From a virus, in the IMG/VR virus record IMGVR_UViG_3300041809_000571, positions 51,841 to 115,840 of that record: a stretch of DNA of 64,000 nt; one strand, given 5' to 3'. A program made the position numbers and the translations under genes. Positions within the stretch are counted from its first letter, which is position 1. Each line of letters begins with the position of its first letter. The notes below the pieces were generated by a model that saw only the letters and a list, made by a program, of their open reading frames with translations, did not search any database and was not told where the DNA came from. Below are positions 1 through 64,000 of this stretch, piece by piece.

Positions 1-15
1 TCGCAGGACGACCAG

Positions 16-276
16 ATGTTTACCGGGGAGTTTATTGACTTTGTTGTTGATAAGGACCCGGAGGTTGCCCCGCTTTTGACCGCCGTTCTGCGCTCCGGGG
101 GCAGCTTTGCGGATACCCGGCGTTTCTGGTGTACCACCTGTGACCGGTTGGCTACCGAGAAAGAAGTCCAATCCGGCTTGCATTCTGGTCACCAGCTTGG
201 TATTGACCAGAAGGAGTTCAATCGGTTCCGGGGGCGTCTCAAAGAGCTTGCCGGGCAGTTTGTGAGAGAGGAATAG
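16..276 (+). CDS. hypothetical protein (may be N-terminally truncated by window edge)
   Basis: 86-aa ORF at window start; no recognisable motifs. Confidence 0.3.
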   Translation: MFTGEFIDFVVDKDPEVAPLLTAVLRSGGSFADTRRFWCTTCDRLATEKEVQSGLHSGHQLGIDQKEFNRFRGRLKELAGQFVREE

Positions 277-283
277 GAGGCAT

Positions 284-514
284 ATGCGGCTCTGCGAAGG
301 CTGTGAGCGGGGCAACCATTTCATGTGCGTGGGGCACTACTGCGAGTGTGATGCCACAGAGTGTGTAGCCATCATGAACGGACACGTGGTGTGCCCACCT
401 TGTAAAGAAGGCAAGCACATTGATTGCCTTGGGCATAATTGCCATTGCCAGCATTTCAGGTGGAGAGTCTTTACTTGTGCGGAGTGTCAGGCTTACGGGG
501 ACCAGAAAACATAG
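284..514 (+). CDS. Cys/His-rich small putative zinc-binding protein
   Basis: 76-aa ORF with >15 Cys/His in CxxC spacing; AGGAGG RBS 6 nt upstream of ATG. Confidence 0.5.
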   Translation: MRLCEGCERGNHFMCVGHYCECDATECVAIMNGHVVCPPCKEGKHIDCLGHNCHCQHFRWRVFTCAECQAYGDQKT

Positions 515-687
515 TATGGACTCACAGATAACTATAACGCTTCGGGGGAATGTGATTGATATCAGGATAGACTACCCCGACCAGATAACGGCTAATCAAG
601 AACACGTTGGTTGGCTGAGGGCGTGGAAATCGGGAACGCTTAAGAAGCTCATTGAGGCTTACACGTGGTACAAATGGAGGGGGGAGC

Positions 688-1149
688 ATGAACCGCATAT
701 TCATTGACCTTGACGGTGTCGTGGTGGACTTCGACCGCTACAAGCGGGAACACGGCAAGCCGGGTGAGTGGATTAAGATGCAGCCGGGGGCGTACCTCGC
801 CATGGAGGAAATCCCCGGAGCCGTCGCCGCTATCCGACACCTTGCCAAGATGGGATACGAACCCATCATTGCTACCAAGCCGCCTACGGGCGTGTCGCAC
901 GCCTATGCTGAGAAGGCGCAGTGGGTGTTGAACCACATGCCTGAGATGCAGCGTCACATCATCCTGACGCATGACAAGGGCCTGCTCGGTGACCATGGGG
1001 ACTTCCTGATTGATGACCGGCCCCACAAGGCGAACTGCACCACCTTCAAAGGCAAGTTGCTCATCTTCTGCGAGAACTTTGGGTGGGACCAAATCATTGA
1101 TTATTTCATTGCCATCCTGATGGCGGAAGCCAAACGGGGTAAGGACTAA
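688..1149 (+). CDS. HAD-superfamily 5'(3')-deoxyribonucleotidase-like phosphatase
   Basis: N-terminal IFIDLDGVVVDF (DxDGV HAD motif I) typical of NT5C-type nucleotidases; start moved to internal ATG 688 preceded by GGGGGAG. Confidence 0.6.
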   Translation: MNRIFIDLDGVVVDFDRYKREHGKPGEWIKMQPGAYLAMEEIPGAVAAIRHLAKMGYEPIIATKPPTGVSHAYAEKAQWVLNHMPEMQRHIILTHDKGLLGDHGDFLIDDRPHKANCTTFKGKLLIFCENFGWDQIIDYFIAILMAEAKRGKD

Positions 1150-1151
1150 TT

Positions 1152-1847
1152 TTGAAAACCCACATTCTCGTAGTGTCAGATATCCATGTCGGTTCTCCCG
1201 TAAGTCGGGCGAGAGAACTCATAGAACTTCTGGATAAGGTGGAGTTCGACATCCTGTTGATAGATGGCGACCTGTTTAATGACCTTGCTTTCACCCGATT
1301 GACAAAGGAGGATTGGAAACTCCTATCCTATCTTCGTAAGCTAACCAAGCACGCCAAGGTCATATGGGTGAAAGGAAACCATGATGACCCTGTAGCAGAG
1401 GTTGTAGCCCACTTGCTCGGCATAGAGCTTGTGCAGGAGTATGAATGGGAGGAAGGCGAGGAGAAATACCACGCCGAGCATGGCGACCGCTTTGACCACT
1501 TCATCAACAAGTATAAGACTGTCACTAACGTGGCGTGCGCTATCTACTTTACGTTGCAGATGATGGATAAGAAGACTCATCGGTTCAGTCGGTTCATCAA
1601 GAAGGTTAGCAAGAAATGGCTCCGCCTGTCTACGGAGGTTGCCACGAAGGCTCTGGCCTACGGGGAGATGAGGGGACGGCACATCATCTGCGGTCATACC
1701 CACCGGATGAGTAAGAAGAAAGGGCAGGTCATGTATTACAACTCCGGGTGTTGGACGGACATCCCCAGTACGTTTCTTACTGTTGATAAGCACGGTGTGC
1801 GGATGTATAACGTGGATAAGGATGGGGGAATTGAGGAGGAGAAGTGA
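1152..1847 (+). CDS. calcineurin-like metallophosphoesterase (LpxH-like fold)
   Basis: Motifs VSDIHVG, IDGDLFND, GNHD, GHTH in canonical order. Confidence 0.6.
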   Translation: MKTHILVVSDIHVGSPVSRARELIELLDKVEFDILLIDGDLFNDLAFTRLTKEDWKLLSYLRKLTKHAKVIWVKGNHDDPVAEVVAHLLGIELVQEYEWEEGEEKYHAEHGDRFDHFINKYKTVTNVACAIYFTLQMMDKKTHRFSRFIKKVSKKWLRLSTEVATKALAYGEMRGRHIICGHTHRMSKKKGQVMYYNSGCWTDIPSTFLTVDKHGVRMYNVDKDGGIEEEK

Positions 1848-2155
1848 GTAGGCGACCGGTATGCCGTCATTGTAAGAAGCCCCTCAGCGGTGATTATGGA
1901 GGCAGGGGAGAGTTTGCCTACATCAAGTGCGGGTGCGAGGGGCAGGTCATTGAGGAAGCTAAAAAGATGGGGCACGTTCTGTGGTCGGCGTTCTATTTTG
2001 ACCAGAAGGAGTATAGCCCCTGTTATCCAAACATCGTCGGGGGTCATCGGGTGCGAGATATGTTTCGGTACCTCGTGGGTCCTCTTCACGATGACATTGA
2101 TTGGTCTCGGGTCTTTGAAGCAGTGTACGGCAAACCTAACGGTATGTTGAGGTGA
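1844..2155 (+). CDS. small zinc-ribbon protein
   Basis: CRHC...CGC pattern; overlaps neighbours by 4 nt (operon-style). Confidence 0.4.
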   Translation: MSRRPVCRHCKKPLSGDYGGRGEFAYIKCGCEGQVIEEAKKMGHVLWSAFYFDQKEYSPCYPNIVGGHRVRDMFRYLVGPLHDDIDWSRVFEAVYGKPNGMLR

Positions 2156-2901
2156 CTATGAAGGGCTGGAAGGTTGTTCCCATCAGCAAGTACCAGAGGC
2201 TAGATGTTCACCCCGAGGATTTGCTTCACGGGGGTGACTTCCGCAAGTGTGAGACCTATCGGGGCGGCGGCGGATACGACAAGTTCCCGGACATCTGCGA
2301 AAAGCGCCTCGGTCGGCGGCTGCACACACAGTTCGTTGTCCAGCTTTTTGGATGCAACCTTGACTGTCCATACTGCTACGTCACCCGGTCCGGTGTGTGG
2401 GGCAAGTGGAAGGAGTACACCACGGAACGTCTGGTTAAAGCTTTCGAGGCCAGCGGGCAGGAGATTTTCCACCTGATGGGCGGTGCCCCGGCGCTCTATG
2501 TGGACAACTGGGATGAAATCATCCGGGCGCTCCCCAAGTCGGCGGTGTTCCACTCCGACTTCCTGCTCACCGAGCGGCCCTATCGGATGCACACCCTGAG
2601 TTGGCTCTCGGACGAGCGGGACCGTTGCTTGTTCGCCGTGGACATCAAGGGAACCACCAAGGAAGACTACGAGAAAAACACCCGCAAGCCCTTTGTAGAG
2701 GGTTTGTTTTGGGCGAACCTTGAGCGGCTCCATGTTGCACAAGTGCCCTTTTATCTTACTTTTACCAACCCCGACATGACCCACTATGAGGAGATGTGCG
2801 CCAAGCTCCGGGAGAAGTTCGGCCCGGATATTCTGGCGGACAGTTTTATCATCCCCCTTATTGAATATGACGCCGTTCCCTATGTAGACTTGGTTCCCTA
2901 A
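2152..2901 (+). CDS. small radical SAM enzyme (QueE / NrdG-activase-like)
   Basis: GCNLDCPYCY CxxxCxxC cluster near N-terminus, 249 aa, size and motif typical of QueE-like or anaerobic activases. Confidence 0.55.
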   Translation: MTMKGWKVVPISKYQRLDVHPEDLLHGGDFRKCETYRGGGGYDKFPDICEKRLGRRLHTQFVVQLFGCNLDCPYCYVTRSGVWGKWKEYTTERLVKAFEASGQEIFHLMGGAPALYVDNWDEIIRALPKSAVFHSDFLLTERPYRMHTLSWLSDERDRCLFAVDIKGTTKEDYEKNTRKPFVEGLFWANLERLHVAQVPFYLTFTNPDMTHYEEMCAKLREKFGPDILADSFIIPLIEYDAVPYVDLVP

Positions 2902-2929
2902 ACTATTCGTTTCAGAATTAGAGACGAAT

Positions 2930-5257
2930 ATGGGCCTAAGCTTTACAGCCAGCTTTCTCATCACATCCCGCCCTTCGGATGCCAAAATCGACCTCCTCAC
3001 GAGGCAGATGCAGCTTTCCAAGGCACAGGTGGAGATGTGCATCGCCGCCGACCCCAGCCCCAATCAAACAGACTTTGTGACTTGGATTGCCCGGATGGTG
3101 AAGGGCGGTCTCATTCGCCTCCCCGAGGACGCTGAGGGTATCAAGGAGAACCTCTCCCGTTTTCAGACGCAGAAGCGCCAGCCGGGCTTTGGCGGCAACA
3201 AGGATATCAACAGTTACAAGACCCCCGGAGACCTTGCCCGGACCCTCGAAGCGAATGCCATGACGGTCATTCGCTCCAAGAATTTTGACACCTTCAAGAA
3301 CTTGCCGGGACAGCAAATCATCGTCCAAAAGGGTGACTTCGTTATCTTCAAGGTGACTAACCCCGAGGCGCTCCGCATTCTCTCCGACTCTACGGAGTGG
3401 TGTACCCGCCATGGTGCCGCCAGCAGCTATCTCCGAACCGGACCCAGCTATGTGATTTTCTACCGGGGACTTCCCTTTGCTCAGCTTCACCCCTCCAGCA
3501 ACCAATACAAGGACCGGAGAGATGAGTCGCTTATCGTGCAGTACCATCAGCCGAGTACGAAAAAGCGTTATAAGGGGTGGGGACATTACGAGGACGTTCC
3601 GGGACCCCTCATTGGTACCGCCATCACCCATCCGATAGCTCGGGAAGCAGCGGACTACATCGCTGCTGTGGACCCACAGGTGGATGCGTGGATGAAGAAG
3701 CAGAACCTTAGTGACCCGGTGATATTGGGTCAACAGCTTCTCACCAATAATGACCACTGGATAGATGGTCATATACTGACCGGCACCCCGCTCACCCCAG
3801 AGGAGATGGAGTATCTTAAAATCCAGTGGCCCTCGGTGGGAATCCCTAAGCTCAAGAGGTATGCGGACAAATTCTATCCGAGGCAGCGGTGGGAGTTGTT
3901 CGAGTATGTTCTGCTTAAGAACCTTGGCAAGTACATTGGAACGGCTGTAGAATATGCCAATGACCATATCCGTGGTCGCTGGCCCGCCATCGAACCTGCA
4001 CTCCTGCGCCGGGCGGCGATAGACAACGATAACGCCACACGGGCACTGAATTACGCTGCCACGGTCATCAAAGGACGTTGGACAGCGTTGGAGCACAAGT
4101 TCTGGACTACCGCTGGCAATGAGACCATGGGTAAACTGGCTGTTCAGTATGCTTTGAAGATTATCAAAAAGCCGTGGCGGGAAATATCCACGCAACGGTC
4201 TTTCGAGTTCGGCGGTATGCCCCGGCCTGAAATGCTCATGTGCAAGTATGCTCCCAAGGAAGCCATGGAGTATGCCAAGGCGTTTCACATTGAATCGTGG
4301 GACGAGTTGGGAGAAATCCTGCTTGCTGACCACAACTATACCACCTACTTTGACTACTTGAATAACATGAAGGGGGGAGCGAGAGACCCCCGGTTGGAAG
4401 CCATGCTCACCCAACCCAAGTCAGTTTTCTACAATGTTCAAGAGCCTATGGATAAGCGGGACCGGAGGCAGTGGATGCGTGATAACCCCGGAAATCCTGT
4501 GGTCCCCGCCACGAAATCGACCACGAAATATGTCAATAAAGATGCCGTGGGGGCTGACTACGCTGAGCAGATTATCAAGGGTCGCTGGCCTGAGTTGGAG
4601 GAGCGATACCTCAACGAGATGAGGGATAAAAAGAATGAACTTATCCCGGATGATTTTGAGCGTCTGGAGCGTAACTCATACCACGATGACAAGTTTCCCG
4701 CTGCCATGGGTGGATATATCAAAGATGTTATAAAAGGTCGCTGGCCTGAGTTGGAGGCCGTTCTTCTCCAAAGGTATAAGGACTACCCCGACATGTGGCA
4801 GAGCAATCAAGCTCTGGTTGCCGGGTACCTCAATCTGCTCAAGCCTGAAAAGCACACCTATGAGGTTCCCAACTGGAATAAACCTCTGGAGCCGGTTGTG
4901 GGGATATGGCCGGATGGTGAAGACATTCTGAAACAGCGCAGTCAACCCTACGAGGATAAGTTGGAGAGAATTGCCGAGGCTGAGTATCGACAGGAGACCA
5001 CTTATCCCGAACCTGACCGGGATGACCCCTTGTGGTATCCAGCGCACGAGATTGCCGAGTATGTACGCTGGCTTCGTCAAAATGGTGAGGACTGGCCCGA
5101 AGGCGTTATCCTGTTGAATAAATTAGAAGATTTCCGTGATGCCAAGCGCCGGGAGGCGAAGGCACAAGGGAAGTACTATACCTCCCTGACCAATCGAGTG
5201 GCCTCTAACGAATTACTCAACCCCAAGAGAATCCTACCGCTTGAAAAAAATCCCTAA
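2930..5257 (+). CDS. large repeat-containing protein (recurring KGRWPxLE / RGRWPAIE motif)
   Basis: 775-aa ORF; at least four copies of I(K/R)GRW(P/T)xLE spaced through the protein; no enzymatic motif recognised. Confidence 0.5.
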   Translation: MGLSFTASFLITSRPSDAKIDLLTRQMQLSKAQVEMCIAADPSPNQTDFVTWIARMVKGGLIRLPEDAEGIKENLSRFQTQKRQPGFGGNKDINSYKTPGDLARTLEANAMTVIRSKNFDTFKNLPGQQIIVQKGDFVIFKVTNPEALRILSDSTEWCTRHGAASSYLRTGPSYVIFYRGLPFAQLHPSSNQYKDRRDESLIVQYHQPSTKKRYKGWGHYEDVPGPLIGTAITHPIAREAADYIAAVDPQVDAWMKKQNLSDPVILGQQLLTNNDHWIDGHILTGTPLTPEEMEYLKIQWPSVGIPKLKRYADKFYPRQRWELFEYVLLKNLGKYIGTAVEYANDHIRGRWPAIEPALLRRAAIDNDNATRALNYAATVIKGRWTALEHKFWTTAGNETMGKLAVQYALKIIKKPWREISTQRSFEFGGMPRPEMLMCKYAPKEAMEYAKAFHIESWDELGEILLADHNYTTYFDYLNNMKGGARDPRLEAMLTQPKSVFYNVQEPMDKRDRRQWMRDNPGNPVVPATKSTTKYVNKDAVGADYAEQIIKGRWPELEERYLNEMRDKKNELIPDDFERLERNSYHDDKFPAAMGGYIKDVIKGRWPELEAVLLQRYKDYPDMWQSNQALVAGYLNLLKPEKHTYEVPNWNKPLEPVVGIWPDGEDILKQRSQPYEDKLERIAEAEYRQETTYPEPDRDDPLWYPAHEIAEYVRWLRQNGEDWPEGVILLNKLEDFRDAKRREAKAQGKYYTSLTNRVASNELLNPKRILPLEKNP

Positions 5258-5270
5258 ATTCCTTTCTCTT

Positions 5271-5281
5271 CGTGGTATACT
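5271..5281 (+). promoter_or_regulatory. extended -10 promoter CGTGGTATACT
   Basis: TGnTATACT 16 nt upstream of GAGGAG RBS and ATG 5297; same 11-mer recurs at 8497, 13206, 45053. Confidence 0.45.
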
Positions 5282-5296
5282 ATAACTGAGGAGAAC

Positions 5297-5779
5297 ATGT
5301 CTATGGCTTCTACCAAAGCGCAGGCTGTATCGCCTATCACATTGGAAGACTTAAAGCTGGAACCTTCCAGCAAACCCCTCGCCCTGATTTTTTCGGGAAA
5401 GTTCAACTACAAGGGCTACGGCAGACAAATCGCTGCCTGTCATCTGGACGCCTATGTAGGCCCCGACCGCAAAGTCTTTATCGCCACGGAGATTGACACC
5501 AACCCCGGTTGTTCCATCACCAATGGAATTGAAATGGTCGCTGATGCCGTCGAAGAGCAGTTTAGCCTTGGGCACGTATTCGGCCCCACGTCCGACCGCA
5601 CCAACGTCCTTGTGGAACACTATGATAACCGGAGCTATTCCAGCCATCCCGACCGGGATGACTACTCCATCATGGAATTCAAGGGTGAGAACGGCAGCTA
5701 CAAGTATTACAGCAACCCCGGCTGGTGGGGGGTTGAGAAGTCCGAAATTGAACGCCTGATAGGAGGGCAGCTTGTCTAA
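5297..5779 (+). CDS. hypothetical protein
   Basis: 160-aa ORF with GAGGAG RBS and upstream promoter motif. Confidence 0.45.
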   Translation: MSMASTKAQAVSPITLEDLKLEPSSKPLALIFSGKFNYKGYGRQIAACHLDAYVGPDRKVFIATEIDTNPGCSITNGIEMVADAVEEQFSLGHVFGPTSDRTNVLVEHYDNRSYSSHPDRDDYSIMEFKGENGSYKYYSNPGWWGVEKSEIERLIGGQLV

Positions 5780-6284
5780 CCTGAACATCGCCGTATGGGA
5801 CGACCCCGTACTCAGCAAGAAGTGTGACCCCGTTCCTCCCGAGGATTTTGGGGACGCCCTGAAAGTCTTGGGCCTGCAAATGATTGACACCATGAAAGCC
5901 GCCAAGGGTGATGGCATCGGCCTCGCTGCTCCACAGGTGGGCCTGTCCAAGCGTCTCTTCGTAATGAAGCGGTTAAGCTGTGAGGCGACCACGAAAGAAA
6001 TAATCGCCGTTAATCCAAGAATTTCTCTCCGGGGCGAGTATAAGGTATTGGAGGAGGGTTGTCTCTCCTTCCCCGGCTACTACGGTCCCGTGTGTCGTCA
6101 AGAGGAATGTACGATGACGTATCAGGACCCACTGGATGGCAGCGAGTGGACGGTGGAGCTTACGGGTCTGGATGCTCACTGCGCACAGCATGAGCTTGAC
6201 CATCTGGATGGCATCATGTTCTTCGACCGGATGCCCAAACACTATCGCAAAAAGCTTTTGAAGGAATGGAGCAAAAAGCATTGA
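5772..6284 (+). CDS. def: peptide deformylase
   Basis: All three PDF motifs: GIGLAAPQVG, EGCLSFPG, QHELDHLDG. Confidence 0.8.
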   Translation: MSNLNIAVWDDPVLSKKCDPVPPEDFGDALKVLGLQMIDTMKAAKGDGIGLAAPQVGLSKRLFVMKRLSCEATTKEIIAVNPRISLRGEYKVLEEGCLSFPGYYGPVCRQEECTMTYQDPLDGSEWTVELTGLDAHCAQHELDHLDGIMFFDRMPKHYRKKLLKEWSKKH

Positions 6285-6444
6285 GTTGCCCGGTCCCTGC
6301 CGGTTTGTAGGACCCGCATCGCCACGGGTCTGACGTTACGGTGGGGAAACAGGGACGGCTCTTTTAGGAAAGCCAGAAGCCTCATAACCTTCCGGCATCC
6401 GTTCGACTCGGATGGAGCCGTCCCCATGGGCGCAAGGGATTAAG

Positions 6445-6639
6445 ATGAAATACAGGTACCGTTTCGGGTCTGGTTGGAGGAAGGTGACGGTCCATGCGTG
6501 CAGTTTCGACACTGCTGTATGTAAGGCTCTTGACGAACTGGACCGTAGAATGATTAAAGCCGGGGGTGAACCTCCTGTGGCTCACGCCCTGCGTTGCATC
6601 GAAACGGATGACCGAAAGGTAAAAGTTTTCGGCGGGTAG
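6445..6639 (+). CDS. small basic hypothetical protein
   Basis: 64-aa ORF (MKYRYRFGSGWRK...) inside the 640-bp low-coding region; stop overlaps start of tRNA-like element. Confidence 0.25.
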   Translation: MKYRYRFGSGWRKVTVHACSFDTAVCKALDELDRRMIKAGGEPPVAHALRCIETDDRKVKVFGG

Positions 6640-6802
6640 CTCAGTTGGAGTTCTTGGGCTGGAGGGCGATAGGCCATCGTCGCCAGTCTGAGACTTATTC
6701 GAGGCCGGGGAGGCGAGTGACCATAGCCTTTTCGGAATCGGGTAGAGAGCACCCTCATTTACATGAGGGAGGTCGGTTGTTCGAGTCAGCCCCCGCTGAC
6801 CA
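6630..6802 (+). tRNA. tRNA gene interrupted by ~95-nt insertion in the D-loop (intron-containing or pseudo-tRNA)
   Basis: 5' CGGCGGG-TA-GCTCAGTTGG then insertion, resuming TAGAGAGC; anticodon-like arm CCCTC/GAGGG with 8-nt loop ATTTACAT; T-arm GGTTG-TTCGAGT-CAGCC; 3' acceptor CCCGCTG pairs with 5' end; A + CCA encoded. Confidence 0.4.
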
Positions 6803-6929
6803 GTTTATGGTAGGAGCATGTGGACCGGGACCGCAACCCGGTCTGAGCATGTGGTAGCGGAGTGAGATTTCCAATCTCCGTATCAAAGGGCTGGTAACCC
6901 TAAGCCTGCCCAAATTTCAAGGAGGTTGT

Positions 6930-7217
6930 ATGGCATCGAAGCGTAATCCCCATCTATCAAGGTTGAGCACCGAGGAGTTGGAAGCCGAACTTGAAGCTCG
7001 GGAAGCGGAGGAAAATGCGCCTCCCCCGCTAGTTGAGAAACCCGACTGGAGCAATCTGAAAACTTTCGTGGTGAGCCAGATTGAGGAAATCTCCAAGCCA
7101 GACGGCTATGCCAAGGACTTCGAGCACTATGTGTTCGAGCAAGTCATGAGTACCCTTTACGGCAATGGATTTTGGGCTTGGTACAACGAAGGACCCTGCG
7201 AGCGTGCCGGTGGTTAA
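6930..7217 (+). CDS. hypothetical protein
   Basis: 95-aa ORF, AAGGAGG RBS. Confidence 0.45.
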   Translation: MASKRNPHLSRLSTEELEAELEAREAEENAPPPLVEKPDWSNLKTFVVSQIEEISKPDGYAKDFEHYVFEQVMSTLYGNGFWAWYNEGPCERAGG

Positions 7218-7225
7218 GGACAACC

Positions 7226-7648
7226 ATGACCCCGTTTGGAAAGGTGTTCCAAATCCGTTGGAAGGAAGCACTCGGCAGACCCGAGTGCCCGTACCTCTAT
7301 CGGTGGACGCTTATCATCTTCGGGTTTTCCATCCGGCTCCATCACTGGCTCCGGTCAGATGACCGGCGTTTTTTCCACGACCATGCCAGCAATTTCGTAT
7401 CTATAATTCTCAAAGGTCATTACAAGAATGTAACCCCGGATGGGACCTTCGAGGTTAAGGCCGGGTCCATCTGGAAATCGGACGCCTTGCGCCGTCACTA
7501 CTTAGACATCCCCAAAGGTGGGGCTTGGACTCTGCTCTTCTGCGGTCGGCCCTATCACAAGTGGGGATTCTACGTGAAGGGGCACAAGTGGCGTCCTTTA
7601 CGCTATTTCAGCAAGTTTGGAATCATTCAAGACGAGAATTACCAATGA
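7226..7648 (+). CDS. hypothetical protein
   Basis: ORF 7172-7648 trimmed to internal ATG after AAGGA. Confidence 0.4.
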   Translation: MTPFGKVFQIRWKEALGRPECPYLYRWTLIIFGFSIRLHHWLRSDDRRFFHDHASNFVSIILKGHYKNVTPDGTFEVKAGSIWKSDALRRHYLDIPKGGAWTLLFCGRPYHKWGFYVKGHKWRPLRYFSKFGIIQDENYQ

Positions 7649-7926
7649 CGACACCGATTGCTCCTGACATGCTGATTGAGAAAATAATGATACTACGGGC
7701 GCACGTAGACGAGTGTTGGACTGCCCCGGATGGTTGTTTCTGTATGCCCTGCCCTTTCAGTTGGGGGCATCACCCTAAATGCCCACTCGTAAATACGGTA
7801 GCGTTTGACGGCACACATGAACTTCCCAAAGCCGGGGTTGTATGCAGCCGATGTGGTCGGGAGAAACGAATCTACAACGGCGAAGTAAAGTGCGGGTGTG
7901 AGTTTTACCCGAAGCTTGAGAATTAA
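7645..7926 (+). CDS. Cys-rich hypothetical protein
   Basis: ATG overlaps previous stop (ATGA); multiple CxxC. Confidence 0.4.
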   Translation: MTTPIAPDMLIEKIMILRAHVDECWTAPDGCFCMPCPFSWGHHPKCPLVNTVAFDGTHELPKAGVVCSRCGREKRIYNGEVKCGCEFYPKLEN

Positions 7927-7936
7927 CAGGAGACAT

Positions 7937-8224
7937 ATGGGAAAGAATATCGAAATGTTAAATCCGGTGGTCTGCCTGCATTGCGGGGCAGTCTATGACC
8001 TATGTGCTACGGAGCCAGTTGCCCGGCTCACTGATTGTGACGTATTCAAAACACCATGCTGCAACCGCACTGCCGACACCCGTAGATGGAAGGGCCTGCC
8101 GGATTACCGGGACTTGCGGCAGGATGACTTCATGCCTATGGACATTATGGGTAACATACGTCATATCCGCATCATCGACCCGGAGGAAACTCGGGCGGCT
8201 ATCAGGGCCAAGGAGGTTGTATGA
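7937..8224 (+). CDS. zinc-finger-like hypothetical protein
   Basis: AGGAG RBS; CLHCG...CC pattern. Confidence 0.45.
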   Translation: MGKNIEMLNPVVCLHCGAVYDLCATEPVARLTDCDVFKTPCCNRTADTRRWKGLPDYRDLRQDDFMPMDIMGNIRHIRIIDPEETRAAIRAKEVV

Positions 8225-8493
8225 GCACCGGAACATTGACCTGCACTGTGGGATGTAACAACGTCCAAATCAACAAACGGGGCGATGACTGCTTTGGAGC
8301 GCCCAACACCATTTACGCCCGAGTCATCAGCCGGGACGGCAATAATGTCTACCTTGAAGAGGCGGATGTTGCTAAGATTCAAGAACTTATGGGGGTTTTG
8401 AAGGACGTTACCTCCTATAGTCCGACCGGCACACCCGAGGATAAAAAGGCGTGGGCAAAGAAACGCAGCACATTTTCCTCCACTGCCGCCTGA
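8221..8493 (+). CDS. hypothetical protein
   Basis: 90-aa ORF overlapping upstream stop by 4 nt. Confidence 0.4.
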   Translation: MSTGTLTCTVGCNNVQINKRGDDCFGAPNTIYARVISRDGNNVYLEEADVAKIQELMGVLKDVTSYSPTGTPEDKKAWAKKRSTFSSTAA

Positions 8494-8496
8494 CCT

Positions 8497-8507
8497 CGTG
8501 GTATACT
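8497..8507 (+). promoter_or_regulatory. extended -10 promoter CGTGGTATACT
   Basis: Identical 11-mer to 5271; followed by GAGGAGA RBS and ATG 8524. Confidence 0.45.
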
Positions 8508-8523
8508 GTTACTGAGGAGACCT

Positions 8524-9645
8524 ATGGAACTCGAAAAGACATCGCACAGTGAGCAGTACATGGATTACTCCGGGGGTAAGGAAAATGCCCCCACGCTGAC
8601 CGTTATGGTCGGCCCGGCTGGCTCGGGCAAGTCCACCCACGCCCGCAGTCTTGTCAATTGGGCAGCGGGAGCGACCGTCCGGGTAAACCGGGACACCATC
8701 CGTGCCATGCTCTACTGTGATTCCCCTTGGAACCACTCGAAGGAAGATGTGGTCCGCAAGTATGAGGAAGAGGGCATCCGTATGTTCCTCGCCATGGGAC
8801 TCAACGTCATCGTGGATGACACCAACTGCGTGTCCCGTACCCGGCAAAAGCTGGAAGAGATTGCCCGTGGCGCTCGGGTAAAGTTCTGCCTGCACGTCAT
8901 GAACGTGGACAAGGAAGAGTGTAAGCGGCGGAACGCCCTACGCACCGGCAAAGAATGCGTGCCCGAGGAAGCCATCGACCAACAGTTCAAGCGGCTGCGG
9001 GAAACAACCGTCCGCCCGGCTGGCTACGGTCTGGATGAGACCAATCGGGCAGTGGACGACTGGAATGAGCTTATCGCCGCTGGTATGGGGCGGAGCGAGT
9101 TCCGGGAGCGCCTCCCCGGCGCACCGTGGGTGTTCTGCGACGTTGACGGAACCCTCGCAGAGAACTTAGGGGAACGCAATCAGTTTGACGAAAGCAAGGT
9201 TCTTTTGGACGCTTGCCGGGAGCCGGTAGCGGCATGGGTCCGGGCGCTTTATCCGACCCACAACATCGCTATCGTCAGCGGTCGGCACGACACCTGCTGC
9301 AACGATACCTGTGACTGGCTTGAAATGTACAAGGTTCCTTTTGACTTGATTCTGATGCGTCCGGCGACGAGTTATGTCTCCGACCACATTGTCAAGCAGA
9401 ACATCTTAGATGCCTTGCTCAAAGTCATCGACAAGGGTCGCATCGCTTTCTCCATTGATGACCGCCCGAAGGTGGTCAATCAGGTGTGGAGGAATGCTAA
9501 AATCAAGGTCTATCCGGTCGGCGGCATGGTCGCCGCACCCGGCGAGCAGGCTACGGCGCACACCGCCTCCTGCACCTTTGACCTTGCCAATGTCAAGAAG
9601 GGTTTCCGTCGCTGCCCGTCTTGCGGGGCACTGGAGGATTTCTGA
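8524..9645 (+). CDS. pnk: polynucleotide 5'-kinase / 3'-phosphatase (T4 Pnk-like)
   Basis: N-terminal P-loop GPAGSGKST; C-terminal HAD phosphatase VFCDVDGTLA plus downstream SGR and DD motifs; domain order as T4 PseT. Confidence 0.75.
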   Translation: MELEKTSHSEQYMDYSGGKENAPTLTVMVGPAGSGKSTHARSLVNWAAGATVRVNRDTIRAMLYCDSPWNHSKEDVVRKYEEEGIRMFLAMGLNVIVDDTNCVSRTRQKLEEIARGARVKFCLHVMNVDKEECKRRNALRTGKECVPEEAIDQQFKRLRETTVRPAGYGLDETNRAVDDWNELIAAGMGRSEFRERLPGAPWVFCDVDGTLAENLGERNQFDESKVLLDACREPVAAWVRALYPTHNIAIVSGRHDTCCNDTCDWLEMYKVPFDLILMRPATSYVSDHIVKQNILDALLKVIDKGRIAFSIDDRPKVVNQVWRNAKIKVYPVGGMVAAPGEQATAHTASCTFDLANVKKGFRRCPSCGALEDF

Positions 9646-10034
9646 TGAGCCTCAATCATATTTCAATGTCACAGGCTTTGGGCGTCTGGTCGGAACTGGA
9701 AGCAGCCTATTACGGCAAGAACGGTTTCGGCAGGGATACGGCGGAAATTTACGCCTATCGCTTGCAGGAGTTCTGCCCCACCGCCGCTTACGCTTCTGGT
9801 AGTCCCTCATCTTCCATAGGGGTGGAAGCGCAGAGAGAAGCCGCCACGAGGGCCGGGAGAGCCTTACACGAGCTTATCCGACTCTTTCAGGCACATCACA
9901 ACTGCCGGGTGGTCGTGATGGATTACCGGGAGGATGGTAACGGGGAACACCCGGATATCCTTCTGGAGGGATTTGACCACCGGGTCAGCATCAAAGTCAT
10001 GCGGGACGAAAAACCACTGGAGATGAAGTCATGA
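9645..10034 (+). CDS. hypothetical protein
   Basis: ATG overlaps pnk stop; 129 aa. Confidence 0.4.
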   Translation: MSLNHISMSQALGVWSELEAAYYGKNGFGRDTAEIYAYRLQEFCPTAAYASGSPSSSIGVEAQREAATRAGRALHELIRLFQAHHNCRVVVMDYREDGNGEHPDILLEGFDHRVSIKVMRDEKPLEMKS

Positions 10035-11302
10035 AGCTGGAAAAGCTGCTGAATATTGAGAAGCTGAACGAACAGGTAAGGGATGGCTACATCTCTGTCC
10101 GGGCACACCCCAAGCTGCCCCTGCGCATCTACAACTACTCCAGCCAATGCACCTTCGAGAACAAGTGGTCCTTGGAGTCGTGCATCTGCCGGGGCCTCAT
10201 CGTGGACTCCAATGACAACGTTGTGTCTCGTCCCATCGCCAAGTTCTTCAACTTGGGACAGACCGGACCCCTGCTGGTCAGGGATTGGTTCCTCCGGGAT
10301 GAAAGGGGAGAGAACAAGGGTGTCGTCAAGGACCAGACCATTGACCCGGCGTACCTTCTCGAATGTGCCCGGCTGTTTAAGAATCCCATTACCATCACCC
10401 GCAAGTTAGACGGGTGGGCGGGAATCTCGTGGCACTATGAGGGCATCTACGGAGTTGCCAGCCGGGGTTCTTTTGATTCACCGGGGGCGCAGTATGCCAC
10501 GGAGAAGGTGCAGAAGTTCGTCAAGTACGGGGCGTTCGCCGACTTTCTCCCCGAGGATACCACCCTGTTCTTCGAGATTATCTCCAAGGTCACCAAGGTG
10601 GTGGTCCCCTACAACTTCGAGGGGCTGGTGCTTATCGCCGCCATTGCCAACGAGACCGGGGAGGAATTGGAATATCCCGAGCTTGAGGCTTTCCACAAGC
10701 AGTTGAACAGCTATGCCAAGGACCGGGACTGGTGCCGGTTGGTGCCGAAGTTTGACATGTCGGTGGAAGAGTGCATGGCGGACAAAGACATGACGGAGGA
10801 GGGCTATGTCACCGCCGTCCACCGGCCCCATCTGCCGCCTGTCCGGGCGAAAATCAAGCTGGCAGAGTACTGCCGTCTGCACCGCATTGTGACTGGTGTA
10901 ACACCGCAGAAAATCTGGAATGAGCTTTCCGACCCCATGTCACCGTGGATTTCCCACAACTCCAAGAAGGATTGGACCACGGGTGAAATCAAGGTGGACA
11001 TGTCCGTCCCCAAGGAATTCGGGGAGTGGGTCTACCAGTGGCAGGTGAAGATAACCGGCGTTTTCCACGAGAAGTTGGTTCGAGCCGTGGAGGCGGAGAG
11101 CCATCTGACAAAACTGGCAACCGACTCGCCTGCTGAAAGGAAGGCACAGGTGGAGTGGCTCCGGGCAAACTTTGCTGATGTTTCCAAGGCGGCAATGTTG
11201 CTGCACCAAGGCAAGATTGTGGACGCCTACAACGAACTGTGGATTCAGGTCCGTCCTTTTGGTCGGGAAGAGTATTACTACCAAGACGGAAAAGGAGAGT
11301 GA
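10031..11302 (+). CDS. ATP-dependent RNA ligase (covalent nucleotidyltransferase superfamily)
   Basis: Motif I RKLDGW (KxDG) plus downstream ligase-like segments; adjacent to Pnk as in phage tRNA-repair modules. Confidence 0.6.
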   Translation: MKLEKLLNIEKLNEQVRDGYISVRAHPKLPLRIYNYSSQCTFENKWSLESCICRGLIVDSNDNVVSRPIAKFFNLGQTGPLLVRDWFLRDERGENKGVVKDQTIDPAYLLECARLFKNPITITRKLDGWAGISWHYEGIYGVASRGSFDSPGAQYATEKVQKFVKYGAFADFLPEDTTLFFEIISKVTKVVVPYNFEGLVLIAAIANETGEELEYPELEAFHKQLNSYAKDRDWCRLVPKFDMSVEECMADKDMTEEGYVTAVHRPHLPPVRAKIKLAEYCRLHRIVTGVTPQKIWNELSDPMSPWISHNSKKDWTTGEIKVDMSVPKEFGEWVYQWQVKITGVFHEKLVRAVEAESHLTKLATDSPAERKAQVEWLRANFADVSKAAMLLHQGKIVDAYNELWIQVRPFGREEYYYQDGKGE

Positions 11303-11303
11303 C

Positions 11304-11921
11304 ATGAACGGCATCAACATCGGAGTAGTGGTTTTCCTCTTTATCCTCAATTTCGCAATCTCGTGGTTCAATGCATGGGTGGTCGGTAGAACGTGGCTGG
11401 AGTCCAAGGCCGCTGGTGGGTTTACTCACTTTGTGACATGGTGTGGAGCCATTATGTCGGCCTGCGGATTCACTTGGTGCTACAGCATTGTTCTGGCTAT
11501 TGCCTCCACGCACATTCCCTATAAGGGGCATATGCTGCTCACCACCGCACAAGCCGGGGGTGTCGTGGAACTGGCCTACCTCGCCGTCATTCTGCCGTGC
11601 ATCGGCTCGGGCATCGGCATCACTATATCAAGCTGGCAGAACTACAGGCGGGACCGCAGCCTCTTGAGTGGTGGTATAATGGGATACAACACCTTCGCCG
11701 AAATATACAATATCTACGAGGCCAGCCGGGCGGTGCCGATGATTTTCAAAGACCTCGGCAGGTTGTTCAAGGGGGACAATGACCGGAACAAGTGGGTCAT
11801 CATCCTCGCTGCCGCTGCCATCTTCGGAGGGGTATTGACAACCTTTGCCATTGTTAAGGCGTCTGCTCGTGCGAAGGCATATCAGGTTCAGTACGAACTG
11901 AATTCCGTCAAGAGGGGTTGA
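11304..11921 (+). CDS. integral membrane protein
   Basis: AAAGGAGAG RBS; 205 aa with 5-6 hydrophobic helices. Confidence 0.5.
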   Translation: MNGINIGVVVFLFILNFAISWFNAWVVGRTWLESKAAGGFTHFVTWCGAIMSACGFTWCYSIVLAIASTHIPYKGHMLLTTAQAGGVVELAYLAVILPCIGSGIGITISSWQNYRRDRSLLSGGIMGYNTFAEIYNIYEASRAVPMIFKDLGRLFKGDNDRNKWVIILAAAAIFGGVLTTFAIVKASARAKAYQVQYELNSVKRG

Positions 11922-12218
11922 CATGAACATGTTTATGCGGTTGTTTGCAGTGCTCACGGGCGGAAGGCCTATGCAGCGAATCGGAGATGGCTTTTGGGAT
12001 GCCATCGGTTTGGAGAAGGTGGACATCTACCGGGACCTGTTTGGTAGAGAGTGGCTCGCTACGGGTCCCTGCCGTCTATTCCGGGTATCCCGGCATTAGG
12101 AGGATGGCATGTGTACTCTTTGACCTCAGACAGCGGCGGCGGTCGCCGCCAGCACGGCAATAGGAATGACTTGGTGGAGATATTGGCACTATCGAGCGGT
12201 TCAAGCTTGGAGACGGGT

Positions 12219-12434
12219 ATGTTTAAGGTGGGAGATAAAGCGGAAACCGCAACCAGCCTATCCGGGACGCTGACCGAGTATGATGTAATGTTTGGTAGAT
12301 TTTTTCTCAGATGTCCAGATGGATTCGGATTGTGGGTACACCCCGACAACCTCAGGTTACCGCTCGGGAACAAATGCCCCATAAACGGGACAAATGAGAC
12401 AGATGTTCCCGTTCGGGAACGGAGCAACGTATGA
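12219..12434 (+). CDS. small hypothetical protein
   Basis: 71-aa ORF with GGAGACGGG upstream of ATG; region otherwise ambiguous. Confidence 0.3.
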   Translation: MFKVGDKAETATSLSGTLTEYDVMFGRFFLRCPDGFGLWVHPDNLRLPLGNKCPINGTNETDVPVRERSNV

Positions 12435-12970
12435 AGCAGAGCCGATTCTACATCCATTACATCCTGATTGACAAGGGGGAGGAATCCATCGAGTTTTCCG
12501 ACAAGCTTTGTAAGCTACTCCGAGAGCGCTTTCCTGCGGACACGTTCTTCCAGAAATTCACCCCGGAAGTCATGAACCCCAACCTCCCCGGTACACCCGG
12601 TATGGACCGCACTACCCTGACATGGAAGCCGGTGGAGAATTCTAAGGTTCTGCTCATTGGCATTGGCATTGGCGGCTTGTTCGGTTACCGATTGCAGCTT
12701 GAGAAAGAGTTTGAAGGTGTATCCCTCATCGCCGTCTGTCCGCCGCCCGGCCTTAGCCTTGCCCCCGCAGGGGGTCCAATAGCGGTGCTGTACGGCTCCA
12801 AGGAAGGCGTGTACTCCCTTCCCATTGAGAAATACCATGTGCCGCACACGCAGACCTTTGGCATCCCGTCCCTCCAGCATGGTCCCCAACTGGCGTTCTA
12901 TGCCATCGCCTACTTGGTGGGCAAGTACATGCAGGAAGAGGACTTATTGCCGGAAATGCAGAAATTATGA
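12431..12970 (+). CDS. hypothetical protein
   Basis: 179-aa ORF, overlaps upstream stop. Confidence 0.45.
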   Translation: MKQSRFYIHYILIDKGEESIEFSDKLCKLLRERFPADTFFQKFTPEVMNPNLPGTPGMDRTTLTWKPVENSKVLLIGIGIGGLFGYRLQLEKEFEGVSLIAVCPPPGLSLAPAGGPIAVLYGSKEGVYSLPIEKYHVPHTQTFGIPSLQHGPQLAFYAIAYLVGKYMQEEDLLPEMQKL

Positions 12971-13200
12971 TACAAGGACCACCGCCGACAAAACGGGAAC
13001 CTGAGTGGCGTCCGATACCGGATTATGGGGATGTGTACACATTGGGGGATTTTTATCGCAACATCGCCTCTGGGGCAGGAGGAGACGGAACGGGATACTA
13101 CGCCCGGCCTCCCCTGATGTCAGATGAACGCATCAACCCCTGTGTGTGGGACCATAATTTTGATGAGATTTACACCCACATAATTTGGTTCAACAAGTAA
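12967..13200 (+). CDS. hypothetical protein
   Basis: 77-aa ORF, overlaps upstream stop. Confidence 0.4.
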   Translation: MIQGPPPTKREPEWRPIPDYGDVYTLGDFYRNIASGAGGDGTGYYARPPLMSDERINPCVWDHNFDEIYTHIIWFNK

Positions 13201-13205
13201 GGTTT

Positions 13206-13216
13206 CGTGGTATACT
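13206..13216 (+). promoter_or_regulatory. extended -10 promoter CGTGGTATACT
   Basis: Same 11-mer; ATG 13223 follows. Confidence 0.45.
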
Positions 13217-13222
13217 GTAGGT

Positions 13223-13750
13223 ATGGAGACTATTCCACAAGTCATCGCTTCCGAGCTTTCCTACCGCCGCCAGTACTATGACGCCGGGGAGAACTCCGGG
13301 ATGAAGTGCCGATTCTGTTCTCAACCCATCCAATTTGTCTTTCTACTTAAGGACCCGTGGGGCGGAACCCTGCCCATCGGCGAATGCTGTTTCCTCAAGC
13401 TTAAAGAGGTCAACCCTGCGGTCTACACGGGTCTGGTAGCCAGCCTGATTATGTTGCAGGGAGCGGCTAAGGACCAGCAATCAGACATTGACCAACAGGC
13501 CGAGGCGGGACTGGTCATTACTCACCGGGACGCCTACAAGATGCTCCTCCGAAGCGGACGTGCCCGCATCACCGCATACCGGGTAGCCTCCGGGGAGAAG
13601 GAGTGGTTGCCAAAGTCCCTTTTTGAGTTGCGGAAAGAGATGCGAATAGCCCCCACCACCAATGCCCGCAAGACTAATAAGTCCCTTATCCGCTGGTATC
13701 AACGCCGAATTGGCGTCCTGCAAGAAAAGCTCTCCCAACCCCAACAGTAA
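13223..13750 (+). CDS. hypothetical protein
   Basis: 175-aa ORF downstream of promoter motif. Confidence 0.45.
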   Translation: METIPQVIASELSYRRQYYDAGENSGMKCRFCSQPIQFVFLLKDPWGGTLPIGECCFLKLKEVNPAVYTGLVASLIMLQGAAKDQQSDIDQQAEAGLVITHRDAYKMLLRSGRARITAYRVASGEKEWLPKSLFELRKEMRIAPTTNARKTNKSLIRWYQRRIGVLQEKLSQPQQ

Positions 13751-13795
13751 AGTTTCCCCTATCAGTATCTTTTATAGACGGACTGGAGGCGGCTA

Positions 13796-14074
13796 ATGGT
13801 GAACAAGCTCTATCTCAGGGCAAACGGCATCGACATATCCAAGGCAAGGGTGAGGAATAAGCTGGTAAATGGCTCCCCCTTTGGCGATAGCGAAGTGGTT
13901 ATCGAGGTACCGCCCATGGAGCATATGCCCGGCTTGGGGGAGATAACTTTGGAAGATGCTAGAATTCCCGGACTTCCTGATTTTAAGTTAGAGGTAAAGC
14001 AAGGGAACGGTGAGTGGAGAACCGTAAGTATTCCTGAACTTAAAGCGATTTTGGCTGGAAAACCAAATGGCTAA
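13796..14074 (+). CDS. hypothetical protein
   Basis: 92-aa ORF, GGAGG RBS. Confidence 0.45.
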   Translation: MVNKLYLRANGIDISKARVRNKLVNGSPFGDSEVVIEVPPMEHMPGLGEITLEDARIPGLPDFKLEVKQGNGEWRTVSIPELKAILAGKPNG

Positions 14075-14324
14075 GAAGAAAAGACAACCCGAGCTAGACG
14101 AGCTTCTTTTCCAAGACGAAACCCCTCCCGAGGAGGAGAGGGACGACCTTCTCTTTGACGACCCGGAGGAGGAATCCCAAGAGTCTGACGAAGAGGAAGA
14201 GGAAGAACTTATCCCCGAGCTTGAAATTGGAGAAAACGGACACATCCGTCCACACCACAAGCGGGGTCGCCGGGAAGATGACGAAGAAGAGGACTCGCCG
14301 GTAGTATTAGATTGGGATGAATGA
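14067..14324 (+). CDS. highly acidic small protein (DE-rich)
   Basis: 85 aa, >45% Asp/Glu, directly upstream of SNF2 helicase. Confidence 0.45.
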   Translation: MAKKKRQPELDELLFQDETPPEEERDDLLFDDPEEESQESDEEEEEELIPELEIGENGHIRPHHKRGRREDDEEEDSPVVLDWDE

Positions 14325-16332
14325 ATCCGTCTGCCCACTTGTAACCCAATACACCAATGAATTAGGCATTGACCCGCAAGTGCTTGAGCGCCTTTACCTT
14401 GTCCGTCACTGGGACATCCAGATGGACGAGGCCGGGGTAGTCCACAACCCCATTCCTTTCAAATGGCCGTCTCTCTTTCGCACCAAAATCTACAATTTGA
14501 ACAAAGAGGTTGAGGATGAACCTCTGGAGCTTCGTCAATACCAGTTGCAAATCATTCATCATCTGGTCCGCATGAACCGGTTCATGTGCGGGGACGCCGT
14601 GGGCCTCAAGAAGACCTGCGACGTGATAGCCGCCCTCTGTTGGCTCAAAGACCGCATCCCGGACCTCAAAGCTCTGGTGGTGACCACCAAATCCACCCTC
14701 TGGCAATGGCATGATGAGATACGGAGATTCAGCCTGCTACGCCCCTTCGTCATGGTGAATGAATACCGGGGTCAGAAGTCGTATCCCGCACGTCATCAGC
14801 AACTTAGGGACTTCCTCAGTGGCGTAAAGAAAGACGTTCTCATCGGCAAATACTCCTCCATGATTGGCAAGCGGAGGATGATAAAGAATCGGACTGACCG
14901 GGATGGTGACCCGCTGCCGGATAAGTTGGAGCCGGTCTCGCAGGAGATATTGGAGTTTGCCCGGATTCTCCGGGATAGCAATAAGCCTGTAGCGGTCATC
15001 TTTGACGAGGCACACCGATTTAAGACGCCGGGAAGCTCCACGAGAGCGCTGGTACTGAATCTTGCCAAGCAATGCCGCTGGGCGTGGGCATTGACCGGTA
15101 CGGCGATGAAGAATTCCGCCGACGAGTTTTACTCCGCCCTGTTTGCCCTCGGCATCCGCCCCTTTGGCAGCATGTGGGATTTCGAGGAGCAATTCTGCAT
15201 TTATCACAAACAGTACGTCGGGAACGGCATTCATAAGCGGGTTCTGGACGGTTACCAGAACATGGACGAATTCAAGCGGGGTATCCGCACCTTTTACTTG
15301 GGACGCTCCCAAGCGCAGGTCCGGGAGAAACTCCCTAAGCTCCAGACGGTGTATCACCCCATTGACTTGGATGCCAAGCAATGTCGGCTTTTGGACGACA
15401 TCATCTCCGGGGCCTTTACCCTGCCCCCGGCGCTCATCAAGGTATCCGGGGAGATATACGAGCGTGAGCGGGACCCCAGCAATGCCATGACGATGATGTC
15501 GGTTCAGCAGCTTGTCTCCAACCACCCCGGCTTGCTGGACCGAGAAGACAAAAAAGCGTTTTTCCACCCCACTTTGTCCCCCAAGGAAGAGGCACTTTTA
15601 GACCTGCTGGATGGCGACCTAAAGGGTGAGAAAGTCATCGTTTTCAGCAAATTCCTAAGACATATTGACCGACTAGAGGGACTGACCACGGCGGGCAAGT
15701 TTACTACCCGGCGCTTTCTGCGGATTACCGGAAATGAGAACGAGAAGGAGCGGAACGCCGCCAAGCGGTTATTTCAGGAAAGCCCTGACCACGACCTGAT
15801 TTTCATCAATGCGGCGGGCATTGAGGGGTTAAATCTCCAGCAGGCCGCTCATATGGTCTGTTTGGACCTACCGTGGTCGTGGGGCGATTTAATCCAGTTG
15901 GTAGGGCGAATGGTTAGGTCGGCCTCTCCGCACGCCTCCTGTACCCTCCACATCCTCGTAGCGAAGGGTACAGTGGATGAATACACCATTGATGTGCTGA
16001 TTGGGAAGAAAGGCGTCTTTGAAGCCATCCTTGGCGAATCCCACTCAGCCGGGCTGCTTTCCGACAATAACAATCTGGACTTGGATTCCGGCATGGAAGC
16101 TACCGGCTCGGATGAGGAGTTTAAGCTGGAAATGCTCCGCCACGCCCACAAGCGTAATGCCAGCATGAAGAAGTTTCTCATAGGGGAGCGCATCTCGGCG
16201 GCACAGGAAGATGACGAGTACGAGATGATTTTTGAAAAGAAACCCCGGAAAACGAGTAATAAAAAGCAGCAGCACCCGGCGTTGGAACCAGAGCCGGAAG
16301 ACAACTTGTTGCCATTCGATGGGGGCATATGA
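14317..16332 (+). CDS. SNF2-family DEAD/H-box helicase / ATPase
   Basis: DEAHRFK (motif II), LTGTAMKN (motif III), C-terminal helicase domain with QLVGRMVR (motif VI). Confidence 0.8.
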   Translation: MNESVCPLVTQYTNELGIDPQVLERLYLVRHWDIQMDEAGVVHNPIPFKWPSLFRTKIYNLNKEVEDEPLELRQYQLQIIHHLVRMNRFMCGDAVGLKKTCDVIAALCWLKDRIPDLKALVVTTKSTLWQWHDEIRRFSLLRPFVMVNEYRGQKSYPARHQQLRDFLSGVKKDVLIGKYSSMIGKRRMIKNRTDRDGDPLPDKLEPVSQEILEFARILRDSNKPVAVIFDEAHRFKTPGSSTRALVLNLAKQCRWAWALTGTAMKNSADEFYSALFALGIRPFGSMWDFEEQFCIYHKQYVGNGIHKRVLDGYQNMDEFKRGIRTFYLGRSQAQVREKLPKLQTVYHPIDLDAKQCRLLDDIISGAFTLPPALIKVSGEIYERERDPSNAMTMMSVQQLVSNHPGLLDREDKKAFFHPTLSPKEEALLDLLDGDLKGEKVIVFSKFLRHIDRLEGLTTAGKFTTRRFLRITGNENEKERNAAKRLFQESPDHDLIFINAAGIEGLNLQQAAHMVCLDLPWSWGDLIQLVGRMVRSASPHASCTLHILVAKGTVDEYTIDVLIGKKGVFEAILGESHSAGLLSDNNNLDLDSGMEATGSDEEFKLEMLRHAHKRNASMKKFLIGERISAAQEDDEYEMIFEKKPRKTSNKKQQHPALEPEPEDNLLPFDGGI

Positions 16333-16688
16333 GCAATATGGTGGTTAGGTCGGTGACTATCTCCTTGGAGCTTGCCGACAAAGAGTTTGGCAACGGCATG
16401 AGCCGGTTCTTCAATATCAAGGGGGCTTACCAAGAGGGCGGCACCCCGTTGGAAGAGGTCGCTGATGTGGTCGATGACAGCCTGACCATGTTTATGGCCG
16501 CTTGGAAATCTTTGCTCGGAAGTAAGTGTGCGCAGGGCAAGATTGACGGCAAAACCATGCAGGATGAAGTACGGAAGGTCATCAAGCGGACAACGAAGGT
16601 TCAAGCCTATCTCAGAAAAGAAGATGGGAGTGAGCCAATAACAAGTGGACCCCCGGCAGGAACAGAGGGTCAAGAGGGAACTTCATGA
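16329..16688 (+). CDS. hypothetical protein
   Basis: 119-aa ORF, overlaps upstream stop. Confidence 0.4.
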   Translation: MSNMVVRSVTISLELADKEFGNGMSRFFNIKGAYQEGGTPLEEVADVVDDSLTMFMAAWKSLLGSKCAQGKIDGKTMQDEVRKVIKRTTKVQAYLRKEDGSEPITSGPPAGTEGQEGTS

Positions 16689-17527
16689 CGGGACTTATCA
16701 ATGTCAAAGCGGCTATAGACTCCTTCCAAGCGGAACGGCTACTGGTCGGAGCTTACATCTTGGAGCATATCGAAGGGGTGGTCACCAAGATTGCCTACCA
16801 GTCCAACGGGGACGCCATTTCCTACGAGGACATGTATTCCGACCTCGCCGCCGAGGTTGACAAGCTGCCTAAGCTCAAATTGGAATTGTCGGTCCCTCCG
16901 GGTGGTGAGTCCCAATACAGCATCCAGCTTACCATGGCGATGGAGACGGTCGCCGACGACTGCGACCGGGTATCCCACAAGGTGAGCAAGTTCGAGAGCA
17001 AGATTCGAGAAGCACAGGGCAAGCTCAAGCGGCTGCATGGGGAGTTTGGGGCATGGTACTCTCTTGCCGCCAGCAAGCTCATGGAAGAAGAAGCGTACAT
17101 CCGCCTGAATGCCGCACAGGTCAAACAGCTTGCCGATGCTGAGTTTTCCCGTCTGACCAACGACCTTGATGTCACCATGGAGAGCCTCATCAACGCCGTG
17201 AAGTCTCTCCGAGGGGAAATCAAGGAGCATAAGCGCACGCAGGCCGACAAGTACAACATGGGGAAAGACCAAGTAAATGCCAGTTGGACTTCCCACATGC
17301 CGCTATTCAACGGCAGCGGCGACATCACGACGGACACCCCCGGCAAGCTATTGGGCGAACATAACCCCCAGCTTGAAGAGGCACTGGCCCCGGAGGATTT
17401 TGCTCCCGAGGAACCACCGCCCGAAAAAGAATGGGCATTTAAGAAGACCGGAGACGCCCGTCCCATACACCTGATTACCGATGACGAGCGGCTCCCGCCT
17501 TCGGATGAGGAGGATGAACGAGTATGA
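16685..17527 (+). CDS. coiled-coil hypothetical protein
   Basis: 280 aa, heptad-rich centre, acidic C-terminus. Confidence 0.45.
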   Translation: MTGLINVKAAIDSFQAERLLVGAYILEHIEGVVTKIAYQSNGDAISYEDMYSDLAAEVDKLPKLKLELSVPPGGESQYSIQLTMAMETVADDCDRVSHKVSKFESKIREAQGKLKRLHGEFGAWYSLAASKLMEEEAYIRLNAAQVKQLADAEFSRLTNDLDVTMESLINAVKSLRGEIKEHKRTQADKYNMGKDQVNASWTSHMPLFNGSGDITTDTPGKLLGEHNPQLEEALAPEDFAPEEPPPEKEWAFKKTGDARPIHLITDDERLPPSDEEDERV

Positions 17528-17727
17528 AGCCGGGCTGGTGCCGATTCTTTCTTGTGCTTCTTACCCCGTTGTGGATAGGGGGAGCGATAGGGATGTTTCT
17601 TATCTACCACCTTCCACCGGGATGGTTATGGGTTGCTCCTATCGTCGTGTTCATTGGTTTTTTCATCTCATGGTTAATCTTGGTCTACGAAAAGTGGAAG
17701 AGGATAAATGGTAACACTGGAAGTTGA
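17524..17727 (+). CDS. small membrane protein
   Basis: 67 aa with two hydrophobic helices. Confidence 0.4.
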   Translation: MKPGWCRFFLVLLTPLWIGGAIGMFLIYHLPPGWLWVAPIVVFIGFFISWLILVYEKWKRINGNTGS

Positions 17728-18166
17728 CCCCCAATTTCATGGACCCACGATTGCCGAGATAGCCTCCACATTAGCCGACATCAAGGAAGACCCGGTGCGG
17801 GTTCGGTGGGGAGGCACCAAGACAGAAATCAAACTTCTGGAGAGTAATGACCGGGCTTTCGTTGTGGTCGTTCCCAGTCTCGTGGAGATGAGCACAGTTG
17901 CCTTTATCTTTGGAACCCCCCTTCAACTGGGAGATAAGATTCTTGCCGAAAGCAAGGACGCTCTTATCAATAAGAAAACCTATAATTGGAAAAGGTTTAC
18001 CGGGGATAATGGTCCCACGGTCATTAAAAGCATAGTAGTCAAACTGGCGGCAAATGCCGTCCGGCAGGGGCTTCGTCCCAAGCTGGCGAGAGTTGCCTCC
18101 GATGCTCTGCTTGGAAAAGTGAATGCTGCCGATGCTGACATTCTGATACGCACTGCCTATGCCTAA
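17708..18166 (+). CDS. hypothetical protein
   Basis: 152-aa ORF. Confidence 0.4.
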   Translation: MVTLEVDPQFHGPTIAEIASTLADIKEDPVRVRWGGTKTEIKLLESNDRAFVVVVPSLVEMSTVAFIFGTPLQLGDKILAESKDALINKKTYNWKRFTGDNGPTVIKSIVVKLAANAVRQGLRPKLARVASDALLGKVNAADADILIRTAYA

Positions 18167-18929
18167 AATACCCAAAATTCCCGCTGTTCGTTGGTCTGAG
18201 CAAGACATCGTCGCCGCCCTTCTTAAGCGGCATCCAGCCCCGGAGTGGGCCTTCTTCCCGCAGTTAAGAAATGGCACGGGATTCGCTCAGTTGCCCCGCA
18301 CCGCCGACGCCGTGGCGATGAACTGCTACCCCAGCCGGGGGTTGGAAGTGCATGGCTTCGAGGTTAAAACCAGTCGCAACGATTTTCTCAATGAACTCAA
18401 GAACCCTGACAAGGCGGAATCCATCGCCAAATATTGTGACCGTTGGTGGTTGGTATTGTCCGACCCCACCATAGTCAAAACCGGGGAGCTTCCATCGACA
18501 TGGGGGCAACTCTCCATGCATGGTGGAGTTCTGCGTGTTGACGCCCCGGCATTGCCTCTAACTCCCGTTCCCCTTGACCGGCTGTTTGTAGCCTCACTCC
18601 TCCGTAACCAAGCCTACTGCCCGGATGAAGAAGCCAAGAAACAGTACGCAGAGGGGGTGGAGTACGGCAAGAAGTGCGTGGGCGGCGATTACAAGCGTCT
18701 CAGGGAGGAAGTAGACAAGTTCGAGGCTGTCTCGGGGGTCAAGATTGCTGACCGCTGGAGCCTTGGTAATGTGGCGTTGGCGGTCAAGGCACTGACAGAG
18801 ATGGAGTACGAAGTCAAACACATTGCCTCCGCCGCCAAGTATGCACGGGAGATAGCCGATGCTCTTGACCTGATGCTTAAGAACTCCGGGCTGACCACTT
18901 TAGCTACGGAGCTAAAAGAAAAGAGTTGA
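18159..18929 (+). CDS. hypothetical protein (possible PD-(D/E)XK nuclease fold)
   Basis: D...EVKTSRNDF resembles D-ExK core of MmcB/VRR-NUC-like nucleases; weak. Confidence 0.4.
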   Translation: MPKIPKIPAVRWSEQDIVAALLKRHPAPEWAFFPQLRNGTGFAQLPRTADAVAMNCYPSRGLEVHGFEVKTSRNDFLNELKNPDKAESIAKYCDRWWLVLSDPTIVKTGELPSTWGQLSMHGGVLRVDAPALPLTPVPLDRLFVASLLRNQAYCPDEEAKKQYAEGVEYGKKCVGGDYKRLREEVDKFEAVSGVKIADRWSLGNVALAVKALTEMEYEVKHIASAAKYAREIADALDLMLKNSGLTTLATELKEKS

Positions 18930-18957
18930 AGTTCAGTAATATTCTTAGGGGGCTGAT

Positions 18958-19299
18958 ATGGCAGTTACCGAGCTTGATGTTTACAAAGAAGAGAAGCAGG
19001 TTGCGGAACCCGAGGTTCTAGCGGGTCAGCAAAATACCCATCTGGCGTTTCCCAAGGCCGGTCCCGACATGGAGTCGGAGGTTCGTGACCGCATACTGAC
19101 CGCCATCCGGGCAGCAAGTTTTCTGGTGTTGGCACAGCGGGTTCGAGCAGACCAAGACATCATCTATTCCGGCATTGCCGGTATAGCCGATGGAGCGGCG
19201 GCGGAAATCATCCGCATATTCAACTTTGAGCCGGGGTTCGTTAACCTGCGCAAGCCTCCCGTCAGCGATAATCTGCCGGGCAGAATCATCAACATCTAA
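18958..19299 (+). CDS. hypothetical protein
   Basis: 113-aa ORF, GGGGG RBS. Confidence 0.4.
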   Translation: MAVTELDVYKEEKQVAEPEVLAGQQNTHLAFPKAGPDMESEVRDRILTAIRAASFLVLAQRVRADQDIIYSGIAGIADGAAAEIIRIFNFEPGFVNLRKPPVSDNLPGRIINI

Positions 19300-19844
19300 T
19301 GGGTAAACTGGCAGAATTCGGAAACATCCTGTACTCCCCGCTGCGGTTTATGTTTGGCACCGTGCCGAACTATATTCTCAGCCGCCGTGTTCAGAATTGG
19401 CATACCTCCATGAAGGGCTGGAAGGGGGATGAAGTTCGGGTTATCGTAATGTGCGAATCCCGCCTCTGGCATTGGGCATTTGCCGATTGGCTGTGGGGCT
19501 GGCAACAGTGGCTCTGTCATTGGCTCGGTGAGGTTCCCCTACCCAAGTTTATCACCAACATTCAAGGATGTTATGATGAGGACGACAAAGAGCATCCCTG
19601 CACCTTCGGAGAGTGGTTCGGAGATGATGTGGGGAGCCTCTGGCACCTGTACATCTGTGAGCCGGTCTTTCAGGTGATATGGAAACATTTCGTTGGCGAG
19701 CGGGTGGTAGATTTCGAGCTTACGTTGGAAGAAGCTCGCCAGAAGTTTGCTCATGACCCCAGTCAATATGAGTGGGTGGAAAAAGAGATTGCGCAGCACG
19801 AGCGGTGGGATGCGGGGGAAGTGGAGGAAGCATGTCTGAAATAA
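19299..19844 (+). CDS. Trp-rich hypothetical protein
   Basis: 181-aa ORF. Confidence 0.4.
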   Translation: MGKLAEFGNILYSPLRFMFGTVPNYILSRRVQNWHTSMKGWKGDEVRVIVMCESRLWHWAFADWLWGWQQWLCHWLGEVPLPKFITNIQGCYDEDDKEHPCTFGEWFGDDVGSLWHLYICEPVFQVIWKHFVGERVVDFELTLEEARQKFAHDPSQYEWVEKEIAQHERWDAGEVEEACLK

Positions 19845-20317
19845 CACTCAAGAGCACTAACGACCAGAGTAACCTGGATTTTCACCTGGGTATGGTTGCC
19901 CGAATGGAAACAGCATTTCATTCCTATGGCGACTACACGAAGAATTACGTCGGGACATACTCGAACACATTCCGCACCGATGTCAAGAACGCCATAGACC
20001 CCATCATCGAGAAGTACAAACGCTCCGGGAATGGCAACGGGACTACCGCCAACACTAACTCCGTTGTGTCAGCCTTGGAGCGCCTCCTGTTATACTTGGT
20101 GGGGGGTCGGACCCGAGGTGGGGAAGTCAAGCGGGGCAACACGGAGTATTTGATGGACGCCGCCAACTTCCTGATGATAGAATACAACAGACCACAGGTC
20201 CCGAGGGCAAAGTTCAAGGCATCAGGATTTGATGAGTCCCCCGGCGTAGCAGGCTCCCCCGAGGGAGAGGCAGCCGTGGCTGCCTTCCAGACCTACGGAA
20301 ACAAGCAAGGAGACTAA
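19832..20317 (+). CDS. hypothetical protein
   Basis: Internal ATG after GGAGGAAG chosen. Confidence 0.45.
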   Translation: MSEITLKSTNDQSNLDFHLGMVARMETAFHSYGDYTKNYVGTYSNTFRTDVKNAIDPIIEKYKRSGNGNGTTANTNSVVSALERLLLYLVGGRTRGGEVKRGNTEYLMDAANFLMIEYNRPQVPRAKFKASGFDESPGVAGSPEGEAAVAAFQTYGNKQGD

Positions 20318-20532
20318 TGGACTGGCAAGAAATTGACAGGGTGCGGGTCCCGAAGGATTATGGAGAATTCCTTGGGCTTGCGACCTTGCGCAGATACAAC
20401 CACCCGCTGATTATCGCCCGGTTTGCCAGATGCAATGCGGTGGTGGGGCAACCGTACTTGGATACTTGGAAAGATATCGCCGTCATTGAATACGCCATTG
20501 CTCATGCTAAACCGGAAAACTTCTCGGAATAG
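20317..20532 (+). CDS. hypothetical protein
   Basis: 71-aa ORF. Confidence 0.35.
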   Translation: MDWQEIDRVRVPKDYGEFLGLATLRRYNHPLIIARFARCNAVVGQPYLDTWKDIAVIEYAIAHAKPENFSE

Positions 20533-20545
20533 AGTAATAATCCTT

Positions 20546-21550
20546 ATGCTGACTGTACCGGTTGATATCAGTTATGTGAATTTTGTCTGGTCTACGGACT
20601 GGCACCTGAGTGCCTACCCACCGGGTCAACGTGGTGATGACTACGAATCGGCCATTTTGGAGAAGCTTGACTTTATCCGGGACGTAACAGAGAAGGTCCA
20701 CGGTGTAGCCCTGTGTGGTGGGGATGTATTCCATGTGAAGAAAGCTCACCACCCTGCTAACAGTCTGTCTCTCCTTGTGCGGACGCTGCGGACATTGCGG
20801 AAGTTCCCCATGGGCCGGGTGTATGGGGCAGTAGGCAATCACGACTTGGCATGGGGCGAGCGGATGGATTCGCTCTCGGGTCAGCCCCTCGGCCTTCTTA
20901 TCGCTTCCGGGGCCTATGCGGACCTGACCGAAGAGTGCCTGATGGTGAGTTCGCAGTTTGCTCCCTTGAAAGTGCAGGTACAGTCCTTTCCCTATGACCA
21001 CGGTCAGGAGACGCTGCACAGGATAAAGGCTTCCCACCGGCATGGGGATGCCAACTACTTTGTGGGCATCGTTCATGCCTATGGTCAGCCGGGCGGACCC
21101 AGTGATTACTTTGGTGAGCGAGTCATCGGCTATGATGAAGTTGCCGACTCAGATTTTGATTTCTTGCTTTGGGGTCATGACCACGGGCGGCAGGAAACCA
21201 AGAAGGTGGGTAACACCACCCATGTGCATTTGGGGAGTCTCGCACGAGCGGCACTGGACAGTGACCAAGCGGAGCGTCTCGTGTCTGTAGCCGTGCTGTC
21301 ATTCTCCGAGCAGGGGCCGAAGTACAAGGAAATCGCCCTGCCCGTGAAGCCATTGGCGGAGGCGTTCGTTACCGCCGACCGGGAAGTCCGTCATATCAAC
21401 AAGTCGGAGGAAGTCAAACAGTTCTTGACGCAGATGGAGGTAGCCGTGGGTGGTGTGGAAACATCCGACCCCGGCGAGGTTCTCAGGGAGCTTTGCCCCA
21501 AGGAAGACATTCGGTTGCTAATGTTGGTAAAGGAGCTATGCGGCCTATGA
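20546..21550 (+). CDS. Mre11/SbcD-like metallophosphoesterase nuclease
   Basis: DWHL, GGDVFH, GNHD, GHDH motifs in Mre11 order; start trimmed to ATG 20546 after previous stop. Confidence 0.6.
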   Translation: MLTVPVDISYVNFVWSTDWHLSAYPPGQRGDDYESAILEKLDFIRDVTEKVHGVALCGGDVFHVKKAHHPANSLSLLVRTLRTLRKFPMGRVYGAVGNHDLAWGERMDSLSGQPLGLLIASGAYADLTEECLMVSSQFAPLKVQVQSFPYDHGQETLHRIKASHRHGDANYFVGIVHAYGQPGGPSDYFGERVIGYDEVADSDFDFLLWGHDHGRQETKKVGNTTHVHLGSLARAALDSDQAERLVSVAVLSFSEQGPKYKEIALPVKPLAEAFVTADREVRHINKSEEVKQFLTQMEVAVGGVETSDPGEVLRELCPKEDIRLLMLVKELCGL

Positions 21551-21888
21551 CAAAGCACACGCAAGTGGAAATCCCCGGTGTACCGGGAAAGCGTGCTGAC
21601 GAAGGGATTGTGGAGCTTTTAGGTATTCTAAACAAAAAGGGTGTGTGGACGACCTCATCTTGCCAAGGGACATTGGACGAGGGTGCTTACCTCCGGGTAG
21701 ATGGAAGAACGGCTGTTAAGTTTATGACATTTTTTGCACAACGAATATACTCTGCTGCCATATGTTATCCCCCCGGTCCAGAAGGCAGACTTACTATACA
21801 AGCGGGCCAGTATGGGGTACAGCTTAAGTGGAATCCACCCGACTACCCCCTGGTCTTGGCTTTAGCAAAGGAGTTATGCGACCTATGA
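21538..21888 (+). CDS. hypothetical protein
   Basis: Start context AAGGAGCTATGCGGCCTATGA nearly identical to next gene (both begin MRPM). Confidence 0.4.
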   Translation: MRPMTKHTQVEIPGVPGKRADEGIVELLGILNKKGVWTTSSCQGTLDEGAYLRVDGRTAVKFMTFFAQRIYSAAICYPPGPEGRLTIQAGQYGVQLKWNPPDYPLVLALAKELCDL

Positions 21889-22115
21889 AAATCGTCATTT
21901 ACTCATGGTTCGGTGAGGAAGAGTTGGTGTTTCCTTACAAGCACAATGATGTCATGGAGGTAACTGAGGACCAGCTATGGACAATCGTCAAGGACTTTTA
22001 CATGAAGAGACTCTCTGTGATGGTCCGCAGGCTCAACAAGCTCACGCTGGTAGCGGTATCACGGGATACTGGTAGGGGGTTATTTGATAAACATCTATCT
22101 ATCGGGCGGCATTAG
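21876..22115 (+). CDS. hypothetical protein
   Basis: Start context AAGGAGTTATGCGACCTATGA. Confidence 0.4.
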   Translation: MRPMKIVIYSWFGEEELVFPYKHNDVMEVTEDQLWTIVKDFYMKRLSVMVRRLNKLTLVAVSRDTGRGLFDKHLSIGRH

Positions 22116-22572
22116 GGGCTTGTCTGATGAGCAGGCCTACGGTTGGCGCAAGGCTGTAATTAAACACTACCAGCTTGCCACGGGGGGCTTTGGACACAGT
22201 GGTATGACCCCGGAGGAACTTCAAGCCTCCAGCAAATGTATCCACTACGGAGTGAACATCATCGTTCCCAGCCGTATGCAGTATCGGGATGACGTTGACC
22301 TCAAGTCCGCTTCCCTTTGGGTAATCAAGCGGGACAAGATTTCCATCGCCCAGTCGGATATTGTCCTTGCCTACTGCCCGGTGCCAAGCTGGGGCACGGC
22401 AATGGAAATTATGTACGCTCATGAACTGGATAAGTGGGTTGTCGTTATCTGCGATGATGACAATCTAAGCCCTTGGTTAGTCGCTCATGCCGATGCCATC
22501 GTGCCCGGCCTTGACCTTGCCTATGATGAGATAGATAAGATAGCAAAGGATATGAGGAGCCAAATGCCATGA
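22084..22572 (+). CDS. nucleoside 2-deoxyribosyltransferase-family protein
   Basis: IYLSGGIRG near N-terminus and SWGTAMEIMYA (NDT nucleophile-Glu motif). Confidence 0.5.
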   Translation: MINIYLSGGIRGLSDEQAYGWRKAVIKHYQLATGGFGHSGMTPEELQASSKCIHYGVNIIVPSRMQYRDDVDLKSASLWVIKRDKISIAQSDIVLAYCPVPSWGTAMEIMYAHELDKWVVVICDDDNLSPWLVAHADAIVPGLDLAYDEIDKIAKDMRSQMP

Positions 22573-22892
22573 ACAGCGAGAAGGTCATGAAGGTAGTCTC
22601 CACGGTCTTGGTAATCCTCGTTCTTTTGCTCGTCATGGTGACGTACCAATACAGCGAGTATGTTGACCAGTGCAAGCAAGAGGCTGAACATGCCGAGCTT
22701 CTCTACCTCCGGGCGTGGAAGAGCGCTCACCCCGATACTATTCGGATGGAGACACAGGGAGAGTGCATACAGGATGTGTTTAAGACGTTGCGCCCATTCT
22801 TGCTGCCACCATTTGGCACGGCGGGGCCGAGATTCCCCGTTGTTCCACCGTCCGAAGATATGAGACCAAGGAAAGGTACTAACGTAACGTGA
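22569..22892 (+). CDS. membrane-anchored hypothetical protein
   Basis: N-terminal hydrophobic helix VVSTVLVILVLLLVMV. Confidence 0.4.
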   Translation: MNSEKVMKVVSTVLVILVLLLVMVTYQYSEYVDQCKQEAEHAELLYLRAWKSAHPDTIRMETQGECIQDVFKTLRPFLLPPFGTAGPRFPVVPPSEDMRPRKGTNVT

Positions 22893-23503
22893 TGCTCCTT
22901 AATGGACAACCAAACCTGTGGTTCACCGCCGACTGGCATTTGGGGCACCGGTACTTCACCACCAAAAAGCGACCCTTCTCCAGCGTGGAGGAAATGAACG
23001 AGGCGTACATTACCAACCACAACGCCGTGGTGCGGAAGGGTGACATCGTCTACGTTCTCGGAGACCTCTACCTTCAGATGAAACTGGAGCAGTGCGTGGA
23101 AATCCAGAAGCGGCTCAATGGAAACTTCTACGTTATACAGGGAAACCATGACGGTATTGCCGTTCAGATGATGAAGAAGCATAACTCTTTCGTCTGGATA
23201 CGCCAGCTTGAGGAAATCAAGGTTGGTCAGCCGTGGTTTGATGACACGAACAAGAAGATGATTACGCTCTGTCACTATGCCATGCGCACGTGGAGGAATT
23301 CTTGCTATAACAGCTATCATCTTTATGGGCATTCTCACGGAATGCTCCCTGATGAGCCACACCTTCTCTCCATAGATGTGGGGGTTGATTGCAATAACTT
23401 CTACCCCATCTCTATCGAACAAGTTATACAGAGAATGGAGTCCAAGATGCCCGCTAGGTTGGCCTACTTAGAGAGCTTAAAGAATTCTGGACGGGTGGAA
23501 TAG
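22889..23503 (+). CDS. calcineurin-like metallophosphoesterase
   Basis: TADWHLGH, VLGDLY, GNHD, HSHG motifs. Confidence 0.6.
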   Translation: MMLLNGQPNLWFTADWHLGHRYFTTKKRPFSSVEEMNEAYITNHNAVVRKGDIVYVLGDLYLQMKLEQCVEIQKRLNGNFYVIQGNHDGIAVQMMKKHNSFVWIRQLEEIKVGQPWFDDTNKKMITLCHYAMRTWRNSCYNSYHLYGHSHGMLPDEPHLLSIDVGVDCNNFYPISIEQVIQRMESKMPARLAYLESLKNSGRVE

Positions 23504-24167
23504 ACTTACCCGCTTTCAACCACCTAATTAGTTTAGGACGTGTCATGTTAAGGTCCTTGGCTGCAAGAGAAATAGACCCATAATTTTTTCCGTTTATCGT
23601 TATCGGTATTGACCTTGGGTGGAGGAATCCAGACTTGAATGAGGTAACAGTTGGTTTTCCGTAGAGATGGTGGTTTTTGCCACGGGCATACTTTCGGTTA
23701 CCAATTTTCTTACAAGTTTCTTCAGTGTGGTGTTTCCCGTAGAACGGGTTGTTTTTGCCTGCTATACAAGGCCGTGGTCCACGCAAGTGAGCACGATGCT
23801 CAAGAGATTTAGGAATTCCCTTGAGAACCTCGCCCATATGCTTACGGCGCTCAGCACTGAACGGTGCCCGTGATGTGGGACCACCATCACCACCGGGTGT
23901 TATGTTATATCCATTTTCCCGTGTATGGTTTTCAGCTATCAATGAGATTTCCAGCCTAATAGCTTCAGATTTGTAGGGGGTACATACAATAGGCTCAATC
24001 CTAAAGGCATCTTTGCCATGTTTCCTTATGGCATTAGCCAGTTTGGTGGTTGCCCCACGGTTTGTATACTTTATATGATTCCACCATCGTTCCTTCAAGG
24101 AAAGTTTTGTGTAGCCGATGTACAATTTCCCATTCTCAAGGCAAGTGATTTTGTAAACGGTGAACAT
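23454..24167 (-). CDS. GIY-YIG homing endonuclease
   Basis: N-terminal YKITCLENGKLYIGYT ... R ... E ... NGYNITPGG (GIY-YIG core) followed by basic DNA-binding tail; isolated minus-strand gene. Confidence 0.75.
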   Translation of the reverse strand: MFTVYKITCLENGKLYIGYTKLSLKERWWNHIKYTNRGATTKLANAIRKHGKDAFRIEPIVCTPYKSEAIRLEISLIAENHTRENGYNITPGGDGGPTSRAPFSAERRKHMGEVLKGIPKSLEHRAHLRGPRPCIAGKNNPFYGKHHTEETCKKIGNRKYARGKNHHLYGKPTVTSFKSGFLHPRSIPITINGKNYGSISLAAKDLNMTRPKLIRWLKAGKSIPPVQNSLSSLSRPT

Positions 24168-24270
24168 AGCCCCTCTTACATAGGGAATAGAAAGTTAAGT
24201 TATTTGGTCATTGTCATTTATTACTCTAGAAAGTTAAAAAATTTCAGTAATAAGAGGATGAAGAGGGCAG

Positions 24271-24894
24271 ATGAGCAAAGAGTACCGCACGTTCTTTTGT
24301 GAAGATAATCACACCCAGTACACTATTGAAGCGCCGGGGGAAGCGGAAGCATGGGCGGCTCTTCGGCAAGCCATTGAGCCTGATTTTCAGAGCATCCCCA
24401 TTGTCAATTATCATGGCGGCATGAAAGAAGCAGGGCCGGGACGGGAGTATGAAACCGTGCCTGCAACCAAGAAGGACCTCCGGGCGCACCTTCGATACCA
24501 GCCGCCAGCCTACACCCGATACCAAGAGGGTGGGGACCTTTATCTTTCTGAGAAACTGGACCCCACGCTCGCCGAACCCATGCCCACCGCCCCACCCAAT
24601 GAAGAAGACGTGGGCCGGTATGTGCAGCGGGTGATGACTGAGATGCGTCTCAAGCAGGTCGCCGAAGACCATGAGGCCCGCATTGTATGGGGGGAGAAGA
24701 AATACGGTCAGCGGCTTCGTCCCCATAACGGCAGGGATTGCCTCAAAGACCTTTATCAGGAAGCTCTGGACGGCTGCTCATACGGTGGGCAGGCCGTTCT
24801 GGAGGGCAGAGACGGGGGTTATTTCCTACGTCAGTTCGCCCGCCTCGCTGACGAAATCCGGGATGCTATCTACAAGTATCCCATGAAGGGTTAA
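24271..24894 (+). CDS. hypothetical protein
   Basis: 207-aa ORF following AT-rich intergenic region. Confidence 0.45.
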   Translation: MSKEYRTFFCEDNHTQYTIEAPGEAEAWAALRQAIEPDFQSIPIVNYHGGMKEAGPGREYETVPATKKDLRAHLRYQPPAYTRYQEGGDLYLSEKLDPTLAEPMPTAPPNEEDVGRYVQRVMTEMRLKQVAEDHEARIVWGEKKYGQRLRPHNGRDCLKDLYQEALDGCSYGGQAVLEGRDGGYFLRQFARLADEIRDAIYKYPMKG

Positions 24895-24895
24895 C

Positions 24896-25087
24896 ATGGC
24901 GACAATCACCCTTGCGCAAGCTGAGTTCATTCTCGGAGATTTGGGTCCCGCCAAGCGTCACCTTATCCGACTGCTGCAAGACCCTGAGACTTGGGCTAAT
25001 CCCGGTACTTATCGGGAAATCCAAGAGTCCATCCAACGCACGGAAGTTAGTCTGTTGAAGCACGTTCTGGAGGTAGAGGATGAGTGA
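24896..25087 (+). CDS. hypothetical protein
   Basis: 63-aa ORF. Confidence 0.3.
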   Translation: MATITLAQAEFILGDLGPAKRHLIRLLQDPETWANPGTYREIQESIQRTEVSLLKHVLEVEDE

Positions 25088-25550
25088 TACCCGCCAGATT
25101 TTCATCGACAAGCTTGCCGAGATAGAAAAGACCGGACGTGTCCTTACACAGAAGGAGCGAACAGACCTCTTCTTCGAGGTGGTAAAGATAGCCTGCAATC
25201 CGGGGCGGCTGGTTATTCACGGGCATGAGTTCTGCATCAAAGAGAAGAGCAACGCCACGCAAGAGGATTGGCGCAAGGAAGAAGATGAGATGAACGCTCG
25301 TGAATCCTTAGAGTCTATCGTGGATGAGAAAGACCACCCGTTCATGAAAGAAGCCAAGTTGGACACATGGCAGAAACGGCTGATGTATTTCCTCAAGCCC
25401 GTCGCCCGGCACTTTGAGGTTGACGATGCGTCTCTTCTTGAAAGATACATGCGTCACAACCTTCCCACCCATGCTATGGAAGCGGGGTTGAATCCCCTTC
25501 AATTTATGCAGTTAGGAGAACAAGAACAAAATGGGAAACCAATCAGATGA
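25080..25550 (+). CDS. hypothetical protein
   Basis: 156-aa ORF. Confidence 0.4.
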   Translation: MSDTRQIFIDKLAEIEKTGRVLTQKERTDLFFEVVKIACNPGRLVIHGHEFCIKEKSNATQEDWRKEEDEMNARESLESIVDEKDHPFMKEAKLDTWQKRLMYFLKPVARHFEVDDASLLERYMRHNLPTHAMEAGLNPLQFMQLGEQEQNGKPIR

Positions 25551-26175
25551 TTCTCTGCGGACCTACGAAAACAGTAAGCACTTAGGATTTACCGACCAGT
25601 GTCCTGATTGCAAAGGGGAGGGGGAAGTCCCCCTTACCGATACAGAACGCTGTGGCTGTGAGCAGCCTTGCTCCTGTTACAACTACAAGACCTGTGAGTG
25701 CTGCGGCGGGGATGGGAAGGTTGAAGCCACTCTCCCCGGTAGAGCGGGACAGGTCGCTGCCCGGCAAGCGGAGCTTTTAGACCGTCCTCCTCAGATGTTA
25801 GTTGGCACTGACGGGAGAGGTAAAGAACCATTCATCGTAAATGGCCGCTTATCCGAAATTCAGAGCGTTGTTTACAAGAACGTAATCGGAACTTCCATAC
25901 CGGTCATCATCCGCCCGGCACCGCCCATTTCCCGCTGGCTACAGCGGAGGGAGAAGTTCTTCAAGATTCTGGATTGGTTGAAGCTCAAATGGTTCAACTT
26001 CAAGCTGCGTTTCCACCCGCAGGAGATTGATGACCCTCTCTATGACCTAATGAACGAGGATAGCATCATTCCTCCGGGAGAGTGGGAACCGCTGCAAGAG
26101 TTGGCACAAGAAGTAGTGGATGCTCCCGGTGGTGACCCCACGGAGCCTTCCGACCGTCCGATTAAGGAGAAATGA
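25531..26175 (+). CDS. Cys-rich protein with DnaJ-type CxxCxGxG zinc-finger repeats
   Basis: CPDCKGEG...CGC...CSC...CECCGGDGKV. Confidence 0.45.
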   Translation: MGNQSDDSLRTYENSKHLGFTDQCPDCKGEGEVPLTDTERCGCEQPCSCYNYKTCECCGGDGKVEATLPGRAGQVAARQAELLDRPPQMLVGTDGRGKEPFIVNGRLSEIQSVVYKNVIGTSIPVIIRPAPPISRWLQRREKFFKILDWLKLKWFNFKLRFHPQEIDDPLYDLMNEDSIIPPGEWEPLQELAQEVVDAPGGDPTEPSDRPIKEK

Positions 26176-26381
26176 TGTTCTATCATGTCAAGGTTACTGC
26201 TCCGGGTGGGCCTTACGTTTATGATGATGTCACAAGTGTTTCCTGTGAAGACGGGTACGTCATTGTGACAAGAGCAGATGATGTCAAATCACAGCATTAC
26301 TTTCACGATAGTGAGTTGGAGTTGGTGGAAATAGCAGGTGAGGGGGTTTTTTGGACATGGACGAAATCTACCAGAAAGTAG
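26172..26381 (+). CDS. hypothetical protein
   Basis: 69-aa ORF. Confidence 0.3.
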   Translation: MMFYHVKVTAPGGPYVYDDVTSVSCEDGYVIVTRADDVKSQHYFHDSELELVEIAGEGVFWTWTKSTRK

Positions 26382-27322
26382 CGGAGCATTTTGCCAAGGT
26401 GGTTGATGCTCTCTTTGAGAGCGAGGAGACCCTCAAGGCAAAGTTCAACGAGTTGTTTCCCGGCTTGGAGTTCGACCGTACTGACCACTGGGGCGGAATC
26501 ATGTACCGGGTCTTCCGGGATTCTTGGCTGGAGGCCGGTCCCGAGGTTAAGGCGGAGCCAACCGGCTATGACCGGAGTGCGGTCCTCAAGAAGCTCACCA
26601 CCCTGCTGGATTACAACCTCTTCACACAGGTGATGCTCAATCTGCAATCCTACCTCGGTATGGCGTATCAAGCTTTGAACGCTGAAAAAGACCTCAAGAC
26701 CATGGAAGAATGGTGGAAGAACAACAAGCGTAGCCCCTTCATGCCGGGGTCGAAAATGGTGAAACTTTCCGCCAACATGACGACGGAGGATGAGAAGTTC
26801 AATCAGGACCTCAGCACCATCCGGTCATTGAAAATCATCGCCAACTTTACCCCCAACCTATCATGGCGGGTCAGCCCCAAGGGCAGCACCCCGGCGCTGG
26901 TAGACAGCAACAACGTTAGCAGCCTTGGTATCGGGGCGGACAGGTATCTTAAGGTGATGCCCGGCCTGCGGGCCTCTTACGTCTTTTGGGAGCCGGGCGG
27001 CGGGCCGACCATGGCAACCATTCCCCCGGCATCTTCCGACCACATTACGTTCCAAGCGGAGGGCATCCCGTACTTGTTCCGTTCCAAGTCGGGCGGAGAA
27101 ATCCTCAATCAAGTTTTGTTCTCCCGCCGTCTGGCCTTCGGCATTTTCTGTGCTCACGATGTGGCGAACGAGACGTGCATCATCGTCCCGAGAATGAGTT
27201 CCATCCTCGTGGTGCATGACGACAACAGTTACAACCTGCGCCATGCCATCGAACCCTATTTGGATGGTGGTGTTATTCAGTTGGCAGAGGGGTCAAGAAG
27301 TGACCCCTCCCCAAAGGCTTAA
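26351..27322 (+). CDS. hypothetical protein
   Basis: 323-aa ORF. Confidence 0.45.
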   Translation: MDMDEIYQKVAEHFAKVVDALFESEETLKAKFNELFPGLEFDRTDHWGGIMYRVFRDSWLEAGPEVKAEPTGYDRSAVLKKLTTLLDYNLFTQVMLNLQSYLGMAYQALNAEKDLKTMEEWWKNNKRSPFMPGSKMVKLSANMTTEDEKFNQDLSTIRSLKIIANFTPNLSWRVSPKGSTPALVDSNNVSSLGIGADRYLKVMPGLRASYVFWEPGGGPTMATIPPASSDHITFQAEGIPYLFRSKSGGEILNQVLFSRRLAFGIFCAHDVANETCIIVPRMSSILVVHDDNSYNLRHAIEPYLDGGVIQLAEGSRSDPSPKA

Positions 27323-35148: not shown

Positions 35149-36192
35149 GTGGTGTATTCCCATCAATTTGCAGCAGCTATCAAAGTCAACGGCGTCGTTC
35201 TCCGTGAAGCTAGCGGTGAAGTCGCTGTACCCTTCGGCTCCGAATATGCAATCTATCTCAAGAACATGGCCTCTGTCCGGGCTATGGTGAAAGTGGAGAT
35301 TGACGGCACCGACGTAACCGAGGGAAGTTGGCTCGTTCTCAACCCTAATTCCAACATGGACCTTGAACGGTTCATCCGTAACGGAAACTGGAACCAAGGC
35401 AACCGGTTCAAGTTCATCAAGCGCACCGGCAAGGTGGAAGAGCACCGGGGCATCAAGGCGGAAGACGGCCTTATCCGCATCGAATACAAGTTCGAGAAGA
35501 TGCCGGACCCCGAGGTTCACACCCATCACTATGACCACTACCACCACACCTATGACCCGTATTATCCGTACTACTGGCCTACGTGGACGTGGACCGCTGG
35601 TGGAGTGACTTACCGGGGCACGGGTGTTTCTCTGAGTGCTGCCCAAGCCAACGGAGGCACGGTGGTTAACAACGCTCAAAACTTCAACAACTCCACCAAC
35701 GTCCTTCGCAGCAAGGGTGCGCCCAGCGCTTCTCGCTTCTGCTCCTTTGACAGCCTTGGTGACAGCGACGGAATGATTGGCGGTCTCCATAAGTCCGCTG
35801 ACTCCACCCATACCGCCAACGTCAACACCACCGGCAGTCTCCAGCCGGGGAGCAAGATGGAATCCAGTTGCTTCACCATGAACTTCTGTGATACCACTCC
35901 CGTGGCAGGAGCGGCTGGTGTGGATTATCGTGAGGCAGAGGTTTCCGAAGACCCCGGCATCACGGTCGCTGGCAGCAAGAGTGAACAGAAGTTCACCAGC
36001 GTTGGTTGGTTCCCGACCGAGAGCACTTCGCACGTTCTTGTCCTGAAACTCAAGGGCAAGACGAGCAAGGGTACCGAAGTCAAGCAGGCGGTCACCGTTA
36101 AGACCAAGGTGACCTGCTCCTCCTGCGGAACGGTCAACGACAGCGACGTTCGTTACTGCCCGGACTGTGGCACCGCCACGGACTTGATTTAA
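35149..36192 (+). CDS. hypothetical protein with C-terminal zinc ribbon
   Basis: 347 aa; His/Tyr/Trp-rich low-complexity centre; CSSCGT...CPDCG at C-terminus. Confidence 0.45.
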   Translation: MVYSHQFAAAIKVNGVVLREASGEVAVPFGSEYAIYLKNMASVRAMVKVEIDGTDVTEGSWLVLNPNSNMDLERFIRNGNWNQGNRFKFIKRTGKVEEHRGIKAEDGLIRIEYKFEKMPDPEVHTHHYDHYHHTYDPYYPYYWPTWTWTAGGVTYRGTGVSLSAAQANGGTVVNNAQNFNNSTNVLRSKGAPSASRFCSFDSLGDSDGMIGGLHKSADSTHTANVNTTGSLQPGSKMESSCFTMNFCDTTPVAGAAGVDYREAEVSEDPGITVAGSKSEQKFTSVGWFPTESTSHVLVLKLKGKTSKGTEVKQAVTVKTKVTCSSCGTVNDSDVRYCPDCGTATDLI

Positions 36193-36346
36193 CCTCTTGG
36201 CGGGTCCGCTAGCGGCAGATGGTAAGCTGCTAAGCTAGAAACCGGTGACGCTCGATTCTGCTGGACAGACCCGCCGAGGCAACCGATGTGCGGGATTATA
36301 TCAAAAGTTAGAAATGATGTAATCCCGCATATCACAGGAGAGTCAA

Positions 36347-36628
36347 ATGTTTCCCTATATACCCGGTGTGTTTCCGTTTCCGTACATTCCCCCTCGTCCA
36401 GTACCTCCTCCGTACCGTCCATGGCCTCGCCCGCCATACATTCCCGTGCCGGAACCTCCTTCTCCCGAGCGGCCCTGTCCTCACTGCCCGCCCCGGCGAC
36501 CGTGGAAGGATTCCCGTTGCACCCTTAACAAGCCCCTGTGGATGGTCATCCCACCCGAAGGCGTACACATCTCTTGTCCCGTTCATCCGGGCGGTCATCA
36601 CATTTTTGGTTCTCCAATAATGTGGTAA
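36347..36628 (+). CDS. proline-rich small protein
   Basis: 93 aa, >35% Pro, repeated PYIP/PRP. Confidence 0.3.
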   Translation: MFPYIPGVFPFPYIPPRPVPPPYRPWPRPPYIPVPEPPSPERPCPHCPPRRPWKDSRCTLNKPLWMVIPPEGVHISCPVHPGGHHIFGSPIMW

Positions 36629-36632
36629 AAAC

Positions 36633-36641
36633 TGGTATTAT
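36633..36641 (+). promoter_or_regulatory. extended -10 promoter CTGGTATTAT
   Basis: Promoter motif 6 nt upstream of ATG 36647. Confidence 0.35.
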
Positions 36642-36646
36642 GTACC

Positions 36647-37180
36647 ATGGGCTTAACCACAGAGTTGGATTTTTCCATCAAGCGCACCAACAGCTTGATT
36701 GGTGAACTGCAAGAGTTGGTCACAAAGAAGTGGTACGTCGTCGGCTATATGTTCAGCCCCGATTTCTCCAAGATTGTTCTCATTCGCAAGAACCGGCCAT
36801 CATGGCAATGTGGATTGCTTAACGGAGTGGGTGGGAAGGTAGAGAAAAATGAAGACCCCCTCGGTGCCATGAGCCGGGAATTTTTCGAGGAGACAGGGGT
36901 TTGGCACACTGATTGGAAAACCATCTGCACTTTGGACTTCCCCGAAGCACGAGTGTGGTTCTTCTGGACCGTCAGTCCCGCCTATGACAAAGTTAAAACC
37001 CAAACCGACGAGTCCGTGGATATCCACGTGGTACGAGACCTGCAAGACTACACCGACTTGGTTCACAACGCCAACTGGATTATCGCTATGGCACTCTCAT
37101 TCCAGCGGGGCGAGCGGGCAGACAGCTTTAACGTTAAGGAGATTTATAATGTTCGACCGGATGGGGAAGTTTCCTCCTGA
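36647..37180 (+). CDS. Nudix hydrolase
   Basis: Nudix box GVGGKVEKNEDPLGAMSREFFEETG (Gx5Ex7REuxEExGu). Confidence 0.7.
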   Translation: MGLTTELDFSIKRTNSLIGELQELVTKKWYVVGYMFSPDFSKIVLIRKNRPSWQCGLLNGVGGKVEKNEDPLGAMSREFFEETGVWHTDWKTICTLDFPEARVWFFWTVSPAYDKVKTQTDESVDIHVVRDLQDYTDLVHNANWIIAMALSFQRGERADSFNVKEIYNVRPDGEVSS

Positions 37181-38021
37181 GTATCGGGAGACGAGGTACA
37201 TGCTGGAACCCCTGCACGTCGGGGTTAGTCGTGTGTTTGTACAGGGTGATGAAGAGAATGACCGGCTCATTGAAGACCTCAACAAAATGCCGCAGGTCAA
37301 GAATACCCTGAAATTGTATACCCGGTTAGAACACACCATGCGAGCCATGGTGATGAACCTGACAGCGTGGATTCTCCGGGACAGCAACAAGCATGAGACC
37401 GGCACCAAAACGGTCACAGAGACTCTGGCTTTGCCAGAGACGTGGTGGGATATGCTGAAACAACATCCGAAGTTCCCCAAGTGGTTTGTCAAACGGTATC
37501 CGCCCAAGGTCATCACCAAGAGCTTTGACTTCACGGTGAATTTTGAGAAGGAAATTCGGGTATGCCCGCACGCTGACATAGAATTCCGGGACCCCATGCA
37601 CATGTACTTCATGGCCTTCGAGACACCTTCGGGTCCGATTAAGATTCCCCCGGAGGTAATTGCTGCGGACGGCTTCATTCACGTTGAAGTTTATGGAGAC
37701 ACCACCTGTGACCAGAAGCGGCACCTACAAGGATTCAGCGGGGAGATGGTCATCTACCCGACCTTCAATCGTGCCCGAGTCAAGATTCTTCTTGAACATG
37801 CCGATAAGGCAATCCGTTGGCTGAACTCCCAGTCTGACCTTCACTATGAAATCGTGATGCCCGATGTGGTGAAGGCGAAAAAAGAAAAAGAAACCTTCCC
37901 CATACATGACGGTGTTCCCTGCCCCAAGTGTGGTGTAGGAACTGACACCAACGGGGATGGAGATCGTCTCTTCTGCGGTGGTCACAATATCAGTATGCGA
38001 AAGGACTTACTCCCCAAGTAG
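37149..38021 (+). CDS. hypothetical protein with C-terminal zinc ribbon
   Basis: AAGGAG RBS; CPKCG...CGGH at C-terminus; overlaps Nudix gene end. Confidence 0.45.
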   Translation: MFDRMGKFPPEYRETRYMLEPLHVGVSRVFVQGDEENDRLIEDLNKMPQVKNTLKLYTRLEHTMRAMVMNLTAWILRDSNKHETGTKTVTETLALPETWWDMLKQHPKFPKWFVKRYPPKVITKSFDFTVNFEKEIRVCPHADIEFRDPMHMYFMAFETPSGPIKIPPEVIAADGFIHVEVYGDTTCDQKRHLQGFSGEMVIYPTFNRARVKILLEHADKAIRWLNSQSDLHYEIVMPDVVKAKKEKETFPIHDGVPCPKCGVGTDTNGDGDRLFCGGHNISMRKDLLPK

Positions 38022-38059
38022 CCGAACGGTGACATTTGGGAAAGTAACCGAACGACGAC

Positions 38060-38380
38060 ATGAAAAGCATCAAGGTCAAGGAACTTATTGAACGTCTCAA
38101 GCGAGTCAACCCCGAGGCGGACTTTCAAGTTATCGCCCTGAACTACCCGCAGGAGTTCTCTCTCACTCACGGCGGCGGTGACGGTTGTACGGAAGCGAAC
38201 TGTGACGACTTCGGCCCCTATATCAGTATGCTTCACCGGGGCGACGGCAGCTACATCCGGGGGCGTAGTGATGAAGTGGAACAGCCGAAGACCCACTACA
38301 CTTACGATGAATTTGTAGACAAGATTGCCGCCACGCTGGAGGAAGTAGCCAAACAACCACCCACGGAGGAAACGTTTTGA
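38060..38380 (+). CDS. hypothetical protein
   Basis: 106-aa ORF. Confidence 0.4.
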   Translation: MKSIKVKELIERLKRVNPEADFQVIALNYPQEFSLTHGGGDGCTEANCDDFGPYISMLHRGDGSYIRGRSDEVEQPKTHYTYDEFVDKIAATLEEVAKQPPTEETF

Positions 38381-39021
38381 TTATCCGACTGGCAGAGGCC
38401 CACATTGAGGAAGACTACGACGGCGAGAGGATTCTCCGTCAGATAGAGAAGTATGCTCGCAACTGTTATAAGTCCGAGGCCAAGACCACGGACATGGATG
38501 GCACTAAGGCGTTCGTGAAGAAACTTCTCCATACCCTCAAACATGAGGGTATCGCCGACCACCACATGATTACCGTGCGGGTAGTCTGCGACCGGGGCAT
38601 AAGCCATGAAATAGTCCGGCACCGCATCGCCGCTTACCTGCAAGAGTCTACTCGCTACTGCGATTATACCAAGGCAGGGCAGATTCAAGTCATCGACATC
38701 AAGCAGTTCATGACCCCGGCGCAGTTCGATGTTTGGACCTATGCCATGAATGAGGCGGAGAAGGCTTACAACGAGCTTCGCCGCTTGGGGGCACGCCCGG
38801 AGATTGCCCGGTCGGTCCTTCCCAACAGTCTCAAGACCGAAATCATCATGAGCCTGAACCTCACAAGTTGGCGAAACTTCTTCAAGAAGCGGGCCTGCAA
38901 CGCCGGGGCGCACGTTCAGATGAAAGAGATTGCTGTACCACTACTCAAGGAGTTCCAGAGAGTCATCCCCGTGATTTTCGATGACCTTATTCCAGCGGAA
39001 CTTCCGGCTTTGAAAGGGTAA
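38377..39021 (+). CDS. thyX: flavin-dependent thymidylate synthase
   Basis: ThyX signature RHRIAAYLQES (RHRx7S); 214 aa. Confidence 0.8.
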   Translation: MIIRLAEAHIEEDYDGERILRQIEKYARNCYKSEAKTTDMDGTKAFVKKLLHTLKHEGIADHHMITVRVVCDRGISHEIVRHRIAAYLQESTRYCDYTKAGQIQVIDIKQFMTPAQFDVWTYAMNEAEKAYNELRRLGARPEIARSVLPNSLKTEIIMSLNLTSWRNFFKKRACNAGAHVQMKEIAVPLLKEFQRVIPVIFDDLIPAELPALKG

Positions 39022-39022
39022 C

Positions 39023-39490
39023 ATGTTTAACGAAAAATGGGACAGAAGGTTTCTTGAATTAGCCGCTCTTGTGGCTTCGTGGTCCAAGGACCCCTCAACG
39101 AAGACTGGAGCGGTCATTGTCAGCGCCCGCAAGTCTGTCGTGGGTGTGGGATTCAACGGCTTTCCGCAGGGAGCCAAGGATGACCCCGAGCTTTACGCTG
39201 ACCGGACGTACAAATATGACCACGTAGTCCACTGTGAAATCAACGCCCTGCTCTTCGCCAATGGACCGGTCAACGGGTGCGTTCTTTACACGTGGCCTTT
39301 CATGAGTTGCATCCGGTGCGCCGTGCAAATGGCACAGGCAGGCATTTTCCACTTTGTGGCCCCCAACCCCTCCGCCGACGCTTTGACTCGCTGGGCGGCT
39401 TCCTTCAACGCCACGAGGAAGTTCCTCAGTGAATGCAACCTCGGACTGACCGAAATCGGGATGGCAGAAGACTATGTGAGGAAACCTTAA
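39023..39490 (+). CDS. dCMP/cytidine deaminase-family zinc enzyme
   Basis: HCEINAL (H-x-E) and PCxxC (SCIRC) zinc ligands. Confidence 0.7.
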   Translation: MFNEKWDRRFLELAALVASWSKDPSTKTGAVIVSARKSVVGVGFNGFPQGAKDDPELYADRTYKYDHVVHCEINALLFANGPVNGCVLYTWPFMSCIRCAVQMAQAGIFHFVAPNPSADALTRWAASFNATRKFLSECNLGLTEIGMAEDYVRKP

Positions 39491-39502
39491 CGGAGGTGGG
39501 TT

Positions 39503-39742
39503 TTGACTAAAGCGCAAGTGAGACTTAGCGAGATGACTCTCCGAAAGATTGCCTCGGGAGAGACGGTGACTATCCGCATAGCCGAGGTTGCGGAGCTTTC
39601 CGTGTCTTTAGCCCCACCACCCGGCAGTCCCCCGCAGCCTCAGACCGCTGGTGAGCGGTTTGTAGACCAGATATTCGGAAAAGACGGGGGAGACTTCGGT
39701 GATTTGTTTTCAAGCCTTTTCAGAAAACACCCACCCAAATAA
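39503..39742 (+). CDS. hypothetical protein
   Basis: 79-aa ORF. Confidence 0.35.
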   Translation: MTKAQVRLSEMTLRKIASGETVTIRIAEVAELSVSLAPPPGSPPQPQTAGERFVDQIFGKDGGDFGDLFSSLFRKHPPK

Positions 39743-39773
39743 CAGATTTTGGACCCCTTATTAGGGGGAAATT

Positions 39774-40436
39774 ATGGATTTCATGTGGATTGACGAAGAC
39801 CGGCTGGCTACCCTTTACGAGGGAATGAGGATAATGGAGAGCCTCAGTCACGGAAAGGTGTGGGAGATGGAGATTTTCCTGTACGGCATGACCTCTGACC
39901 GGGGTGTCATCAGTGCCGCCAAGGAATCCATCATTGACCTTTTGGAGGAGTACTGGGACGAAGACGGTGAAACCACCCTTCGAGAGGAAGAGATTGCCCT
40001 GAACGAGGTTGCCATCGCTATCCACCTTAACTCCGACACCATCTACACTCTGTTGGGCAGGCACGGACTTGATGTCTATCAAATGGATTTTGCCTACCTT
40101 GGACAAGAGGGAGAAGGGGTCCGGGTCACCTCTTTCAGCACCGGAGCCGGGAGCCGAACCCGGCTAATGTTCAGCGGTCTCAAAAACACCGTCCTTGCCG
40201 AGGGAGACATTCATCTACGGGAATATTTGACCCAGCAGAAGACCGGCCAACCCATGAAAATAAATAAGCGAGTGGAGAGGGGTCAATCCGCTGTGGCTCC
40301 CCCGACCCCCACGACTCCGCAGGCTCCTCCCACGGGCGGGACTCCTCCCACGGGCGGGACTCCTCCCACGGGCGGGACTCCTCCGGTACAGAACATTGCC
40401 AGTGTTGTGGAGAAATTCCTTGACCGTCGCCGCTGA
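39774..40436 (+). CDS. hypothetical protein with (PPTGGT)n repeat
   Basis: 220 aa; C-terminal tandem hexapeptide repeat. Confidence 0.45.
   Translation: MDFMWIDEDRLATLYEGMRIMESLSHGKVWEMEIFLYGMTSDRGVISAAKESIIDLLEEYWDEDGETTLREEEIALNEVAIAIHLNSDTIYTLLGRHGLDVYQMDFAYLGQEGEGVRVTSFSTGAGSRTRLMFSGLKNTVLAEGDIHLREYLTQQKTGQPMKINKRVERGQSAVAPPTPTTPQAPPTGGTPPTGGTPPTGGTPPVQNIASVVEKFLDRRR
40325..40384 (+). repeat. 18-bp tandem repeat x3.3 (ACTCCTCCCACGGGCGGG)
   Basis: Exact tandem copies inside ORF 39774-40436. Confidence 0.7.
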
Positions 40437-40743
40437 AATCCCGGATACTAAAATTGGCATCGCTCCCGTGATGCCTAATCACGTCAAAGTGCAGCTTCGC
40501 TATTTGACCAAGGAAGCCAAGCACTTGAGAAGCTTTCTCTTATCAGGATACACCGGCATTGGAGCACCCTACATGGAAGAGGTGTGCATTCTCATGCCCC
40601 ACATGAGGGTGTTTCCCGTGATAGAGTGCTTTTTACCCCCCTTCGAGACCCTCAAGCAAGAGGGAGTGGTCCCCGAGGATGCCGAACTGCAAAGCTACCG
40701 CATCCTTGACCACGACGAATTAACTCTCTCCTACGTGCTGTAA
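40396..40743 (+). CDS. hypothetical protein
   Basis: 115-aa ORF; start uncertain. Confidence 0.3.
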   Translation: MPVLWRNSLTVAAEIPDTKIGIAPVMPNHVKVQLRYLTKEAKHLRSFLLSGYTGIGAPYMEEVCILMPHMRVFPVIECFLPPFETLKQEGVVPEDAELQSYRILDHDELTLSYVL

Positions 40744-40781
40744 TTTTCCATAAAAACTGAGTATTTTAGATAGGAGGTCTT

Positions 40782-40997
40782 ATGGGCAAATCTGCGTGTG
40801 AGCATGGTGCGCCATCCTGTAGTTGTGATGAATACCGGCACATTACTTGCCCGGAATGCGGGTGCTACGTTTGCGCCGGATGCGGCAGTTATGACCCCCG
40901 ACTACTGGCTCCCGAACCGACCAAATATAAGGTTTGCCCGACTTGCAACGGGTCGGGGCTAGTTCCGATAATCGAGGAGACCAATGGCAACCCGTAA
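40782..40997 (+). CDS. Cys-rich small protein
   Basis: AGGAGG RBS; four CxxC pairs. Confidence 0.45.
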   Translation: MGKSACEHGAPSCSCDEYRHITCPECGCYVCAGCGSYDPRLLAPEPTKYKVCPTCNGSGLVPIIEETNGNP

Positions 40998-41259
40998 AAA
41001 CAACGCCCTAGACATGGATACGTTGATTGACTTCGCCAAGACCTTGGCAAACTGGAAGGGGTTTTGCGTGCAAAGCGTCTCCGTCGCCAACCCCAAAGGA
41101 GTACAAGCCAAGCCTTGGGAGCTTAGCGGGATGCAGTGGGAATCCTTACAGACCTACCATCTGATAGAGGCACTACAGGTGTCCCTTTTTAATCACATGA
41201 AGATGGTGAGTGAGCTTCAACAATTCAAAGCGGTCAGGGGGAAGAAAAATGCTAAGTGA
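40984..41259 (+). CDS. hypothetical protein
   Basis: 91-aa ORF. Confidence 0.4.
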   Translation: MATRKNNALDMDTLIDFAKTLANWKGFCVQSVSVANPKGVQAKPWELSGMQWESLQTYHLIEALQVSLFNHMKMVSELQQFKAVRGKKNAK

Positions 41260-41512
41260 CACTGCCTTAGTTGTCATCTGTATCATCGCCATAAGCGGAT
41301 TTTTGTTCTTGGGTAGTACCCTCAGTCACCTGCTTAACTATCTTGAAGAGATACACCGGCAGGCGCATGAAACCGAGATGGCAAAACTCGGCCTGACTTA
41401 TAACGACGACCTAGAAAGGTGGGTGCCCTATGGGCAAGGCGAAGAACAGCCTGACAAGCCGAATGAAGGAGAACTACGAACTCCGGTGCCGCCACTGGCT
41501 CCCGAGGCGTAG
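41249..41512 (+). CDS. small membrane protein
   Basis: GGGGGAAG RBS; hydrophobic helix ALVVICIIAISGFLFLGS. Confidence 0.4.
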   Translation: MLSDTALVVICIIAISGFLFLGSTLSHLLNYLEEIHRQAHETEMAKLGLTYNDDLERWVPYGQGEEQPDKPNEGELRTPVPPLAPEA

Positions 41513-42200
41513 TTACGTCCTTATCCGAGTGGACGGCAGAAGCTTCCACACATGGACCAAGGGCCTAAACAAGCCCTATGACGTGGAAATGATGAAGTGC
41601 ATGGACACCGTGGCGTTCAAGCTCTTTGAAGAGATTCCGGGAGCGAAGTTCGGCTATGTCCAGTCGGATGAAGTCAGTCTGCTCATCACGGACTTTGACA
41701 AGATTGGTACCGAGGCGTGGTTCGACAACTGCCAGAACAAGCTGGAGAGCGTCTCCGCCTCCATCGCCACAATGGCTTTCAATCGGGAAGTCATTAGGTA
41801 TGCACGTGCAAATCTTGAAATGGATATCACTAAACTGGGGTCTAAAGCACCCGATGCCACGTTCGACAGCCGGGCGTGGACCATACCGGACTACGTGGAA
41901 GTGGAGAACTACTTCATCGACCGGCAGAAGGATGCCATCCGAAACTCCGTCACTATGCTGGCAAACTACTACGCCAGCCACAAGAGCCTGCTCAAAAAGA
42001 AGGTCAGTGACCGGCACGAGGTCATTCGGGCAGCGGGTGACGACTGGGAAAAACACCCCCTGCGTTTTCGCCGGGGCGCAGCGGTGTACCGAGTCGGAGG
42101 AATCAGTAACGGTGTAGCAATCGACCAAGACACCCCGGAATTCACCAAAGACAGGGGATACCTCAAGCGGCACATCCCCCGGCACTGGGCGGATGATTAG
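41430..42200 (+). CDS. Thg1-like protein (tRNA-His guanylyltransferase family, 3'-5' polymerase)
   Basis: YVLIRVDGRSFHTWTKGL and GYVQSDEVSLLI match Thg1 core motifs (vVRLDGrnFhrF / yGQSDEySFvf); start may be internal. Confidence 0.7.
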   Translation: MGKAKNSLTSRMKENYELRCRHWLPRRSYVLIRVDGRSFHTWTKGLNKPYDVEMMKCMDTVAFKLFEEIPGAKFGYVQSDEVSLLITDFDKIGTEAWFDNCQNKLESVSASIATMAFNREVIRYARANLEMDITKLGSKAPDATFDSRAWTIPDYVEVENYFIDRQKDAIRNSVTMLANYYASHKSLLKKKVSDRHEVIRAAGDDWEKHPLRFRRGAAVYRVGGISNGVAIDQDTPEFTKDRGYLKRHIPRHWADD

Positions 42201-42502
42201 GGCTTAGCCCGAAGGCTCGCCGCTTCTTGACGAAGCCGCTTTGCTGTGGCAGCATAGCGGGCTGCCGTGTTGGGAGCCATAAGGTTCTTAACAACGGGGC
42301 CTTTGCTAATGCTGGCGGCGGCTTGCTCGTATCCGGCTGCCTGAGAATCCAAGGCGTTGGCACGAGCAAGGTCCTTAGTGGTCGCTGCCCATAGCGGGGC
42401 GGACATCAGAAGTGTCATGGCGATAAATCGAACGATGGTCTTCATGGAAATCCTCCTGAGAGATTTGATGTAAAAAAAGACGCATCGCCATGACGGAACC
42501 AT
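42197..42502 (-). CDS. secreted small protein (Sec signal peptide)
   Basis: AGGAGG RBS; MKTIVRFIAMTLLMSAPLWA-ATT signal; Ala-rich mature region; isolated minus-strand gene. Confidence 0.55.
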   Translation of the reverse strand: MVPSWRCVFFYIKSLRRISMKTIVRFIAMTLLMSAPLWAATTKDLARANALDSQAAGYEQAAASISKGPVVKNLMAPNTAARYAATAKRLRQEAASLRAKP

Positions 42503-42522
42503 AAGGGAATTATAAGGATTTT

Positions 42523-42747
42523 ATGAACAGAGCCAAGCGGGTGAAGAAACTGTATCTTAACATCATGCAGTGGAAGACCCGGCCCGTCCACTTCTACGGC
42601 AATGTCCGGGACGAAGCGGGCAAGGAAGTACAGCTTATCCTCCGCTGTGGCAGCCGCAAACAGGTCATTGCGGTCACCCGAGCATGGATGAAAGAGGAGA
42701 AGCACCCGGAGAAGCTTGTCGTCAGGCGGGAAACTGAGTGGTTCTAG
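42523..42747 (+). CDS. hypothetical protein
   Basis: 74-aa ORF. Confidence 0.35.
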   Translation: MNRAKRVKKLYLNIMQWKTRPVHFYGNVRDEAGKEVQLILRCGSRKQVIAVTRAWMKEEKHPEKLVVRRETEWF

Positions 42748-42755
42748 GGGGAGAT

Positions 42756-43196
42756 ATGGTCAACTGGGGAGGTATCAAAGAAGGCATGACGTTTCATGAT
42801 ATCAGTGACTTTTTGGCGACCAATCCGGGTCCCAAGGAAACGCTGGAGCTTATCGCTCAAGAGTTCACCGATTGTCCCTACATCGGGTTGGTCCTGCGTA
42901 CTCTATATCACTCGGGCATAGATGTGGGGCTGAAACAGCGCCCGGAAACAGGAGAGGGGTGTATCCGGCAAGTGCCGCCCAAGGTGGAGAGTTCTAAAAT
43001 GCTTCGAGCACTGGCTCTGTACCTGTGCCTGATGCATCGGGAGCAGGTTAAGTCCATCATCCAACTTTCGGCGATGCAGCCCCCGGCTCCCATCGTCATC
43101 ACCAAGGAAACTTTGGATGACCCCCGGCTGATGTGGGTGAAGGACCTCCCACAGGTGAAAGAAGCCATGGGGAAGGCCGAGCAAAAATCAGAATAG
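42756..43196 (+). CDS. hypothetical protein
   Basis: GGGGGAG RBS. Confidence 0.4.
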   Translation: MVNWGGIKEGMTFHDISDFLATNPGPKETLELIAQEFTDCPYIGLVLRTLYHSGIDVGLKQRPETGEGCIRQVPPKVESSKMLRALALYLCLMHREQVKSIIQLSAMQPPAPIVITKETLDDPRLMWVKDLPQVKEAMGKAEQKSE

Positions 43197-43211
43197 GCAG
43201 TATCTATAAAC

Positions 43212-43742
43212 ATGGGCACAGAATCAGAAGCAACCGTAGCAAAAGATACGGGGTTCAAGCGAACCTCAAACGATAACACCGACTACAAAACCGGGGCAAC
43301 TCGGGACACCCGCTCCATGAAGGGGTCCGTCGTAGAGATGCCGCAGGATGCTCTCTATCTTGTCAGCCGCATCTACGAGGATGGCAACCGGGGCCGGGGA
43401 TGGCGCAACTGGGAATATGGGATGCCTATCGCCGACCTGCTGGATAGTTGCCAGCGTCACATCCGCCAGCATATCGCCGGGGACCGTAACGAGCGGCACC
43501 TGTCACAGGCGGGGTGGAACCTGCTCAACGCTATCCAGATGTCCATTTGGGTGATGTTGGGCACAAGGCCAGCCGGGCTGAATAACTTGCCGGACCATCG
43601 GCATGTATGGTTGCCCGGTGACCCCAACCCATGTCCCCTCTCGCAGCAAGAGATAGACTCCCTCAAGTTTTATGGGGTTATCCCCAAGGACTACGAGTGG
43701 AAGCCACAACCGGTCGGATATAATTGGCAACCGGATAAATAA
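43212..43742 (+). CDS. hypothetical protein
   Basis: 176-aa ORF. Confidence 0.4.
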   Translation: MGTESEATVAKDTGFKRTSNDNTDYKTGATRDTRSMKGSVVEMPQDALYLVSRIYEDGNRGRGWRNWEYGMPIADLLDSCQRHIRQHIAGDRNERHLSQAGWNLLNAIQMSIWVMLGTRPAGLNNLPDHRHVWLPGDPNPCPLSQQEIDSLKFYGVIPKDYEWKPQPVGYNWQPDK

Positions 43743-43980
43743 AATGGAGGCTCAATGGACCGAGAACTGGCGGAAAAGATTGTAGGGAAGATACTATCCA
43801 ACTTAAACGACCGTAGGGGATTTCACCTTGACGATGTCGATGAGAATGTCCTGAAAGAAATAAAAAAGTCTTGGGTAGAAATCGTACTCAAGGAATCGGG
43901 CTATCAAGGTCCTTAGTATGGATGTTACTTTTAAAGATGAACGAGGGGCCGTGCATTAGGTTACCTTAAGGAGGTTCCTA

Positions 43981-44340
43981 ATGTCCCGCTCTTACCGAAA
44001 ACCCTACGTGGCTGCCTGTGGTGTCGGCTCCTGCAAAGACGACAAAAGGATAGCTCACCGAGGTGTCCGCCGTTCTCAAAATGCTTGGGTACACCAAGCT
44101 CTCAAAGACCCCGAAACCGATATCATATTCCCCCACTTCCGTGAATGCCATTGGAATGATGTCTACAACTGGAAGCGTGATGGCAAGCAGCACTGGTGCT
44201 ATCCCGATGCCCGTGCATGGGACCGTCATATGAAAGCGGTAAACAAGCTCTACCAGTACCCCTTTGAGATGCGCCCCGGATACCTAGACTCTAAACTTGA
44301 GTGGCCTCCCCGTTGGTATCTGGAGGCTCTACGGAAATAG
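43981..44340 (+). CDS. hypothetical protein
   Basis: AAGGAGG RBS; 119 aa. Confidence 0.5.
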   Translation: MSRSYRKPYVAACGVGSCKDDKRIAHRGVRRSQNAWVHQALKDPETDIIFPHFRECHWNDVYNWKRDGKQHWCYPDARAWDRHMKAVNKLYQYPFEMRPGYLDSKLEWPPRWYLEALRK

Positions 44341-44348
44341 TGGAAATC

Positions 44349-44357
44349 CAGTATTAT
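44349..44357 (+). promoter_or_regulatory. putative -10 promoter CAGTATTAT
   Basis: Same motif as 30508 and 59899. Confidence 0.3.
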
Positions 44358-44374
44358 TAGGTGGAGAATCATTG

Positions 44375-44662
44375 CTGCCTAAAGACCAACTCGAACATAA
44401 TGCTTATTACACTGGCACCTGCCGGAACGCCAGCATTGCCCGATGGAATGCCGAAGGGGGATTTTTCATCCATTGGCGTACCAAGTTTAACGACACTTAC
44501 CCGGAGTGCATCGGTTACTGGGTAGATGCGAAGCCGGGTGAGATTCGATTTGACGAGTTTCAACCCTTTGCCAAGTTGGATAACCCCCAATTCACTATTC
44601 CTTTGACGGAGGAGGAATTTAACGCCAGTGGAGGATTCGTGTATGGCATTCCCAACAGATGA
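44375..44662 (+). CDS. hypothetical protein (paralog of next gene)
   Basis: TTG start after GGTGGAG; shares EH(N/G)AYY(T/Y)G..RN...ARW(N/D) core with 44643-45032. Confidence 0.3.
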   Translation: MPKDQLEHNAYYTGTCRNASIARWNAEGGFFIHWRTKFNDTYPECIGYWVDAKPGEIRFDEFQPFAKLDNPQFTIPLTEEEFNASGGFVYGIPNR

Positions 44663-45032
44663 AGAAGAGGAAAAACAAGACCGGGTATGCATCCGGTGCG
44701 GGAAAATTAAGGTAGTTTCGGAGGGAAAGGGTTGGTGGGATGACCATTGCCCCGACCCCACCAAGGATGCCACGAAGCCGATACCTCTGGAGAAGCTTGA
44801 GCATGGTGCTTACTACTATGGGTGGGGAAGAAACGGCAAACTAGCCCGGTGGGATTCCAACAGGAGGGTTTTTTGGTCCGTGCGGGCAAAGTTCCGCTAC
44901 ACCTACACGGAGAACGTGTATTACACCATTAGGCCGATGACCGGGGGGTTTGTACCCTACTGCAAGACGGAGAAACCGGTGTTCGAGTTCCCCATGGCGC
45001 ACGACGGGTGGGACCCGCCGCTCGAAGAATAA
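44643..45032 (+). CDS. hypothetical protein (paralog of previous gene)
   Basis: GTGGAGG RBS. Confidence 0.4.
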   Translation: MAFPTDEEEEKQDRVCIRCGKIKVVSEGKGWWDDHCPDPTKDATKPIPLEKLEHGAYYYGWGRNGKLARWDSNRRVFWSVRAKFRYTYTENVYYTIRPMTGGFVPYCKTEKPVFEFPMAHDGWDPPLEE

Positions 45033-45052
45033 TCCTCAAAAATCCCTCTCAC

Positions 45053-45063
45053 TGTGGTATACT
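45053..45063 (+). promoter_or_regulatory. extended -10 promoter TGTGGTATACT
   Basis: Conserved motif with upstream AATCCTCAAA shared with 56011. Confidence 0.45.
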
Positions 45064-45079
45064 GAGAGTGGAGGATATT

Positions 45080-45691
45080 ATGCACACCGTCCTTGTCTTT
45101 CTGCTTGGTGGTCTGTCCTATGCCTTATTGGAACTCACCGTGGCGGCATCAGTTGCCCGCTGGTTTCCCGACAAACTCCATTATTTACAAAGCGTTGGAG
45201 ATGCCCTCATCGATTGGTTCAGAAAACCCGCCCCTGACTTTTCCTGTGACACCAGTTCTGTAGATGACGAAGCCACAGAGGATGGGCCTTGTCAATGCCC
45301 GGTCTGCAAGGCAGAGTGGGCGGCGGCGTGCCGAAAACTCCCTGTTGGCATCAGTATAGTAATGAATGACGACCTGAAAAGTTATGGCGTTACTACCGGT
45401 CAGATTTTAGAAGTGCTGGCGGATGGGGAAGTTTACGAAATCGGCGGTAATCAGATTGATTCTATTGTCCAGCCGGTTCTTCGTTCTCAATTGGCTCCGG
45501 CGGATGACTTGATTCCCGAGGGAACCGCCGTGCGTTTTTACAACTCCAAAGATTGTATGACGTACAATAACGGTGTGACCTTCAAAGCGAGGGTTGACGA
45601 CGGAAATCTTGTCTACACCGTGGAGTACGGGACGGTGGACGGCGACGTAAGCCAAGTGGAAGTGACTTCGGATATGATTTGGTTAAAATAA
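45080..45691 (+). CDS. hypothetical protein
   Basis: GGAGG RBS; N-terminal hydrophobic helix. Confidence 0.5.
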   Translation: MHTVLVFLLGGLSYALLELTVAASVARWFPDKLHYLQSVGDALIDWFRKPAPDFSCDTSSVDDEATEDGPCQCPVCKAEWAAACRKLPVGISIVMNDDLKSYGVTTGQILEVLADGEVYEIGGNQIDSIVQPVLRSQLAPADDLIPEGTAVRFYNSKDCMTYNNGVTFKARVDDGNLVYTVEYGTVDGDVSQVEVTSDMIWLK

Positions 45692-45702
45692 AGGGAGGAA
45701 CT

Positions 45703-45927
45703 ATGTTTGAGACATTCTTGAAAATGCTCGGTGGGTTCGTGTTGTTTTTAGTGTTCATGGTGTTCATCGGCCTCTTGATTGGGTTCCCTGTCAAGTGGAT
45801 GGTGAACTATCTTTTCACTCCTGCAACCCTTACAGCAGTGTTCGGGATTGCCCAACTGACCTTCTGGAAAGCGTTCTGGCTGGCGTTTCTCTGCACCACC
45901 TTGTTCAAATCCAGTAGCTCTAAGTAA
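45703..45927 (+). CDS. small membrane protein
   Basis: GGGAGGAA RBS; two TM helices. Confidence 0.45.
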   Translation: MFETFLKMLGGFVLFLVFMVFIGLLIGFPVKWMVNYLFTPATLTAVFGIAQLTFWKAFWLAFLCTTLFKSSSSK

Positions 45928-45935
45928 GGGGTACC

Positions 45936-46535
45936 ATGGGTGAAGTGAGAGTCTCTCACGTAACGTGGCCCACCATGGGGTTGGACTACGGCTGGATGTT
46001 CGACATCCGGTCGGAGGATGAACTCAACGCCTATTGGAAAGCTCGTCGCCCCAAACAGGTCCGAGCAGCCTTTGTGGAGATAAAACGCTATCAGGATGCC
46101 AACAAGGTTGGTCCGAGCGAAATGTCCACGGATGGTCCTTCTCATTTCGTTAATGGTCTGGCGGTGGTCTATTGTTACCACGGGATGGCACATGAGCAAT
46201 CATTATTAGAGTCCGCTTGCCAAGTGGACGACGGCATTATTAAGTCCATGCTGAATTGCATTCAGAAGAATGGACGGGTCTATATCCATCACAGCGGCTC
46301 TTACTTCGCTCACATGCAGGGGTTGAAGCTCTTAGAAACCCGTATGGTTAAGGGGTTCGAGCTTCCCGAGTGCAATAAGATTGAAATCACACAGTGGCCG
46401 AGAGGTATTCACTATTACGCCAAGGTGGATGGTGTGGAAGTGAACGTTCGGGGTGAGAACAAGTGGCTATCAAAGTTTTCCGCCGAACAAGCAGCCAAAG
46501 AGTGGATAAACCAAAAGATGAGGAGAAAACCATGA
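45936..46535 (+). CDS. hypothetical protein
   Basis: 199-aa ORF. Confidence 0.45.
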   Translation: MGEVRVSHVTWPTMGLDYGWMFDIRSEDELNAYWKARRPKQVRAAFVEIKRYQDANKVGPSEMSTDGPSHFVNGLAVVYCYHGMAHEQSLLESACQVDDGIIKSMLNCIQKNGRVYIHHSGSYFAHMQGLKLLETRMVKGFELPECNKIEITQWPRGIHYYAKVDGVEVNVRGENKWLSKFSAEQAAKEWINQKMRRKP

Positions 46536-46672
46536 ACCAGTTTCCCACAATCAAAACAGGCAGGGTGTTTAAGGTCGCTTTCACGGTTTGGGTCTTAGGC
46601 GCTCTTGCGGCCCTCGCCGTCAGTGGCGAGCTAGTGTATGTGGTAATTCACTTTATCAAAAAATTCTGGTAG
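46532..46672 (+). CDS. small membrane protein
   Basis: GGAGAAAA RBS; single TM. Confidence 0.35.
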   Translation: MNQFPTIKTGRVFKVAFTVWVLGALAALAVSGELVYVVIHFIKKFW

Positions 46673-46680
46673 GAGGAACT

Positions 46681-47217
46681 ATGAGCCTTGTCATATCAGG
46701 CACCGGGATATCCCCGAGCAACGCCCAGCCCAAAGTGTTCCCTAATCTCGCCCGGCTCAACCGGGAGGAAGTCGGCAGTGGAGACTACAGCGCCATCTTC
46801 AAAGAGGTTGACGACGCCGTTACGGCGGAGTTGACCGCAGCGGGATTGCCTCTCAGCAACATGGCAAGGGGTGAGGGGATAGTTGCCATGCCCGATTGCT
46901 TCCGCTTCCGGGAGTGTGGCAACGGCTACTACAAGGAAGTCCCGACCGTCATCTATGGCTTCTGGCACCACTGGAAGTTCGAACGGGCGTGGTACTATTA
47001 CCGGGCAGAGGGGGCTGGGATTCCCCCGGATATCGCCGAAGAGTTCCACAAGACTTGGGGTCGGCAGGTCCGGGTAAATGGACACTGCGGTTGCCCCTCC
47101 CCACTGGAGCAGAATGAAGGCTTCGCCATCGGCTCGTATCACATCGACACGCCGGAAGGAATGGCTGCTTTCGTTAGGCTTTTGAATTCCATCTACAAAC
47201 CCCGACCGAAAGAGTAA
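46681..47217 (+). CDS. hypothetical protein
   Basis: GGAGGAA RBS. Confidence 0.45.
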   Translation: MSLVISGTGISPSNAQPKVFPNLARLNREEVGSGDYSAIFKEVDDAVTAELTAAGLPLSNMARGEGIVAMPDCFRFRECGNGYYKEVPTVIYGFWHHWKFERAWYYYRAEGAGIPPDIAEEFHKTWGRQVRVNGHCGCPSPLEQNEGFAIGSYHIDTPEGMAAFVRLLNSIYKPRPKE

Positions 47218-47239
47218 TATTAGTTGAAGGGGTGACCCG

Positions 47240-47590
47240 ATGAAAGCAACTATTCCCGAGGCACCGATAAGGTTGGATGGATTCCCACTATGCGCACAGT
47301 ACGACTGCCCGAACGAGGTTGTAACCAAGGGACAACCGTGCGGCCTACATGGTGGACCCCCAGCTATAATCGACATCATCCACCGTGACATCCACCGGCA
47401 GATACTAACGGCGTTAGAGGCAATGAGACGCTGCGCCGACTGTTGGGACCTGCGTTTGGATGAAATCCGCTGTATTCGGTGCTGTTGGTATCGAGGGTTG
47501 ATAATGGGAATGGCGGGTATTGCCGAACAACTGGGGTGGGGGGAAGAGATGGTCCGCTACTTGGACCTGATTGCCCACCGCCGAGAATAG
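47240..47590 (+). CDS. hypothetical protein
   Basis: 116-aa ORF. Confidence 0.4.
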   Translation: MKATIPEAPIRLDGFPLCAQYDCPNEVVTKGQPCGLHGGPPAIIDIIHRDIHRQILTALEAMRRCADCWDLRLDEIRCIRCCWYRGLIMGMAGIAEQLGWGEEMVRYLDLIAHRRE

Positions 47591-47596
47591 GGGCTT

Positions 47597-47827
47597 ATGA
47601 GTATATGTGAGGGGACGTACAATTTTGAAGGTTTTGGTCACCGGGTATTCATCGACCAAGCCTGTTTTCGGGATGAAACCAAGGTGACTTTGTGGGGGGA
47701 AAATAACAGGCTCATCTCCACTCACACCATCACCGTATCCATCGACCAGCTTCGGCGCTTTCTGGTTCAAGTAGAAAAAGAAGCCGACGAGGAACGCAGG
47801 AAGCTGGAGGAAGCGAAGGCGGAATGA
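47597..47827 (+). CDS. hypothetical protein
   Basis: 76-aa ORF. Confidence 0.35.
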   Translation: MSICEGTYNFEGFGHRVFIDQACFRDETKVTLWGENNRLISTHTITVSIDQLRRFLVQVEKEADEERRKLEEAKAE

Positions 47828-48162
47828 GCAACCCCATCACTGGCAAACAACTGTGGGAGATTTTGGTGCCCGCCTCGGACGGCAGGGGGAATCGACTCCT
47901 AATTAACCACCACCGGATATGGGACGAGAAAGTTCGAAAGCTTACAGGTGGGGGAATGACGATATCTGCCCCGGCAAAGGGCGAGTGGGTTAACGGCAAA
48001 GAGGGCAGCGCCATCCTCCGGGAGCCGATGATTCCCGTCAGGCTTCTCACCGACAGGATTACTATAGACAAGGTCGCCACTATGACTATGGAACATTACG
48101 ACCAGAAGGCAGTATTGTACTACATGGTTTCCGACACCGTCTATATGCTGGAAAAGGAGTAG
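47824..48162 (+). CDS. hypothetical protein
   Basis: 112-aa ORF. Confidence 0.4.
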   Translation: MSNPITGKQLWEILVPASDGRGNRLLINHHRIWDEKVRKLTGGGMTISAPAKGEWVNGKEGSAILREPMIPVRLLTDRITIDKVATMTMEHYDQKAVLYYMVSDTVYMLEKE

Positions 48163-48163
48163 T

Positions 48164-48538
48164 ATGCTAATCACAAAGACCAAAGAGCAGGTTAAGGCTC
48201 AAGCTACCCTGCTATCGGAGATGAAGCCCCGCATCCGCCGTTACAGCTTTTTCGGGGATGACAACTGGGCGAAAATCGACGTGCAGATTAAAGTCCTCGA
48301 AGAGGATATGAGCGAGGACGAACTCAACGATTACGTTGACGAACAGCAGGGAGAACTTGACCTGACTGACGACCAGAAGTACGAACTGTCCAGCGTTGGC
48401 TTTGAAGCCATCGAATGGCGGGACGGAACCTTGGACGAGCCGCCATTTGATGGCTGGAAGAGCTTGCTGCCTCATGATGAACCCAAGCCCGCCAAGAAGG
48501 CCATCAAGAAGGCCAATAAAACCAAGAAAAAGAGGTAA
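48164..48538 (+). CDS. hypothetical protein with Lys-rich C-terminus
   Basis: 124-aa ORF. Confidence 0.4.
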   Translation: MLITKTKEQVKAQATLLSEMKPRIRRYSFFGDDNWAKIDVQIKVLEEDMSEDELNDYVDEQQGELDLTDDQKYELSSVGFEAIEWRDGTLDEPPFDGWKSLLPHDEPKPAKKAIKKANKTKKKR

Positions 48539-48539
48539 C

Positions 48540-49067
48540 ATGAAAACCGACCTATCAGATTTCAAAGGTACGAGTGAAGATATCAACGCCCTGCCGCAAC
48601 GCCTCCGGGATTTCATTCACCATTTGGAGGCTAATTGTGACCCGGCCCACGTGATGCAGGAAAACTACATCCTTCGGGAATTGTACGGCGGGATGTGTGA
48701 AATCTTGGCTGATATCAAGGCGGGAATGTACGTCAGGTGTATCTACTGCCGGACCCTTTTTAAACCCGGAGACAAAGACACCCCGGAGACCATGGCAGAG
48801 AAAATAAAAAAGCACATCACCGAATGCCCCAAGCATCCCACAGGCATCATGGTGAAACGGTGCCGATATCTGGAGCGCCTCATCAAGGCGATGCAGCACG
48901 GTACTTTGAAACCCAATCAAGACCTGCCCGCAAAGGAATGCAGCCGGGCAAGCGGGCAAGTTCCGTGTGACGTTTGCGGACTGGAGCTTGACCATCACTT
49001 CCAACCGCTCCCGGAGTCCTGTCCTACGGTAGTGGAAGACTGTTATGGGAAATGGTGGAAGCTGTAG
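48540..49067 (+). CDS. hypothetical protein
   Basis: Start trimmed to ATG 48540 right after previous stop. Confidence 0.4.
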   Translation: MKTDLSDFKGTSEDINALPQRLRDFIHHLEANCDPAHVMQENYILRELYGGMCEILADIKAGMYVRCIYCRTLFKPGDKDTPETMAEKIKKHITECPKHPTGIMVKRCRYLERLIKAMQHGTLKPNQDLPAKECSRASGQVPCDVCGLELDHHFQPLPESCPTVVEDCYGKWWKL

Positions 49068-49074
49068 GAGGCAT

Positions 49075-49395
49075 ATGGGATTTATACTGGATACCAACGA
49101 CCCCATTCTCGGATTGGAAAAGCGCCGGGAGTCCTTCAACATCTGTGACCTCCAGCGCAAGTATCCCAACGATACCGAACAGCCCGGCATAAAGGATGCG
49201 GACAAGTATCGGCAGGTCTTGGTAGTGAAGTCCGAACACATCTTCGCTTACGCAGATGGTGAGATTGAGATGTCCAAAGACTTTCTGCGCAGATTGGTGA
49301 AGTTCTTCGACGCACCAGAGCGCCGAAGGATGTTGGAAGATGACCTACCGGAAACTTCACCAATGCGGTGGTTTCCCAAGAAATGGGGGACATAA
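49075..49395 (+). CDS. hypothetical protein
   Basis: AGGAGG RBS. Confidence 0.4.
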   Translation: MGFILDTNDPILGLEKRRESFNICDLQRKYPNDTEQPGIKDADKYRQVLVVKSEHIFAYADGEIEMSKDFLRRLVKFFDAPERRRMLEDDLPETSPMRWFPKKWGT

Positions 49396-49397
49396 TG

Positions 49398-49706
49398 GGA
49401 CCCGTACAAGCGTTCAGGGCAGAGGTAGTCCGGCTGGAGAACGAGCTTATGTCAGCGAAGATACGGCTGGCGGAGGCGGAGTTGCGGTGTTGCCATGCGT
49501 GGAGTAAACCGGCGTATGACCCCATCATCCACGAAGCGTACCATATCGCTGGCGACCCGCCCGGCACCATGGGGGTTGACCGGCAGCTTCCCATGGATGT
49601 ACCCCGGCAGGAAATCCCCCGCTGGAAAAGAACTTGTAGCTCCTGCGGGATAACGGAGACAACGCAGCAAATCAGAGAGGATATCAAAAAGGTACCGGTG
49701 TTCTAA
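49398..49706 (+). CDS. hypothetical protein
   Basis: 102-aa ORF. Confidence 0.35.
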   Translation, partial: GPVQAFRAEVVRLENELMSAKIRLAEAELRCCHAWSKPAYDPIIHEAYHIAGDPPGTMGVDRQLPMDVPRQEIPRWKRTCSSCGITETTQQIREDIKKVPVF

Positions 49707-50644
49707 TGGAATTCTACGGAAAGCTCAAACAAGCGCTCGTGGAGATTGGGGAAGTTGACCCTAATAGCCTGATTCTCGCTTTTGCCTCGGGAAGCTGGCA
49801 GCATGGTGCCCGGATGGACGACAAGGCCGACCTTGACGTGTCCGGGGTGTTCGTGGGTCGCCCGGAGGAAGAACTCCAGCTTGACAACGAGAACCCTCGT
49901 AAAATGGGTCATGCGAGTGCTAGCACGGCAGGAGACAAGCGCAAGAACACCAAGGCGGACGTTGACATCAAAGCCTACTCTCTACGCCGCTGGGCGGGTC
50001 TGGCGCTTAAAGGCAACCCTTCGGCACTTTCGTTCCTGTTTGTCCCGGACAGCATCAAGGACATGTCTTTGGAGCCGAAGGCACGTTGGCCATGCCCCTA
50101 TGATGCGCAGCAGTGTGAGTATCCAAGCTGCATAAGCGACCATGAGGGTTACCGGGACAGCACGTGCGTGAGGCGTAACCGGGAGGCGCATACAAACACG
50201 GTGTGGGACACCGTGATTCTGCCCAACACCAATGACTTTCTGTCCGCCCGAGCGGCGAAAGCTTTCATCGGTCTGGCGGATAACCAGTTTCACCGGATGC
50301 TTGGAGAAGGCACGGGTAAACACGGGACCCGGAAAGCCGAGAAGGAAGAATACGGCTACGACCCCAAAGCGGCTATGCACATGATTATAGGCATTCAAGA
50401 GTGCCTTGAGCTTTTGCGGACCGGAAGGATGACTTTCCCCCGCCCGGAAAAGACCCTATTGCTTAACATCCGTACCGGAAAACTTGGTCTAAAAGGTGTA
50501 TTAGACCTATATGGGGTTTTGCGGGATGAAGTGCCCGAGGCGGAGAAGAACACCCCGCTTCCCCCGGAATGTGACCGGGGAAAGGTCAGCAAACTCGTTA
50601 CGGGGGCGATATTGCAGCATTGGAAAGAGAGGAAGTGGCTATGA
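49706..50644 (+). CDS. minimal nucleotidyltransferase (Pol-beta superfamily) protein
   Basis: FASGSWQHGARMDDKADLDV matches GS-x9-13-DxD NTase signature. Confidence 0.5.
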   Translation: MEFYGKLKQALVEIGEVDPNSLILAFASGSWQHGARMDDKADLDVSGVFVGRPEEELQLDNENPRKMGHASASTAGDKRKNTKADVDIKAYSLRRWAGLALKGNPSALSFLFVPDSIKDMSLEPKARWPCPYDAQQCEYPSCISDHEGYRDSTCVRRNREAHTNTVWDTVILPNTNDFLSARAAKAFIGLADNQFHRMLGEGTGKHGTRKAEKEEYGYDPKAAMHMIIGIQECLELLRTGRMTFPRPEKTLLLNIRTGKLGLKGVLDLYGVLRDEVPEAEKNTPLPPECDRGKVSKLVTGAILQHWKERKWL

Positions 50645-51102
50645 GGGCATCGGAAGCAAGGGCACTTGCCGAGACCAATGCCGAACGCATCGCTCGGAAG
50701 AAGGCGGAGGAGTCCGCCAAGCGCAAAATTCAGCGGGCGACTGCGTGGGAAAGAAGGCGGAAGGAATACTACGCCAAAACCCTCGAAAATATTAAGTGGC
50801 ATATCGACGCCTACATCAAAGACGGTGAAACAAAAATTGAAGACTACCGGCTATCCACGGAGAATGATAGTGATGGCCTCCTAGCCGGGGAACAGAAGTT
50901 TTTCAAAAACTTTGAGTTTGCCGTAGAACTAAAGAAAATCATCGCCAAGCTGCGCCGGGACGGCTACAAAGTAACGGTTAAAGCGGGGTCGGTACAGCAT
51001 GACGACAGTGCCGCTTACTTGAACAGCGGTGGTGAGTGCGGCTCCGAGACCCCTTACTACATGTATCACACTTGGCTGGAGATTTCGTGGGAGGGAAAAT
51101 GA
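50641..51102 (+). CDS. coiled-coil hypothetical protein
   Basis: ATG overlaps previous stop. Confidence 0.4.
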   Translation: MRASEARALAETNAERIARKKAEESAKRKIQRATAWERRRKEYYAKTLENIKWHIDAYIKDGETKIEDYRLSTENDSDGLLAGEQKFFKNFEFAVELKKIIAKLRRDGYKVTVKAGSVQHDDSAAYLNSGGECGSETPYYMYHTWLEISWEGK

Positions 51103-52619
51103 GAATCCTTAATGTCCGAATGGGACTGGCGACCAACTCCTCCAGCATCCACTCCATCATCCTCATGGCCCCGAAGCACTACCGGAAAGTCAGGACCGAC
51201 GAATACTATGACTTTGGGTGGAGTTTCTTCACCGCCGCCAACATTCGCTCCAAGACTAACTATCTTGCCTACATTCTGCGTGGAAATCTGAATGCCGCCA
51301 TTGGTGAGGAGAACGCCGCTGTCATCATCGACGCCCTCTTCGAGTCCAAGCACGGGGGAAGCTACTCCAAGGAGATTGAGGAGAACGGCTACGGCGTGGA
51401 CCACCAAAGCTTCATCGGTCTCCCCCGCAACTGGGATGGTCAAGGAATTAACCTTGACTTCTTCAAGGATTTCAAGGATTACATCGTTAACAACCCCGTC
51501 GCTATTCTCGGCGGTAACGACAACACCGACGAGTCGCACCCTCTACGGGGTGATGGAAAAAGTCTTGACCTTGGTATTTTGGAGGATGGTGAATATGGTA
51601 CCCTTGTGGCAAGAAAAGACCACTGCGGCAGGGATACTCATTGGGTCCTGTTCAACCGGCACAATGGCACCAAGGTTCGCCTGACCTTTGACCACTACCC
51701 CAATAAAAGGGGCACCAGCAATCCCATAGATGAGAAGACCTTTGCTGCCCGCAAGTTTATGTTGGGTCCGATTAAGCCTTTCAATAAGGCGGCGGCTCCC
51801 GAGCTTGTGGACATTAAAATCACCGACCATTGTACCATGGGGTGTGAGTATTGCTATCAGAGTAGCACGCCAGCCGGGCAGCACGCCGACTATGACAACA
51901 TCAATCGCCTTGCTTATGCCCTCGCCAGAATGCGGGTATTCGAGGTTGCCCTCGGCGGCGGCGAGCCAACAAAGCACCCCAAGTTCTTGGGGATTCTTCG
52001 CACCTTCCGTAATTATGGAGTCATCCCCAACTTCACCACTCGGGACCTGATGTGGATGTTCAACAAGAAAGATGCACAGGAGATTGTCAAGACCGCTGGT
52101 GAGTTCGCTTATTCCGTGACTACAGGAGCAGACGTAAAGCGCCTTGGCAGGGCCATTGAACGAGGCAAGTTCCGGGAGCTTCAACCGGAGAAGGAGTTCT
52201 CCGTCCAGTATGTCTTGAACACGGGCGGAAATCTCTACGATGTTTTAGAGGAAGCCCGCAAGAACGATTTCCGGGTTACCCTCCTCGGCTACAAGCGGGT
52301 GGGATTCGGGAAAGACTTCACCCCCATTCCCGAAGACTGGATGAAGGCGGTAGCCCAAGCCAGAAAAGAACGTAGTTGGGTTCATATCGGCGTGGACACC
52401 GCCATCATCAAAGAGCAGGGAGAACAAATCAAACGGGACCTGAACGTCAGCGAACTGCTCATGACCGCCGAAGAGGGCAAGTTCTCCATGTACATCAATG
52501 CCGTCAATAACACCATGGGTCCGTCCTCCTACTGCTCACCGGACGAGATGGAGCCGATAATCAGAGGGCAGGGTAAGACCACGGAGGATTACATCCGGGA
52601 GAGATTCATCCGATGGTAG
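51099..52619 (+). CDS. radical SAM enzyme with ~230-aa N-terminal extension
   Basis: ITDHCTMGCEYCY (CxxxCxxC) and VALGGGEPT glycine-rich SAM motif; GGGAGGG RBS. Confidence 0.6.
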   Translation: MRILNVRMGLATNSSSIHSIILMAPKHYRKVRTDEYYDFGWSFFTAANIRSKTNYLAYILRGNLNAAIGEENAAVIIDALFESKHGGSYSKEIEENGYGVDHQSFIGLPRNWDGQGINLDFFKDFKDYIVNNPVAILGGNDNTDESHPLRGDGKSLDLGILEDGEYGTLVARKDHCGRDTHWVLFNRHNGTKVRLTFDHYPNKRGTSNPIDEKTFAARKFMLGPIKPFNKAAAPELVDIKITDHCTMGCEYCYQSSTPAGQHADYDNINRLAYALARMRVFEVALGGGEPTKHPKFLGILRTFRNYGVIPNFTTRDLMWMFNKKDAQEIVKTAGEFAYSVTTGADVKRLGRAIERGKFRELQPEKEFSVQYVLNTGGNLYDVLEEARKNDFRVTLLGYKRVGFGKDFTPIPEDWMKAVAQARKERSWVHIGVDTAIIKEQGEQIKRDLNVSELLMTAEEGKFSMYINAVNNTMGPSSYCSPDEMEPIIRGQGKTTEDYIRERFIRW

Positions 52620-52632
52620 TTCGAGGTATGAT

Positions 52633-52830
52633 ATGAAAAGACCAAAGTGGGCCTGTGCATTTTGCTACAGACGGCTGTATGTGAACATTCTTCCCAAGTC
52701 TTGGGACCTCGTGTGGCAGTGGGCCGTATGTCCAAGGTGCCAGAAACGGGTAAGCAAAAACGGAGGCTATTGGGTCGTGCCAAGTGGTGCCTACCGAGGT
52801 AGGAGACGCTGGCCCAAGAGGTTTGCATAG
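52633..52830 (+). CDS. zinc-ribbon small protein
   Basis: CAFC...CPRC. Confidence 0.4.
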   Translation: MKRPKWACAFCYRRLYVNILPKSWDLVWQWAVCPRCQKRVSKNGGYWVVPSGAYRGRRRWPKRFA

Positions 52831-52836
52831 GAGCGT

Positions 52837-53859
52837 ATGGAAAAACAAAGAATCCTCATCACAGGTGGAGCGGGTTTTATCGCCCACCACCTCATCGACC
52901 ACCTTATCCGCAACACCAACTGGGAGATAGTCATCCTTGATAAGCTCACCTACGCCGCCAACGGCTTCGACCGGTTGCGGGAGATAGGGGCTTATGGGCA
53001 TCCAAGGGTCACCGCACACCCTGTGGACCTATGCTATCGCATCGGCGAGGGACTGGAGCGGGAGATTGGACACGTGGATTACTTCGTCCATATGGCGGCG
53101 GAGACGCACGTGGACAACTCCATTGCCAACCCCCGTCTCTTTGTAGAAGCGAACGTGGTTGGAACTTTCGAGATGCTGGAACTTGCCCGCAGGCTCACCG
53201 GCCTTAAGAAATTTCTCTACTTCTCCACAGACGAGGTTTTTGGACCGGCTCCTGATTGCATGGAATACAAAGAGTGGGACGGTTACAATTCCAACAACCC
53301 CTACGCCGCAACCAAGGCAGCGGGTGAGGAGCTTACTCTCGCTTGGGCGAACACGTACAAGCTGCCCGCATTCATTACTCACACGATGAACGCCTTTGGT
53401 GAGCGCCAGCACCCGGAGAAGTTTATCCCCAAGGTCATATCTCACGTCATGATGGGAAAGACAATACCCATCCACGCCTATCCAGATAAGAAGCGTTCCG
53501 GCAGTCGGTTCTACATACACTGCCGTAATATCGCTGACGCCGTCCTGTTCCTCCTTGACCGTGCGGATTTCCGGGAAAAGTATAACATCGTCGGGGAGCA
53601 GGAAGTGAATAACCTTGACCTTGCCAAACGCATAGCCTCCATCATAGGCAAGCCACTCAAATATGAACTTGTCGATTTCCACTCGGCCCGCCCCGGTCAT
53701 GACCTACGCTATGCCCTCAACGGCGGGAAGATGCGGGGCATGAACTGGTTCATACCAATGCGCTTCGAGGAGAGTCTCACCCGCACGATTCGCTGGATGA
53801 CCCGCCCGGAGCATTATAGTTGGCTGGATTTGGGGACTCATGCTGCTGTGGCTGGATGA
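52837..53859 (+). CDS. NAD-dependent NDP-sugar 4,6-dehydratase/epimerase (RfbB-like SDR)
   Basis: ILITGGAGFIAHHL Rossmann motif, STDEVFG, YAATK (YxxxK). Confidence 0.7.
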   Translation: MEKQRILITGGAGFIAHHLIDHLIRNTNWEIVILDKLTYAANGFDRLREIGAYGHPRVTAHPVDLCYRIGEGLEREIGHVDYFVHMAAETHVDNSIANPRLFVEANVVGTFEMLELARRLTGLKKFLYFSTDEVFGPAPDCMEYKEWDGYNSNNPYAATKAAGEELTLAWANTYKLPAFITHTMNAFGERQHPEKFIPKVISHVMMGKTIPIHAYPDKKRSGSRFYIHCRNIADAVLFLLDRADFREKYNIVGEQEVNNLDLAKRIASIIGKPLKYELVDFHSARPGHDLRYALNGGKMRGMNWFIPMRFEESLTRTIRWMTRPEHYSWLDLGTHAAVAG

Positions 53860-54121
53860 CATCAGAACACCGCCCCACGATGACTACACGTGGGCAAAGA
53901 CCGCCGAAGAAGCCATCAGTCTGTTGGAAACGGGTCAGGTGGAGTATGCTTCACTAGACCATGACCTTGGCTTTGGCGGGTCCGGCTATGACGTGGTTTG
54001 CTGGATGGAAAGAAATGACCAATGGCCGGTTAATGGGGTGGATGTTCATTCCATGAATCCAGTGGGCAGGCAGTACATGATGATGGCTATTAACAAGCAC
54101 TATGGGGAGGTACGAAGATGA
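53840..54121 (+). CDS. hypothetical protein
   Basis: 93-aa ORF overlapping SDR gene end. Confidence 0.4.
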   Translation: MLLWLDDIRTPPHDDYTWAKTAEEAISLLETGQVEYASLDHDLGFGGSGYDVVCWMERNDQWPVNGVDVHSMNPVGRQYMMMAINKHYGEVRR

Positions 54122-54702
54122 GACGCCGTGAGTTTTTTTCTTGGTTAGGAGGAGTGGGGGCAGCCGGGCTGATGGCGGAGAACCTCAAGGGGATAATCCT
54201 TCCCATGAAGCCCAAAGATGAGGAAGCCATCATGCTTTCCGAAGACCCCAATCCCCACGACTTCATCGACATCAGTTATCATTTCCGTAACAACCTCGAA
54301 CACCGGTTGTTCCGGGCCTTCTCCCTCAATGACTGCAACCTGCGGACCTACTACGGGCGGGTGTATATGGCAAGCCTCATGACACCCATCGTGAACCGGT
54401 ATATGCAGGTGTGGAGAGAGCGGACTGGCATTCATCCCGTGGTGCGATTCGGAGACAATTTCACTCAGCCGACGCCCATCAAGTTCAGCACCATCCAAAA
54501 CACCGAGGATTCCTATCGGCGGATGATTCTGGTCGCTGAGTATGTGGGAGACTCCATCATGGTCCTTAAGGAACGGGAGCGGCTTAGTCCGCAGGGGAGC
54601 GGGGGCCTCGTTACCGTTGTAAGCAGCAACGACAGACCGGACATGAGAATCATTAATTTTGACATCACTACCGCTCCCGTGGGGAGTGTCCATGGGCGCT
54701 AA
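54118..54702 (+). CDS. hypothetical protein
   Basis: 194-aa ORF. Confidence 0.45.
   Translation: MRRREFFSWLGGVGAAGLMAENLKGIILPMKPKDEEAIMLSEDPNPHDFIDISYHFRNNLEHRLFRAFSLNDCNLRTYYGRVYMASLMTPIVNRYMQVWRERTGIHPVVRFGDNFTQPTPIKFSTIQNTEDSYRRMILVAEYVGDSIMVLKERERLSPQGSGGLVTVVSSNDRPDMRIINFDITTAPVGSVHGR

Positions 54703-64000: not shown

Follow-up and report, generated by a model that had tools for sequence, protein, structure and literature searches.

A conserved family of interrupted valine-type tRNA-like genes in huge phages

We analysed a stretch of 64,000 nt (hereafter the window), part of a 364-kb phage genome. Judged by its sequence and its relatives, the segment 6630-6802 encodes a real RNA, maintained by selection and derived from tRNA-Val(UAC), whose D loop is interrupted by a two-hairpin insert. 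Together with related interrupted tRNA-like genes it forms a conserved family, apparently undescribed so far; in the literature we searched, phage tRNAs with inserts in the D loop, or with other inserts that are not group I introns, are not described. The reading we prefer, tentatively and among several competitors, is that the product is a specialised, probably valine-accepting tRNA-like RNA in which the insert is retained and whose function lies outside ordinary decoding.

Anatomy and conservation of the tRNA-like gene

The initial annotation had described a tRNA gene with an insertion of ~95 nt in the D loop. A complete cloverleaf was indeed found, and the insert measures 97 nt (Table 1). 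It lies at position 20, where the D loop has a variable pocket exposed to solvent, and brings this loop to 104 nt, beyond the ~7-11 nt of a compact D loop, while total length exceeds the usual 70-95 nt. The nucleotides that build the L-shape are all present (U8, A14, G18-G19, A21, R15-Y48 and the T loop UUCGA), and the acceptor begins with the pair C1-G72 followed by G2.U71. The exons end with ...GCTCAGTTGG on the 5' side of the insert and resume with AGAGCACCCTCA on the 3' side; in-silico removal of the insert joins ...GCUCAGUUGG to AGAGCACCCUCA and leaves a product of ~76 nt. The 8-nt anticodon loop noticed initially was likewise confirmed by reading of the sequence (AUUUACAU), and the arm as we read it presents the Val anticodon UAC. 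The same arm may alternatively be drawn with a 6-bp stem and a 6-nt loop.

Table 1. Features of the interrupted tRNA-like gene and its surroundings, in window coordinates
Feature	Positions	Strand	Remarks
Conserved structured RNA just upstream	6287-6432	+	Lineages A-F; 46 predicted pairs, 7 with compensatory changes
Interrupted Val-type tRNA-like gene	6630-6802	+	173 nt; acceptor stem, D stem, anticodon arm, T arm, A73, CCA
5' part of the tRNA-like gene	6630-6648	+	Identical in lineages A, B, C; kept in all others
Acceptor 5' strand CGGCGGG	6630-6636	+	Sequence reading
U8 A9	6637-6638	+	Sequence reading
D stem 5' strand GCTC	6639-6642	+	Sequence reading
D loop A14-G19, AGTTGG	6643-6648	+	Sequence reading
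D-loop insert, two hairpins	6649-6745	+	97 nt; D-loop position 20, between G19 and A21
Insert hairpin HP1	6652-6693	+	Apex GGCGAU-AGGCC-AUCGUC
Insert hairpin HP2	6695-6745	+	11-nt apical loop GAGUGACCAUA
A21; D stem 3' strand GAGC; A26	6746; 6747-6750; 6751	+	D stem paired in 100% of cells, 16 family members
Anticodon arm, stem CCCTC/GAGGG	6752-6756 and 6765-6769	+	All 5 stem pairs with both-side changes within the family
Anticodon loop ATTTACAT	6757-6764	+	8 nt; read as one extra A, then U32 U33 U34 A35 C36 A37 U38
Variable loop AGGTC	6770-6774	+	Sequence reading
T arm GGTTG TTCGAGT CAGCC	6775-6791	+	T stem with compensatory changes
Acceptor 3' strand CCCGCTG	6792-6798	+	Acceptor stem with compensatory changes
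Discriminator A73	6799	+	Sequence reading
Encoded CCA	6800-6802	+	Sequence reading
Small metal-cupin gene	7226-7648	+	140 aa; PHROG 4786
RNA heal-and-seal genes, downstream, same strand	8524-11302	+	Pfam families of called genes
PNKP	8524-9645	+	Position kept in lineages A, C, E, F, G
T4 Rnl1-type RNA ligase	10031-11302	+	Seen in A, C, G, where fetched loci extend that far

Such a gene escapes the usual searches. In the intact sequence ARAGORN called no tRNA at 6630-6802; it called the other 37 tRNAs of the window, two of which have odd anticodons and were read as having 6-nt loops. After in-silico deletion of the insert a tRNA with an odd anticodon loop is called, drawn for one such splice with the 4-nt anticodon 'ttac'. 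Rfam gave no match at the locus, either at the gathering threshold or at E<=10, and permissive thresholds returned nothing for these RNAs from the locus, its orthologues and members of the wider family. A similarity search of the INPHARED phage collection gave no match, and exact patterns of the 5' exon, the anticodon arm and the T arm retrieved only lineage B or unrelated sequences from IMG/VR, JGI metagenomes and GTDB genomes. Since ARAGORN called none of the insert-bearing family members, tRNA counts in huge-phage genomes are underestimates.

The locus exceeds a chance match, as its architecture returns, with compensatory changes, in assemblies and lineages that are independent of one another. 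In a scan of the whole window, a T arm together with a fully paired 7-bp acceptor occurred at only three sites outside annotated tRNAs. The folding z-score is -4.3 for the whole RNA 6630-6802 and -4.7 for the insert alone.

Orthologues were found in seven related phage lineages (A-G). The comparison of homologous loci which the initial annotation proposed thus gave a uniform result, every lineage bearing the D-loop insert; no uninterrupted orthologue was found, the pattern search yielding one unrelated tRNA. In the core helices of close lineages 97.3% of cells are paired and six pairs are changed on both sides, against 1.8 in shuffles. A search with the conserved 140-aa cupin encoded downstream led us to a wider family, present in many huge phages. 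Among 16 of its sequences pairing reaches 99.1%, and 14 of 21 pairs have changed on both sides (6.9 in shuffles; 0/500). Invariant in these 16 members are C1-G72, U8, A9, A14, A21, A35, C36, G53, T54, T55, C56, A58 and A73. The Levitt pair covaries, being G15-C48 in most members and A15-U48 in lineage E. The conserved tertiary nucleotides (U8, A14, G18-G19, A21, R15-Y48, T54 T55 C56 A58) are either invariant or covarying in the alignments. A35, C36 and the discriminator A73, present in 16/16 members, are the identity set of valyl-tRNA synthetase (ValRS) established by studies in E. coli.

The insert diverges faster than the flanking genes (lineages A and C share 60% in the insert and 84-90% in the flanks), and still, in the alignment of lineages A, B, C, E and F, 15 of its 28 pairs are changed on both sides, compared with 7.0 in shuffles, none of 500 of which reaches 15. 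A covariance model of the insert recovered an independent member in the family locus L114 (E = 2e-7). The loop motif RAGUGRCCAUA of HP2 is common to lineages A, E and F, and a GGCC-containing HP1 apex to A, B, C, E, F and L114; these motifs were not found in lineages C (for HP2), D and G or in members of the anticodon-loop type. Searched for in IMG/VR, the HP2 loop pattern gave 55 matches, all by chance except lineage B. A coding function was rejected, because insert lengths (97, 95, 96 and 92 nt across lineages) differ by non-multiples of three and the insert has no ORF.

Departures from a decoding tRNA are frequent in the wider family. Its Val-type genes carry inserts of about 30-150 nt in the D loop, in the anticodon loop, in both or in neither, and often lack U33, a 7-nt loop or a compact D loop. 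Inserts of 77-153 nt lie within the anticodon loop in seven members (L116, L121, L122, L127, L135, L142 and L170). The covariance model did not detect these, so the notion of one functional module fails for the family as a whole; homology between D-loop and anticodon-loop inserts, suggested by motif resemblance seen by eye, gains no support from the model and was set aside. Eight nucleotides make up the anticodon loop of lineages A, B, C and E and of L114, and six that of L164; several members have lost U33 to A or G; and the T stem is bulged or mismatched at pair 51-63 in lineages C, D, F, G and in L114 and L115. Among lineages A-G, a 7-nt loop with U33 and a purine at 37 occurs only in F and G (AUUACAU, that is U33-UAC-A37).

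Genomic context

The gene stands away from phage tRNA arrays, always between a deformylase gene and the cupin-PNKP genes. The small metal cupin is its most constant neighbour across huge phages. More than 671 cupin homologues exist, the listed best matches being about 60-90% identical, and among the 69 IMG/VR cupin loci that we fetched many have a long tRNA-like gene immediately upstream. Structure prediction and fold search retrieved generic small metal cupins only, and the predicted fold offers no functional clue. The other neighbouring small ORFs received no annotation from Pfam or PHROG. Further downstream come PNKP and Rnl1, separated by a 129-aa ORF.

Just upstream lies a second conserved structured RNA (6287-6432), a tRNA-like module without a D arm. 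It combines an 11-bp stem, a T arm (AUCCG-UUCGACU-CGGAU) and an arm whose loop CUCAUAA resembles the anticodon loop of tRNA-Met, and has no Rfam match. Its position suggests that it may belong to the same functional unit as the interrupted gene.

How the RNA may work

Our preferred reading builds on gene structure, conservation, covariation, valine-type identity nucleotides and synteny, and supposes the following. RNase P and 3' processing would release an RNA with the module still inside. ValRS would recognise it through A35, C36 and A73, making charging with valine probable. Normal use by the ribosome would be barred by the bulky module at the elbow and by the irregular anticodon loop, to which several lineages add an irregular T stem. 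The RNA might then act with the cupin protein, amid the phage genes of tRNA repair and counter-defence (PNKP, Rnl1, Thg1-like and RlaP). Insert retention, valylation, ribosome exclusion and a connection with the cupin or with repair enzymes are all suppositions of this reading. Towards a host nuclease that targets tRNAs, the RNA could play the part of decoy, sensor or substrate; alternatively it could be an aminoacyl donor or cofactor.

Several observations speak for a role other than decoding. Features required for decoding (loop size, position 33, T stem, integrity of the anticodon loop) are broken repeatedly across the family; the gene is placed apart from the tRNA arrays; and the phage of L164 carries a canonical tRNA-Val(UAC) as well as its cupin-linked Val-like gene. 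Against the preferred reading, no further tRNA-Val was found in the window or in the 9 kb after it. The genes of lineages F and G, minus insert, are nearly canonical tRNA-Val(UAC) with one T-stem mismatch or bulge, which gives them the look of intron-containing decoders. Inserts at two distant sites of the L-shape are natural for introns and awkward for a domain dependent on geometry. Finally, lineage B has lost the segment 6773-6856, and with it the T arm and the acceptor 3' strand, while in lineage D the locus is rearranged and the cupin gene truncated; the tRNA-like gene is therefore dispensable.

The strongest competitor, possible if on balance improbable, is that we deal with a true interrupted tRNA-Val and a small protein-dependent intron of a new kind. 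A phage or host endoribonuclease would cut at either end of the structured insert, PNKP would heal the RNA ends and Rnl1 would seal them into a working tRNA-Val. As in intron-containing tRNA genes generally, the tRNA is interrupted, the exons are conserved and the insert is variable, here fast-diverging and still structured. Without the insert, F and G read as tRNA-Val(tac). Inserts are placed either in the D loop or 5' within the anticodon loop, a variation of site also known from archaeal tRNA introns, and in several members of the anticodon-loop type the last seven loop nucleotides make a canonical loop (CUUACAU in L142, AUGACAU in L122). PNKP always lies 1-2 kb downstream of the tRNA-like gene, with Rnl1 beyond it wherever the fetched locus extends that far. 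T4 Pnkp and Rnl1 can reportedly replace yeast tRNA ligase (Schwer et al. 2004), and yeast and plant tRNA splicing as well as T4 repair after anticodon-nuclease attack offer a parallel heal-and-seal route.

The difficulties of this competitor begin with the cut. No endonuclease candidate was found, the neighbouring ORFs having no Pfam or PHROG match, and none of the window ORFs scanned, which represent part of the 364-kb genome, matched a splicing endonuclease of the EndA type, an enzyme that is unlikely here since the host is bacterial, as indicated by the deformylase gene and the encoded CCA. Across lineages the insert junctions share no conserved nucleotides, motif or helix, and no bulge-helix-bulge (BHB)-like structure or junction-joining helix appears in minimum-energy or consensus folds. 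Many members would remain non-canonical even when spliced, through loops of 8 or 6 nt, replacement of U33 by A or G, or bulges in the T stem, and the uninterrupted members L141, L149 and L164 keep aberrant anticodon loops all the same. We regard as doubtful the more specific proposal that huge-phage tRNA-Val genes harbour a new class of small structured introns, placed at D-loop position 20 or 5' in the anticodon loop, removed by an endoribonuclease and followed by rejoining of exons through PNKP and Rnl1. Such splicing might even be coupled to attack by a host anticodon nuclease, the tRNA maturing only when the defence fires.

The insert is not a group I or group II intron: group I introns have ~200 nt or more, a P1-P9 core and a place in the anticodon loop, and group II introns at least ~600 nt and usually a reverse-transcriptase ORF, whereas the insert has 97 nt, lies in the D loop, lacks an ORF and matches nothing in Rfam. 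The family's inserts, put at 55-150 nt in this comparison, likewise fall short of either class. Group II introns are rare in tRNA genes, a D-loop site being reported for one (PMC13011429); the BHB introns of archaea may lie away from the canonical position, for example in the D arm (PMC3241643, PMC4090602). No ribozyme or intron family of Rfam was matched by this locus (E<=10) or, at permissive thresholds, by the other family loci, self-cleaving ribozymes (hammerhead, twister, HDV-like/theta, pistol, hatchet) included; together with the featureless junctions this disfavours precise RNA-catalysed splicing.

It is less probable still that the tRNA is a carrier and processing scaffold for the two-hairpin module. 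This module would then be what functions, either as a small RNA or as an element bound by protein, and the tRNA would release or display it; after excision the tRNA may persist nicked, in two pieces. Viral chimeras of tRNA and hairpins do exist, namely the TMER transcripts of MHV68. Strong structure and compensatory changes mark the hairpins, whose loop motifs, RAGUGRCCAUA and the GGCC apex, have been kept over deep divergence. These motifs are, however, absent from the C (HP2), D, G and anticodon-loop-type members, and the tRNA part, including the anticodon nucleotides, is strongly selected, which a mere scaffold would not need.

That the product decodes with an altered reading, as a +1 frameshifting tRNA (quadruplet UUAC) or as an ochre suppressor (UUA), two options of the initial annotation, appears very improbable. 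Its support is the 8-nt loop of the window lineage and the 'ttac' drawn by ARAGORN. The ochre reading is contradicted by the orthologues, for the 7-nt loop AUUACAU of F and G implies that the gene derives from tRNA-Val(UAC) and is no ochre suppressor; in addition, the UUA frame would place G at position 33 in lineage C, and A35-C36 is kept in 16/16 members. All three stop codons are used, with plus-strand ORFs of at least 80 aa covering 79.5% of the window in the standard code, and decoding would require either removal of the 97-nt elbow module or a ribosome that tolerates it. The conserved frame N34-A35-C36 and the same stop usage led us to reject an opal suppressor as well. Extra-sized loops are known from the frameshift suppressors sufD and sufJ and from yeast mitochondrial tRNA-Thr1, which share with the window gene an 8-nt loop having its additional nucleotide on the 5' side; they differ in that loop size in our family is 6, 7, 8 or >100 nt with A35-C36 fixed, and that there is no sign of quadruplet decoding.

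That an insertion struck a tRNA-Val gene, which would since have been decaying by drift as a pseudogene, could be imagined from the truncation in lineage B, the rearrangement in D, the U8C change in variant L043 and the two odd-anticodon tRNAs elsewhere in the window, and deserves hardly any credence: compensatory changes, present in each of the four core helices and also in the hairpins of the insert, largely refute it, tertiary and identity nucleotides are invariant although neighbouring 775-aa proteins are only 42-46% identical, and cupin synteny is kept in many huge phages. The recent disruption that the initial annotation had considered likewise disagrees with an insert present in all orthologues, its hairpins kept by compensation, and with none of the genes being uninterrupted. 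A recent mobile-element disruption was rejected, the HP2 motif being single-copy in the window.

Among known RNAs to which the gene is close, a canonical phage-encoded elongator tRNA-Val(UAC) of bacterial type shares with it the cloverleaf, U8-A14, G18-G19/UUCGA, R15-Y48, A35-C36-A37, A73 and CCA, features found likewise in the 37 tRNAs that ARAGORN calls in the window. The gene differs from it by the 97-nt insert, the 8-nt loop, C1-G72, G2.U71 and its off-array position. The tRNA-like structure of TYMV (a tymovirus; Rfam RF00233) is a viral tRNA-Val mimic that becomes valylated. It resembles our RNA as a virus-encoded tRNA-Val mimic with valine identity nucleotides, a CCA-type end and a use beyond ordinary decoding; it forms, however, the 3' terminus of a genomic RNA, and its acceptor stem is pseudoknotted, whereas the window gene is free-standing and has a normal acceptor, an internal expansion and only putative valylation. 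In Staphylococcus, tRNA-Gly species dedicated to cell-wall synthesis carry T-stem changes that lower EF-Tu binding. The likeness consists in a retained synthetase identity combined with changes expected to bar the ribosome (T-stem pair 51-63); those tRNAs are of normal size with normal loops, and no aminoacyl-tRNA-dependent transferase was identified here.

YrlA and other Y RNAs are tRNA-like noncoding RNAs of the RNA-repair operons rsr-yrlA-rtcBA (PMC4201824, PMC7790460), and a Ro/TROVE protein with a tRNA-like partner has been noted in jumbo phages (PMC7824862). With these the window gene has in common that a tRNA-like RNA is encoded near genes for RNA ligase and repair. In YrlA, however, the tRNA-like domain is circularly permuted and its acceptor-like stem closed, and the 5' and 3' ends pair into the stem that binds Ro; the window RNA keeps its acceptor ends open and has both an anticodon arm and CCA. 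Rfam gave no YrlA match at 6500-6950, and no Ro/TROVE gene was present among the window ORFs scanned. A weak YrlA-like match occurs elsewhere in the window, at 58468-58590. We rejected tmRNA: the window gene has an anticodon arm, and the ARAGORN tmRNA search found none.

Meaning for huge phages

Phage tRNAs are now viewed as weapons against host defences that cleave tRNA, and the interrupted family would add a new element to this picture: a Val-type RNA, invisible to tRNA finders, that stands always beside a highly conserved cupin gene in many huge phages, with PNKP and Rnl1 downstream in the window's own clade. If the insert is removed, the family would represent a new type of tRNA intron and a new splicing route in bacteria and phages, and should the protein-dependent intron prove true, protein-catalysed tRNA splicing would extend to the bacterial world. 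If the insert is retained, as in our preferred reading, this would be the first tRNA with a large 'expansion segment', with a likely non-ribosomal role.

Anatomy and surroundings of the gene

Re-reading of window positions 6400-7000 bore out the initial annotation of a tRNA gene interrupted in its D loop. The tRNA-type 5' start, the anticodon-like arm, the T arm and the complementary acceptor 3' strand with ACCA are all present at 6630-6802, and the insert measures 97 nt versus the ~95 nt noted. The 3' half consists of variable loop AGGTC, T arm GGTTG-TTCGAGT-CAGCC, acceptor strand CCCGCTG, A73 and CCA. ARAGORN called 37 other tRNAs in the window and missed this gene, and Rfam gave no match at its position at gathering score or E<=10; after deletion of the insert in silico, ARAGORN called a tRNA with an irregular anticodon loop. 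Scanning the whole window for a T arm with a 7-bp acceptor stem returned only three sites beyond the annotated tRNAs. Folding z-scores are -4.3 for the entire RNA and -4.7 for the insert by itself, which is predicted to form two long hairpins (HP1 and HP2).

Coordinates of features in the window and in related loci (L-numbers, loci fetched from other phage assemblies)
Feature	Position	Strand	Basis or group
Acceptor 5' strand CGGCGGG, U8 A9 (TA), D stem 5' strand GCTC, A14-G19 AGTTGG	6630-6648	+	sequence reading
Non-tRNA insert, 97 nt	6649-6745	+	sequence reading
HP1 of insert	6652-6693		folding
HP2 of insert	6695-6745		folding
A21, D stem 3' strand GAGC, A26, anticodon arm CCCTC-ATTTACAT-GAGGG, 3' half	6746-6802	+	sequence reading
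775-aa protein	2930-5257	+	
Peptide deformylase gene	5772-6284		
Structured RNA	6287-6432	+	
189-nt insertion	6435-6623		
64-aa ORF	6445-6639		
Hairpin between direct repeats	6815-6854		
140-aa cupin gene	7226-7648	+	
PNKP	8524-9645	+	RNA-repair kit
T4 Rnl1-type ligase	10031-11302	+	RNA-repair kit
Array tRNAs with 6-nt loops	29824-29894, 58939-59012	+	
Thg1-like protein, 3'-5' polymerase	41430-42197	+	RNA-repair kit
RlaP nucleotidyltransferase	49706-50641	+	RNA-repair kit
204-nt tRNA-like RNA	58273-58476	+	
YrlA-like match	58468-58590	+	
197-aa ORF	L049 6752-7345	-	
Additional insert-bearing tRNA-like genes	L162 1655-1830 and 1843-1997; L173 1775-1923; L177 2385-2500; L175 938-1058; L159 1337-1460		
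tRNA-like gene on unrelated contig	L108 1308-1450		
RNase P RNA-like match	L173 4431-4659		

The source of the window is a 364-kb huge-phage contig that stems from peat or bog metagenomes and has no match in the INPHARED collection of phages; our genome view covers 73 kb of this contig. Genes in the window follow the standard genetic code and use all three stop codons. Large tRNA arrays lie at about 29-30 kb and 56-63.5 kb, and the odd gene is located away from them, between the peptide deformylase gene and the PNKP-Rnl1 genes. The RNA-repair kit listed in the table is in line with the RNA-repair systems of jumbo phages that PMC7824862 reviews. The 775-aa protein repeats the motif ...IKGRWPELE... 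at least four times, has no match in Pfam or PHROG, and is syntenic and conserved in all related phages (33-100% identity).

Further RNAs and elements were noticed around the gene. The structured RNA directly 3' of the deformylase gene is 94-97% identical across A-D of the close lineages described below, is also present in E and F, and has no Rfam match. Its outer stem and long hairpin are accompanied by a tRNA-like module that has no D arm and is built of an 11-bp stem, an arm loop with CUCAUAA (identical to the tRNA-Met anticodon loop) and T arm AUCCG-UUCGACU-CGGAU; compensatory changes affect 7 of the 46 pairs in the consensus fold of the whole RNA. The 189-nt insertion is limited to lineage A, being absent from B, C, D and E, and holds the 64-aa ORF (MKYRYRFGSGWRK...), which has no Pfam or PHROG match and runs into the 5' end of the tRNA, where U8 A9 G10 form its stop codon. 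Just 3' of the tRNA, hairpin GACCGGGACCGCAACCCGGTC stands between direct repeats AGCATGTGG (6815-6823 and 6846-6854); it is kept in A, C and D and is lost with the lineage B deletion.

The 204-nt tRNA-like RNA occupies a gap within the tRNA array. It combines acceptor GCCCGUG/CACGGGC, T arm GCGGG-UUCGAUU-CCCGC and ACCA with a complex interior of about 125 nt in which no anticodon arm can be recognised; both ARAGORN and Rfam overlook it, apart from weak Y RNA, tmRNA and Tymo_tRNA-like matches over the T arm only. The weak match to YrlA, a bacterial Y RNA-like family (28.6 bits, E = 3e-4, gathering score 69), has a permuted layout of T-arm-like hairpin, closed acceptor-like hairpin CUCGCC/GGCGAG and D arm GCUC...GAGC; no Ro/TROVE gene was found among the window ORFs scanned. 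Two array tRNAs, called 'tRNA-???' with 2-nt anticodons by ARAGORN, have 6-nt anticodon loops (UUGAGU and CAUUAG, respectively), so irregular anticodon loops occur in other tRNA-like genes of this phage too.

Close lineages and selection on the RNA

Homologues of two proteins encoded nearby, of 95 and 775 aa, served to reach the orthologous loci in other assemblies. In every lineage (A-G) the insert lies between G18-G19 and A21-GAGC, and neither these loci nor a pattern scan of IMG/VR designed for the purpose yielded an uninterrupted orthologue, which speaks against the earlier suggestion of a disrupted pseudogene. The lineage B deletion corresponds to window 6773-6856 and removes the T arm, the acceptor 3' strand and the downstream hairpin, and in lineage D the locus is rearranged and the downstream cupin gene truncated; the gene is thus dispensable in some lineages. 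Also missing from the lineage D locus are the 95-aa gene and the cupin gene's N-terminal half, and an inserted 197-aa ORF that no other lineage has separates its deformylase gene from the conserved RNAs.

Close lineages and members of the wider cupin-linked family (percentages, identity with the window's own 775-aa protein)
Group	Loci	Identity	State of the gene
Lineage A	window, L043-L048	100% (775-aa gene missing from L043's contig)	as in window
Lineage B	five IMG/VR contigs	98%	T arm and acceptor 3' strand deleted
Lineage C	L006	88%	D-loop insert 95 nt
Lineage D	L049	90%	D-loop insert 55 nt, additional 18-nt hairpin in anticodon loop
Lineage E	L050	46%	D-loop insert 96 nt
Lineage F	L051, L052	42%	D-loop insert 92 nt
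Lineage G	L054, L055	42%	D-loop insert 114 nt
Family	L114		D-loop insert, same two-hairpin module (independent match of insert covariance model, E = 2e-7)
Family	L173, L177		D-loop insert of other kinds
Family	L116, L121, L122, L127, L135, L142, L170		anticodon-loop insert, 77-153 nt, 5' of anticodon
Family	L049, L115		inserts in D loop and anticodon loop
Family	L141, L149, L120, L164		aberrant anticodon loop without large insert

With inserts trimmed in silico, the close-lineage cloverleaf is paired in 97.3% of cells, and both-side changes occur in 6 pairs, compared with 1.8 in shuffles (none of 500 reached 6). Compensation is seen in the acceptor stem (CGGCGGG/CCCGCUG in A, CGGUAAG/CUUACUG in F), the T stem (GGUUG/CAGCC in A, GGGGG/CCUUC in E) and the anticodon stem (CCCUC/GAGGG to CAUCC/GGAUG in D); the tertiary Levitt pair is A15-U48 in E and G15-C48 in most lineages. 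These compensatory changes in the core helices mark the product of the window gene as an RNA under selection and folded like a tRNA, as opposed to a decaying pseudogene.

The insert itself folds into two hairpins in A, B, C, E, F and G, with an HP2 apical loop of 11 nt in A, E, F and G. When A, B, C, E and F are aligned, pairing holds in 84.7% of insert cells, and both-side changes affect 15 of 28 pairs as against 7.0 in shuffled alignments (0 of 500) and at most 4 with partner columns slid, counts that refer to a consensus structure derived from this very alignment. Insert turnover outpaces that of the flanking genes: A and C share 60% identity in the insert versus 84-90% in the flanks, A and D 41% versus 72% in the deformylase gene. 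The HP2 loop motif RAGUGRCCAUA is kept in A, E and F, and an HP1 apex with GGCC persists. At the insert junctions, lineage comparison revealed no conserved nucleotides and no linking helix. Since insert lengths differ by non-multiples of three, the insert is non-coding, and a coding function was rejected.

Lineages F and G possess a canonical 7-nt anticodon loop, AUUACAU (U33-UAC-A37), and ARAGORN calls their in-silico spliced sequences tRNA-Val(tac). Loops of the window and lineage E (AUUUACAU), B (AUUCACAU) and C (AGUCACAU) carry one additional nucleotide on the 5' side and are otherwise Val-type. The initial annotation had proposed an 8-nt loop presenting UUA or UAC; the length holds, and so does UAC, in view of the F and G loop, but UUA is not supported, as the ochre-reading frame would put G at position 33 in lineage C and coding sequence offers nothing in its favour. 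Judging from the UAC loops of F and G, G33 in C and normal stop usage, the window gene is derived from tRNA-Val, with suppressor reading unsupported.

The cupin-linked family

The 140-aa gene encodes a small metal cupin (PHROG 4786; fold search) that is unusually conserved, with >671 homologues and about 60-90% identity among the best matches listed; N-terminal extensions on some database cupin entries are translated tRNA T arm and acceptor strand. Among the 69 IMG/VR loci fetched around cupin homologues, a long tRNA-like gene lies directly upstream of the cupin, on the same strand, in many huge phages. ARAGORN and Rfam missed every insert-bearing member.

In 16 distinct sequences with inserts trimmed in silico, arbitrarily inside loops but without effect on the counted stems, the cloverleaf is paired in 99.1% of cells and both-side changes occur in 14 of 21 pairs, compared with 6.9 in shuffles (0 of 500); these statistics leave out L131, L136, L151, L155, L156, L167 and L168, which gave no confident parse. 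Invariant are C1-G72, U8, A9, A14, A21, A35, C36, G53, T54, T55, C56, A58, C61 and A73, and 15 of the 16 have G.U or A-U as pair 2-71. ValRS is known from work in E. coli to recognise A35, C36 and A73, all three among the invariant positions. Position 34 may be U, C, G or A, and therefore all anticodons in these sequences are valine. Position 33 is frequently non-U, and the anticodon loop has 6, 7, 8 or >100 nt. Not all members encode CCA; those of the window's clade and some others do. One phage (L164) has a cupin-linked Val-like gene with 6-nt loop UUUACG and a canonical tRNA-Val(UAC) in a nearby array.

Other huge phages contain more insert-bearing tRNA-like genes, of 116-176 nt, upstream of their cupin homologues. 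Some have non-Val anticodon loops, CAGAUAA (L177, Ile-like, A33) and GUGAAAA (L173, Phe-like), so interrupted tRNA-like genes may extend beyond the Val type. An unrelated 94-kb IMG/VR contig carries a tRNA-like gene (GGGCTGTAGCTCAACTGGTAGAGC...GTGGGTTCGACTCCCAC) with apparently ~80 nt extra after the D arm, and a weak archaeal-type RNase P RNA match (44 bits, E = 3e-9, gathering score 84) lies within a huge-phage tRNA array.

Retention or removal of the insert

The window RNA belongs to neither the group I nor the group II introns, shows no BHB-like structure in its predicted folds that would place it with the BHB introns, and is no member of tmRNA, YrlA or any Rfam ribozyme family. It resembles, without membership, the TYMV tRNA-like structure, which can be valylated, as well as archaeal tRNAs carrying non-canonical introns, the tRNA mimics of the Y RNA type encoded in RNA-repair operons, and non-proteinogenic tRNAs tuned against EF-Tu. 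No phage or bacterial tRNAs with such inserts were found described in the literature searched; group I introns in anticodon loops and six cases of group II are all that a recent survey of introns in bacterial tRNAs records (PMC13011429).

We are dealing with a conserved, structured, valine-type tRNA-like gene that carries large structured insertions at tolerated loop positions. Features of ribosomal decoding (7-nt loop, U33, compact elbow, regular T stem) are repeatedly lost, and synteny is fixed, with the cupin gene family-wide and, in the window's clade, also with PNKP (plus Rnl1 in loci long enough to include it). Because of this conservation, the invariant nucleotides of valine identity, the lost decoding features and the synteny, we tentatively suggest that the insert is retained in the mature RNA and that this RNA is a specialised tRNA-like molecule which probably accepts valine and works outside ordinary decoding.

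The main rival, possible yet doubtful, takes the inserts for a new class of small protein-spliced introns, with the adjacent heal-and-seal enzymes rejoining the exons. Insert sites that differ between members, the near-canonical form of F and G after splicing and the PNKP/Rnl1 linkage would all suit such introns, but neither a junction motif nor an endonuclease candidate was found and many members are still non-canonical once spliced. It is unlikely that the tRNA is a scaffold for a hairpin RNA, and, in view of the compensated core and the valine-type loops, a pseudogene and a frameshift or suppressor tRNA are both highly improbable.

If the insert is indeed retained, the RNA might serve as decoy, sensor or substrate in a conflict over tRNAs or, alternatively, as a partner of the cupin.

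Follow-up and report, generated by a model that had tools for sequence, protein, structure and literature searches.

A polynucleotide kinase/phosphatase (Pnkp) and an Rnl1-family RNA ligase, encoded on one strand with 386 nt between them, probably constitute an RNA “healing and sealing” module of the T4 type, which a huge phage would direct against host tRNA cleavage. The pair was analyzed within a 64,000-nucleotide stretch of viral DNA, here called the window. The module is correctly recognized but ordinary, a known and fairly common jumbo-phage counterdefense; the system is of a known kind because jumbo phages were already shown to carry this toolkit (Iyer et al. 2021). The annotation of the two genes is settled, and the T4 tRNA healing-and-sealing pathway would be extended to very large peat/soil-type phages of an uncultured lineage, where it would be set within a broader tRNA-maintenance kit made up of 33 to 37 tRNAs, RlaP and a Thg1-like enzyme. 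What is understood of phage counterdefense is unchanged, as jumbo-phage RNA repair kits with these components are already on record (PMC7824862). The open reading frames (ORFs) begin and end exactly at the outer coordinates, 8524 and 11302, given in a preliminary description of this locus, and comprise the following features:

8524..9645, + strand: Pnkp, bifunctional polynucleotide 5'-kinase/3'-phosphatase (373 aa, T4-type domain order)
8596..9003, + strand: kinase domain of Pnkp, aa 25 to 160 (Pfam AAA_33, E 1e-23)
9130..9519, + strand: HAD-type 3'-phosphatase domain of Pnkp, aa 203 to 332 (Pfam HAD_PNKP, E 3.7e-24)
9559..9624, + strand: zinc-knuckle-like insert H-x3-C ... C-P-x-C-G in Pnkp (H346, C350, C364, C367)
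9645..10034, + strand: orf129, a 129-aa ORF between pnkp and rnl, with overlapping codons at both ends
10031..11302, + strand: Rnl1-family ATP-dependent RNA ligase (423 aa; PF09511, phrog_562)
10187..10858, + strand: nucleotidyltransferase core of the ligase, aa 53 to 276 (motifs I, III, IV and V)
10862..11248, + strand: all-helical C-terminal domain of the ligase, aa 278 to 406 (AF2 model; without an OB fold)

Family membership and active sites of the two enzymes

Pnkp is a single polypeptide with the kinase at the N terminus and the HAD phosphatase at the C terminus. The preliminary description had called it a P-loop kinase joined to a DxDGT phosphatase, and both halves were recovered: the AAA_33 domain carries the P-loop GPAGSGKS (aa 30 to 37) and the HAD_PNKP domain carries the acyl-phosphatase motif DVDGT (aa 206 to 210). 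The protein matches phrog_505 (“polynucleotide kinase”) with an E value of 2.5e-63. Among solved structures in the PDB, the best match is Pnkp1 (4xrp; E 3.3e-26, nearly full length), with T4 Pnkp (1ltq) matched at E 2e-10, and Pnkp aligns end to end with both. Twelve T4 Pnkp residues, which we take to be essential and whose list reportedly goes back to Wang and Shuman in 2002, were located in the alignment. The T4 kinase residues K15, S16, D35, R38 and R126 correspond to K36, S37, D57, R60 and R140 in the window Pnkp, and the T4 phosphatase residues D165, D167, R176, R213, D254, D277 and D278 correspond to D206, D208, R218, R254, D287, D312 and D313. All 12 of the 12 checked residues are invariant in 21/21 aligned sequences.

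The second protein is a KxDG nucleotidyltransferase ligase, as had been proposed, with motif I in the form K125-L-D-G (aa 125 to 128) and with motifs III (E182), IV (E257-G258) and V (K274/K276) intact; these four motifs do not vary among 22 aligned sequences, T4 included. It matches Pfam PF09511 (RNA_lig_T4_1) with an E value of 5.9e-11 and 43.1 bits, above the gathering score of 28.3, and phrog_562 with an E value of 3.2e-45. Profile searches thus assign the two proteins to AAA_33 plus HAD_PNKP and to Rnl1, and the family matches of both in Pfam, PHROG and the PDB lie far beyond chance. The ligase family profile matches T4 Rnl1 (2c5u) at E 1.8e-24 over T4 residues 48 to 349, in an alignment that runs on into the T4 C-terminal domain. 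In the alignment of 22 sequences, T4 residues R54, K75, F77, K99, D101 and G102 correspond to R54, K71, F73, K125, D127 and G128 of the window ligase, and K119, E159, E227, G228, K240 and K242 correspond to R145, E182, E257, G258, K274 and K276. The Rnl1-specific N-terminal elements (T4 R54, K75, F77 and K119) are therefore kept, with K119 replaced by R145, a conservative change shared by the family, given that Arg occupies this position in 21 of the 22 aligned members. Across Pnkp and ligase together, all 24 T4 positions that were checked are conserved, this K-to-R change being the sole substitution.

The AF2 model of the ligase (pLDDT 86.9) has T4 Rnl1 as its best fold match (E 3.7e-16); the ligase domains of fungal Trl1 come next (E 1e-10 to 1e-8). 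Its C-terminal domain is modeled as helices at residues 278-287, 292-300, 328-361, 367-380, 385-392 and 396-406, with no beta barrel. The C-terminal domain of T4 Rnl1 is said, from work of the Shuman laboratory, to give tRNA specificity; for the window ligase, such specificity would not be readable from the sequence. Against the NCBIfam equivalog model for T4 RnlA (TIGR02308), the ligase scores 30.8 bits, far under the cut-off of 242.25, and is therefore a distant member of the Rnl1 family and not an orthologue of T4 RnlA.

Gene coupling and the contents of the gap

The start codon of orf129 overlaps the Pnkp stop codon (TGATG), its own stop codon overlaps the ligase start (ATGA), and a Shine-Dalgarno-like sequence precedes each start. 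Given the shared strand and the overlapping stop and start codons, pnkp, orf129 and rnl are probably co-translated. Scans for sigma-70 promoters and intrinsic terminators between 6800 and 13300 yielded nothing exceeding the shuffled expectation, so the operon structure is read from the codon overlaps only. The preliminary description had placed Pnkp next to the ligase; the two genes are indeed linked on the same strand, as in T4 and many phages, but they are not directly adjacent, with orf129 lying between them.

Linkage of the two genes is conserved in other phages. In a survey of IMG/VR, Pnkp was found within 8 kb of Rnl1 in 35 of 80 loci, always on the same strand. The other 45/80 Rnl1 loci lacked a Pnkp inside 8 kb; thus, the ligase family is not always partnered by a linked Pnkp. 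Fourteen cases in which the longest contigs in the Pnkp and Rnl1 match tables coincide in length also indicate co-occurrence. In related huge-phage contigs (140 to 431 kb), whose ligases are 37 to 69% identical to the window ligase, Pnkp and Rnl1 share a strand, with Pnkp 0.9 to 3.3 kb upstream. The gap between pnkp and rnl in relatives holds homing endonucleases, a CCA-adding enzyme, RlaP or a second RNA ligase; this variable slot is a place to seek new RNA-repair or antidefense accessory genes. A megablast search of positions 8000 to 12000 against GenBank phages returned no match, and the best GenBank phage protein match to the ligase, from Streptomyces BE-cluster phages, is 28% identical.

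Proposed repair pathway and alternative readings

In the proposed pathway, a host ribonuclease would cut a host- or phage-encoded tRNA in the anticodon loop, leaving a 2',3'-cyclic phosphate and a 5'-OH. The HAD phosphatase of Pnkp, with D206 as the nucleophile, would take off the 3' or cyclic phosphate, and the P-loop kinase (K36/S37, D57, R60, R140) would phosphorylate the 5'-OH end. The Rnl1-family ligase would then self-adenylylate on K125, pass AMP to the 5'-phosphate and reseal the break. Enzymatic activity, tRNA substrates and a counterdefense purpose are suggested by T4 biology and by comparative work on jumbo phages; on the same analogy, the preliminary description may well be right that tRNAs are the substrates and host anticodon nucleases the target. 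To counter host attack on tRNA, jumbo phages bring together Rnl1/Rnl2, PKN-HAD kinase-phosphatases, RlaP, Thg1, a CCA-adding enzyme and tRNAs (PMC7824862).

The heavy tRNA investment attributed to this genome was confirmed: ARAGORN predicted 37 tRNA genes in the window, and 33 reached the gathering score of Rfam. The window has two tRNA arrays, and two further RNA-repair genes are present at a distance from the pair:

28884..30397, + strand: tRNA array 1, with Tyr, Leu x7, Ser x3 and one odd ARAGORN call (ARAGORN, Rfam)
41430..42200, + strand: Thg1-like protein, unlinked to the pair (Pfam Thg1, E 3e-26)
49706..50644, + strand: RlaP-family Pol-beta nucleotidyltransferase, unlinked to the pair (Pfam PF10127 RlaP, E 5.7e-12)
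56372..63517, + strand: tRNA array 2, with His, Arg, Asn, Lys x4, Phe, Met, Pro, Gln, Trp and Arg (ARAGORN, Rfam)

Thg1-like enzymes are 3'-5' polymerases that mend tRNA 5' ends, and the window protein matches a Thg1-like structure (PDB 4kgk) over its full length at E 4.5e-41. The idea that it is needed for G-1 of the phage tRNA-His was rejected: G-1, C73 and CCA are all genome-encoded. The RlaP family is RNA-ligase-associated (PMC7824862, PMC12776372).

These genes could also be taken to mean that the pair performs general RNA maintenance, i.e., repair or maturation of the phage's own tRNA set or mending of incidental damage, instead of counterdefense. The 33 to 37 tRNA genes, accompanied by a Thg1-like protein and an RlaP end-repair enzyme, and the CCA-adding enzyme located between Pnkp and Rnl in relatives fit this reading, and tRNA housekeeping suits the gene pattern as well as defense evasion does. 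Maintenance is nevertheless an improbable explanation. When the entire window was scanned with Rfam at the gathering score, tRNAs alone were detected, without introns or Y-RNA-like RNAs; these are plain tRNAs, none of which the scans show to require a protein ligase to mature. Furthermore, the sole role that experiments have established for a phage Pnkp and Rnl1 pair is that in T4, where it counters the anticodon nuclease PrrC (T4 annotation; PMC7824862).

A second alternative is that pnkp, orf129 and rnl encode a three-component system in which orf129 would act as a specificity, scaffolding or antinuclease partner, comparable to Hen1. Identical orf129 and Pnkp proteins are encoded on a 364-kb metagenome contig. 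The orf129 family comprises 31 homologues with the conserved motif WSELExAYYGKNGFGGDTAEIYAYRL, and three members found in other loci have small phage genes as neighbors, neither Pnkp nor Rnl being encoded within 5 kb of them. Conversely, orf129 was not found in any of the related Pnkp-Rnl loci examined, where the contents of the gap vary. It has no match in Pfam, PHROG, NCBIfam or PADLOC, and a fold search with its AF2 model (pLDDT 82.6) gave nothing significant. A role as a conserved third component was rejected on account of its absence from related Pnkp-Rnl loci and of family members without nearby repair genes, and the three-component system is, overall, quite improbable. As relatives of orf129 are unaccompanied by Pnkp or Rnl in three other loci, it is probably cargo, an unrelated accessory gene in the variable slot and not a repair component.

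It has also to be considered that the ligase might be mainly a virion assembly factor for tail fiber attachment, with Pnkp serving DNA ends and the linkage being historical. Tail fiber attachment is the second activity of T4 gp63, in line with the label of phrog_562 (“RNA ligase and tail fiber protein attachment catalyst”), and T4 Pnkp acts on DNA ends too, as established biochemically. However, the invariance of the ligase catalytic residues across the family points to selection on ligase chemistry, the genes within and around the pair in relatives are RNA-repair genes and not tail genes, and no tail fiber genes were seen near the pair in the window, all of which makes this reading highly improbable. 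That the second gene encodes a DNA ligase has next to no probability and was rejected, in agreement with the RNA ligase identity first proposed: DNA ligases do appear low in the fold-match list, but through the shared nucleotidyltransferase core only (∼200 residues, TM 0.23 to 0.30, E 1e-6 to 1e-4, against E 3.7e-16 for T4 Rnl1), everything after motif V is modeled as helical without an OB fold, and no OB-fold or DNA-binding domain was found by Pfam.

Known systems, the C-terminal insert and mosaicism

The healing-and-sealing pair is T4-like, as initially described, in the architecture of Pnkp, in the top fold match of the ligase and in its linkage. T4 pseT shares the two-domain Pnkp architecture and order, and T4 Rnl1 (rnlA, gp63) belongs to the same ligase family, has a helical C-terminal domain like that of the window ligase and shares the checked catalytic residues. 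The T4 pair is likewise encoded on one strand at a short distance with small genes between, in the order rnlA, four genes, pseT, so that rnlA comes first in T4, whereas pnkp comes first in the window. Identity to T4 is ∼30% for Pnkp and ∼20% for the ligase. Compared with T4, the window Pnkp has an N-terminal extension of ∼20 aa and the zinc-knuckle-like C-terminal insert of ∼23 aa, and the ligase has an insert of ∼30 aa at residues 76 to 105 and is 49 aa longer.

Among other phages, a close counterpart in gene content is the jumbo-phage toolkit (Iyer, Anantharaman, Krishnan, Burroughs, Aravind 2021; PMC7824862), in which phages of >200 kb carry the same combination as the window: an Rnl1-type ligase, PKN-HAD, RlaP, Thg1 and many tRNAs. 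The window lineage differs in being uncultured and without a close GenBank phage relative. The best annotated ligase match, in Streptomyces BE-cluster phages, covers 96% of the length. For example, Streptomyces phage Evy encodes an RNA ligase (gp187), two small ORFs and a polynucleotide kinase (gp190) on one strand among tRNA genes; unlike the window, these phages have the ligase ahead of the kinase, a Pnkp of T4 length and genomes of ∼133 kb. In the bacterial Pnkp1-Rnl-Hen1 system, Pnkp1 is likewise a T4 Pnkp homologue co-translated with a ligase. In contrast, the window ligase is of the Rnl1 type, with no match to the Rnl chain of 4xrp/4xru, and no Hen1-type methyltransferase was detected among the ∼70 ORFs scanned, all of them larger ORFs inside the window. 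Finally, the LIG domain of fungal and plant Trl1, which acts in tRNA end joining, shares the Rnl1-clade fold with the window ligase. Trl1 needs a 2'-phosphate and is a fusion of ligase, kinase and a 2H cyclic phosphodiesterase, whereas the healing enzyme of the window is a separate HAD-type Pnkp.

Two minor novelties, of which no mention was found in the consulted passages of PMC7824862, are the C-terminal insert of Pnkp and sub-gene mosaicism. The H/C3 insert is conserved and widespread in environmental Pnkp proteins and is unannotated, no Pfam domain having been found over it in a scan of Pnkp. It lies ahead of a conserved C-terminal EDF (the C terminus of T4 Pnkp reads ...ASGDF) and is present in 96/120 of the closest Pnkp cluster representatives; it is missing in short (280 to 320 aa) Pnkp relatives and in T4 Pnkp. 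The spacing of its residues suggests that it binds metal.

Mosaicism is seen in comparison with a sister phage (locus L004). The kinase half of Pnkp is 96 to 99% identical in nucleotide sequence to that of the sister phage, and identity falls to 44 to 76% in the phosphatase half. Similarly, ligase nucleotides 10391 to 10840 are 89 to 97% identical, against 47 to 73% in the 5' and 3' portions of the ligase gene. It is conceivable, albeit unlikely, that the pnkp-rnl bracket is a recombination hot spot, an “RNA-repair island,” in the clade of 140- to 430-kb environmental phages. If so, co-circulating phages would exchange parts and yet keep almost the same catalytic cores. The swapped cargo would be homing endonucleases, the CCA-adding enzyme, RlaP, the extra ligase or orf129, and the swapped parts likely to recognize substrates would be the zinc-knuckle phosphatase domain and the N-terminal segment and C-terminal domain of the ligase. 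Exchange of this kind would be the trace left by an arms race against a variety of tRNA nucleases in hosts. In that case, orf129 could be a new factor that confers specificity or opposes nucleases, and the zinc knuckle could be a new element through which Pnkp binds RNA or a partner. Domain-level mosaicism may mark the enzyme parts that are under conflict-driven turnover.

Gene layout and protein families at the Pnkp-ligase locus

By comparison with T4, the two proteins predicted at this locus carry complete sets of catalytic residues and belong to families whose T4 members heal and seal broken tRNA. The boundaries of both open reading frames were confirmed exactly as claimed in the preliminary description, and the motifs that it had read by eye are present: GPAGSGKS (aa 30-37) and DVDGT (aa 206-210) in the polynucleotide kinase/phosphatase (Pnkp), and KLDG (aa 125-128) in the ligase (Rnl). 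The two genes had also been described as next to each other; they do lie on one strand with coupled codons, but they are separated by a 129-aa ORF (orf129). The features of the locus are as follows.

8524-9645, + strand: Pnkp, 373 aa
9559-9624, + strand: zinc-knuckle-like insert in Pnkp, aa 346-367 (H346, C350, C364, C367), before the C-terminal EDF
9645-10034: orf129, 129 aa, between pnkp and rnl
10031-11302, + strand: RNA ligase, 423 aa
11304-11921, + strand: fourth gene, 205 aa, with a hydrophobic N-terminal stretch (phrog_37671, E = 2.3e-35)

The A of the orf129 ATG is shared with the TGA stop codon of Pnkp, the orf129 stop overlaps the ligase ATG in the sequence ATGA, and a GGAG-type Shine-Dalgarno sequence precedes all three starts. 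The fourth gene begins one base past the ligase stop; in two related phage loci (L008 and L009), a homologue of its product is also found downstream of the ligase, in the same position.

The reading of the first protein as a P-loop kinase joined to a DxDGT phosphatase is borne out by Pfam (AAA_33, aa 25-160, E = 1e-23; HAD_PNKP, aa 203-332, E = 3.7e-24) and by PHROGs, where phrog_505, “polynucleotide kinase,” matches almost the full length (E = 2.5e-63). Among solved structures, the closest are Capnocytophaga Pnkp1 (4xrp, E = 3.3e-26), which aligns end to end, and T4 Pnkp (1ltq, E = 2e-10), which matches in both domains. The protein was aligned with T4 pseT (from NC_000866) and 19 relatives, and the positions mapped are those that Wang and Shuman reportedly found essential in T4 Pnkp in 2002. 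We take these to be K15, S16, D35, R38, and R126 in the kinase domain and D165, D167, R176, R213, D254, D277, and D278 in the phosphatase domain. They correspond to K36, S37, D57, R60, and R140 and to D206, D208, R218, R254, D287, D312, and D313, respectively, in the window protein, and all of these columns are invariant. The first protein is a T4-type Pnkp, with 30% pairwise identity to the T4 enzyme. The C-terminal (E/D)(D/E)F is common to T4 Pnkp, which ends in ASGDF, and the clade of the window protein, in which it is directly preceded by an insert of ∼23 aa, H-x3-C-x10-14-C-P-x-C-G. This insert was found in 96 of the 120 closest environmental Pnkp cluster representatives and is missing in shorter, T4-length relatives. 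Pfam places no domain over it; the residue spacing suggests a putative zinc knuckle.

The second protein, described earlier as a KxDG nucleotidyltransferase RNA ligase, was assigned to the Rnl1 family by Pfam (RNA_lig_T4_1, 43.1 bits against a gathering score of 28.3), PHROGs (phrog_562, E = 3.2e-45), a family profile, and an AlphaFold2 model. In a single-sequence search of the PDB, T4 Rnl1 was the sole match, and a weak one (E = 3e-4); the profile of 31 family members matched T4 Rnl1 residues 48-349 with an E value of 1.8e-24. Twelve T4 positions were mapped: R54, K75, F77, K99, D101, G102, K119, E159, E227, G228, K240, and K242 correspond to R54, K71, F73, K125, D127, G128, R145, E182, E257, G258, K274, and K276. 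The sole change is K119 to R, and Arg is present at this position in 21 of the 22 aligned sequences. The model, built from the family alignment, is of high confidence (mean pLDDT, 86.9) and contains only helices past motif V. Foldseek ranked T4 Rnl1 first among PDB structures (E = 3.7e-16), followed by fungal Trl1 ligase domains (1e-10 to 1e-8) and then by archaeal Rnl3 and Rnl5-type ligases. The preliminary description had set a DNA ligase with an OB fold against this assignment; that alternative was rejected because the C terminus is all helical and DNA ligases match only the ∼200 core residues (E = 1e-6 to 1e-4). The ligase is a distant member of the Rnl1 family, with ∼20% identity to T4 Rnl1 and a score of 30.8 bits against the NCBIfam T4 RnlA equivalog, for which the cut-off is 242 bits.

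Linkage of the pair and the variable slot between the genes

The Pnkp/Rnl1 linkage is conserved across many phages. Pnkp is encoded upstream of Rnl1, on one strand, in five independent related lineages (L004, L006, L008, L009, and L010, with ligases 69%, 48%, 55%, 45%, and 37% identical to that of the window, respectively), with gaps of 1.2 to 3.3 kb. At a more distant locus, L011 (ligase 36% identical), Pnkp was not found within 6 kb. For a wider survey, IMG/VR was scanned with the ligase family alignment, and the 80 resulting loci were searched by local tblastn for a T4-type Pnkp within 8 kb. Such a gene was detected at 35 of the 80 loci, in all 35 on the ligase strand, upstream in 22 and downstream in 13; among the 12 loci with ligases nearest to that of the window, it is upstream in 11. 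Fourteen longest-contig values shared between the homologue tables of the two families provide an indirect indication of co-occurrence. The T4 order, also on one strand, is rnlA-alc-pseT.3-pseT.2-pseT.1-pseT; in Streptomyces phage Evy, the RNA ligase is followed by two small ORFs and a polynucleotide kinase, with tRNA genes around them.

The genes in the gap vary by locus. They encode HNH-like and GIY-YIG homing-endonuclease-like proteins in L004 and L006, a CCA-adding enzyme at two loci, an RlaP nucleotidyltransferase at one, a second PF09414 RNA ligase at one, and also DUF6915. Therefore, the two genes flank a variable slot, in which further RNA-repair genes or selfish endonucleases are often found. 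Both endonuclease-like genes in the L004 gap encode HNH-type motifs.

In the window, the slot is occupied by orf129. Its 31 homologues, with identity down to 33%, share a striking segment, WSELExAYYGKNGFGGDTAEIYAYRL, and a C-terminal FDHRxHVKV, conservation that marks a genuine family. It is missing from every related Pnkp-Rnl locus, and the three family members inspected at other sites lie among small phage genes, with neither Pnkp nor ligase encoded within 5 kb. We read orf129 as cargo of the variable slot; that it assists the repair enzymes is a less likely reading, which conservation does not favor.

The window comes from a huge uncultured phage without DNA-level similarity to any GenBank phage; the best protein matches of the ligase are from Streptomyces BE-cluster phages (26-28% identity). 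Identical Pnkp and orf129 sequences were found on a 364-kb contig in a large protein collection, and ligase relatives of 45-69% identity are on contigs of 140-435 kb; a 3-kb contig from JGI sample 3300017988 shares 99.2% identity with window positions 9939-12964. Other genes in the window include those for a SNF2 helicase, ThyX, radical-SAM enzymes, and homing endonucleases, along with two tRNA arrays.

Mosaicism relative to a sister phage

Comparison with L004, a sister phage that shares 92-97% identity with the window in the flanks, delimits one further feature.

9065-12100: region that is mosaic relative to L004 on a sub-gene scale

In pnkp, identity is 96-99% over the kinase half, to ∼9064, and falls to 44-76% over the phosphatase half. 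Likewise, the ligase core (nt 10391-10840, aa 121-270) retains 89-97% identity, compared with 47-73% over the first 360 nt and the last 460 nt of the gene, and BLASTN detected no similarity to L004 between pnkp and rnl or in the gene downstream. Segment-wise BLAST of the ligase confirms, for these aligned segments, that the nearest relatives differ: the core is 96.7% identical to one relative, P0002, and the C-terminal domain is nearest to another, P0003, at 62%, with P0002 at just 53%. Because the divergence is so abrupt, the alignments imply recombination rather than point mutation. As speculation, the driver might be the homing endonucleases of the gap or selection on the parts that recognize substrate. 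A GIY-YIG + NUMOD3 homing-endonuclease gene is located at 23454-24167 (- strand), and at least one HNH endonuclease is encoded elsewhere in the window, which fits mosaicism that is actively driven by endonucleases in this lineage.

tRNA genes and the proposed repair of tRNA

The heavy tRNA investment ascribed to this genome is real: ARAGORN identified 37 tRNAs, and Rfam detected 33 at gathering score. The arrays and two further genes are as follows.

28884-30397, + strand: tRNA array 1 (ARAGORN, Rfam)
41430-42200, + strand: bacterial-type Thg1-like protein (Pfam Thg1, E = 3e-26; PDB 4kgk, E = 4.5e-41)
49706-50644, + strand: RlaP-family (PF10127) Pol-beta nucleotidyltransferase (E = 5.7e-12)
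56372-63517, + strand: tRNA array 2 (ARAGORN, Rfam)

The arrays are sorted by type, with the long-variable-arm tRNAs (Tyr, Leu x7, Ser x3) in one block, and many isoacceptors are duplicated (Lys UUU x2, Lys CUU x2, Met x3, Pro x4-5, Trp x2). Two ARAGORN calls, at 29824-29894 and 58939-59012, have 2-nt “anticodons” and were not confirmed by Rfam. For most of the genes, the ARAGORN end is 3 nt past the Rfam end, which suggests that CCA is genome encoded in most. The Lys(UUU), Arg, Tyr, His, Asn, and Gln tRNAs of the window are classical targets of anticodon nucleases.

Thg1-like proteins are 3'-5' polymerases that repair tRNA 5' ends. Since G-1 (at 56371), C73, and CCA of the phage tRNA-His (56372-56445) are already genome encoded, 5'-end repair is a more plausible role for this enzyme than G-1 addition. 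The RlaP family is named for its association with RNA ligases. The RlaP gene of the window is ∼38 kb away from the ligase; in L010, an RlaP gene lies 1.4 kb downstream of the ligase, with a NADAR gene beside it.

In the proposed pathway, the chemistry of which is borrowed from the established T4 pathway, a host ribotoxin would cleave a tRNA in the anticodon loop, and the broken ends would carry a 2',3'-cyclic phosphate and a 5'-OH. Pnkp would then remove the 3' phosphate with its HAD domain and add a 5' phosphate with its kinase domain, and the ligase would seal the break via K125-AMP and an AppRNA intermediate. Both proteins are very likely active end-healing and end-sealing enzymes; the mechanism as a whole is probable by analogy with T4, and we favor, with somewhat more reserve, the countering of host tRNA nucleases as the main purpose of the pair.

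The preliminary observation is correct and well supported, and the pair is of a kind already described. A ligase and PNK pair is annotated in cultured Streptomyces phages, and Iyer et al. 2021 (PMC7824862) describe jumbo phages that respond to attacks of the host on tRNA with a combination of many tRNAs, Rnl1/Rnl2 ligases, RlaP, CCA-adding enzyme, sporadic Thg1, and PKN-HAD kinase-phosphatases, the last being “generally congruent with” the ligases. The zinc-knuckle insert, the variable slot, and the domain-level mosaicism are noteworthy and leave the overall picture unchanged.

Directly after tRNA array 1, on the minus strand, an 813-aa protein (30761-33202) resembles the eukaryotic major vault protein (MVP) in Pfam (MVP_shoulder, E = 1.4e-21; Vault_3, E = 1.5e-10) and matches rat and human MVP residues ∼456-738 (E = 1.6e-15); a vault-like shell protein is unusual in a huge phage. 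A papain-family cysteine protease (27319-28260, - strand; Peptidase_C1, E = 6.8e-11) and a protein with a weak match, below gathering score, to ART-PolyVal, an ADP-ribosyltransferase of polyvalent proteins (34045-35016, + strand; E = 1.8e-4), are possible host-manipulation proteins.

Follow-up and report, generated by a model that had tools for sequence, protein, structure and literature searches.

The open reading frame at positions 41430-42200 (plus strand) of the window, as we call the whole 64,000-nucleotide stretch of DNA analysed here from a 364 kb uncultivated phage, raises the question of what a Thg1-like 3'-5' polymerase does in a genome whose tRNA-His gene already encodes G-1. An initial annotation proposed that the enzyme belongs, with several other genes, to a tRNA end-repair toolkit. 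Our analysis leads us to put at roughly 60% the probability that this Thg1-like protein (TLP) carries out templated repair of tRNA 5' ends, within the RNA-repair complement of the phage. Such a finding is not new, given that the family, its repair role and the toolkit idea have already been published: links between Thg1, Pnk and RNA ligases appeared in 2010 (PMC2904730), a repair role in jumbo phages appeared in 2021 (Iyer 2021, PMC7824862), and both papers proposed the role that we favour. The physiological substrate of prokaryotic TLPs has been an open question since 2010, as these enzymes repair 5'-truncated tRNAs in vitro while the source of such tRNAs in vivo is obscure.

The TLP gene and its product

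The TLP gene encodes 256 amino acids and was also called by metagenome gene callers on the parent contig. Its ATG start at 41430 is supported by a Shine-Dalgarno-like sequence, AAAGGTGGG, read at 41415-41423 (plus strand), 6 nt before the ATG, and by the conservation among TLP homologues of the N-terminal segment 'KSKN-LT-RMK', which lies upstream of Met12. We searched the plus strand for signals bounding the transcription unit, either a sigma-70 promoter or an intrinsic terminator, and obtained nothing convincing. The first 83 nt of the gene also lie within an uncalled ORF of 87 codons (41249-41512); the small ORFs found directly 5' of the TLP genes of relatives, which often encode membrane proteins, have no homology to this ORF.

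Profile searches assign the ORF to the Thg1/TLP family. The Pfam Thg1 profile PF04446 matches with E=3e-26 and 92.3 bits (gathering cutoff 29.2) over profile positions 3-130 of 130, PHROG 4717 matches with E=3e-65, and PDB entry 4kgk, a structure of the characterised Bacillus thuringiensis protein BtTLP, matches residues 7-249 with E=4.5e-41. Of the two domains for which the initial annotation had suggested an HMM search, Thg1 was thus recovered, while Thg1C had no Pfam match; an NCBIfam search with the ORF gave no meaningful match. These scores far exceed what chance would produce, and we consider it confirmed that the ORF encodes a full-length member of the family.

The gene was first recognised by two core motifs, and both are there: IRVDGRSFHTW spans residues 32-42 and GYVQSDEVS residues 75-83. 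Alignment with BtTLP (41% identity over 229 residues) places D35, D80 and E81 at the positions of the catalytic carboxylates D30, D75 and E76 (D29, D76 and E77 in hTHG1), whose roles are described in PMC3701042. The same alignment equates E17, R21, R33, H40, K48 and S79 with BtTLP E12, R16, R28, H35, K43 and S74, and K104, R148, R165, N172 and M176 with K99, R131, R147, N154 and M158. In BtTLP, where the roles of these residues have been studied, R28, K99 and R131, together with R16, E12 and R147, form the nucleotidyl-transfer site, and K43 and S74 belong to the activation site (PMC3701042). Across 35 homologues, the functional positions shared with BtTLP vary little or not at all, and 32 columns are invariant overall; D80 and E81 are invariant and D35 nearly invariant.

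An AF2 model of the protein (pLDDT 89.8, pTM 0.86) finds its best Foldseek match in 4kgm_B (E=1e-21, TMq 0.82, TMt 0.91, rmsd 2.2 A; 2.0-2.2 A for 4kgm), and all 32 Foldseek matches with E<=1e-3 are Thg1 or TLP structures. The two findings that could have undone the first identification, missing carboxylates or an unrelated fold, are thereby ruled out, and the identity of the protein as a Thg1-like 3'-5' polymerase stands. We also asked whether the ORF might have arisen by chance, or might be the remnant of a gene that is decaying or has lost its catalytic function. Nothing specific favours this beyond the overlap with the uncalled ORF 41249-41512, and it is effectively refuted by the full-length alignment with BtTLP with every functional residue intact, by the strong conservation across the 35 homologues, which points to purifying selection, and by the confident structure model; an identical copy of the gene is, moreover, present in a second sample. 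We give the idea practically no weight.

There are two broad types of enzyme to which such a protein might belong, the bacterial TLPs and the eukaryotic, tRNA-His-specific Thg1 enzymes. The ORF scores 144.5 bits with BtTLP, compared with 40.5 for Candida Thg1, 35.8 for the M. acetivorans TLP and 22.7 for human Thg1. The HINNLYN motif, which is specific to eukaryotes and supplies both the His for anticodon recognition and an Asn of the activation site (PMC6471195, PMC3701042), aligns with the segment A-I-R-N-S-V-T-M at residues 169-176. Ile170 occupies the position of the anticodon-stacking His, and Met176, like M158 in BtTLP, that of yeast Asn161. Judged by its sequence, then, the phage protein is of the bacterial TLP type and not of the eukaryotic type, and the best explanation of the gene is that it encodes a bacterial-type TLP predicted to be catalytically competent.

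The tRNA-His gene and the tRNA arrays

The tRNA-His(GUG) gene lies at 56371-56445 on the plus strand, with the tRNA itself at 56372-56445 and G-1 at 56371. It was found by ARAGORN and by Rfam (69.8 bits), and reads t-G(-1, 56371)-GTGACTG...CAGTCAC-C73-CCA. By the sequence, its acceptor-stem tables and both programs, G-1 is genomically encoded and able to pair with C73, as had been noted. The surprise that the first reading implied in finding a TLP beside an encoded G-1 does not hold, however, since prokaryotic TLPs usually occur together with an encoded G-1 (PMC3061083), and so do viral ones: G-1 is encoded in eight of nine tRNA-His genes next to viral TLPs, and the tRNA-His of phage XacN1 likewise encodes the G-1:C73 pair. 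Taken together, these observations indicate that tRNA-His maturation is not the main need that the enzyme serves.

The further claim that G-1 addition is not needed is reasonable in so far as G-1 is encoded, but leaves room for a backup role, given that BtTLP can add G-1 opposite C73. Under such a scheme, the TLP would restore or add G-1 on phage or host tRNA-His, keeping it chargeable by HisRS, after G-1 had been lost, for example, through RNase P cutting densely packed phage precursors at +1. The database names of the family assume this function. The phage tRNA-His has the correct template in C73, G-1 addition opposite C73 by BtTLP proceeds with a kcat/KM of 5500 M-1 s-1, equal to that of yeast Thg1 (PMC3061083 Table 1), and removal of an encoded G-1 by RNase P has been reported in plant mitochondria (PMC3061083). 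Against this, an encoded G-1 is the bacterial arrangement, in which the residue is incorporated co-transcriptionally (PMC4338351), and the same arrangement recurs at the other viral loci and in XacN1. Furthermore, the protein lacks the anticodon-reading His of HINNLYN that is the source of the tRNA-His specificity of Thg1, and BtTLP shows a 5- to 160-fold preference for 5'-truncated tRNAs relative to -1 addition (PMC3061083). We therefore consider the maintenance of G-1 unlikely to be what the enzyme is for.

Templated 5'-end repair would have many potential substrates within the window, which contains at least 33 tRNAs according to Rfam. Two plus-strand arrays were identified by ARAGORN and Rfam. 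The first (28884-30397) contains one tRNA-Tyr, six tRNA-Leu, three tRNA-Ser and one aberrant tRNA-like gene; the second (56372-63517) contains tRNAs for His, Arg, Asn, Lys, Phe, Met, Pro, Gln, Trp and Arg, between which lie small ORFs and the gene of an HNH endonuclease (60646-61200; Pfam HNH). A BLAST search for distant relatives of the tRNA array returned generic tRNA similarity and no related array.

The acceptor stems of these tRNAs bear on a different possibility, that the virus encodes a tRNA 5' editing system like that of DdiTLP3 in amoebozoan mitochondria. In such a system, phage tRNAs encoded with non-Watson-Crick 5' ends would have position 1 (to 3) rebuilt after a nuclease removes the encoded nucleotides. 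A G1.U72 wobble pair occurs in twelve of the 33 tRNAs confirmed by Rfam, including all six tRNA-Arg and three of the four tRNA-Lys, and one tRNA-Met has A1xA72. Counted by ARAGORN, the G1.U72 frequency of 12/34 is in excess of the 13-14% seen in other phage arrays (Fisher p=0.005-0.01). Yet G.U pairs are stable and would not require editing, pairs 2:71 and 3:70 are Watson-Crick in 33/33 tRNAs, and the A1xA72 pair, the only true 1:72 mismatch among them, is found in an initiator-like tRNA-Met, where such a mismatch is expected. Nor are G1.U72 pairs enriched in other TLP-positive arrays (2/23 in XacN1, 23/170 across IMG/VR loci, and none in many), and mismatches at positions 1-3 are rare in the TLP-positive IMG/VR loci (6/170). 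Comparing four cultured phage arrays and 19 TLP-positive IMG/VR loci, we rejected a link between G1.U72 and the TLP, as G.U accounts for 13-14% of 1:72 pairs with or without a TLP. Rao et al. rejected editing for prokaryotic TLPs on the same grounds (PMC3061083), and we are likewise very sceptical of it here.

A bolder form of this idea is that the TLP rewrites position 1: after trimming at the 5' end, the G1.U72 tRNAs and the A1xA72 tRNA-Met would be rebuilt with A1-U72 or U1-A72 pairs. If so, tRNA 5' editing would for the first time be seen in a virus and, more generally, beyond mitochondria, but we judge this highly improbable. In a less exotic variant, the TLP, acting after the kinase-phosphatase described below, might counter a host defence nuclease, as yet undescribed, whose point of attack is the 5' strand of the acceptor stem.

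RNA-repair genes and the proposed pathway

The three other genes of the proposed toolkit, a Pnk, an RNA ligase and an RNA-repair nucleotidyltransferase, do co-occur with the TLP in this genome, and each is backed by profile matches. All are on the plus strand. A bifunctional polynucleotide kinase-phosphatase, Pnkp, is encoded at 8524-9645 (HAD_PNKP E=3.7e-24; AAA_33 E=1e-23; PHROG 505 E=2.5e-63), with PDB matches to Pnkp1 (4xrp, E=3.3e-26) and T4 Pnk (1ltq, E=2e-10). It is followed at 10031-11302 by an RNA ligase of the T4 Rnl1 type (Pfam RNA_lig_T4_1 E=5.9e-11; PHROG 562 E=3.2e-45), which matches the T4 Rnl1 structures weakly (E about 3e-4). The gene first described as a minimal NTase, at 49706-50644, is real and belongs to the RlaP family of RNA-ligase-associated Pol-beta nucleotidyltransferases (PF10127 E=5.7e-12 over the N-terminal domain; PHROG 388 E=8e-37); it has no sequence match in the PDB.

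These genes are dispersed and do not form an operon with the TLP. The Pnk and ligase genes are 30-33 kb upstream of it and the RlaP gene 7.5 kb downstream, while its immediate neighbours are small hypothetical genes and nucleotide-metabolism genes. A functional link between the TLP and repair rests on comparative context. The phage has no close sequenced relative, and this context had to be drawn from metagenomes: a megablast search with 8 kb around the gene found no match among 50,697 deposited phages, and the closest deposited phage copy of the TLP is at most 42% identical. We found homologues in 161 deposited phage records and on no fewer than 582 IMG/VR contigs, and PHROG 4717 already bears the name 'tRNA-His guanylyltransferase'. 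The TLP studied here falls in a separate metagenomic clade, with identities of 47-87% and many members on contigs of 100-465 kb.

Within this wider set, one relative (L005, 51% identical) carries a contiguous Pnkp-TLP-RNA ligase cassette, and another (L093, 59% identical) repeats the spacing between TLP and RlaP. Clustering the flanking ORFs and then searching them with Pfam, we found repair genes directly flanking the TLP in 13/86 other loci (Rnl in 6, a Pnk-type kinase in 4 and RtcB in 3). Within 10 kb of the TLP, an RNA ligase is present at 11/80 viral loci and tRNA genes at 23/80; repair-gene linkage within 1 kb is seen in 4/80. Repair genes could be recognised near just 15% or so of the sampled TLP loci. 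Searching 88 TLP loci by tblastn with the Pnkp, Rnl1 and RlaP of the window as single queries yielded almost nothing, and we judged that approach too insensitive. Genes beside the TLP in three cultured phages, BcepSaruman, G and RAS14, are uninformative as well.

Another possibility is that the TLP acts on RNAs other than tRNA, extending or adenylylating the 5'-monophosphate ends of broken rRNA, mRNA or small RNAs, with Rnl1 sealing a 5'-App intermediate or a templated fill-in preceding ligation. Anantharaman et al. suggested that Thg1 could aid ligation via a 5'-App end (PMC2904730), and TLPs, according to a review, recognise a wider range of RNAs than Thg1 (PMC6471195). RNA ligases are also the commonest direct neighbours of TLP genes. 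On the other hand, Rnl1-type ligases adenylylate 5' ends on their own, every characterised TLP activity requires a base-paired template 3' strand such as that of the tRNA acceptor stem, and the genome has invested heavily in tRNAs. It seems to us rather improbable that such RNAs are the true target.

Our preferred reading remains templated repair of tRNA 5' ends, for which a mechanism can be derived by homology to BtTLP. The TLP would bind a tRNA whose acceptor stem lacks one or a few nucleotides from its 5' strand, and the 5'-monophosphate would be activated with ATP or GTP via K48 and S79. D35 and D80 would hold two Mg2+ ions while R33, K104 and R148 grip the incoming NTP, whose 3'-OH would attack the activated 5' end. 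Each nucleotide would be selected by its Watson-Crick match to the 3' strand (positions 72, 71 and so on), and addition would end once the stem is complete. Pnkp, converting 5'-OH to 5'-phosphate and removing 3'-phosphates, would provide the 5'-phosphate required by the TLP or the ligase; the Rnl1 ligase, RlaP as a 3'-end nucleotidyltransferase, and the phage tRNAs, more than 33 in number, would be the remaining partners. The system would serve to restore host and phage tRNAs with 5' ends damaged by nucleases or by imprecise processing. We infer the enzymatic activity, the substrate in vivo and the source of damage in this scheme. Searching the literature, we found no report of the activity, substrate or phenotype of any phage TLP, and no description of a bacterial defence system or other nuclease that shortens tRNA 5' ends, for which reason the damage to be repaired is hypothetical.

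In phage genomes, TLPs keep company with dozens of tRNAs and with Pnk, RlaP and RNA ligases, which suggests that damage to tRNA 5' ends is a real hazard of infection, possibly inflicted by an unrecognised defence nuclease. The locus adds one more well-preserved TLP, from a distinct clade of huge phages, and leaves the general picture unchanged; in practical terms, it offers a clean annotation and a candidate for biochemistry.

Comparison with known systems

The closest characterised counterpart is BtTLP (PDB 4KGK/4KGM; Rao 2011, PMC3061083; Hyde 2013, PMC3701042), which is cellular where our protein is phage-borne with a predicted activity. The two are similar in length (245 and 256 aa), adopt the same fold (TM 0.82/0.91), and share the carboxylates, the NTP-binding Arg and Lys residues, the activation Lys and Ser, and the TLP-specific Met in place of the eukaryotic Asn; both genomes, moreover, encode G-1. 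The phage protein has 11 extra residues following the long helix (about residues 128-138), and its beta-hairpin near residue 222 is shorter. BtTLP adds all four templated nucleotides and accepts tRNAs beyond tRNA-His (PMC3061083). A kinetic preference for 5'-truncated tRNAs and strict Watson-Crick templating have been established biochemically for BtTLP, MaTLP and a few others only; family traits at the level of the purified protein are 3'-5' nucleotide addition and assembly as a homotetramer. With the eukaryotic Thg1 enzymes of yeast, human and Candida (PDB 3OTB, 3WBZ), the phage protein has in common the palm-domain fold and two-metal 3'-5' chemistry, at 17-22% identity in structural alignments, and it lacks both HINNLYN and a Pfam Thg1C match. 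Unlike these enzymes, it is expected from its sequence to be template-dependent and not specific for tRNA-His. The mitochondrial tRNA 5' editing enzyme DdiTLP3 of Dictyostelium (PMC5041481, PMC6471195) offers the same templated rebuilding of the 5' strand on many tRNAs that we predict here, but that system requires encoded mismatches at positions 1-3, which are essentially absent from the window.

Among phages, PHROG 4717 includes gp378 of Bacillus phage G, a 'putative Thg1' of Pseudomonas phage 201phi2-1, and proteins of Xanthomonas phage XacN1 and of Lak phages. Its phages are mostly large or jumbo and rich in tRNAs, and the gene usually sits amid small hypothetical genes, as it does here. 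Phage T4, whose Pnk and Rnl1 heal and seal tRNA, has no TLP, and its pathway mends nicks in the anticodon loop, not loss of the 5' end. The RNA-repair complement of jumbo phages is marked by a Pnk, an ATP-grasp RNA ligase and RlaP, with or without Thg1 (Iyer 2021, PMC7824862; Burroughs and Aravind 2016). With this complement, the window shares Pnkp, a ligase of the Rnl1 type, RlaP and large tRNA arrays, a combination that has been described for jumbo phages of groups 2 and 3, in which Thg1 is a sporadic extra (PMC7824862).

The TLP gene and its product

The ORF at 41430-42200 (+), from which the initial annotation had proposed a Thg1-like protein (TLP), begins with ATG and encodes 256 residues. 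It is a real gene; independent gene callers made the identical call on the parent metagenome contig (ENA ERZ27249816 k141_1180871, 364,142 bp; window coordinates are contig coordinates less 63,121). A 2-kb contig from a second sample is 100% identical. The Shine-Dalgarno-like AAAGGTGGG lies 6 nt 5' of the ATG, and the N-terminal stretch 'KSKN-LT-RMK', before the next Met, is kept in homologues; together these support the start codon at 41430. The 170-nt gap 5' of the gene is occupied by an uncalled 87-codon ORF (41249-41512, +), whose product is predicted to have an N-terminal transmembrane helix; the ORF carries a Shine-Dalgarno-like element of its own, GGGGGA, and shares the TLP gene's first 83 nt. 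In relatives a small membrane-protein gene, non-homologous to this ORF, often abuts the TLP gene.

The Thg1-like assignment itself is upheld by several searches. The protein covers the whole Pfam Thg1 profile (PF04446; E=3e-26, 92 bits against a cutoff of 29) and matches phrog_4717, 'tRNA-His guanylyltransferase', a dedicated phage family in PHROGs, at E=3e-65. By sequence, the closest solved structure is the Bacillus thuringiensis TLP (BtTLP, PDB 4KGK/4KGM; E=4.5e-41 over TLP residues 7-249), to which it is 41% identical in pairwise alignment, with Candida Thg1 (E=2.5e-9), the TLP of Methanosarcina (E=6.7e-8) and human Thg1 (E=7e-4) giving much weaker matches. Taking residue roles from the BtTLP and Thg1 literature, we compared 17 positions with BtTLP. 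The carboxylates on which the initial annotation had staked its assignment are all present and identical (D35, D80 and E81, comprising the metal-binding and third carboxylates), as are the residues of the nucleotidyl-transfer site (R33, K104, R148, R21, E17, R165) and the activation site (K48, S79). The sole substitution is conservative, the base-stacking L49 of BtTLP being Met54 here, and the functional positions are invariant or near-invariant across 35 homologues. Nor is the fold an unrelated one, the other doubt raised earlier: all 32 significant Foldseek matches in the PDB to a confident AlphaFold2 model (pLDDT 89.8, pTM 0.86) belong to Thg1 or TLP, 4KGM being the best (TM 0.82/0.91, rmsd 2.0-2.2 Å). 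On sequence and model, we regard the enzyme family and its predicted catalytic competence as practically certain.

The segment AIRNSVTM aligns with the eukaryote-specific HINNLYN motif, with Ile170 in place of its anticodon-stacking His and Met176 (M158 in BtTLP) in place of the eukaryotic activation-site Asn; no match to the Thg1C domain was reported in the Pfam search. Judged by these features, the window's protein is of the bacterial TLP type, and by homology its activity would be expected to be Watson-Crick-templated addition, independent of the tRNA-His anticodon.

TLP homologues occur in 161 deposited phage records, many already annotated 'tRNA-His guanylyltransferase'; carriers include G, 201phi2-1, XacN1, RsoM2USA, the Lak phages, CcrColossus and many Bacillus myoviruses. 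Relatives are found on at least 582 IMG/VR viral contigs, and among the matches listed the window's protein falls in a metagenome-only clade (47-87% identity), several members of which lie on contigs of 100-465 kb. Identity reaches at most ∼46%, at full length, in cellular homologues, the best of which are carried by Armatimonadota, Bacteroidota, actinomycetes and some archaeal MAGs, and at most 42% in cultured phages.

tRNA-His, acceptor stems and candidate substrates

Both ARAGORN and Rfam call a tRNA-His(GUG) at 56372, reading t-G-GTGACTG...CAGTCAC-C-CCA. Its extra 5' nucleotide, G-1 (56371), is encoded facing C73, as had been claimed, and CCA is encoded likewise. Such an arrangement is no exception among genomes that carry a TLP: G-1:C73 is encoded in XacN1, a jumbo phage with a TLP, and in 8 of 9 tRNA-His genes no more than 10 kb from a TLP gene on IMG/VR contigs, and encoded G-1 in bacteria and archaea is the setting in which Rao et al. 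posed the TLP problem (PMC3061083). A terminator-like hairpin (56334-56367; CCCACCG-9 nt-CGGTGGG, then TTTTTTT) stops ∼5 nt 5' of G-1, leaving almost no 5' leader, and tRNA-His genes close to TLPs on viral contigs have an upstream ATG|G(+1) context in common. In the cultured Stenotrophomonas phage Bhz51 (tRNA-His at 5796-5872) and Escherichia phage EcS1 (4455-4530), T replaces G at -1 and C73 is present; some phage tRNA-His genes therefore lack an encoded G-1.

The initial annotation had concluded that G-1 addition is not needed. That G-1 is encoded stands, but the TLP may still act as a backup that maintains G-1 on tRNA-His, given that BtTLP matches yeast Thg1 in its efficiency of G-1 addition opposite C73 (PMC3061083). 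We consider such a role secondary, because G-1 is already encoded, the protein lacks the anticodon-recognition motif and the family prefers truncated substrates. Our preferred reading, to which we give a probability of about 0.6, is templated repair of 5'-shortened tRNAs as part of a phage RNA-repair and translation-maintenance complement: the TLP would rebuild such tRNAs on the template strand, beside the phage's other repair and translation-maintenance genes. Action on non-tRNA RNAs, or the readying of ends for ligation, is also possible.

Mitochondrial-type 5' editing (rebuilding of acceptor-stem positions 1-3, as by DdiTLP3) was tested directly and lacks substrates, since mismatches are nearly absent from these pairs: 2:71 and 3:70 are Watson-Crick in all 33 Rfam-confirmed tRNAs, and the lone 1:72 mismatch is A1xA72 in a tRNA-Met(CAU) (58028-58101) that looks initiator-like. 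This tRNA has A73 and is the only one without encoded CCA (CTT instead; 32/33 encode it). The adjoining 'tRNA-Met' (58108-58187) has an oversized D-region, a poorly paired acceptor stem and no Rfam call.

In the arrays (28884-30397 and 56372-63517), 12/33 confirmed tRNAs have G.U at pair 1:72, among them every tRNA-Arg (six) and three of the four tRNA-Lys, against 0-4 at each other acceptor-stem position. By ARAGORN calls the window's 12/34 (35%) exceeds both 10/76 in four unrelated phage arrays (Fisher p=0.01) and 23/170 in 19 TLP-positive IMG/VR loci (p=0.005), an enrichment of ∼2.6-fold. A tie to the TLP was rejected, as G1.U72 is found in phage tRNAs generally, at 13-14% with or without a TLP. 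A few other arrays (L121, L169, L114) are comparably rich, and we regard the excess as a lineage quirk; evasion of a nuclease or enzyme reading the acceptor stem is one possibility.

Two tRNA-like genes (29824-29894 and 58939-59012), given a 6-nt anticodon loop and 2-nt 'anticodon' by ARAGORN, score below Rfam's tRNA gathering score; pseudogenes, decoys and frameshift-type tRNAs are all possible readings. The first, within the Leu array, lacks a long variable arm and CCA; in the second the acceptor stem is normal and CCA is present. Two tRNA-Lys(UUU) genes (57409-57484, 57575-57650) are identical and 166 bp apart, Pro-CGG, Gln-CUG, Trp, Phe, Lys-CUU and Arg-CCU are duplicated, and spacers shrink to 1 nt (59815/59817).

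Companion genes and genomic context

The three companion genes named earlier are all real. The bifunctional Pnk-phosphatase (8524-9645) is closest in structure to Pnkp1 of the bacterial Pnkp-Rnl-Hen1 repair system, then to T4 Pnk; the RNA ligase (10031-11302) is of the T4 Rnl1 type; and the 'minimal NTase' (49706-50644) belongs to the RNA-ligase-associated Pol-beta family RlaP, members of which were recently shown to add 1 or 2 nucleotides at damaged RNA 3' ends (PMC12776372). They are dispersed: measured from the TLP gene, Pnkp and Rnl1 lie 30-33 kb upstream and RlaP 7.5 kb downstream. Small hypothetical genes surround the TLP gene, and the rest of its block serves nucleotide metabolism (nucleoside deoxyribosyltransferase, NUDIX, ThyX, dCMP deaminase and a dGTP-diphosphohydrolase-like gene). 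A convergent - strand gene (42197-42502) follows, with the TLP gene as the final + strand gene ahead of it. This layout is kept in relatives of 53-61% identity, and the TLP-to-RlaP spacing is the same in the relative L093 (59% identity).

It is from other genomes that the functional link to repair draws its support. One homologue (L005, 51% identical) lies in a contiguous Pnkp-TLP-RNA ligase cassette. Clustering the ORFs directly beside TLP genes at 86 other, mostly cellular loci, with Pfam confirmation, left as sole recurrent neighbours Rnl-type RNA ligase (6), Pnk-type P-loop kinase (4) and RtcB (3). Of 80 IMG/VR viral loci, 11 have an RNA ligase within 10 kb (4 of them within 1 kb) and 23 have tRNA genes within 10 kb. 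Most loci, including cultured phages BcepSaruman, G and RAS14, have uninformative neighbours. These data reproduce the Thg1-Pnk-RNA ligase association of Anantharaman, Iyer and Aravind 2010 (PMC2904730), but the association is a partial one.

Elsewhere in the window, an 813-aa protein adjoining the first tRNA array (30761-33202, -) gives matches to the shoulder domain of the Major Vault Protein (PF11978, E=1.4e-21) and to a vault repeat domain (PF17795, E=1.5e-10), with no PHROG match; such an apparently MVP-like protein is unusual in a phage genome. Also present are two radical-SAM proteins (2152-2901 and 51036-52619), a weak, below-cutoff ART-PolyVal ADP-ribosyltransferase match (34045-35016), a papain-family cysteine protease (27319-28260, -), an HNH endonuclease inside the tRNA array (60646-61200) and three calcineurin-like phosphoesterases (1152-1847, 20423-21550, 22889-23503).

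Relation to published proposals

Our literature search yielded neither experiments on a phage TLP nor a description of a defence system truncating tRNA 5' ends; the systems that it did yield act on anticodon loops or arms. For the real question of what causes 5'-end damage to tRNAs in vivo, this uncultivated locus is no more tractable than the many cultured phages with the same gene. The annotation is correct, and the repair interpretation is sound but previously published: viral Thg1 was proposed in 2010 to serve RNA repair against host defences in phage 201phi2-1 (PMC2904730), and in 2021 Thg1 was listed with RlaP, CCA-adding enzyme, Pnk and RNA ligases in the jumbo-phage repair complement (PMC7824862).
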